Source: a virus. Taken from it: a stretch of 16,058 nucleotides of DNA. A program made the translations under genes and the position numbers. This document shows positions 1-16,058 of the stretch, one piece after another; positions within the stretch are counted from its first letter, which is position 1; each line of letters opens with the position of its first letter. The stretch is from the IMG/VR virus record IMGVR_UViG_3300029523_000035, positions 1-16,058 of that record; one strand, given 5' to 3'. The notes beneath the pieces are model-generated. The model was not told the DNA's origin and ran no database searches. It saw only the letters and a program-made list of their open reading frames with translations.

Positions 1-65
1 AGAGGGCTTTCGTTATTCCCAATGAGACCACGTCCCCCTTTTGATTAAAAAAGCACGAAAAAATA
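1..65. repeat. Left inverted terminal repeat (65 bp)
   Basis: nt 1-65 are the reverse complement of nt 15994-16058 (64/65; single mismatch 33 vs 16026). Pairing stops at 66/15993. Terminal ITRs are the hallmark of protein-primed linear phage genomes. The end begins AGAG (a 2-nt reiteration). Confidence 0.95.
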
Positions 66-94
66 AAAACAGTCCAATGATAGGACTGTTTTTA
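57..94 (-). terminator. Rho-independent terminator ending the late operon (sequence is bidirectional)
   Basis: Stem ACAGTCC (69-75) / GGACTGT (83-89) with a 7-nt loop. On the minus strand it is followed by TTTTTATTTTTT. It lies 22 nt downstream of the stop of the last gene (117). Confidence 0.7.
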
Positions 95-116
95 TTACAC
101 GAATTAACATCAATTA

Positions 117-866
117 TTAGATTAAATTTGGGTTAATTAATGTGTTAAAATCCATGAAAGTTGTTCCGACTGTGTTGTTTGAAGCTACAACATTTCCGTT
201 TGGTGAAATTTTAAAAGCATCACTTTTTGTTAATGCAGCTGTACCACCAGGCAAATTTGCTGTGTAATTCATAAATAAGCAACCAACAACACGAACAGTA
301 GAATTTAAGTTTAATTCACTCATAATATTACTAGGAATTGTGAAGAAAATCTGTCCTGCGCTAAAGGATAAAGGAGTTGAGCTTACTATTTCTCCGCAGA
401 TAGATAATAAATTTAATAATTTATTGAAACCCACTTTTATCACCTGTCCTGTGTTTCCGATTTGTGCGACAGCATTTGCAATTATCCAGTTTGCGTCATC
501 TAATCTGGCTTTATTATTATTTGCAGTTAATGAAACTGAGTTGGCTGTTTGCTGTGCGCTATCGGCTTTTGTCGATGCTTCACTTGCTGTTGATTGTGCG
601 TTTTTTACGCTTTCCTGTAACCCAGAGACAGTAGTTTGTAAAGTTGTTATGCTTTGTGTCTGCGTCTCCACTGTTTTTTCTACTACACCAACTCTAGCAA
701 TTGCGCTACCTGCATTTTGTGAAGCTGTAGTAGCTTTATCATCTGCCCCATGAATACCAGCGTCAATTTTAGACATATCAGAGTTATAATCACCTAAATA
801 TGTCGGCTTGTCAGTCCCAATATACTGGCTTAACTCATAGTAAGTTGTTTTGTTTGCTGAACTCAT
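117..866 (-). CDS. Tail fibre / receptor-binding protein
   Basis: 249 aa; RBS AAGGAGG 8 nt upstream of the ATG. The N-terminus (YYELSQYIGTDKPTYLGDYNSDMSKIDAGI) is the typical Firmicute-phage fibre anchor motif. A Ser/Thr/Gln/Ala-rich coiled-coil stalk (aa ~45-120) precedes a C-terminal globular head. Last gene of the structural module. Confidence 0.7.
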   Translation of the reverse strand: MSSANKTTYYELSQYIGTDKPTYLGDYNSDMSKIDAGIHGADDKATTASQNAGSAIARVGVVEKTVETQTQSITTLQTTVSGLQESVKNAQSTASEASTKADSAQQTANSVSLTANNNKARLDDANWIIANAVAQIGNTGQVIKVGFNKLLNLLSICGEIVSSTPLSFSAGQIFFTIPSNIMSELNLNSTVRVVGCLFMNYTANLPGGTAALTKSDAFKISPNGNVVASNNTVGTTFMDFNTLINPNLI

Positions 867-886
867 AATTTTTTGTCCTCCTTAAT

Positions 887-1726
887 TTATAATTTTAATG
901 CTGTTTTAGCGTTACTATCGAAGATATAAGCACTTAGTGCTTTAGCTTCAAACCCTGTTACAGTTAATAATAAAGCGTCAAATTCGCTAGCTGTGATAGG
1001 GTTATTAAAGTGCAACTCCGCGAGTTTATAAATAACATCTTGATAAAATACATATTTTCCACTAAAAGGGTCATGCATATATAAGTTACTATCAACGCGG
1101 AATCTTTTTGCGCCATATAAATCAAACTCTGAGCAGTTAATCAATAAACTGTCAAACTCTGCACATGTTAAATTTAATGAATCAAACTCGTTACATGTTA
1201 AAGCATAATAACGTAAATTATCATACATATCGGCTAATGCTTGATTTAAACTTGTACGATATCCCTTGACAGGGTTTAACACTTCCATATTATTTGGGAT
1301 ATACTCGTTAATATAATCATAGAGTTTTTTTACCTCTGTATCAATATGTGCGCGTGTTTCATCGTTTAAGTCATATATCAGTATATTTAACGCACTGATT
1401 TTATTAAGAAGATTTGTCTGCACTTTATTGATTTTTTCATCAAGTTCAGTATCTTTAGCGTTCATATCCTCTCGGATATTTTTTTCTACTTCTGTGATAT
1501 GCTTATATATATCAGTGTTAAGGCCGTCAATGTATTTTTTCAATCCTGCGATTTTTTCATCTGTATACTGTTTGTATGCATCTGTAAAACCGTTGATTGC
1601 TTCGATACATTCGTTGACTTTATACCCGATATAACACAAACATTCGTAATAGCTCTGTTTATTGCTATATACACTAGGCACATCGCAACAAAGTAAAGGG
1701 ACTAAAGGTTTTAACTCTTCTACCAT
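887..1726 (-). CDS. Tail fibre/appendage protein with coiled-coil and repeated TxxEFD motifs
   Basis: 279 aa; RBS AAGGAGGTG. It sits in the gp12 (appendage) position after the collar genes. It has a central heptad-like region. The motif (L/I)T(C/A)xEFD(S/A)L occurs three times in tandem (aa 175-202) and again at aa 244-270. Confidence 0.6.
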   Translation of the reverse strand: MVEELKPLVPLLCCDVPSVYSNKQSYYECLCYIGYKVNECIEAINGFTDAYKQYTDEKIAGLKKYIDGLNTDIYKHITEVEKNIREDMNAKDTELDEKINKVQTNLLNKISALNILIYDLNDETRAHIDTEVKKLYDYINEYIPNNMEVLNPVKGYRTSLNQALADMYDNLRYYALTCNEFDSLNLTCAEFDSLLINCSEFDLYGAKRFRVDSNLYMHDPFSGKYVFYQDVIYKLAELHFNNPITASEFDALLLTVTGFEAKALSAYIFDSNAKTALKL

Positions 1727-1743
1727 ATACTTTCACCTCCTTT

Positions 1744-2496
1744 TTACCAAACTTTCATGAATAAATCACGACAAGCTTCTACAAGTTCTCTATTGATATT
1801 CTGTATTTGGTTTCGATATTCTTCGATAGCTTCGCTTGTTGATTTACCTCTTAGTCCTATCTCTTTTGTCTCTCTGTCTCTTTTGCTGTCTTTGTTGTCG
1901 TTTCCTGCATGATTATTTTTTGCACTTGTTGTAGTATTATTAACAGTCTCACCTCTACTCATAGCACTTGCATAATCTTGTGTTGCTACGCTAACTTGTG
2001 GGTTATCACTATCAATATTTTGGTAATTTTGGTTGTTTTTTACTTCGCTTTGTCCTGCATCTGTTGAGTTAGTCGTTGTTTTTTCGTTTCCTTTTTCTGC
2101 TTCTGTGGTTGTTATATTGACATTTGTAAAAGGGTTATCGTTTTGAATTGCATTATACAGTTTTGTATAATATGGCATCAATTCATGCATTTTTGCCATA
2201 AAAGCTGTTTTCCACATTCCTAGAGTTTCAAAGCCTATATAATTATTCCAATACCTAAGTAAAAAGTATGTTTTAAAAGTATACAGGTCTTTTCTATCCT
2301 CTGAGTAAAAAGGAAAATCAAAGTCAAAAAATTTTCCCTGTGTTTTGTCAATGATTCTTTGTACGGATAAGTCCATGCTCCATAGTTCTTGGGTCGGAAT
2401 AAAGCTTTCACAAATATCTTTGATTGTTGTAGTGTATTTACTCAATCTCGTCACCCTCTTTCCCTTTTTGCATATACTTATCGGGTATATATCCAT
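1744..2496 (-). CDS. Lower collar protein (phi29 gp11-like)
   Basis: Lies directly downstream of the portal gene. The FDFDFPFY...YFLLRYWNNYIGFETLGMWK...MPYYTKLYN region resembles lower-collar proteins of small podophages. The start is uncertain: ATG 2496 has no SD and overlaps the portal gene by 59 nt. In-frame TTG 2445 (SD GAGGGTGA 5 nt upstream, overlapping the portal stop) or GTG 2454 are better candidates. Confidence 0.7.
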   Translation of the reverse strand: MDIYPISICKKGKRVTRLSKYTTTIKDICESFIPTQELWSMDLSVQRIIDKTQGKFFDFDFPFYSEDRKDLYTFKTYFLLRYWNNYIGFETLGMWKTAFMAKMHELMPYYTKLYNAIQNDNPFTNVNITTTEAEKGNEKTTTNSTDAGQSEVKNNQNYQNIDSDNPQVSVATQDYASAMSRGETVNNTTTSAKNNHAGNDNKDSKRDRETKEIGLRGKSTSEAIEEYRNQIQNINRELVEACRDLFMKVW

Positions 2497-3337
2497 TAAT
2501 CATGGTAGGAAGCTCACTGTTAAAGTCAACTGTCACATTTAGTCCCCATAGTTCATTGATAGTGTTTGCGCATCTTCTTCTTAATGTCAGTCCTACATTT
2601 CTATTAGCTTCAATCTGACCGTTGTTTCCTGCCGTTTCACCTGTAACAAGCCGTTCTCCTTTTTCTACTGGGTTACTTTCATAACCTAAAGATGTCAATA
2701 CTTGTGACCATAAATCTCTTAATTCTTGTTCGCATTTATCTACGATATAAGGAGCGCCCACATCCAGAGCTTTAATATCTTTCAAGTTTAATGAATCGGA
2801 AACTTTTAGAACAGGTAAATAATTATCGTACATTTCTCCCAGTATTTCAAAGCTCATTTTTTCGTTGTCAGAAGAAGAAAGAGCAACAGGCGTACGCTGT
2901 GCATACATATTAATATCCTTTGTTTTCCAAGTATTCGCCATTGCATCGGCATACATCAATGCCTTATAGTAATACGGCATAGTTGAGTAGTTATTCCATA
3001 AGATACAACTGTTTTCTTTACCGTATTCTTCAATATACCCATTTGCAGTATAAGCGATTCTGTCTTGAGGGATATTATAAATATCTGGTAAACCCGATAA
3101 TGAAACATTCATGAATGCATACCCTGCAATATTGTCCTTGATGAATACACCCAAACCGTGCCAAAATAAGGTTTGTTCAATGTACATCGGTAAAATTTCT
3201 TTTGGTAGATTATTCCATTTGTACCTGTTTACAAAGATATCGAAAATATCATAAAAAAAGATAGATTTTATTATTTCAAAATCACTGTTTTTCTTTTTAT
3301 TGATATTTCGTTCGAAAACTCGTAACGGATTTTTCAC
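2438..3337 (-). CDS. Portal / upper collar connector protein (phi29 gp10-like)
   Basis: 299 aa. By-eye matches to phi29 gp10, ours vs gp10: YKWNNLP vs FEWENLP, AQRTPVAL vs AQKTPVLI, GAPYIVDKC vs DAPYVVDKL, KGERLVTGET vs KKERMVTDEV, INELWGLNVTVDF vs INELYGLNVKVKF. Size is similar (309 aa in phi29). Confidence 0.9.
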   Translation of the reverse strand: MKNPLRVFERNINKKKNSDFEIIKSIFFYDIFDIFVNRYKWNNLPKEILPMYIEQTLFWHGLGVFIKDNIAGYAFMNVSLSGLPDIYNIPQDRIAYTANGYIEEYGKENSCILWNNYSTMPYYYKALMYADAMANTWKTKDINMYAQRTPVALSSSDNEKMSFEILGEMYDNYLPVLKVSDSLNLKDIKALDVGAPYIVDKCEQELRDLWSQVLTSLGYESNPVEKGERLVTGETAGNNGQIEANRNVGLTLRRRCANTINELWGLNVTVDFNSELPTMINGYIPDKYMQKGKEGDEIE

Positions 3338-3353
3338 TTATATACACCTCCTT

Positions 3354-4970
3354 TTAGTTATTTAATAACCCGTAATTCCCTATATCATCAGTATGCCACA
3401 AAGTCACGCCATTGTCAAATATATTTCTCAATTTTTTCAATTGGTCTAAATCAATATCACCAGTAAATCCGCAATGAGATGTCTTTACGTAATTCCAATA
3501 GGCTCTTGAGTGTAAATAAGGGGTAGCGATTTTATTAATTGGATACCCGAACTGTTCAAAAAAGCTGTCTGCCATTTCTGCAAATTGCCTTTTACATGAC
3601 ATCTCGTAGAAGTCAACGCCACACTCTTTGATACCTGTCAATACATTTTCTGACAAAGCTTTTCCATGTGTAACCCCAGCGTTTCTGGCTCTGTCTGTCT
3701 GATTTGCTAACATTCCAAGAGCGTCCCAAAAAGCGTTCGTTGTTTTACCTAGTCCATTAAGCCCTCCCTGTAAACTTCCTCCTGCTAACCCTGCTATCGC
3801 TGTGCCTGTCCCTATGGTAGCATCAATGGCAGTATGGACTTGTGATAGGGCTATAGAACTTTTGTTTTGAGCTAGCCATGCACGATATGTGTCAGAGGAG
3901 AACGAACACATTGGAAAAGAGGAGTTAATAAGCGCTTCATTCATTAGTCCATGCCCTAATTCTTCGCGCGTCTTATAGTTTTTAGGTGCTGTGAGAACTT
4001 GTGGCAATGTTGCGATTGTCCCGTAGCTGTCAAATTCGAGAGATTTATCCCGATTATAACTGTATTCATATCTATATATATGTGTGTTCCCTTGATTGTT
4101 GTCAGCTAGACAGAATAGCCATGGGTAGGAGTATAACTTTTTATTTTTTGGTTTATAACCCTCAAAAACATTGTCAGATATCTGCATACTTGTTATTTTA
4201 GGCTTGATTTCTTTCCCTCCTAGAGCAAGTGTACATAATTTTGGAGACATGAACAATCCTACGACGGCATCTTGTGCGCCTTGATTGTTATAATCTTCTA
4301 ACAGTGTGTTAATTCCTTTTAGTCCCTCGTCTGTGGTTACATCATAATGACCGATGCTCCCCCAACAGTACACACCATTTTCTACTCGACCCTCAAACCA
4401 ACTTTGTTCCGCTGTTCCTCTTGTGACAAAGGCGCAACACTCCGTTGGTGTCAAATCCAATTTTTTATGCCGTGAAACGATAGTTTCACCTGTCTCTAAA
4501 TTTACTGGAATTAAATTTGCGCCGATAGAGTCGGCACTTCGTGGTATATGATGATATTCGACAAAACAAGGCTTAATATTTGCATCGTAAAAGTTATTCT
4601 GAAAAACATCTAAAGAAAAATTAATTCTAGTTGTTTTTTCGGATAACCACTCGATAGAGTCGATAAAACAAAAAACCCACTCGTTAGATATCCCACTATT
4701 TTGAAAAGCTAAATAATTGAGATTAAGTGCTTTCATCTCTGTGAATGGTACACGGATATCATAGTTTCCTATTCGAATCGGTGCAAGGTGTGACAAATCA
4801 ACATTATTAATATGTTTTCGGTAAGATTCTAGGTGATTTAATAAGTCCTCTTTTGAGTTGTATAATCTGACATGCTCATATTCGTTAGACCATGGTACTC
4901 CACTATACAATCTTAATTTTGTTTCGGGGTTGCGTGGTGCAACCCCTCCTTGAACTGGTAAATTTATCAT
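3354..4970 (-). CDS. Tail knob / distal tube protein (phi29 gp9-like)
   Basis: 538 aa. The N-terminus VPWSNEYEH matches gp9 VPFSNDYKN. The C-terminus FGYPINK...NYVKTSHCGFTGDIDLDQLKKLRNIFDNGVTLWHTDDIGNY closely matches gp9 YGYKINR...[41 protein letters not shown]. It has a Gly/Ala-rich loop region as in gp9. Confidence 0.9.
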   Translation of the reverse strand: MINLPVQGGVAPRNPETKLRLYSGVPWSNEYEHVRLYNSKEDLLNHLESYRKHINNVDLSHLAPIRIGNYDIRVPFTEMKALNLNYLAFQNSGISNEWVFCFIDSIEWLSEKTTRINFSLDVFQNNFYDANIKPCFVEYHHIPRSADSIGANLIPVNLETGETIVSRHKKLDLTPTECCAFVTRGTAEQSWFEGRVENGVYCWGSIGHYDVTTDEGLKGINTLLEDYNNQGAQDAVVGLFMSPKLCTLALGGKEIKPKITSMQISDNVFEGYKPKNKKLYSYPWLFCLADNNQGNTHIYRYEYSYNRDKSLEFDSYGTIATLPQVLTAPKNYKTREELGHGLMNEALINSSFPMCSFSSDTYRAWLAQNKSSIALSQVHTAIDATIGTGTAIAGLAGGSLQGGLNGLGKTTNAFWDALGMLANQTDRARNAGVTHGKALSENVLTGIKECGVDFYEMSCKRQFAEMADSFFEQFGYPINKIATPYLHSRAYWNYVKTSHCGFTGDIDLDQLKKLRNIFDNGVTLWHTDDIGNYGLLNN

Positions 4971-5203
4971 TCAATTATGACCTCCCTATCGTGGGCAGTT
5001 ATTAATTCTTTATCATTTATTAGCTTAATGGCTACTTTAGTTTTAATAGTTTGTTTCTTATCACAAGGTTTAAATAATACAGCGTTTAAACGGTTATCTA
5101 AATAGTAATATGATGTATCTCTATCCCAATGTAAATTTGAGCCGTCGTTGTTGTATATATCAGTAAAGTACAAATCTTTAATTAAATCGTTTGGGATAAA
5201 CAA
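4967..5203 (-). CDS. Small ORF in the head-fibre (gp8.5) position; probably not independently initiated
   Basis: 78 codons starting from a TTG with no SD. The same frame stays open, with no ATG/GTG/TTG, through the whole 104-nt gap (5204-5307) and into the 3' end of the capsid gene. Its stop overlaps the tail-knob start (ATGA). See the frameshift finding. Confidence 0.4.
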   Translation of the reverse strand: MFIPNDLIKDLYFTDIYNNDGSNLHWDRDTSYYYLDNRLNAVLFKPCDKKQTIKTKVAIKLINDKELITAHDREVIIE

Positions 5204-5307
5204 ATTTGTGTTATTGGCTAAACCAAGCTTATTCTTATTATATTTATTTAATTTTAGTTTAAAAGATGTAACATAGTCATAATAATCTATAGATTTAATA
5301 CTATTAA

Positions 5308-6579
5308 TTACATCTGTTTCGTAAAATTTACAGTCTTTGTGATAGTCTCGTCTGGTCTGTAGATTGCTTTTAACACAATAGTTCCTGTCTCGTCCGCTCC
5401 CGTATGAAGTAAATGTGTCCCTGGGATAACGTAAGTCTTTGCTGAGGTTGCACCGCTGTCAACTTCAAGAGTCACCAAATTCTGATGATACGTGCCAGTT
5501 CCACCTGCCACAGTAACCTCTACTTCCTGCGTCTGCCCAGCTGTATATGTTCCAGCTGTAACACTCAGTGTCGGCTTTTCAACCACAGCGTCTGTTGTAA
5601 ATACGCGAATTGGGTAGAAAGGACTTGCACTGACCATTTCCACCTGTGTATAGAAGTAATTCCAAGATAAGACGTTTGCAAGTCTTTGGTCTGTCATCTC
5701 TTTGAACTGGTCGCGGACATTGAAGAATCGCACATCACAAAGAACTCCCTGTATAGCGCTATTTGCAAATTTGTCTACAATCACTGTCTGAACTGCTACG
5801 TCTGCCTTGTCCATATGGAATGCATACGCTAAAGCGTCAACACTAATCTGTGCGTTAACTTCCGGTGTTGTAATCCAAATCAGATTCGTTGGCATAGCGT
5901 GTGACGTTGCTCCCGCCGGGTTGTTTTCCGGTAATGGGAAGCCAAACTCTCCGACAGCTCGCTTTACCTCAATCAATAACTTTTTCGCTGATGCTTCATC
6001 TACAATCGCGTCAACAGTCACTGCCGGAAGTACCTCTTTTTCATACCCCACATTAATTAAATCACGCATAGCGAGATACTCATCCCAGTTCGCCCCTGTG
6101 ATAGCACTCTCCATTTTTGCCATAATCATATCACGGATGCCATACTCACTTGTAAAAGCTTTTCTCAAGTTGTCATATGTAACCGTGACTGGGTACTGAA
6201 TTTCAAGATTTACATTATGAAATACGCTCATGATGTAAGACTGATACTGCTGAAAAGCGAATTTAAAGTCTGCCTGTGAATCATAGACACGACCTTTGCA
6301 CATATTTACATAAGTTTCTTCGTGTGTCTCACCATAACGCATTGGCTCTTTCTTAAATCGTGCTAACGGATTTCTCCACGCGATACTGTCCACCGTCTGC
6401 ATACCGATGCGGTTAATTAATGACGGAACAATTTCGTTCCGAACAGGGGCAAAATTCAGAATGTTATCATAGACAGCCTGTAAATTGTCTGAGACTTCCA
6501 CAGGCAAGTGGTTCTGAACCTCGAAAGAAAGCTCCTGTTTGACTGCTTTTAAAATGTTTTTATTTGTTGCGTCTGCCAT
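5308..6579 (-). CDS. Major capsid protein (phi29 gp8-like, HK97 fold) with C-terminal Ig-like domain
   Basis: 423 aa; RBS AAGGAGG. SLINRIGMQTV...NPLARFKKEPMRYGETHEETY matches gp8 SLVDRIGLVVI...[21 protein letters not shown], and VDALAYAFHMDKADV matches VDVLAKAFNMNRTDF. The C-terminal ~90 aa (TLSVTAGTYTAGQTQEVEVTVAGG...) looks like a BIG2-type Ig domain, as in gp8. Confidence 0.92.
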   Translation of the reverse strand: MADATNKNILKAVKQELSFEVQNHLPVEVSDNLQAVYDNILNFAPVRNEIVPSLINRIGMQTVDSIAWRNPLARFKKEPMRYGETHEETYVNMCKGRVYDSQADFKFAFQQYQSYIMSVFHNVNLEIQYPVTVTYDNLRKAFTSEYGIRDMIMAKMESAITGANWDEYLAMRDLINVGYEKEVLPAVTVDAIVDEASAKKLLIEVKRAVGEFGFPLPENNPAGATSHAMPTNLIWITTPEVNAQISVDALAYAFHMDKADVAVQTVIVDKFANSAIQGVLCDVRFFNVRDQFKEMTDQRLANVLSWNYFYTQVEMVSASPFYPIRVFTTDAVVEKPTLSVTAGTYTAGQTQEVEVTVAGGTGTYHQNLVTLEVDSGATSAKTYVIPGTHLLHTGADETGTIVLKAIYRPDETITKTVNFTKQM

Positions 6580-6593
6580 TTGTTAAAACCTCC

Positions 6594-6878
6594 TTACTCT
6601 GTCTTACCGTCAAAGTCCAAATCTTCAACGGTAATTTTTTCTTCTGTTTCGTCTTTTGACTCGCCTTTATCATCTGCACGAGTCGTACCCTCTGCCATTT
6701 TTTCCTTAAAGCGCTTTTTATACTCGCTCTCTAGCTTTAAATACTTGTCTTTCCATTCGCTGTCTGTTTCTCCGTCTCTTTCTCCCTCATAATTCTGTAA
6801 AACTTCAATCGCGTCACCGTGTTCCTCAACGTCTGCTACAGCGTCAATTAATTCGTTTAAAGCTTCATTAAAATCCAT
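6594..6878 (-). CDS. Scaffolding protein (phi29 gp7-like, by position and composition)
   Basis: 94 aa, very acidic (Glu/Asp/Lys-rich) and predicted helical. It lies immediately upstream of the capsid gene, as gp7 does in phi29. RBS AAGGAGGA. Confidence 0.6.
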   Translation of the reverse strand: MDFNEALNELIDAVADVEEHGDAIEVLQNYEGERDGETDSEWKDKYLKLESEYKKRFKEKMAEGTTRADDKGESKDETEEKITVEDLDFDGKTE

Positions 6879-6920
6879 GTAAATATCCTCCTTTTTATTT
6901 ATTACCCTTTTACAGTTTTA

Positions 6921-6949
6921 ATTATATCACCACGGAAAGAAAAAGTAAA
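6921..6949 (-). promoter_or_regulatory. Candidate sigma-A promoter ahead of the scaffold/capsid genes
   Basis: On the minus strand: TTTACT (6949-6944), 17-nt spacer, TGaTATAAT (extended -10, TATAAT = 6926-6921). The -35 lies inside the 3' end of the upstream gene. Confidence 0.45.
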
Positions 6950-7934
6950 GAGGCATTTTTTTCTTTTTTCCATGTGGGTGTACTGGGTATGGCGATAATG
7001 TCTGTAAATACGCATACCATTTTAACGCGTTCTTTTTTCTTTCCTCTTCTTTTTCAACTCCTGCACGCTCAAAATTTTTTAAAAATACAGACGCGAGATA
7101 ATCGGGTTCTTTTGTGGACTTTCGAAACTCTTCCCATGATACTGGATATTTTATTGTTTCTATCCATTGTCCACTACTTACAGTTTCTTCATCAAGCCAA
7201 ACACATTGATAATAACCATCTGTGATATCGTACCCGTGAGCGTTCGCCCAATCTGTATAGACTGTAGCTGGTGTCCACTGTACAAGACCATAGCCACCAT
7301 TATAGTTCCCCTCTTTTAAGGACTGCCATAATTCAGGGTTGATATTAGATTCTATCTCCATATTCCCCAACATTCCTGCAATGGCGTTCAAAGTGAAATC
7401 TTTGAAAAACATGGTACTATAGAAAACATAAGCATTGTTTTTCATCTCATCTTCTGTAAGATAACGGTTTCCATGAATCCATTCAAGGGGCATTCCTGCA
7501 CTGTCGCCATAACGATATATCTTTGTCCATGCGGACGGTTTGGAAACATATGTATTAATGCTGACCTGCTCGGGTAATGGATAACGCCCACTGTGCGCTC
7601 CCATAGTGACACCGCCACCCCCAACGCCGTTCCCACTATACACCATTTCTGTATGACCACTACGCCATACAATGTCCCCTGCCTGCCAAGCCTCATTGAT
7701 ACTAATCTCTTTAAATCCTGCCTGTAATAGATATCCCTCCTCTGTTCTTGTGGTGAACCATGGATTCACTGAAAAGAACCCACCTTCTGTAAGTGCTTTT
7801 GAAATAAAAGAGCTACAGTCATAATAAGTAATACCGTTCACGGTCTGTCCTCTTCGGTATTGCTGAGAATATCCAATGTTGGGGGCATTGCACGCATTGA
7901 CCGCCCACTGATAGGCTACATTAATATTTGGCAT
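6927..7934 (-). CDS. Tail-associated peptidoglycan hydrolase (NlpC/P60- or CHAP-like peptidase plus phage tail lysozyme domain; gp13 analogue)
   Basis: 335 aa. The N-terminal half has the Cys/His peptidase signature (YYDCSSFISKAL ... GDIVWRSGHTEMVY). The C-terminal half has the phage tail lysozyme-type motif (AGMLGNMEIESNINP ... GGYGLVQWTP). Its position between the lysis and morphogenesis genes parallels phi29 gp13. Confidence 0.8.
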   Translation of the reverse strand: MPNINVAYQWAVNACNAPNIGYSQQYRRGQTVNGITYYDCSSFISKALTEGGFFSVNPWFTTRTEEGYLLQAGFKEISINEAWQAGDIVWRSGHTEMVYSGNGVGGGGVTMGAHSGRYPLPEQVSINTYVSKPSAWTKIYRYGDSAGMPLEWIHGNRYLTEDEMKNNAYVFYSTMFFKDFTLNAIAGMLGNMEIESNINPELWQSLKEGNYNGGYGLVQWTPATVYTDWANAHGYDITDGYYQCVWLDEETVSSGQWIETIKYPVSWEEFRKSTKEPDYLASVFLKNFERAGVEKEEERKKNALKWYAYLQTLSPYPVHPHGKKKKMPLYFFFPW

Positions 7935-7950
7935 TTGCTATCCTCCTTAA

Positions 7951-7968
7951 ATGTTTCACGTGAAACAT
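7951..7968. promoter_or_regulatory. parS: parS-type site (perfect 18-bp palindrome ATGTTTCACGTGAAACAT)
   Basis: The core TGTTTCACGTGAAACA (7952-7967) equals the chromosomal parS consensus TGTTNCACGTGAAACA. It lies between the endolysin stop and the RBS of the tail hydrolase gene (AAGGAGG starts 2 nt away). Confidence 0.85.
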
Positions 7969-7970
7969 TT

Positions 7971-7986
7971 TGTTCCACGTGAATAA
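7971..7986. promoter_or_regulatory. Degenerate parS-like site (14/16)
   Basis: TGTTCCACGTGAATAA matches TGTTNCACGTGAAACA at 14/16 positions. It lies 2 nt from the perfect copy. Confidence 0.5.
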
Positions 7987-7990
7987 AAAA

Positions 7991-8977
7991 TTAAAGCATA
8001 TATAACATATCTTTTGCGTAAACGAATTCAGTTCCACAAGCGCGTGCCAGTCCTCCGCCAAATGTCCCAGGGCATTCTACTCCGTTCGGGTCTTTTCCCT
8101 GTAACAAACATATGATTTCCAGTGCTGTCACAAGATACTGAGTTTCACCCCTTTTTACATAATGTTTTCCTGCTTTTGCCCTTGTTTTTTTACCTACAAT
8201 ACCGTCTTCTGCAATGGTATAGCCATAGTCCTTATTCATTGCTCTCTGCACTACACGAACCGCCATTCTTTTAGTGTTTCTTCCAACAATGCCGTCAACA
8301 GCGATTTGAACACCCGTAAAATTAATGGCGTGCTGTTGCCCTAAAGCAATCAATTCATTTCTTGGTTTTGAGTGACTAGTAGACGGAGGCGGTGTAGTAG
8401 GTGTAGCACTTGAAACTCCGTAGTCTTTGTAAACGTGGTTCACATCACATCTTCCGTTAATACCATCAACAGACCCGTTACTAGAATACTGCCAAATATC
8501 AACATTATCTACACCTAACACATTCGAGTATCTAGCTATCCACAAATCATATCCCCATGTTTCACCGATATAACTCTCAAACCATGATTTACTAGCGTAG
8601 ATTCCTGCTTTATATCCATGCGTTAGCATTGCATCACAAAAGCGCTTTGCGTTGTGCTTTGCTACTCTTTGTGTCCCTTTTTCTTCGCTGTCAAAAAAGA
8701 CAGGTAGATTAGGTGTGTGTCCTTGTAACAATCTAAGACAATGATTGATTTCACCCTCGATTCTAGCTGTGGTTTTTGCGTAGGAATAAAAATATACTCC
8801 ATATGGAATACCCAACCGTTCACATTCACTGACGTTTCGACTCCATTGTTTATCGTCTTGCGATGCCATGTCTTGCCCGTATCCGCATCGAATAATTACA
8901 TAATCGACAGCGTTTTTTAATCTCTCAAAATCAATGACACCGTTATGATATGAGATATCTACAGCTTTTTTACTCAT
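7991..8977 (-). CDS. Endolysin: GH25 muramidase with C-terminal peptidoglycan-binding repeats
   Basis: 328 aa. The N-terminus VDISYHNGVIDF...YVIIRCGYG...GIPYGVYFYSY...DLWIARYS...IWQYSS.G.VDGI.G.CDVN is the classic GH25 pattern. A Pro/Thr/Ser linker follows. Two DGIVG(R/K)(N/K)T motifs are typical of PG_binding_1 domains. Confidence 0.85.
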   Translation of the reverse strand: MSKKAVDISYHNGVIDFERLKNAVDYVIIRCGYGQDMASQDDKQWSRNVSECERLGIPYGVYFYSYAKTTARIEGEINHCLRLLQGHTPNLPVFFDSEEKGTQRVAKHNAKRFCDAMLTHGYKAGIYASKSWFESYIGETWGYDLWIARYSNVLGVDNVDIWQYSSNGSVDGINGRCDVNHVYKDYGVSSATPTTPPPSTSHSKPRNELIALGQQHAINFTGVQIAVDGIVGRNTKRMAVRVVQRAMNKDYGYTIAEDGIVGKKTRAKAGKHYVKRGETQYLVTALEIICLLQGKDPNGVECPGTFGGGLARACGTEFVYAKDMLYML

Positions 8978-9206
8978 GTTTCATGTCCTCCTTACTATCA
9001 AAAATGTCACAGATACGTTGTAGTGCTAACGTATTATTATTTAGCGCGTTCGTAATATCTGTCATTTCTTCCTTGTGTTCTTCCGTCATTTTTTCAATTT
9101 TTTGGTCGTTTTTGTCCTCCCTGTACTTTACATACCACATGGACGCACACGCAACCACGGTCGGAAGTCCTAAACTATTAATTAATGTGATAACTTCATT
9201 TATCAT
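8970..9206 (-). CDS. Holin-like protein, BhlA/UviB family
   Basis: 78 aa from ATG 9206 (RBS AAGGAGGTG, 5-nt spacer). It has a single N-terminal TM segment (LINSLGLPTVVACASMWYV) followed by a charged coiled-coil tail, as in BhlA/UviB. It overlaps the endolysin start by 8 nt. The longer ORF-track version (to 9296) reads through a promoter and the parS sites and is rejected. Confidence 0.7.
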   Translation of the reverse strand: MINEVITLINSLGLPTVVACASMWYVKYREDKNDQKIEKMTEEHKEEMTDITNALNNNTLALQRICDIFDSKEDMKHE

Positions 9207-9227
9207 GATATCACCTCCTTTTTTTCT

Positions 9228-9256
9228 ATCATAACACAAATAGATTTGTTTGTAAA
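9228..9256 (-). promoter_or_regulatory. Sigma-A type promoter for the lysis/structural operon
   Basis: On the minus strand: TTTACA (9256-9251), 17-nt spacer, TGtTATGAT (-10 = 9233-9228). The holin RBS lies about 10 nt downstream. Confidence 0.65.
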
Positions 9257-9262
9257 TAAAAA

Positions 9263-9280
9263 ATGTTTCACGTGAAACAT
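9263..9280. promoter_or_regulatory. parS: parS-type site (perfect 18-bp palindrome)
   Basis: ATGTTTCACGTGAAACAT. It lies 6 nt from the -35 of the 9228-9256 promoter. On the minus strand it is followed by a T-tract, so it could also act as an intrinsic terminator hairpin. Confidence 0.85.
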
Positions 9281-9295
9281 TGTCCACGTGAAACA
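9280..9295. promoter_or_regulatory. Degenerate parS-like site (14/16)
   Basis: TTGTCCACGTGAAACA has a perfect right half and two mismatches in the left half. It abuts the perfect copy. Confidence 0.5.
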
Positions 9296-9415
9296 TGTTG
9301 TACGTTACAAAATAATCGAATCAAAGGGGACGCAAAGCCAAAAATTGATATCGAACTACTTGTTCATGTGCGTGTATATCAATTACAATGTTCGTGTTAT
9401 TTTGGGTACAACATT

Positions 9416-9444
9416 ATGATAACACATATAATTTAAAATGTCAA
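9416..9444 (-). promoter_or_regulatory. Strong sigma-A type promoter
   Basis: On the minus strand: TTGACA (9444-9439), 17-nt spacer, TGtTATCAT (-10 = 9421-9416). The -35 shares its first base with the parS palindrome 9444-9461. Confidence 0.7.
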
Positions 9445-9461
9445 TGTTTCACGTGAAACAT
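9444..9461. promoter_or_regulatory. parS: parS-type site (perfect 18-bp palindrome)
   Basis: ATGTTTCACGTGAAACAT. It overlaps the stop codon of the packaging ATPase gene on one side and the -35 TTGACA on the other. Confidence 0.85.
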
Positions 9462-10507
9462 TAAAAAGATATGGCATCAAATATCATATTCTTACACTCC
9501 AAATTTTCAAACATAAGTAAACCTCTATTGAAATATTCACGCAACATTGCTACAATATAATGCGTTGAATTCACACGTATAGCTGTGTTGTCTATGACAT
9601 CATTTTTTGTAAAGCATATCCGCATCGGAAAACTTTCATCTGCCCCTGTTGATATATACATACATGTATCATATCTTCTTGCGTTGTACATTTTTTCGTT
9701 GAACTTAATAGTGCAAATATACCGTGATTGTCCTGTTGGTTTCCCTATTAAGCAATCATTATCATTCAAATATCTATTTTCACTTGCATACGCATTATAA
9801 CTAGCACCTTGAAACGCTCTAGCAATACCACTTTCCTTATAAGCTGTGGACGCATTTTCATTATACGTTCGCTCAAATACCCAACCATCTCCACGCAATA
9901 TTTTAGTATTATATTTTAGCATTTTATTGATACCAAAAACGCTATAATAAGGGTTCAACAATGACACGGTATTTGATGCCATATATAACATAACTCTTCT
10001 ATGCTGTTTTCCGTGACCTGCACTAATCGTTGTAAGCAACGATAAAAGTTTATTTACTTCATTAGATAAATATACGTTATCTTCATCTTGATATTCGTCA
10101 AAAAATACAGAACGAATATTGACAAATAACCCACGCATTTTTTTATACTTTCTTGCAACAGATAAAGCTAAACAATATCCACATGGCTCTTCATTTAGAA
10201 ATAGTTGTATCAATGAGCCATTCATTAAACTCTTTTCAGTCATAACATAACCGTCAAATTGTTCAGATATATCACCAAAATATGTATCAGCACAGTTTTT
10301 CATATCAACAACATTCCTGTATAAATAAATAAATTGGTTTTCGGGTCTGTATTTATCCTTTAAAAAATCAGATACTTGTCTAGACTTAATGGAATAACTT
10401 TTGCCTGCTGTTCTATTTCCATCTACAATATAAATATCGGGTGTTTCCCCATTTTTATCTTTTAAAGTTAATAATCTATCGCAATGATAATATCCATCAT
10501 TCATCAT
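9461..10507 (-). CDS. DNA encapsidation (packaging) ATPase, phi29 gp16-like
   Basis: Walker A is DGNRTAGKSY and Walker B is VFFDEYQDE. At ~348 aa it is comparable to gp16. The preferred start is ATG 10507 (GGAGGTG 6 nt upstream). ATG 10522 has no SD and in fact forms part of that SD. Confidence 0.88.
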   Translation of the reverse strand: MMNDGYYHCDRLLTLKDKNGETPDIYIVDGNRTAGKSYSIKSRQVSDFLKDKYRPENQFIYLYRNVVDMKNCADTYFGDISEQFDGYVMTEKSLMNGSLIQLFLNEEPCGYCLALSVARKYKKMRGLFVNIRSVFFDEYQDEDNVYLSNEVNKLLSLLTTISAGHGKQHRRVMLYMASNTVSLLNPYYSVFGINKMLKYNTKILRGDGWVFERTYNENASTAYKESGIARAFQGASYNAYASENRYLNDNDCLIGKPTGQSRYICTIKFNEKMYNARRYDTCMYISTGADESFPMRICFTKNDVIDNTAIRVNSTHYIVAMLREYFNRGLLMFENLECKNMIFDAISF

Positions 10508-10524
10508 TTTTAGCACCTCCATTC

Positions 10525-10542
10525 ATGTTTCACGTGAAACAT
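10525..10542. promoter_or_regulatory. parS: parS-type site (perfect; extends to the 20-bp palindrome CATGTTTCACGTGAAACATG, 10524-10543)
   Basis: Sits between the early-operon terminator and the ATPase RBS. Confidence 0.85.
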
Positions 10543-10544
10543 GA

Positions 10545-10578
10545 GTTTTATAAAAGAGGTGGCATATAGCCACCCCCC
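10545..10578 (-). terminator. Rho-independent terminator of the early transcription unit
   Basis: On the minus strand: GGGGTGGC-tatat-GCCACCTC (8-bp stem, one G-U pair) followed by TTTTATAAAA. It lies 43 nt after the stop of the 116-aa gene. Confidence 0.7.
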
Positions 10579-10620
10579 TTTAGAAGAAGAGAAATAAAAT
10601 GGTATTCTCACGGCATCATA

Positions 10621-10971
10621 TTATAAATTTGATACGTCTAAGGTACAATTGATATAATCGCGTCCTGCTTTTGTCTTTCCGCTAATTTTAATGATAGAGA
10701 ATTTTTCTCCCTCCATGACACTTTCAATGTCTTTCAAAGACTGTCTAAAGGTTGCAGACTGTCCAGAATACACTTTCTTATCCGGCGTAATAATACTTAC
10801 AATCTCCTGCACATCTCCGTTATCTTTGATATCATCAAAGATAAGATATCCGTCAATTGGGATAGATTCTCCATCATCAATATTTTTTAATGGCTCAATG
10901 TCTGGTGCTGTAGTCATAAGATACTTCTCGACCTTTGTAAACTCTCTACTCATTTCTTTAATTTCTACCAT
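10621..10971 (-). CDS. Hypothetical early protein (116 aa); candidate DNA-binding replication accessory protein by position only
   Basis: Good RBS (AGGAGGTAAAG). Second gene of a short unit with its own promoter, placed between the polymerase and the terminator. This is analogous to phi29 genes 5/6 (SSB/DBP). I recognise no motif. Confidence 0.55.
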   Translation of the reverse strand: MVEIKEMSREFTKVEKYLMTTAPDIEPLKNIDDGESIPIDGYLIFDDIKDNGDVQEIVSIITPDKKVYSGQSATFRQSLKDIESVMEGEKFSIIKISGKTKAGRDYINCTLDVSNL

Positions 10972-10995
10972 AATTCTTTACCTCCTGTTTTCCTG

Positions 10996-11295
10996 TTAAT
11001 CTTCCTTTTTCATTTCCTGCAACTCTGCTTCAGTAACAATTTTTTCACTCTTAACATCTGAGTTGAGTAAGAACTGCTCATCAGTCATAACACGTTTTTC
11101 CAATTTAAACTTAATGTCTAAAATGGAAACAATGTCCCCTTTGTACTGCTTTTCAATCAAGATTTCCGCTTTATCTCTTGTCTTGCAATTTGGTAATTTC
11201 TCGTCAAAGTAATCTTTCTTGATTACCCCTGTCTCCTTGTCTTTGTAGATTCTTTCTACAGATACCTCCGCTGTGACTAATGTCCTTGTAAACAT
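10996..11295 (-). CDS. Hypothetical early protein (99 aa)
   Basis: Start ATG 11295 is preceded by AAAGGAGGAAAACAAG. The ORF-track extension to 11382 runs through the promoter and lacks an RBS. The protein is Lys/Glu-rich. No motif recognised. Confidence 0.6.
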   Translation of the reverse strand: MFTRTLVTAEVSVERIYKDKETGVIKKDYFDEKLPNCKTRDKAEILIEKQYKGDIVSILDIKFKLEKRVMTDEQFLLNSDVKSEKIVTEAELQEMKKED

Positions 11296-11349
11296 CTTGT
11301 TTTCCTCCTTTTTTCTGTTTCTTTGAGTGTGAATTGCAATGTAATATGT

Positions 11350-11426
11350 TTTATTTATTACATTATTATAATAACACAACAACTAGATATAGTCAAGTGT
11401 TATATTATAATTTTTATTTTTTATCT
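11350..11426. repeat. Direct repeat copy A (~77 bp) carrying a promoter
   Basis: About 85% identical to 11624-11695. The first 28 nt (TTTATTTATTACATTATTATAATAACAC) are identical in both copies. Confidence 0.85.
11368..11396 (-). promoter_or_regulatory. Sigma-A type promoter (repeat copy A)
   Basis: On the minus strand: TTGACT (11396-11391), 17-nt spacer, TGtTATTAT (-10 = 11373-11368). It drives the 99-aa and 116-aa genes. Confidence 0.7.
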
Positions 11427-11601
11427 AAATCTCTTACATATATACTATCTGTATCAGCATATAAAAAACCATCACGAATAGTGATAAGTTTAGCCGTAAT
11501 CTCAGCGTTTTTTAAATTTGTATCAGTTCTTACATTACTACTATGTGACATTGAGCTTACCCCGTACAAGCTGTTTAACGGATGTTCAATTTTTTACCCA
11601 T
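11414..11601 (-). pseudogene. DNA polymerase B-derived relic / mini-ORF, frame-interrupted at an A6 run
   Basis: A strong RBS (AAAGGAGG) and ATG 11601 open only 8 codons (MGKKLNIR*). The -1 frame is open from 11593 to 11414 and reads KIEHPLNSLYGVSSMSHSSN...ITIRDGFLYADTDSIYVRDLDKK. Compare this phage's own polymerase: LNNLYGKFAMSDNSS (motif B) and FCYADTDSIHLIGLDK (motif C). One extra A in the run 11590-11595 would fuse the frames into a 62-aa ORF. Confidence 0.4.
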
Positions 11602-11623
11602 CTTTGTTCCTCCTTTTTTCTAC

Positions 11624-11695
11624 TTTATTTATTACATTATTATAATAACACGACGCTAAAATATAGTCAAGTATTATATCATAATTTTTTTATCT
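11624..11695. repeat. Direct repeat copy B (~72 bp) carrying a promoter; overlaps the polymerase stop codon
   Basis: See copy A. Confidence 0.85.
11642..11670 (-). promoter_or_regulatory. Sigma-A type promoter (repeat copy B)
   Basis: On the minus strand: TTGACT (11670-11665), 17-nt spacer, TGtTATTAT (-10 = 11647-11642). It lies immediately after the DNA polymerase stop (11674). Confidence 0.7.
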
Positions 11696-13560
11696 TTTTG
11701 AGCGTGGATTTTAAAGTCTTTATTTCTTAATACAATACCACCTTTCACACGCTCTGCTTTTAAATTACAACTATCCATACTAAGACCTGTAGATAACTCA
11801 GATATGTCCTTTTCTTCTTCAATAAATTTACGTTTAGCTTGGCTACTCATTCCACAAGCTTTAATATCAAGATAAGGCTTGCAAGGGACATGATTTTCTT
11901 CAACTATATGCTCTGCATAAGTCTTTTGGCGCTCATAATACGCAAAATCAAAAGTACTTTCACATTTCCAGCAACAAAAATTTGTCGGGTGTTCTACCAC
12001 CTTGTTTGCTTTGTCAAGTCCAATTAAATGAATCGAATCTGTATCAGCGTAGCAAAAACGGTCATAATTTGCCATAGCGTGTCGAATTGTAAAATTCATG
12101 GCATAAGATGTAATGGCACTACCTATTGGAATATATCCTACTTTCTTTTCGTGTTCCTCATGCAGAATAAATCTAATAATACCATCATCGTCAAGATAAG
12201 GCTCTTTATAAGAGGAGTTATCCGACATTGCAAATTTCCCATAAAGATTATTTAAAAAGAGTTTTGCTTTCTGTCTCTTAAAACCTTTTGAAGTTCTTTT
12301 CTCTTCACCGTATTTATCTATGTATTCATCGAAAAAACCTGTCCTTGCATAGAACCACACATAATCATATATGACCAAGTCAAAAATATCGTAAGTTTCC
12401 TTAAACAACTCCCAGTCGGTGCAAGTCATAGTGAGTGTAATATTTGTATCATGCATCTGTCCATCAATATCACGATAATATCGGTAGTATTCGCCTTTAT
12501 ACCTAACGTTGGAGCTATATAGATTTTCATTCGCCTTATATAATGTACTCTGTCTAATATGTACCCATGGAAAAGCTCCTTTTTTTAACTGAAAACGACA
12601 GTTAAATCGAATGAAAAAATATTTATTATCGGAGCTTATAAGTTCATCGGGTGGCGCTCCCCTATGGTATTCCCCGTGCCCAAATGGATATTTGTTGCCA
12701 CTAATGCTATGCATCATGGACGGGTACAGAGAGTTTACGTCAAGCACTAAACCCCAACCAACTACCGTGTGCGCATATTGAGGATTAACATAACACCATC
12801 CCCCGTGAAATGATTTATGAACATAATCCCACTGATTCCATACACCTGTTATTGATTCATCAAGATAATCTTCTCTGATATCGGGAAACAACTTATCATA
12901 TTGTTTCTTTTCATAAAAGCCTTTAAATTCTGCCAAACAGCACGAACCTATTGTCAATTTATCATGCTTTTCGTCAAACATCATTTCTAATGCTTCTTTT
13001 AACACTAACACATCATTTTCAATATATTTCTTTTCACTTTCTGTTATTTCGCAATAAGCGTACCTTTCACCCTCATAATTCATGTCTAATTTTTGGTGTT
13101 TTGTGTCAAATGATTTCCCGATATTTTTCAATGAGGATGGCATAAGCTTTAAAGAGTTTCGAATCTCCAAAAAAGTCTTATTCCATTTTAATTTAACCCA
13201 GTACCATGAGCCCATATCAGATATACAGGTTTGAAATTCTTTTGATTTCATTTCTTTATCTTTACAGTGCACCCAACGCCAACCCTCTTTTAACAGAAAA
13301 TCAATGATGAATGAACCGTCAAAAGCGAGGTTATGAAAGTACAATATATTATTGCCTTTCATTGTCAAAAACCTGTTTAAAAAATCTCTTATCGAATGAG
13401 TTATTGTTACAGTTTCAGTGTTGTCATATAAAGCCACATCAGCCCCACTCCATACTTCTGTACTGTCTTGTTTTTTACCTTTTTCTTGCTCTACTTTTTC
13501 ACCCCATACCGTTGTCTCAAAGTCACAAGCCCAAAAGGTTATTTGCTTTTTTCGTGGCAT
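11674..13560 (-). CDS. Protein-primed family B DNA polymerase (phi29 gp2-like)
   Basis: 628 aa. Motifs seen: ExoI CDFETT, ExoII YFHNLAFDGSFI, ExoIII YIENDVLVL, motif A LDVNSLYPSMM, motif B KLFLNNLYGKF, motif C YADTDSIH, and KxY QKTYAEH. The long spacing between motifs B and C is consistent with a TPR2 insertion. Confidence 0.97.
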   Translation of the reverse strand: MPRKKQITFWACDFETTVWGEKVEQEKGKKQDSTEVWSGADVALYDNTETVTITHSIRDFLNRFLTMKGNNILYFHNLAFDGSFIIDFLLKEGWRWVHCKDKEMKSKEFQTCISDMGSWYWVKLKWNKTFLEIRNSLKLMPSSLKNIGKSFDTKHQKLDMNYEGERYAYCEITESEKKYIENDVLVLKEALEMMFDEKHDKLTIGSCCLAEFKGFYEKKQYDKLFPDIREDYLDESITGVWNQWDYVHKSFHGGWCYVNPQYAHTVVGWGLVLDVNSLYPSMMHSISGNKYPFGHGEYHRGAPPDELISSDNKYFFIRFNCRFQLKKGAFPWVHIRQSTLYKANENLYSSNVRYKGEYYRYYRDIDGQMHDTNITLTMTCTDWELFKETYDIFDLVIYDYVWFYARTGFFDEYIDKYGEEKRTSKGFKRQKAKLFLNNLYGKFAMSDNSSYKEPYLDDDGIIRFILHEEHEKKVGYIPIGSAITSYAMNFTIRHAMANYDRFCYADTDSIHLIGLDKANKVVEHPTNFCCWKCESTFDFAYYERQKTYAEHIVEENHVPCKPYLDIKACGMSSQAKRKFIEEEKDISELSTGLSMDSCNLKAERVKGGIVLRNKDFKIHAQKDKKIMI

Positions 13561-13577
13561 TTATACTCACCTCTTTT

Positions 13578-14288
13578 TTATTCATTCTCAATAACAATAT
13601 CTTGTTCCTGTAGAAATTCTTGAAAATCTTCTGTAGAACTAAGAACACCCATTCTTCGCAAAATATTCCAAAACACAGCGTCAACCGTAGCTTTGTCCAT
13701 ATATGGCTCTGTTGGGAATGCTTCGGGTTCTTTTGCGTATGTATAAGCAAATAACGCTCTTTCTTTATCTGACGCATTAGCCAGTAAAGCATCTGTTTTT
13801 TCTCTAAGGTAACTCGCTGTTTTTGGTACAAAACTTTCTAAAGAATCGTACCACGAATCAATAATAGCTTCATAATCTAATACAGGTGTTGTTTCAATAA
13901 CTATTATACCCGTCCTTTGTAGCTTTTTCAATTCTTCAACCGTAGTATAACCTTGTATTCTAGCATATTCCTGCTCTTGCGGAGTTAATTTTATAAAAAC
14001 TCTGTTTCTTTCAAGAGCGTGTTTACGTCCATATTCTTTAGAAGTTATAACCTCGCCAGTAAGCATATCAACAACCGTTGCATTTTTTCGTATTTCTTTT
14101 GCAATCTGCTTTTTAATTCTATCTATTGAAACTTGCGTTGGATTTTTTACTCGCTTAATTATCTTTACTTGTACACCTTGTTTCTGTTGATTTCTAACAC
14201 GAGCTAGATATTTATTATATTCTTTAGCATATTGCTGTTGCAATATAGACGCTTTTGTTTGTTTCTTTTTAATACGCTTATTTGCCAT
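13578..14288 (-). CDS. Putative terminal protein (phi29 gp3 analogue)
   Basis: 236 aa, immediately upstream of the polymerase as in phi29. It has a very basic N-terminal third (MANKRIKKKQTK...RVRNQQKQ) and an acidic C-terminal region. ITRs imply a terminal protein. Assigned by synteny and composition only. Confidence 0.6.
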   Translation of the reverse strand: MANKRIKKKQTKASILQQQYAKEYNKYLARVRNQQKQGVQVKIIKRVKNPTQVSIDRIKKQIAKEIRKNATVVDMLTGEVITSKEYGRKHALERNRVFIKLTPQEQEYARIQGYTTVEELKKLQRTGIIVIETTPVLDYEAIIDSWYDSLESFVPKTASYLREKTDALLANASDKERALFAYTYAKEPEAFPTEPYMDKATVDAVFWNILRRMGVLSSTEDFQEFLQEQDIVIENE

Positions 14289-14291
14289 ATT

Positions 14292-14486
14292 TTAGTTACC
14301 CTCCTTTTGCACCTTTCTTAATAATAATCCGTGAGGTACACGGGTATATTCAATGCTGTCTCCCGGGTGGATGTCTAAATCTCGGATTGCTTCTTTTGGT
14401 ATCATGACACGGGCGGTGTAACCGCCTGTGCCTCCTTTCGTAAACATAACTTTGTAACGCAATAATTGATTTGTTAATTTTGCCAT
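14292..14486 (-). CDS. AbrB/SpoVT-family DNA-binding protein (putative transcriptional regulator)
   Basis: 64 aa. ARVMIPKEAIRDLDIHPGDSIEY...LLLRKV fits the swapped-hairpin SpoVT-AbrB signature (vtIPkeiRd.LgikeGD.ve). It occupies the slot of phi29 gene 4 (regulator p4), just upstream of the terminal protein gene. Confidence 0.7.
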   Translation of the reverse strand: MAKLTNQLLRYKVMFTKGGTGGYTARVMIPKEAIRDLDIHPGDSIEYTRVPHGLLLRKVQKEGN

Positions 14487-14496
14487 ATTTTCCTCC

Positions 14497-14961
14497 TTAT
14501 AATATGTTAAATACTTTCCATGTAAATTCTGAAAAGTGTTCTGCTATGAATGATACAGAAGATAAGAAAAGATATAGTAAAAATGTTGCCATAATTATAA
14601 CCGATAAGATTCCCAAAAAAGATGATATTTTTTCTAATTTGGTAAATGGCTCTTTTTCTTCTGTAGTTGTATGCCTTGCTATCCATTCTGTAGGATTTTC
14701 ATGCAATGTTTCACGTGAAACATTATCTGAATCGATTTTATGATTTTGAAATGTCTCTATATAGTCTTTATTTCCCTTAGTATCAATGGTATAGGCTTCT
14801 CCATCAAAACCCACATAAATGTTTTTATTAGTATACAAATTTTCTACCCAGTAGGGTTCGTCTACAAATAAGGCTATGTAGTTGTTTAGTGAGTTTTCAG
14901 TGTGAAAGTCGTGTATTTCTACACCAAAATCTGTGATATTATGTAATCTGTATTTAATCAT
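14497..14961 (-). CDS. Early membrane-anchored protein of unknown function
   Basis: 154 aa; RBS AAGGAGAGG. It has a C-terminal hydrophobic segment (ISSFLGILSVIIMATFLLYLFLSSVSF). It contains an in-frame parS palindrome (coding NVSRET). Confidence 0.6.
   Translation of the reverse strand: MIKYRLHNITDFGVEIHDFHTENSLNNYIALFVDEPYWVENLYTNKNIYVGFDGEAYTIDTKGNKDYIETFQNHKIDSDNVSRETLHENPTEWIARHTTTEEKEPFTKLEKISSFLGILSVIIMATFLLYLFLSSVSFIAEHFSEFTWKVFNIL
14706..14723. promoter_or_regulatory. parS: parS-type site (perfect 18-bp palindrome), intragenic
   Basis: ATGTTTCACGTGAAACAT inside the 154-aa early gene. Confidence 0.8.
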
Positions 14962-15379
14962 TTTTACCTCTCCTTAAAAATCTTGAATAATATCTTGTTC
15001 CCCATATATCGTCTATAGAATTTAAAATATCCTCATATTTACTATAGTCTACGTCATTAATTTGTTGACATAATGTTGCCACTCTGCCCCATTGAATATG
15101 AAAACTATCTCTAGCATTATCATATAAACCCCCTAACACATCTTTAAAAAATTCAATTAATTCTACACTAATACTTGTACTAAATATATATAATTCATCT
15201 TTAATATAAAAACAATAACAAGTATTATCTATTGAAACCGTAACAATAGAATCTTTAGTGCTATACCTCTGCACTATTGTTAATAAGGATTCGTCTGTGT
15301 ATAACGCCTCACTTCTAACTATGTGCCCTGTATTAGAATTAATTACAACGACTTTAACTCTATTAATTTCTTCGTTCAT
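14954..15379 (-). CDS. Hypothetical early protein (141 aa)
   Basis: RBS AAAGGAGGTAT. Its stop overlaps the next start (ATGA-type coupling). No motif recognised. Confidence 0.6.
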   Translation of the reverse strand: MNEEINRVKVVVINSNTGHIVRSEALYTDESLLTIVQRYSTKDSIVTVSIDNTCYCFYIKDELYIFSTSISVELIEFFKDVLGGLYDNARDSFHIQWGRVATLCQQINDVDYSKYEDILNSIDDIWGTRYYSRFLRRGKND

Positions 15380-15395
15380 TTTTTATACCTCCTTT

Positions 15396-15695
15396 TTAAC
15401 ATAAATCATCTATACTATTATTAACAAACTCTAATTTCTCACATACAAATTTCTTACAATATAATCTACCATCACTTGTTACAATAAAAATATCACTAAT
15501 ATGTGTAGACGCATCTTCGATAAAATATACAATCACGTCAAATAATTTATCGTCTAATGATAATGTTGTGTGCAATGTCTCATTTGCTTTATCTTTTAAA
15601 TAATCAATAAAGCCATCAACAGTGCTAGACTTCATAATATCACAAAGTTCCTCACCAAAGCTATCCCATATTTTTTCGTCATATTTAATCTTCAT
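15396..15695 (-). CDS. Hypothetical early protein (99 aa, acidic)
   Basis: RBS AAAGGAGGAAT; tightly packed in the early operon. No motif recognised. Confidence 0.6.
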   Translation of the reverse strand: MKIKYDEKIWDSFGEELCDIMKSSTVDGFIDYLKDKANETLHTTLSLDDKLFDVIVYFIEDASTHISDIFIVTSDGRLYCKKFVCEKLEFVNNSIDDLC

Positions 15696-15697
15696 TT

Positions 15698-15916
15698 TTA
15701 TTCCTCCTTTTCATAGTATCTTTTTTCCCAACAAGCATATAATTCACGTAGTCTGTTTTCTTCATTATCTCGCTCTACATCTGTAAAGTCTGATAACTCT
15801 AAATAGGCTGATATCCTGCCCATTTGCATTATGAAAGCTACTAAAGCTTTATCATACTTCCCTAACTCAATGTCTTGTTTAAATGTGTCATAAAATAATT
15901 GATACTTTTCATTCAT
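15698..15916 (-). CDS. Hypothetical early protein (72 aa)
   Basis: First gene after the right-end promoter; RBS AAGGAGGGA. No motif recognised. Confidence 0.6.
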   Translation of the reverse strand: MNEKYQLFYDTFKQDIELGKYDKALVAFIMQMGRISAYLELSDFTDVERDNEENRLRELYACWEKRYYEKEE

Positions 15917-15963
15917 TATTTTTTCCCTCCTTATATTTACTAGGTTTCCTTGTTTCTATAATT

Positions 15964-15992
15964 ATAATACCACACGCCTGTTCGTTTGTCAA
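15964..15992 (-). promoter_or_regulatory. Right-end early sigma-A promoter
   Basis: On the minus strand: TTGACA (15992-15987), 17-nt spacer, TATTAT (15969-15964). The -35 lies 1 nt inside the ITR boundary, and the A-rich inner ITR could serve as an UP element. Confidence 0.7.
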
Positions 15993-15993
15993 G

Positions 15994-16058
15994 TATTTTT
16001 TCGTGCTTTTTTAATCAAAAGGGGGTCGTGGTCTCATTGGGAATAACGAAAGCCCTCT
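15994..16058. repeat. Right inverted terminal repeat (65 bp)
   Basis: Reverse complement of nt 1-65 with one mismatch (16026). Confidence 0.95.

Follow-up and report, generated by a model that had tools for sequence, protein, structure and literature searches.

Five palindromes matching the chromosomal parS consensus on the genome of a ParB-less phi29-like podophage

The window analyzed here is the whole stretch of 16,058 nt from the IMG/VR record IMGVR_UViG_3300029523_000035. A connector, gp9 tail knob, Phi29_MCP, gp16 ATPase, and protein-primed PolB were assigned using Pfam and identify the window as a phi29-like podophage. Inverted terminal repeats of 65 nt are present at the window ends, and the window is therefore a complete genome of 16 kb. 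A terminal protein was not identified by homology in the window; by analogy with phi29, such a protein should cap the genome ends, given the protein-primed PolB together with terminal repeats. ParA, ParB, and other partition domains were not detected in the ORFs of at least 60 aa using Pfam and PHROGs, in agreement with an earlier note on this DNA that recognized no partition gene, and no integrase was found among the scanned ORFs. The 64-aa product of ORF 14292–14486 is AbrB/MazE-like (Pfam PF04014, E = 3e-7), and several early proteins have no function assigned by PHROGs. No near-identical DNA was found among GenBank phages. The closest phage isolates infect C. symbiosum. When the endolysin was compared with the GTDB genomes, the single match was to the contig of this phage, placed by binning in an 'uncultured Clostridia' MAG; homologues of the enzyme on long contigs have identities of 51% or less. 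A gut Clostridium is the probable host.

The 18-bp palindrome ATGTTTCACGTGAAACAT occurs exactly five times in an exact search of the whole window, with starts at 7951, 9263, 9444, 10525, and 14706, as the earlier note had listed. The numbers of copies expected from base composition are 5.2e-6 for the 16-mer core and 5.3e-7 for the 18-mer, and none of 200 dinucleotide-preserving shuffles contained any match to the palindrome. These values, together with the conservation in relatives described below, bear out the earlier conclusion that the copies are not due to chance (an expectation of 4e-6 had been given). Four of the five sites fall within 7951–10542 and are thus concentrated mid-genome, as had been described. 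Every letter of the 16-bp core is the same as in the published chromosomal parS consensus, TGTTTCACGTGAAACA (PMC10197239, citing Livny 2007), so its identification as the symmetric chromosomal parS stands. All five sites match the symmetric form at 16/16 positions and also fit the inverted repeat TGTTNCACGTGAAACA. The two near copies, TGTTCCACGTGAATAA at 7971–7986 and TTGTCCACGTGAAACA at 9280–9295, had been scored as 14/16; this holds against the N-containing consensus TGTTNCACGTGAAACA (2 mismatches) but not against the symmetric 16-mer (3 mismatches). The sites, labeled A to E, and the features around them are as follows.

14706..14723, palindromic: parS site A, exact match, in the early minus-strand ORF 14497–14961, where it encodes ...D N V S R E T L...
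10552..10582, minus strand: terminator-like element with an A-tract, a GC hairpin (GGTGGC/GCCACC), and a T-tract, read by eye
10525..10542, palindromic: parS site B, with the terminator-like hairpin on one side and the gp16 ATPase gene's ribosome-binding site on the other, its center 11 bp upstream of the ORF
9461..10522, minus strand: gp16-type DNA encapsidation ATPase gene (Pfam Podovirus_Gp16, E = 5e-30), with sites B and C on either side
9444..9461, palindromic: parS site C, exact match, overlapping the final base of the stop codon of the ATPase gene
9416..9444, minus strand: promoter-like site of a small RNA, with TTGACA, a 17-nt spacer, and a TG-extended TATCAT (11/12 consensus)
9253..9409, minus strand: candidate packaging RNA (pRNA-like), with a terminator downstream of a structured core of ~113 nt (9409 to 9297)
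9280..9296, minus strand: half-copy made up of ATGTTTCACGTG and a variable tail; it pairs as the 5' arm with site D as the 3' arm in a hairpin of 14 bp
9263..9280, palindromic: parS site D, also the 3' arm of the terminator of the small RNA, positioned 6 nt upstream of the holin/lysis promoter's -35 box
9228..9256, minus strand: promoter-like site for lysis, with TTTACA, a 17-nt spacer, and a TG-extended TATGAT, preceding the holin and endolysin genes
7971..7986, minus strand: degenerate copy TGTTCCACGTGAATAA, directly past the stop codon of the GH25 endolysin gene
7951..7968, palindromic: parS site E, 2 nt upstream of AAGGAGG, the ribosome-binding site of the gene for a gp13-like tail lysin (6927–7934)

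Four of the sites abut expression signals: C and D the -35 boxes of the small-RNA and lysis promoters, respectively, and B and E ribosome-binding sites. The last base of site C also serves as the initial T in the -35 box, TTGACA, of the promoter-like site that, judged from its motifs, would drive the small RNA. Across 78 sequences the TGACA portion of this box (alignment columns 1–5) is invariant and the -10 box reads TATnAT. The holin, assigned by PHROG 4898, starts at 9209. The terminator-like element at 10552..10582, located 9 bp from site B, may end the transcription unit on the SSB side; it was not listed by a simple terminator scanner. None of the three early-promoter blocks repeated in the window contains parS.

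Sites C and D flank the candidate packaging-RNA gene. The small RNA folds with an MFE of -41 kcal/mol (z = -3.97), and seven covarying pairs and a closing 5'/3' helix are present in the alignment of 78 sequences. The homologous RNA of L161, a more distant relative, differs from that of the window clade by compensatory swaps of whole helices, and the complementarity between two loops also covaries, with ACGCA/UGCGU in the window clade and GAAUCA/UGAUUC in L161. The small RNA thus has the features sought in a pRNA, namely a length of ~120 nt, a closing 5'/3' helix, and two mutually complementary covarying loops. The Rfam pRNA model gave no match in the window even at E values up to 1, and the other Rfam matches were chance-level miRNA or sRNA models; pRNAs diverge strongly in sequence. 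From the fold and covariation of its RNA, the gene that C and D flank is a probable packaging-RNA gene. The annotated pRNA of Nf and GA-1 is in the left early region, unlike the candidate of the window beside gp16, and the phi29 pRNA gene also lies in the left early region.

The half-copy and site D form a 14-bp hairpin from 9296 to 9263 that is followed by the T-run TTTTTATTT, and the terminator scan and the fold agree on this element. An intrinsic terminator was found only here and not at sites A, B, C, or E. The degenerate copy at 7971..7986 and site E can form a predicted 13-bp hairpin with one G-U pair, which is not a canonical terminator because no T-run follows. In the relatives, only a 12-nt half of the half-copy at 9280..9296 is kept. 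The near copies had been counted as additional parS copies; by the terminator scan, fold, and covariation they are better taken as the 5' arms in RNA hairpins, of which one is a terminator, than as independent ParB sites. In L161 the small RNA ends in an ordinary terminator and a parS pair lies separately downstream, which makes the terminator role of site D in the window clade look like an addition.

Conservation was determined with 80 metagenomic relatives that are 80–94% identical to the window. The pattern search of this genome and its relatives proposed in the earlier note returned the five exact sites here, and all five positions are kept in the 80 relatives. The sites are 97–99% conserved, versus 68–91% for the flanks. 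For site A the palindrome columns are 97.6% conserved versus a flank average of 68% (60 relatives), and the synonymous third positions of this sole coding site are all conserved. The corresponding values are 97.2% versus 84% for site B (75 relatives), 99.2% versus 88% for site C, 97.5% versus 90% for site D (81 sequences), and 98% versus 91% for site E (71 relatives); site C is perfect in 72/80 relatives. The sites are shown by these values to be under strong purifying selection at the DNA level. The variants found among the relatives are one-sided, and double changes that preserve the palindrome were never seen; they therefore fit a protein-binding site and not an RNA stem.

The same 16-mer was found in phi29 (4 copies), Nf (2), and C. 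perfringens phage phiCPV4 (3 perfect and 4 with one mismatch), and also in Clostridium phage HM2, C. symbiosum phage CS229P2, Hungatella phage CH17P1, C. innocuum phage CI130P2, Enterococcus phage Athos, and Glutamicibacter phage Voltaire. Among the first 80 IMG/VR contigs listed with the exact 16-mer, 19 are phi29-like. The DNA of the parS-bearing phi29-like phages, including phi29, Nf, and phiCPV4, is not alignable to the window. In phiCPV4, CS229P2, CH17P1, CI130P2, HM2, Athos, and Voltaire the sites are unannotated and mostly in short intergenic gaps, often beside gp16; in these phages pairs of sites spaced 19–26 bp apart are frequent, the copy number ranges from 1 to 7, and the positions differ from those in the window. 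In MT835854 a terminator stem is built around the parS, with additional GGTAC/GTACC pairs and with a T-run. Perfect parS is absent from GA-1, SRT01hs, PumA1, Aurora, Cp-1, P68, and asccphi28 and from the phi29-like phages of Bifidobacterium, Eggerthella, and Curtobacterium. The seven perfect or one-mismatch sites in the 18 kb of phiCPV4 also mean that the site density per kb in the window is not exceptional, contrary to what had been suggested. The paper describing phiCPV4 (PMC3362512) makes no mention of parS sites, and a literature search for parS in Picovirinae or gut podophages returned nothing beyond phi29 and Nf.

An association of parS with spore-forming hosts was considered and dropped. 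Perfect parS is present in 7/14 phi29-like phages of spore-formers and in 2/9 of those of non-spore-formers (Fisher p = 0.23), in a sample that is small and phylogenetically non-independent. Since half of the spore-former phages have no perfect sites and two non-spore-former phages have them, spore entrapment is not the general selective reason for the sites. In phi29, Spo0A boxes (TGTCGAA) at the early and late promoters suppress the lytic cycle during sporulation. In the window these boxes are not enriched (2 matches, at 4557 and 12080, versus 1.63 expected), and neither match is at a promoter; the full phi29 spore-entrapment circuit is therefore not evident. On both grounds the spore-entrapment role put forward in the earlier note is unsupported or overstated.

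The closest known case is phi29 itself, for which PMC2731898, drawing on Meijer et al. 2005, gives five parS sites and implicates Spo0J in prespore segregation. Four consensus-perfect sites, TGTTTCACGTGGAACA, were located in the phi29 genome at 10445, 15903, 17243, and 18760. The dependence of phi29 on Spo0J had been cited as a precedent, but the parS sites carried by phi29 itself (five according to PMC2731898, four perfect ones found here) had been omitted. Since phi29 parS sites and Spo0J-dependent entrapment are already published, this kind of phenomenon is already known, and the window phage is a clean new example and not a new principle. Both are virulent, ParB-less, protein-primed podophages with several host-type parS sites, one of them directly past the stop codon of the gp16 ATPase gene. 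The window differs in that its PolB is 34% identical to that of phi29 with no similarity at the DNA level, its genes are all on one strand, its sites are fully symmetric and extended to an 18-bp palindrome, its promoters have no Spo0A boxes, its host is probably a gut Clostridium rather than Bacillus, and its sites are integrated with the promoter and terminator of the candidate pRNA gene adjoining gp16.

On the chromosomes of Firmicutes and other bacteria, parS and ParB (Spo0J) form centromeres (reportedly described by Lin and Grossman in 1998; also Livny 2007, cited in PMC10197239). The window sites share with them the identical 16-bp inverted repeat and a multicopy, clustered arrangement, but have no cis-linked parAB and a density of ~1 per 3 kb. 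They are located on a complete 16-kb linear viral genome with terminal repeats and not around oriC or at an origin-proximal position of a bacterial chromosome. The partition cassettes of plasmids and of plasmid-prophages (P1 and N15, for example) include genes for ParA and ParB and use a parS of their own. These cassettes resemble the window in having centromere repeats on an extrachromosomal viral replicon, and binding of the repeats by a ParB would also be shared; the window phage differs in having neither parA nor parB and in copying the site of the host chromosome. ParABS and consensus sites are present in 12/12 genomes of a mouse gut consortium that includes several Clostridia, and gut Clostridia have ParABS with 1–10 consensus parS sites (PMC10197239).

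The five palindromes are, in our estimation, probably genuine chromosomal-type parS sites that a virulent phi29-like phage of gut Firmicutes, itself without ParB, has retained under selection as targets for the host ParB (Spo0J). Outside the near clade, none of the other parS-bearing phages has a homologue of the early proteins of the window, the AbrB-like protein included. Since the 16-mer is identical where early and regulatory proteins are not shared, the host ParB appears to be the only plausible common binder, as the earlier note had proposed in calling it the obvious partner. In the proposed mechanism, the host ParB would nucleate at the five phage sites and, as a CTP-dependent clamp, spread across much of the 16-kb genome. 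The ParB–DNA complex would couple the phage DNA to the origin-segregation machinery of the host, and a stalled or nonreplicating phage genome could thereby reach daughter cells or forespores, as is reported for phi29. Occupancy by ParB could also dampen the expression of the packaging and lysis modules.

Binding by the host ParB could also serve to titrate it. With hundreds of phage genomes of five sites each, ParB would be drawn off the origin, disturbing SMC loading and ParA (Soj) control and thus segregation, replication initiation, or entry into sporulation, so that the cell stays productive. The many sites per genome on a high-copy replicon fit this explanation; the presence of parS in phages of non-spore-formers and the missing Spo0A boxes fit a use of ParB that is independent of sporulation, and in B. 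subtilis Soj blocks sporulation when Spo0J is lost. However, titration does not need conserved positions beside promoters and the packaging module, and the sole experimental precedent (phi29, PMC2731898) suggests that Spo0J helps the phage genome into the spore rather than serving to sabotage the host. Titration as the main function is considered unlikely.

It is improbable that the palindromes act mainly as RNA or transcription hairpins that terminate, attenuate, process, or stabilize between modules, with the likeness to parS being secondary. The hairpins at sites D and E and the terminator stem in MT835854 are what such a function would produce, and the site pairs 19–26 bp apart in phiCPV4 and Voltaire would form long hairpins. 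The same 16 letters in phages with unalignable DNA are left unexplained, however, and variation that keeps the pairing is never seen; on these two points the hairpin was rejected as the primary function. In addition, the single sites A, B, and C give only a 7-bp AU-rich stem with no T-run, site A is within a coding region, and the small RNA of L161 is terminated apart from its parS pair. Still less probable is that the sites are operators for a phage DNA-binding protein, such as the 64-aa AbrB/MazE-like protein or an unannotated early protein, that times the early-to-late switch. The genome does encode such a fold and several unassigned early proteins, and the positions of C and D at -35 boxes and of B and E at ribosome-binding sites would suit operators. 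Against this, the three repeated early-promoter blocks have no parS, the match to a known host-protein site is exact, and the site is identical in phages that lack homologues of these proteins. A phage-encoded binder was rejected as the general explanation since the early proteins are not common to the parS-bearing phages.

[quoted passage not shown] A more specific and tentative version, to which we attach a rather low probability, is that the capture of host parS represents a module, widespread among phi29-like phages of Bacillota and Actinomycetota and independent of sporulation, that has been wired into the packaging unit in the window clade. Host ParB at B/C and C/D would gate the pRNA, ATPase, and lysis promoters, and the ParB or chromosome-cycle state would select between lysis and a silent segregating carrier state. 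Such gating, if true, would provide for persistence without lysogeny and for travel between guts with host cells or spores.

If host ParB loads on these genomes, strictly lytic podophages of gut anaerobes could travel with the chromosome, without lysogeny, to daughter cells or spores. This would bear on the persistence of virulent phages in the gut, on their transmission with spore-forming commensals, and on the safety and stability of such phages in therapy. The patchy distribution of the sites across the family provides a natural comparative set for the function of phage parS that includes phages of nonsporulating hosts and close relatives without sites. The five perfect sites on 16 kb of linear DNA also constitute a compact natural substrate for ParB–CTP clamp biology.

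The 18-bp palindrome ATGTTTCACGTGAAACAT was located by exact search at positions 7951, 9263, 9444, 10525, and 14706 (sites E, D, C, B, and A, respectively), in agreement with the earlier note, and no further copy is present in the window. Dinucleotide-preserving shuffles of the window gave zero matches to the palindrome, and 5e-6 copies of the 16-mer are expected from base composition, so the claim that five copies cannot be due to chance holds. The parS palindromes in the window are real and strongly non-random. When up to three mismatches were permitted, the additional matches in the window were those at 7971–7986 and 9280–9295 and one unrelated site. These two near copies had been described as 14/16 matches, which is correct against the N-containing consensus only.

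The sequence TGTTTCACGTGAAACA is the parS consensus used for mapping centromeres in bacterial genomes. ParABS and 1–10 sites of this consensus are reported for 12/12 genomes of a mouse gut consortium, several Clostridia included (PMC10197239). The match to the consensus applied in that study confirms the proposed identity of the core with bacterial chromosomal parS, and the assignment of the window palindromes as host-type parS is well supported.

Every sizeable gene of the window is on the minus strand. The ends form inverted repeats of 65 nt, and the window is therefore a complete linear genome. Pfam identified the phi29 connector, the gp9 tail knob, the Phi29-type major capsid protein, a GH25 endolysin, a gp13-like tail lysin, and a 64-aa AbrB/MazE-fold protein among the window ORFs, together with a weak match for phi29-SSB; the holin gene was recognized through PHROGs. 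No ParA, ParB, or integrase was found with Pfam and PHROGs in the sizeable ORFs, as had been stated for the two partition proteins. No GenBank phage has DNA-level similarity to the window, and the window polymerase shares 46% identity with that of the Clostridium symbiosum phages CS229P1-3 and 34% with the phi29 enzyme.

Features of the window (minus strand)
9253–9409: small structured RNA gene directly after gp16, from fold and covariation
9416–9444: promoter-like site of the small RNA, with an invariant -35 box TTGACA and a TG-extended -10 box
9444: site C, which overlaps the stop codon of gp16 and, with its last base, supplies the first T of the -35 box TTGACA
9461–10522: gp16 encapsidation ATPase (Pfam)
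10525: site B, between a terminator-like hairpin (10552–10582) and the gp16 ribosome-binding site
11674–13560: protein-primed family-B polymerase (Pfam)

At least 80 relatives of the window are present in IMG/VR, with capsid proteins 89–99% identical and nucleotide identities of 80–94%. The same five palindrome positions are found in nearly all of them, and the contigs each have 2 to 6 perfect copies. In the alignments of these relatives, conservation per site is 97–99% over the 18 palindrome columns versus 68–91% over 120 flanking columns. Site A lies within an early ORF with only ~55% conservation in its upstream part, and yet all synonymous third positions inside the palindrome are kept in the relatives; it is the clearest case of selection on a palindrome. 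One near relative (endolysin 88% identical, four parS sites) is CAKSDT010000047.1, a 13-kb contig in the GTDB species-representative MAG 'uncultured Clostridia bacterium'. Here a phage contig has been placed in a bacterial genome bin, which flags the MAG for contamination; the binning gives a weak hint of a Clostridia host for the phage.

The same 16-mer is present in phi29-like phages with which the window shares no alignable DNA. Genome pattern searches gave four consensus-perfect sites in phi29, two in Nf, and one each in HM2, CS229P2, Hungatella CH17P1, C. innocuum CI130P2, and the Enterococcus phage Athos. The Glutamicibacter phage Voltaire has two adjacent sites (8742/8761), and uncultured gut genomes (2/3) have one or two sites. 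In the C. perfringens phage phiCPV4, three sites are perfect and four have one mismatch, in a paired arrangement. Among the first 80 IMG/VR contigs listed with the exact 16-mer, a four-protein tblastn panel classed 19 as phi29-like, and many of the multi-copy contigs are among these. This recurrence in unalignable phi29-like phages is taken as the decisive comparative result, and of the factors shared by these infections, host ParB alone is known to recognize this sequence. The unannotated sites in the published isolate genomes of phiCPV4 and Voltaire are mostly intergenic pairs 19–26 bp apart.

parS sites of phiCPV4 (unannotated)
4812/4838
7846/7871
9949
11824/11849

A parS site lies within ~100 bp of the gp16 ORF start or stop in the window, phi29, CS229P2, phiCPV4, and at least six metagenomic lineages. 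The recurring adjacency across diverged phi29-like lineages is suggestive; the placement could be old and conserved, or could simply reflect larger intergenic gaps there.

parS sites near gp16 (L-numbers are compared genomes or contigs)
Window: 9445/10526
phi29: 17243
L001: 5780
phiCPV4: 4838
L138: 5952
L185: 3812
Further lineages: L135, L143, L199, L162

The promoter at site C, with its TTGACA and TG-extended -10 boxes, is the best promoter match in the region. The ~155 nt of non-coding sequence downstream of it has a stable fold (z = -3.97) closed by a helix between its 5' and 3' ends, and seven of its pairs covary across 78 sequences. Whole helices are swapped in a compensatory manner between the window clade (TTGATAT/ATATCAA) and the more distant relative L161 (GCCCGG/CCGGGC). 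Two loops are mutually complementary through covariation, as ACGCA/UGCGU in the window clade and GAAUCA/UGAUUC in L161. Covarying complementary loops are a hallmark of pRNAs. The Rfam pRNA model gave no match to the window small RNA, which, judged by fold, covariation, and its place directly after gp16, is probably the pRNA of the phage.

At the end of the small-RNA stretch, site D and its conserved half-copy (ATGTTTCACGTG) form a 14-bp hairpin followed by a T-run. Six bases beyond is the -35 box of a second TG-extended promoter, upstream of the holin and endolysin genes. Site E and its degenerate neighbor can pair over 13 bp in a hairpin that falls after the endolysin stop codon and before the tail lysin ribosome-binding site. 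Because they can pair with sites D and E in this way, the near copies are more readily explained as arms of hairpins than as weak sites for ParB, and their earlier reading as extra parS copies was not sustained. The small RNA of L161 ends in an ordinary terminator, with a parS pair separate and downstream, so site D seems to have gained its terminator role secondarily, by merger. Another parS palindrome doubling as a terminator is found ~150 nt downstream of the ATPase gene in MT835854 (10425–10465), where it is the intrinsic terminator core, with GGTAC/GTACC flanking pairs and a T-run after it.

Recruitment of host ParB is favored as the selected property of the five sites. A purely RNA-level role of the palindromes is a weaker rival: the rare site variants in the relatives are one-sided substitutions, and no compensatory, palindrome-keeping change was found among them, as expected of a site read by a sequence-specific protein rather than of an RNA stem. 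A phage-encoded protein as the binder is also weaker, since the early proteins of the window, the AbrB-like one included, have no homologue in other parS-bearing phages beyond the near clade.

Five parS sites in phi29 and the involvement of Spo0J in genome segregation into the prespore are described in PMC2731898, so this kind of phenomenon is already known. The window is an unusually clean new example of it, not a new category, as phi29 was where it was first described. No mention of parS in C. perfringens or gut phi29-like phages was found in the literature, nor of parS sites in the phiCPV4 description paper (PMC3362512). Four points are added here: evidence that parS recurs across the phage family outside Bacillus, the sites' integration with the genes for the gp16 ATPase and the candidate pRNA, a new reading of the near copies, and the missing Spo0A arm.

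By analogy with phi29, segregation of the phage genome with the host chromosome is the best-supported guess for the downstream role. Spo0A boxes in the window show no excess over expectation, and none is at a promoter. Among isolates with known hosts, perfect sites occur in 7/14 phages of spore-formers versus 2/9 of non-spore-formers (p = 0.23); Voltaire and Athos place the trait in phages of non-spore-forming hosts as well. The strict spore-entrapment reading is thereby weakened, and a more general use of ParB is at least as likely. Such use may be to carry the phage genome to daughter cells, to damp the packaging and lysis promoters through ParB, or to titrate ParB.

Four IMG/VR viral contigs that are not phi29-like (L112, L114, L152, and L164; GC 50–54%) have 3–5 exact parS within 1–2 kb; these clusters may be the centromere arrays of phage-plasmids that encode a ParB themselves. 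In the window, a promoter block is present in three copies, at 11350–11422, 11624–11696, and 15935–16016 (the right end), with parS in 0/3. Between two of these blocks is a 51-aa ORF (11414–11569, minus strand) that codes for a PolB motif C-like fragment (...LYADTDSIYV...). Its DNA at 11434–11474 is repeated at 12024–12064 in the polymerase gene (repeat D9), and the ORF looks like a relic of partial polymerase-gene duplication. Downstream of the last tail gene, a strong terminator-like hairpin of 14 pairs with a T-run (62–96, minus strand) marks the inner edge of the left terminal repeat.

Follow-up and report, generated by a model that had tools for sequence, protein, structure and literature searches.

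The window, that is, the whole stretch of DNA analysed here, is the complete linear genome (16,058 bp) of a protein-primed podophage and carries five perfect copies of the chromosomal parS site of Firmicutes. Their conservation argues that these parS copies are real and under selection. Directly downstream of its DNA packaging ATPase, the phage also appears to encode a structured RNA that resembles the prohead RNA (pRNA) of phi29, and a tandem pair of parS copies doubles as the predicted intrinsic terminator of this RNA. We regard it as somewhat probable that the parS copies are accessory sites for recruitment of host ParB, which would serve retention or segregation of phage DNA, and that they occupy free slots of the genome, with one of them reused as a terminator. 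Judged by sequence comparison, what is new is the presence of a phi29-type set of parS sites in abundant gut podophages of probable Clostridia hosts, a pRNA-like gene beside the ATPase outside the Bacillus phages, and a parS pair that would serve also as terminator of the pRNA-like RNA. Experimental documentation of parS hijacking by a virulent phage is so far available for phi29 alone. Perfect and conserved sites that were gained, moved and lost between sister clades would point to a widespread phage link to host partition or dormancy in the gut.

Genome organization, relatives and probable host

The genome ends in 65-bp inverted terminal repeats that are 98% complementary, and every gene is located on the minus strand. 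Gene annotation confirmed the ATPase, holin, endolysin and tail hydrolase assignments of a preliminary description of this DNA (Table 1). The structural genes encode a major head protein, a tail knob, upper and lower collar proteins and a gp10-type connector. Among the early genes, an ORF of 64 aa (14292..14486) encodes a SpoVT/AbrB-type DNA-binding domain of the AbrB/MazE fold (PF04014, E = 3e-7). The annotated genes of the window include no integrase, gene annotation and domain searches revealed no ParB-like protein, and tRNA and tmRNA genes were absent from the window. Counted from the gene coordinates, intergenic DNA makes up 1,263 of the 16,058 bases (7.9%).

When the whole window was compared to GenBank phages by megablast, nothing matched, and relatives were recovered via protein search alone. 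Among deposited phages, the nearest relatives have ATPases of 36-40% identity; they are Clostridium phage HM2, phages CS229P1-3 of Clostridium symbiosum and metagenomic phages from human faeces. About 80 close relatives with 85-99% identical ATPases (clade A) are contained in IMG/VR, along with two more distant clades with about 58% (clade B) and about 60% (clade C) ATPase identity. The host is probably a member of the gut Clostridia, perhaps of the Lachnospiraceae: the endolysin is nearest to those encoded by phages of Lachnospiraceae, and a host search via isolate genomes had as its sole yield a Clostridia MAG into which one relative had been binned.

Table 1 Coordinates of genes, parS sites and predicted elements in the window
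Feature	Position	Strand	Description
Type-B DNA polymerase	13560..11674	-	early genes alongside
phi29 gp16-type DNA packaging ATPase	9461..10507	-	phrog_2150, E = 5e-53
Holin	8970..9206	-	phrog_4898; RBS AGGAGG at 9219..9214
GH25-type endolysin	8977..7991	-	by annotation
Tail-associated hydrolase	7934..6927	-	by annotation
Perfect parS	14707..14722	.	inside early ORF 14497..14961
Perfect parS	10526..10541	.	between terminator-like hairpin (10580..10553) and ATPase RBS (10520..10514)
Perfect parS	9445..9460	.	between ATPase stop codon (9463..9461) and P1 -35 box (9444..9439)
Predicted promoter P1	9416..9444	-	TTGACA-17-TGtTATCAT, 11/12 match plus extended -10; -10 box TATCAT at 9421..9416
pRNA-like RNA core, ~110 nt	9300..9409	-	fold and covariation; putative transcription start
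Predicted intrinsic terminator	9253..9296	-	14-bp hairpin (degenerate 9280-9295 plus perfect parS 9264-9279), then UUUUUUAUUU
Degenerate parS, 3 mismatches	9280..9295	.	partner of 9264-9279
Perfect parS	9264..9279	.	half of the predicted RNA terminator hairpin
Predicted late promoter P2	9228..9256	-	TTTACA (9256..9251)-17-TGtTATGAT (-10 box TATGAT at 9233..9228)
Degenerate parS, 3 mismatches, conserved	7971..7986	.	partner of 7952-7967
Perfect parS	7952..7967	.	junction of endolysin stop codon and tail-hydrolase RBS

The parS sites and their conservation

Five loci of the window, four of them intergenic, match the Firmicute parS consensus TGTTTCACGTGAAACA without a mismatch. Allowing up to three mismatches, eight matches were found versus 0.17 expected, a number that none of 200 shuffled sequences reached. 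With five 16/16 matches to the 16-bp palindrome TGTTNCACGTGAAACA, the sites are of the chromosomal type; the consensus is the chromosomal parS of gut Firmicutes, Lachnospiraceae included, which possess a ParABS system (PMC10197239, PMC7022226).

The geometry of the sites agrees largely with the preliminary description. A parS at 9444-9461 had been said to cover the ATPase stop codon and to share a base with a -35 box TTGACA, and the 16-mer at 9445-9460 abuts both. Likewise, the site reported at 7951 beside the tail-hydrolase RBS was recovered as a 16-mer starting at 7952, 3-4 nt away from the RBS. The tandem pair at 9263-9296 has the reported spacing of 6 nt to the -35 box of P2 but does not consist of two full parS copies, as its second member is degenerate. 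The site reported at 10525 lies, as described, between a terminator-like element and the ATPase RBS, a GC-rich hairpin with a T-run being located upstream of both this parS and the ATPase; the ATPase start is most likely 10507, behind the RBS GGAGGTG, rather than 10522. The more general observation of parS next to promoters also holds: both promoters are conserved in their hexamers, with variable spacers, and in 69/69 clade A relatives no nucleotide separates the parS at the 9445 position from the P1 -35 box.

In clade A, the share of relatives that retain parS with no more than one mismatch is 68/70 for the ATPase stop codon, 68/69 for the RNA terminator and likewise for the endolysin/hydrolase junction, and 59/67 for the position upstream of the ATPase; an early-region parS occurs in the majority of clade A and clade B relatives. 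Identity of the 16-mers amounts to 97.0-99.8%, as compared to 77.5-89.7% in the flanks (32-80 relatives per site). The 16-mer at 9445 is identical in 72 of 80 relatives (site 99.2%, flanks 89.5%) and the one at 9264 in 75 of 79, while site identity is 97.0% versus 81.0% in the flanks at 10526, and 99.8% and 97.9% for the two members of the 7952 pair. Even parS 14707, which lies within an ORF, reaches 98.4% versus 77.5% in its coding flanks. As the 16-mers, including the intragenic one, are far more conserved than their surroundings, purifying selection acts on the DNA word itself. In the degenerate copy at 9280, conservation is confined to the left ~12 nt.

A pRNA-like RNA gene between two promoters

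On the minus strand, the ATPase stop codon is followed by parS, P1, the RNA, the terminator, P2 and the holin. P1 is a strong promoter by sequence, and in 78 unique relatives its hexamers are conserved while the spacer is variable. P2 is located just upstream of the holin RBS and ATG (9219/9206), ahead of the holin, endolysin and structural genes, and is conserved in the relatives at a distance of 6-9 nt from parS. The transcription start sites of both would follow from these promoter predictions. Here the preliminary description had seen a central non-coding region bracketed by parS copies. Fold and covariation instead identify this region as the gene for a structured RNA of ~110 nt, and P1 would drive this RNA gene rather than late genes.

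Folding of the minus strand from P1 to the tandem pair gave z = -3.97 relative to shuffled sequence, and the RNA region is 84-96% identical across relatives. RNAalifold predicted 41 pairs from 78 unique sequences, seven of them with compensatory changes. In a hand-specified structure of 34 nested pairs, 98.3% of the cells were paired across 26 diverse clade A sequences, as compared to 34-40% when the same structure was slid along the alignment, and eight pairs showed compensatory double changes in the true register. The RNA consists, in this order, of an A helix, a C helix, a bulge on the 5' side (CE bulge), a short E hairpin, a U-rich junction and a D hairpin. The A helix closes the 5' and 3' ends of the RNA and carries a migrating bulged A. 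The CE bulge ACACGCACA is one-sided and comprises 9 nt on the 5' strand, and the loop of the D hairpin is CUUUGCGUC. Folding recovered the three-way-junction topology in six of eight lineages.

The CE bulge and the D loop are complementary by Watson-Crick pairing, and the pairing words of 4-7 bp differ across the eight lineages: ACGCA/UGCGU in the window, CGUUA/UAACG in L080, GAAUCAA/UUGAUUC in L245, GUACA/UGUAC in L249, CCCA/UGGG in L247, UCCA/UGGA in L250, GGAUA/UAUCC in L251 and GUAGUCU/AGACUAC in HM2. The cognate combination of CE and D words gives a total of 42, which was reached by 1 of 40,320 permutations, namely the cognate one alone. Published hallmarks of pRNA are a three-way junction, CE and D loops that interlock, and a sequence similarity that is very low (PMC5066667); according to a 2024 review, pRNA is described solely for phi29 and related Bacillus phages (PMC11476376). 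The RNA found here is similar in size (~110-116 nt versus 117-120 nt of phi29 pRNA domain I) and has the identical order of elements, with the A helix closing after the D hairpin. The lineage-specific CE/D complementarity matches that among phi29, SF5, M2 and GA1 (PMC5066667). Further parallels are its own strong promoter, a 3' hairpin domain and a genome that also codes for a gp16-type ATPase and a gp10-type connector. It differs from known pRNA in that its gene is located mid-genome, directly downstream of the ATPase, and not at the genome end, its D stem has just 2-5 bp, its 3' domain is built of parS copies, and it is not recognized by the Rfam pRNA model RF00044.

The latter model found no match in the window at E <= 10 and none in L080, L247 and HM2 at E <= 1, while phi29 pRNA scored 145 bits as positive control. 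As RF00044 is silent on all these RNAs, we name them pRNA-like and do not treat them as proven members of the family. Homology to pRNA is thus unproven, and a role in packaging would follow from the structural likeness and the genomic context. Permissive Rfam matches on the palindromes were of the miRNA and snoRNA type and attributable to chance. Our own covariance model R1, built from clade A, detected the RNAs of clade B (E ~1e-6) and, in L249, a copy that has been relocated, but had no match in clade C, CS229P2, the MT835xxx phages and phi29. RNAs of phages missed by R1 were analysed by hand, which gave no confident definition of the RNA limits in MT835854 and CS229P2. A DNA pattern for the RNA core (CAAGYAGT...CCCTTTGR) returned mostly unrelated contigs from IMG/VR and was not used. 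An apparent prohead RNA beyond the Bacillus phages would widen the reach of RNA-dependent packaging motors, and the lineages described here supply new natural variants of the interlocking loops.

The sequence at the end of the RNA gene suggests that the tandem parS pair doubles as the intrinsic terminator of the pRNA-like RNA. The hairpin formed by the pair (9296..9263) has a predicted stability of -18.3 kcal/mol (z = -5.6) and directly precedes a U-run: six T and one A separate the pair from the -35 box TTTACA of P2. It is with precisely its conserved left 12 nt that the degenerate copy would pair with the right part of the perfect one. The pair at 7952 could form a 13-bp hairpin of -16.7 kcal/mol that lacks a U-run, and single parS copies would form weak hairpins (-8.9 kcal/mol), also without U-runs. 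With P1 as the RNA's own promoter and the tandem pair as its terminator, the layout of this region can be explained without a regulatory switch.

The cassette in sister clades and distant phages

Clades B and C and phage HM2 also have a P1-equivalent promoter ahead of the RNA. Clade C has a hairpin, a T-run and TTTACA in the same order as the window, with an unrelated hairpin and without parS at this place; the complete clade C genome L248 (16,166 bp) contained no parS at up to two mismatches. In clade B, the RNA is followed by a GC-rich terminator with the -35 box of P2 within its loop, and further downstream the 5' leader of the holin gene holds two to four parS copies with a period of 26 bp, which lie between +45 and +113 of the P2 transcript. 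Throughout clades A and B, a parS cluster is found within ~100 bp of P2. In HM2, the RNA terminator is formed by a hairpin of a partial and a full parS-like sequence and a T-run, and in MT835854 a terminator hairpin carries a perfect parS at its tip. Since P1, the RNA, the terminator and P2 are all retained in clades B and C, where parS has been moved or is absent, parS appears to be accessory to the promoters. These comparisons argue for an ancestral layout of P1, RNA, terminator and P2, to which parS copies were gained and in which they were moved and lost.

Proposed recruitment of host ParB and alternative explanations

For phi29, the literature counts five parS sites, and there is published evidence that host Spo0J uses them to segregate the infecting genome into the prespore (Meijer et al. 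2005, as summarized in PMC2731898). Lytic silencing of phi29 depends on Spo0A, with boxes located at the promoters (PMC2731898). Our scan of the phi29 genome found TGTTTCACGTGGAACA at 10445, 15903, 17243 and 18760. Phi29 and the phage analysed here are both virulent protein-primed podophages with about five chromosomal-type parS sites, and neither encodes ParB. Several parS sites together with 65-bp inverted terminal repeats, a type-B polymerase, a gp16-type ATPase and the lack of an integrase are in keeping with a phi29-type strategy of spore entrapment. Differences concern the sites themselves, which are perfect (16/16) in the window and have one mismatch in phi29, and their locations, as four of the five sites in the window are intergenic beside promoters, an RBS or a terminator, whereas those of phi29 are mostly intragenic. 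In addition, all genes of the window are on one strand, and its host would probably belong to the Lachnospiraceae.

Because the phage encodes no ParB, the parS word is that of the host centromere and the hosts are likely Clostridia, recruitment of host ParB is the best-supported reading. Host ParB (Spo0J) would load onto phage DNA at the five perfect sites and couple it to the host partition machinery, so that the phage genome would be retained, or would be segregated to forespore or daughter cell in the way reported for phi29. The parS copies would have been placed in the few intergenic slots that were free, and one would have acquired a second use, as RNA, in the pRNA terminator. Location of the sites near promoters, RBSs and terminators would then be expected: genes leave only 7.9% of the genome free and do not readily accommodate a palindrome of 16 bp, which outside genes is bound to touch an RBS, a promoter or a terminator; the gaps holding the four intergenic sites contain little else.

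Some observations count against recruitment. Spo0A boxes, which are the second arm of phi29 entrapment, are not enriched: the window contains six TGNCGAA matches versus 6.5 expected, and none is near P1, P2 or the early promoter. The invariant 0-nt junction of parS and the -35 box in clade A and the parS cluster near P2 would fit regulation as well.

A regulatory role would be that of a ParB-gated switch, in which ParB on parS occludes or blocks RNA polymerase at P1, P2 and the ATPase and hydrolase leaders, so that the genes for packaging, lysis and morphogenesis stay off until ParB is removed or titrated by replicating phage genomes. We consider such a switch unlikely. It would make sense of the parS that touches the -35 box of P1 in all 69 relatives, of the short distance to P2 and of the clade B copies inside the P2 transcript, and it would provide a timing device that is otherwise missing, as P2 looks constitutive, being close to the sigma-A consensus and lacking an obvious activator site, and Spo0A boxes are not enriched. 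There is also precedent for ParB-type repression, by ParB at promoters next to parS3 and parS4 in Pseudomonas aeruginosa and by the repressor KorB of IncP-1 plasmids (PMC7022226, PMC5521831), where the ParB site is, as here, upstream of or adjoining the core promoter. The resemblance, however, is positional alone. For an operator, which should be kept wherever its promoter is kept, the picture is mixed: parS adjoins the promoters in all of clade A and is absent at the clade B and C promoters. The complete relative L248 keeps the same promoters without any parS. Furthermore, P1 serves the RNA gene and not late proteins, and the gap between parS and P2 is the terminator T-tract and variable in length. 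The parS sites of phi29 lie mostly away from promoters, loss of Spo0J in Bacillus subtilis leaves the expression of parS-adjacent genes unchanged (PMC7022226), and the AbrB-type early protein is another candidate regulator.

It is equally doubtful, if not more so, that parS is dual-coded, with a timer at the DNA level added to its role in RNA. As DNA, parS would load host ParB at the pRNA promoter, at the junction of pRNA terminator and late promoter and at two gene leaders, and ParB would damp the pRNA, ATPase and late genes at low phage copy number until replication titrates it, or sporulation would lock the damping on; as RNA, it would form the 3' domain and terminator of a new pRNA family in phages of gut Clostridia. 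If true, the phage would possess a timer or dormancy switch based on the host centromere.

Still less probable is a decoy function, by which multicopy phage parS would titrate ParB or load SMC and thereby disturb host segregation, or block sporulation via Soj/ParA and so deny the host its escape into dormancy. Strong selection on five to seven sites of the high-affinity type per genome, the tandem arrays of up to four copies in clade B and the block of sporulation through Soj upon loss of spo0J (PMC7022226) are compatible with this idea. In contrast, many relatives do without any parS, and the phi29 data favour entrapment over inhibition of sporulation (PMC2731898).

We think it very unlikely that the palindromes matter just as transcript hairpins, for termination, processing or stability, with no involvement of ParB. 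The tandem pairs do give hairpins of 13-14 bp, one of them with a U-run, and unrelated GC-rich hairpins occupy the same place in other clades. But a stem requires neither a 16/16 match to parS at five loci nor near-absolute conservation of loop and stem, the single copies are weak and lack U-runs, one parS lies within an ORF, and the same 16-mer recurs in phi29, CS229P2 and HM2. With a parS in the terminator stem, its roles as DNA and as RNA would be separable by compensatory mutations.

Binding of the palindrome by a phage-encoded regulator in place of host ParB, for instance by the 64-aa AbrB/MazE-fold early protein, is highly improbable despite the palindromes adjoining promoters, as the identity with the host centromere extends to distant phi29, which lacks an AbrB-type protein, and thus points to ParB; AbrB-type proteins are not known to recognize the parS palindrome.

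Very distant phi29-like phages have in common a parS straight behind the stop codon of the ATPase gene. This position may reflect common ancestry or a free slot that they share, and we offer no further explanation. In phi29, the parS at 17243 begins one base past the end of gene 16 (ATPase, 17242) and just before a bidirectional terminator, and corresponds in position to the one at 9445 in the window. In Clostridium phage CS229P2, a perfect parS comes immediately behind the ATPase stop codon, and in L249 the site follows 7 nt past it.

Placement of parS and the pRNA-like gene in relatives

In phi29 (L101 17243-17258) and in the Clostridium symbiosum phage CS229P2 (L095 10426-10441), the stop codon of the packaging ATPase gene is directly followed by parS, the host ParB palindrome, and in the IMG/VR clade of the relative L249 parS stands at +7 after the ATPase gene. 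parS recurs behind the ATPase stop codon in these phages, and the ATPases of phi29, CS229P2 and L249 are only 25-60% identical to that of the window. In L249 the parS is followed at once by the RBS of the next gene, and the pRNA-like gene (5444-5560) does not adjoin the ATPase gene, lying ~650 nt farther downstream. In clade B, an IMG/VR sister clade, the holin mRNA has two to four parS copies in its 5' leader, arranged as tandem repeats with a 26-bp unit (CTTGATTCATGTTTCACGTGAAACAT), and their number differs among near-identical genomes.

The parS pair before the tail hydrolase gene and transcription of the ATPase gene

The perfect parS upstream of the tail hydrolase gene has a degenerate partner at 7971-7986, TTATTCACGTGGAACA, which is 97.9% conserved among 67 relatives. 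As RNA the two pair into a 13-bp hairpin (-16.7 kcal/mol), which lacks a U-run and stops 4 nt upstream of the tail hydrolase RBS. The degenerate partner may act as a weak ParB site or, alternatively, as an element of mRNA stability or processing.

No recognisable promoter was found between a terminator-like hairpin (10580..10553) and the start of the ATPase gene (window 10508-10620), which suggests that ATPase expression relies on read-through from the early or middle operon upstream. The SSB-like ORF contains, on the opposite strand, a promoter-like site at 10629-10658 (11/12 match plus TG).

Genome ends and early region

Inverted terminal repeats of 65 bp at both ends show the window to be a complete linear genome of the protein-primed type. 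An early promoter (TTGACA-17-TATTAT, 15992..15964) begins directly at the right repeat's inner edge. The product of the 64-aa AbrB-type ORF is a candidate phage transcription regulator.

In the gap downstream of the DNA polymerase gene, a promoter region (TTGACT-17-TATTAT, at 11670..11642 and 11396..11368) is present as a direct repeat of ~65 nt. Between the two copies sit an 8-codon mini-ORF, preceded by a strong RBS, and a fragment of an ORF that ends in ...GFLYADTDSIYVRDLDKK; the fragment contains the type-B polymerase motif YxDTDS and looks like a remnant or duplication of the polymerase gene.

Coordinates and annotation of features in the window and in clade B
Feature	Position	Strand	Annotation
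Inverted terminal repeats, 65 bp	1-65 and 15994-16058		98% complementary; single mismatch at position 33
64-aa early ORF	14292-14486	-	SpoVT/AbrB/MazE-type swapped-hairpin DNA-binding domain (PF04014, E = 3e-7)
Gap after DNA polymerase gene, 291 nt	within 11340-11700	-	
SSB-like ORF	10621-10971	-	weak match to PF17427 (phi29 SSB family), E = 1.3e-3, under the curated cut-off
Clade B parS tandem repeats	L080 5695-5762; L242 +258 to +351 after ATPase

Follow-up and report, generated by a model that had tools for sequence, protein, structure and literature searches.

Ever since prohead (packaging) RNA, or pRNA, was discovered in 1987, it has been described as confined to phi29 and its relatives among Bacillus phages (PMC5066667; 2024 review PMC11476376; PMC12670572). 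The CE and D loops of these RNAs pair between molecules, and their structure is conserved at a sequence similarity of only 12% (PMC5066667). A 2025 Infernal survey rested on three seed pRNAs, all from Bacillus phages, and never mentions Clostridium or metagenomes (PMC12670572); our own literature search found no report of a pRNA outside Bacillus phages. Here we describe a 110-nt domain in a phage of gut Clostridia (positions 9300-9409, minus strand) that, with good confidence, we take to encode a pRNA of a new sequence family. The order of its structural elements and the co-variation of its two loops are observed directly in the comparisons below, and its role in packaging is inferred by analogy, without expression or biochemical data.

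The window analyzed, the whole 16,058-bp stretch of IMGVR_UViG_3300029523_000035, is a complete phi29-like genome with inverted terminal repeats (ITRs) of ~65 nt. PF03175, PF05894, PF25622 and PF20934 all matched in a domain search, and the genome encodes a protein-primed polymerase B, a phi29-type capsid protein and a tail knob. The gp16-type DNA-packaging ATPase (9461..10522, minus strand; PF05894, E = 5e-30), the presumed protein partner of the RNA, aligns to residues 21-324 of the 332 in phi29 gp16 (PDB 7JQQ; E = 5e-22) and is only ~27% identical to Bacillus phage ATPases. The gp10-type connector (2438..3337, minus strand; PF05352, E = 6e-48) is the presumed docking site; its N-terminus is basic (MKNPLRVFERNINKKKNS), which by analogy is no more than a hint of RNA binding. 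The nearest cultured relatives are the Clostridium phages HM2 and CS229P1, both of which have the RNA, and a host search with genome contigs gave a single contig, binned in an uncultured Clostridia MAG. We take it to be a small phi29-like phage with hosts among gut Clostridia. The RNA gene lies mid-genome (9300-9409 of 16,058 bp), directly 3′ of the ATPase gene, and does not meet the terminal position that is typical, although not universal, for pRNA genes; the pRNA genes of GA-1 and Karezi are likewise non-terminal (PMC9965433).

Transcription signals between the ATPase and holin genes

A sigma-A-type promoter lies upstream of the domain at 9416..9444 on the minus strand (TTGACA, a 17-nt spacer and TG-n-TATCAT; the -10 is extended, and 11 of 12 positions match). 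Its hexamers were kept in 78 relatives, with the spacer free to vary. A sequence-only reading of this DNA had called a near-consensus promoter at these positions with a start near 9409, and both calls held up: G9409, 7 nt after the -10 element, is the predicted transcription start and also base 1 of the terminal helix (RNA nucleotide n corresponds to window position 9410-n). The GUACCC start is conserved, and the 6 nt between the -10 element and G9409 are variable; there are no 5′-end data, and a transcript start at G9409 is inferred. At the other end, an intrinsic terminator spans 9254..9296 (minus strand), with a 14-bp stem (9296-9263) and a U tract (9262-9254); a terminator scan reported the stem followed by UUUUUUAUUU. 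The same reading had placed this hairpin at 9280-9263 with its U-tract, and the scan likewise predicts a terminator, with a longer stem than was given. The hairpin is present in the minimum-free-energy (MFE) fold and is 94% conserved, and as a 3′ domain it may be comparable to domain II of pRNA. The promoter and terminator signals of a small separate transcript are thus present and conserved, and both of its ends remain inferred from the DNA in the absence of transcript data.

The terminator stem is composed of a half-parS and a full parS. The parS site is a 16-bp palindrome, TGTTNCACGTGAAACA in its Bacillus subtilis consensus, and a perfect copy, TGTTTCACGTGAAACA, occupies 9264..9279 within the terminator, with a degenerate second copy at 9280-9295. 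Another perfect copy (9445..9460) directly follows the ATPase stop codon and abuts the -35 element of the RNA promoter. A scan of the genome found eight parS matches, five of them perfect, against 0.17 expected, and two of the five perfect copies flank the RNA; they are parS sites by sequence, without binding data. Five parS sites are also found in phi29 (PMC2731898).

Past the terminator, a separate promoter for the holin and late operon (9228..9256, minus strand; TTTACA, a 17-nt spacer and TG-n-TATGAT; 10 of 12 matches) is conserved in relatives. The first gene after the RNA unit is that of the holin (8970..9206, minus strand; phrog_4898 holin, E = 3e-5), with the ribosome-binding site GGAGGTG before its ATG at 9206. 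The gap between the ATPase and holin genes is therefore 254 nt (9207-9460) and not the 164 bp first given, a figure that arose because an over-long ORF (8970-9296) had been taken in place of the RBS-backed start at 9206. The gap is also not free of ORFs as had been stated, since mechanical plus-strand ORFs cover it at 9263-9436 and 9288-9419. The antisense ORF 9263-9436 is not accepted as a gene: in relatives it carries frameshifts and amounts to 6-70 aa, and the length of the intergenic region varies among them (261 to 269 nt). The 9300-9409 region is non-coding, and in this respect the initial description stood. Searches for tRNA and tmRNA found none.

Fold and covariation of the 110-nt domain

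When covariance model R1 was run on the entire genome, the domain (9300..9409, minus strand) was its sole match, with a score of 114 bits. Every helix proposed from the sequence alone, including the pairing of the 5′ and 3′ ends, was present in the MFE fold: GUAC/GUAC (9409-9406 with 9303-9300), CAAAAUAA/UUAUUUUG (9404-9397 with 9315-9308), CGAA(CA)/(UG-A-)UUCG, the 9-bp helix AAUUGAUAU/AUAUCAAUU and GAAC/GUUC. The 5′ strands of the 4-bp terminal helix (9409-9406) and the A helix (9404-9397) lie within 9397..9409, separated by a bulged C at 9405; their partner strands occupy 9300-9315, with an internal loop, UAAC, at 9307-9304 (all minus strand). This asymmetric interruption, in which the bulged C (nt 5) faces U-N-AC (nt 103-106), is conserved in all long-form clades. 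It differs in sequence from the CCA bulge of the phi29 A helix, which is needed for ATPase docking, and a like role for it would be conjecture. At pair 2:109, 65 sequences have UA and 9 have CG, pair 9:99 is seen as AU, GC and UG, and across clades six of the eight A-helix pairs change on both sides.

The B helix pairs CGAACA (9389..9394, minus strand) with UG-A-UUCG (9323-9317). Its pair 17:92 is GC in 49 sequences, AU in 19 and GU in 7, and pair 16:93 is seen as CG, UA and UG; the position of the bulge shifts among variants, and all six pairs covary across clades. The C helix pairs AAUUGAUAU (9376..9384, minus strand) with AUAUCAAUU (9351-9343) over 9 bp and is near-invariant in the window's clade, with changes on both sides at all nine pairs across clades. 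The 9-nt bulge ACACGCACA (9367..9375, minus strand), which is confined to the 5′ side, is the counterpart of the CE (right-hand) loop of pRNA and contains ACGCA at 9373-9369. It is followed by the E hairpin, UGAAC-AAGUA-GUUCG (9352..9366, minus strand), in which pairs 45:57, 46:56 and 47:55 show compensatory change (GAAC/GUUC, AGAC/GUCU, GGC/GCC) and whose AAGUA loop motif is found again in distant clades. A UUU linker (9340..9342, minus strand) joins the C helix to the D hairpin, at the same junction position as a UUU in phi29 pRNA. The D hairpin, GG-CUUUGCGUC-CC (9327..9339, minus strand), is the counterpart of the D (left-hand) loop and contains UGCGU at 9334-9330. Its GG/CC pairs are invariant (54 of 54 sequences), and this 2-bp stem is weak alone and without variation in the window's clade; D stems are longer in other clades (GGG/CCC, CGG/CCG, ACGG/CCGU). 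The D helix in the window's clade is accordingly an inference.

Covariation in relatives, one of the checks named at the outset, backs the predicted A, B, C and E helices. In the 78 close relatives, eight pairs change on both sides, compared with 3.1±0.9 in shuffled alignments (0 of 500) and 0-4 in slid controls, and 98.6% of cells are paired. Across clades (55 RNAs), both partners change in 26 of 34 pairs, compared with 19.4±1.5 when shuffled and 12-17 in slid controls, and 88% of cells are paired versus 70% in shuffles. The cross-clade values come from the covariance-model realignment (A4); the MAFFT cross-clade alignment (A3) mis-registers the 5′ strand and was used only to seed R1. The model found one match per genome in every locus searched, and it found a non-seed RNA in locus L109 at E~1e-9. 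The domain is under selective constraint: relatives share on average 90.4% identity with it, compared with 68% at the third codon positions of the ATPase gene.

Folding energy is uninformative here. The 156-nt unit has a z-score of -3.26, which is due to the parS/terminator hairpin; the 110-nt domain alone folds no better than its shuffles (z = -0.13). The MFE z-score, which had also been put forward as a check, is thus significant only through the terminator, and we dropped it as evidence. Comparison, and not thermodynamics, decides whether the fold is real.

That the one thermodynamically outstanding hairpin is parS/terminator DNA, and that two perfect parS sites and two promoters fall within 254 nt, could suggest that what is conserved is a DNA element (a ParB/Spo0J parS cluster, a promoter region or a cruciform) and that the RNA fold is incidental. 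We give this almost no credence. The 110 nt between the DNA sites are themselves 90% conserved, and distant clades keep the RNA with no parS in its terminator. Moreover, G-U pairs are frequent, U-G being the commonest form of pair 44:58; because such pairs would be mismatches in DNA or in RNA of the opposite strand, they and the compensatory changes are workable only in the minus-strand RNA, whose structure this is.

Loop complementarity, database searches and relatives

ACGCA in the bulge (9373-9369) is complementary to UGCGU (9334-9330), as had been noticed and as we checked on the sequence; UGCGU, taken at that time to be plain single strand, sits in the loop of the small GG/CC hairpin. The 5-bp loop duplex is favorable (-6.3 kcal/mol). 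Within the window's clade the pairing is conserved and not covarying, and L011 loses the fifth pair. Between lineages the sequences change together: ACGCA/UGCGU in the window's clade, GCGUUA/UAACGC in the L081 clade, GAAUCAA/UUGAUUC in L105, CCCA/UGGG in L107, UCCA/UGGA in L110, GGAUA/UAUCC in L111 and GUACA/UGUAC in L109, and, among cultured phages, GUAGUCU/AGACUAC (7 bp) in HM2 and CUGUA/UACAG in CS229P1, with many further lineages. At least 4 Watson-Crick bp could be formed by 59 of 87 cognate CE and D loop combinations, compared with 17.7±3.3 (maximum 30) in 5000 shuffles, and the distinct duplexes of at least 4 bp number 23. A first descriptor and the domain finders were too strict or took terminators, and domain-restricted parsing replaced them; the statistic is conservative because some of these parses are still wrong. 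As far as sequence can speak, loops kept complementary through at least 23 sequence solutions are the classic signature of a pRNA. Sequence does not distinguish an intermolecular kissing contact from an intramolecular pseudoknot, and pairing between molecules is inferred by analogy.

The known pRNA family was not recovered by similarity. RF00044 (Phage_pRNA) gave no match at its gathering score, nor at E<=10 on a 700-nt region; phi29 itself, the positive control, scored 145 bits. A gathering-score scan of the window against Rfam, and a scan at E<=10 of the region and six relatives, returned nothing relevant, the E<=10 matches being only chance miRNA and sRNA matches caused by the parS hairpin. 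Megablast of the region against 50,697 phage records found no match, and R1 had none in phi29 pRNA, Bacillus phage DK1, phiCPV4 or the short HM2-type RNAs. Because R1 matches neither phi29 nor DK1, common descent with the Bacillus pRNAs is not demonstrated, and convergence with them is possible.

This lack of detectable homology to RF00044, and of R1 to phi29, leaves room for a monomeric structured non-coding RNA with an intramolecular pseudoknot and a non-packaging job (for instance in regulation, as a protein sponge or in sensing a ligand), its likeness to pRNA being convergent. The loop covariation proves that the loops pair, not whether they do so within or between molecules, and the gene is placed unlike those of most Bacillus pRNAs. 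Nonetheless, we consider such an RNA unlikely, given that the pRNA element order is matched down to the 9-nt 5′ bulge and the UUU linker, that the RNA is restricted to phages with a gp16-type ATPase and a gp10 connector, that no Rfam riboswitch or sRNA family matches it and that its linkage to the ATPase gene survives rearrangement of the flanking genes. The original suggestion of a pRNA-like structured RNA is supported, in that every testable sequence-level prediction of the pRNA reading was met.

The linkage was seen in relatives from cultured phages and metagenomes. IMG/VR holds at least 465 contigs with relatives of the ATPase, and the RNA was examined in about 190 loci. Clostridium phages HM2 (LT600745) and CS229P1-3 (OP172772-4) carry, after the ATPase gene, an RNA of the same architecture with complementary loops, which is not annotated in their records. 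The HM2-type RNA is shorter (85 nt) and lacks the B helix. The CS229P1-type RNA, which is found where two genes converge, begins with no gap after the stop codon of the ATPase gene, and two RNAs of this type (L228, L173) give weak full-length matches to R1. In C. perfringens phage phiCPV4 only 31 nt follow the ATPase gene, and there is no RNA at that spot.

These relatives bear on the idea, raised as the alternative at the start, that the fold is a cis-acting leader or attenuator that with the terminator controls whether the early/ATPase transcript continues into the holin-lysis-structural operon. The RNA does sit at the early/late boundary, its strong terminator immediately precedes the late genes, and it is flanked by parS sites through which host ParB could modulate transcription. 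However, the unit has its own near-consensus promoter, and the late genes have a separate, conserved one past the terminator. In the large CS229P1-type clade the convergent junction leaves no operon downstream of the RNA, and thus nothing to regulate, and in L109 the RNA lies one gene further downstream, with another ORF between it and the ATPase gene. No alternative terminator/antiterminator pairing was evident in the folds, and the covarying loop-loop contact would have no role. With the idea so weakened, we regard a leader or attenuator as very improbable.

Proposed role and comparison with Bacillus pRNAs

Under the favored reading, a pRNA, the strong sigma-A-type promoter would start transcription at G9409 and the parS-built terminator would end a transcript of ~150 nt. 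The 5′ and 3′ ends of its first 110 nt would pair through the terminal helix and helices A and B, closing a three-way junction, with one arm formed by the 9-bp C helix, the 9-nt CE-loop bulge on its 5′ side and the capping E hairpin, and the other, past the UUU linker, by the short D hairpin with its 9-nt loop. ACGCA in the CE loop of one copy would pair with UGCGU in the D loop of a neighboring copy, so that copies linked head to tail would make up a ring seated on the gp10 connector while the prohead is still empty. As happens in phi29, the gp16 ATPase would be docked by the paired 5′/3′ helix. Ring formation, binding to connector and ATPase, and a requirement for the RNA in packaging are all inferred by analogy with phi29, whose pRNA is absent from mature virions.

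If this is correct, the view of pRNA as a Bacillus-phage-only molecule is challenged. We think it likely that RNA-dependent packaging is not peculiar to the Bacillus phi29 group and that a second pRNA family, sequence-unrelated and structurally matching, serves hundreds of phi29-like phages of gut and environmental Clostridia with at least 23 kissing-loop 'addresses', pRNA being either ancestral to a wider radiation or evolved twice. The data would help to settle whether pRNA is a relic of ancient origin or was invented repeatedly, and why a packaging motor needs an RNA becomes testable, as cultured HM2 and CS229P1-3 can be compared with phi29. An intergenic region that is conserved yet 'empty' in many phage genomes from the human gut would also be explained. 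For RNA nanotechnology, the family offers natural three-way junctions and kissing-loop pairs by the dozen, several of them with a predicted stability above that of phi29.

The likeness to phi29 pRNA (RF00044; phi29, PZA, B103, M2/Nf, SF5, GA-1) extends from the phage to the fold. Each RNA comes from a small podovirus of phi29 type whose genes include those of a protein-primed polymerase, the gp16 ATPase and the gp10 connector. Each has a domain of ~110-120 nt followed by a 3′ hairpin domain, and its own promoter with a transcript start at the terminal helix, both of which are predictions from sequence signals in the RNA described here. In both, the paired 5′ and 3′ ends close a three-way junction that leads through a C helix, a strictly 5′-side bulge of 9 nt, an E hairpin and a UUU linker to a D hairpin, and Watson-Crick complementarity between the bulge and the D loop is kept as the two co-vary from lineage to lineage. 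This element order is that of the Rfam structure line of phi29 pRNA, and one descriptor parses both RNAs. The differences are an extra B helix and 3-4-nt spacers here between the closing helix and the junction; a D stem of 2 bp with a 9-nt loop, as opposed to 6 bp and a 5-nt loop; a loop duplex of 5 bp (-6.3 kcal/mol), as opposed to 4 bp (-2.1 kcal/mol); a gene mid-genome after the ATPase gene, where that of phi29 lies at the left genome end; a terminator that doubles as a parS site; and hosts among gut Clostridia and not Bacillus.

The predicted pRNAs of Bacillus cereus-group podoviruses (DLc1/MG-B1/Stitch type; PMC9965433, PMC12670572) differ from the RNA described here in belonging to Salasmaviridae of Bacillus and in lying mostly at a genome terminus, and R1 is silent in DK1, a podovirus of this family. 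RF00044 likewise finds nothing in DK1 (E<=0.01), and failing RF00044 therefore does not exclude a pRNA; RF00044 is narrower than the functional pRNA class. Like the RNA described here, the pRNAs of this type are divergent, so that sequence is not the guide to them, and they are recognized by their structure, their paired left- and right-hand loops and their nearby promoters.

Genome and transcription unit

The inverted terminal repeats (ITRs) at both ends (∼65 nt, positions 1-65 and 15994-16058, the first ∼65 nt being the reverse complement of the last ∼65 with one mismatch) identify the window as a complete linear genome of 16,058 bp. All of its genes lie on the - strand and include a protein-primed polymerase B, a gp16-type packaging ATPase (9461-10522), a gp10 connector (2438-3337), a phi29-type capsid protein, a tail knob, a holin, a GH25 endolysin (7991-8977) and a distinct gp13-like lysin (6927-7934), in which an N-terminal amidase/endolysin-like domain is combined with a phage tail lysozyme domain (PF18013) at the C-terminus. 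Just inside the right ITR lies a leftward-directed early promoter (TTGACA, 17 nt, TATTAT). The ATPase alignment covers residues 21-324 of the 332 in phi29 gp16 (PDB 7JQQ). Among cultured phages, the most similar ATPases are those of Clostridium phages CS229P1-3 (37%; host Clostridium symbiosum) and HM2 (36%); human-faecal contigs are also among the nearest, and Bacillus Salasmaviridae ATPases reach only about 27%. The bin of an uncultured Clostridia MAG includes a contig near-identical to the window.

A consensus scan recovered both ends of the transcription unit proposed by the sequence-only reading: a - strand promoter at 9444..9416 (TTGACA, 17 nt, TATCAT plus a TG extension; 11 of 12 matches) and a single terminator, a 14-bp stem (9296..9263) followed by UUUUUUAUUU. 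The 164-nt gap given there for the ATPase-holin interval was too short, as the distance from the ATPase stop to the RBS-supported holin start (9206; 78 aa) is 254 nt; the intergenic length in relatives varies from 261 to 269 nt. The longest holin ORF (8970-9296; 108 aa, start 9296) spans the late promoter and the RNA terminator, and automatic annotation would probably over-extend the holin gene in this way, masking the intergenic region. Mechanical ORFs on the opposite strand were ruled out as genes, the longest being 6-70 aa with frameshifts in relatives.

Five perfect parS palindromes (TGTTTCACGTGAAACA; 7952-7967, 9264-9279, 9445-9460, 10526-10541 and 14707-14722) were found where 0.17 matches are expected, with degenerate copies at 7971 and 9280. 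Four of the five lie between genes, next to a promoter, an RBS or a terminator; one directly adjoins the -35 element upstream of the RNA, and another makes up its terminator. Phage phi29 likewise has five parS sites, used with host Spo0J for entrapment in spores (PMC2731898). These positions suggest a possible dual role for host ParB, in segregating the genome and in modulating transcription. In the clade of comparison loci L080/L081 the RNA terminator is an ordinary hairpin, and in loci L081-L104 parS (copy sequence TTGATTCATGTTTCACGTGAAACAT) is instead repeated in tandem two to four times, downstream of the late promoter and ahead of the RBS of the first late gene, about 230-330 nt past the ATPase stop (∼2850-2900 in L081).

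Helices conserved in close and distant relatives

All helices listed in the sequence-only reading, namely GUAC/GUAC, CAAAAUAA/UUAUUUUG, CGAACA/UG-A-UUCG, the 9-bp AAUUGAUAU/AUAUCAAUU and GAAC/GUUC, occur in the minimum-free-energy fold of 9409-9254. The shuffled-sequence z-score it had suggested as a check was -3.26 for the whole unit, but the parS/terminator hairpin accounted for this; on its own, the 110-nt domain (9409-9300) scored -0.13, so thermodynamics is uninformative either way.

Close relatives comprise more than 100 IMG/VR contigs whose ATPases are 85-99% identical, from which 78 distinct homologous regions were compared. The promoter hexamers are conserved and their spacer is variable. 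Mean identity was 90.4% in the 110-nt domain vs 83.9% in the ATPase gene (68% at third codon positions) and 79% in the holin gene. Eight pairs were altered on both sides, compared with 3.1±0.9 in shuffled (0/500) and 0-4 in slid controls, and 98.6% of cells were paired on the proposed structure. At pair 2:109 (RNA numbering, nt 1 at 9409), for example, 65 sequences have UA and 9 have CG; at pair 17:92, 49 have GC, 19 AU and 7 GU; and the tip hairpin occurs as GAAC/GUUC, AGAC/GUCU or GGC/GCC. RNAalifold independently yielded the A, C and E helices (named after phi29 pRNA) and the terminator. The frequent G-U pairs assign the structure to the - strand RNA. That the region is conserved purely as a DNA element is very improbable, since this would leave G-U-containing compensatory pairs unexplained and the RNA persists where the terminator lacks parS.

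The decisive evidence is from distant relatives. Contigs with ATPases only 57-63% identical still have the promoter-RNA-terminator unit in the same place, and their RNAs keep the 110-112-nt layout with very different sequence (e.g., a GC-rich C helix). Across 55 RNAs in a model-based alignment, both sides had changed in 26 of the 34 pairs (19.4±1.5 shuffled; 12-17 in slid controls), including 9 of 9 in the C helix. A covariance model (R1) seeded from 29 distant-relative RNAs gave exactly one match per genome searched, scoring 114 bits in the window, and found a non-seed copy (43 bits, E∼1e-9) in locus L109. There a 195-aa ORF (2586-3173) separates the RNA (3201-3309) from the ATPase gene, placing the RNA one gene further downstream, so the RNA-ATPase linkage is loose by one gene. 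An ATPase-profile search gave at least 465 relatives, from which 80 more loci were taken; nearly all have an RNA of the same architecture directly after the ATPase stop codon with lineage-specific complementary loops, and two give weak full-length R1 matches. The HM2 version is shorter (85 nt).

We conclude that a conserved, structured non-coding RNA is almost certainly real. A leader or attenuator serving the late operon is unlikely, because the RNA is flanked by a promoter and a terminator of its own, the late genes that follow have a separate, conserved promoter, and homologues in the large clade of CS229P1-type phages sit at a convergent junction.

Complementary loops

The complementarity noted between ACGCA (9373-9369) and UGCGU (9334-9330) was upheld, but UGCGU sits in the loop of a small GG/CC hairpin, not in a single-stranded stretch. 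Bulge loop and second hairpin loop are complementary in each lineage with differing sequences: ACGCA/UGCGU in the window clade, GCGUUA/UAACGC in the L081 clade, GAAUCAA/UUGAUUC in L105, CCCA/UGGG in L107, UCCA/UGGA in L110, GGAUA/UAUCC in L111, GUACA/UGUAC in L109 and, as a 7-bp match, GUAGUCU/AGACUAC in HM2. When 185 RNAs were parsed automatically, 87 distinct loop combinations emerged, of which 59 have at least four contiguous Watson-Crick pairs vs 17.7±3.3 (maximum 30) when D loops were shuffled among lineages, with 23 different duplex solutions; some parses were wrong, which can only weaken the loop signal. Six CS229P1-type loci (L188, L196, L206, L212, L217 and L231) have AACC/GGUU, the same four base pairs as phi29 pRNA, presumably by convergence.

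We are highly confident that the RNA has pRNA architecture with covarying interlocking loops. The main residual rival is a monomeric pseudoknot RNA with another function, which sequence cannot exclude. Our favored interpretation, probable but with function inferred, is that it serves as prohead RNA in a branch of phi29-like phages that infects Clostridia.

Each ITR (30-45 and 16014-16029) contains GTCCCCCTTTTGATT, which resembles GUCCCCUUUGAUU at RNA nt 79-91 (9319-9331), the block in which the RNA sequence is best conserved (CCCUUUGAUU across clades). The resemblance may be chance; a link between a packaging RNA and the genome ends would be interesting.

Comparison with phi29 pRNA

Reviews (PMC5066667, PMC11476376) and a 2025 Infernal survey (PMC12670572) confine pRNA to phi29 and its relatives among Bacillus phages. 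Nothing is annotated at the RNA site in the HM2 and CS229P1 records, and full-text searches gave no pRNA report for Clostridium or metagenomic phages; most subscription journals were not covered, and a prior report cannot be fully excluded. The Rfam Phage_pRNA model (RF00044), which scores 145 bits on phi29 pRNA, did not match the window RNA, nor did R1 match phi29, so common descent is not shown. RF00044 also found no pRNA, even at E≤0.01, in the whole genome of Bacillus phage DK1 (Northropvirinae), despite reports that B. cereus-group podoviruses possess pRNAs (PMC9965433, PMC12670572). The curated model thus spans only part of the known class, and failing it is weak evidence against membership in the functional class.

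At 3284-3337, translation of the connector begins at a GTG with a strong RBS, and the basic N-terminus of the protein (MKNPLRVFERNINKKKNS) recalls the pRNA-binding N-terminal segment of phi29 gp10.

In the Rfam structure line, phi29 pRNA runs from a closing helix through a 9-bp C helix, a 9-nt unpaired stretch confined to the 5′ side and a 4-bp E hairpin to the C 3′ strand, UUU, the D hairpin and the closing helix. The window RNA shares this order (9-bp C helix, 9-nt 5′ bulge, 5-bp E hairpin, UUU, D hairpin), and our structure descriptor, run on phi29, recovers the known AACC/GGUU pair. Unlike phi29 pRNA, the window RNA has short spacers and an additional B helix at the junction, a D stem of 2 bp with a 9-nt loop, and a stronger loop duplex (-6.3 vs -2.1 kcal/mol); its gene is mid-genome, adjoining the ATPase gene, and its terminator doubles as a parS site.
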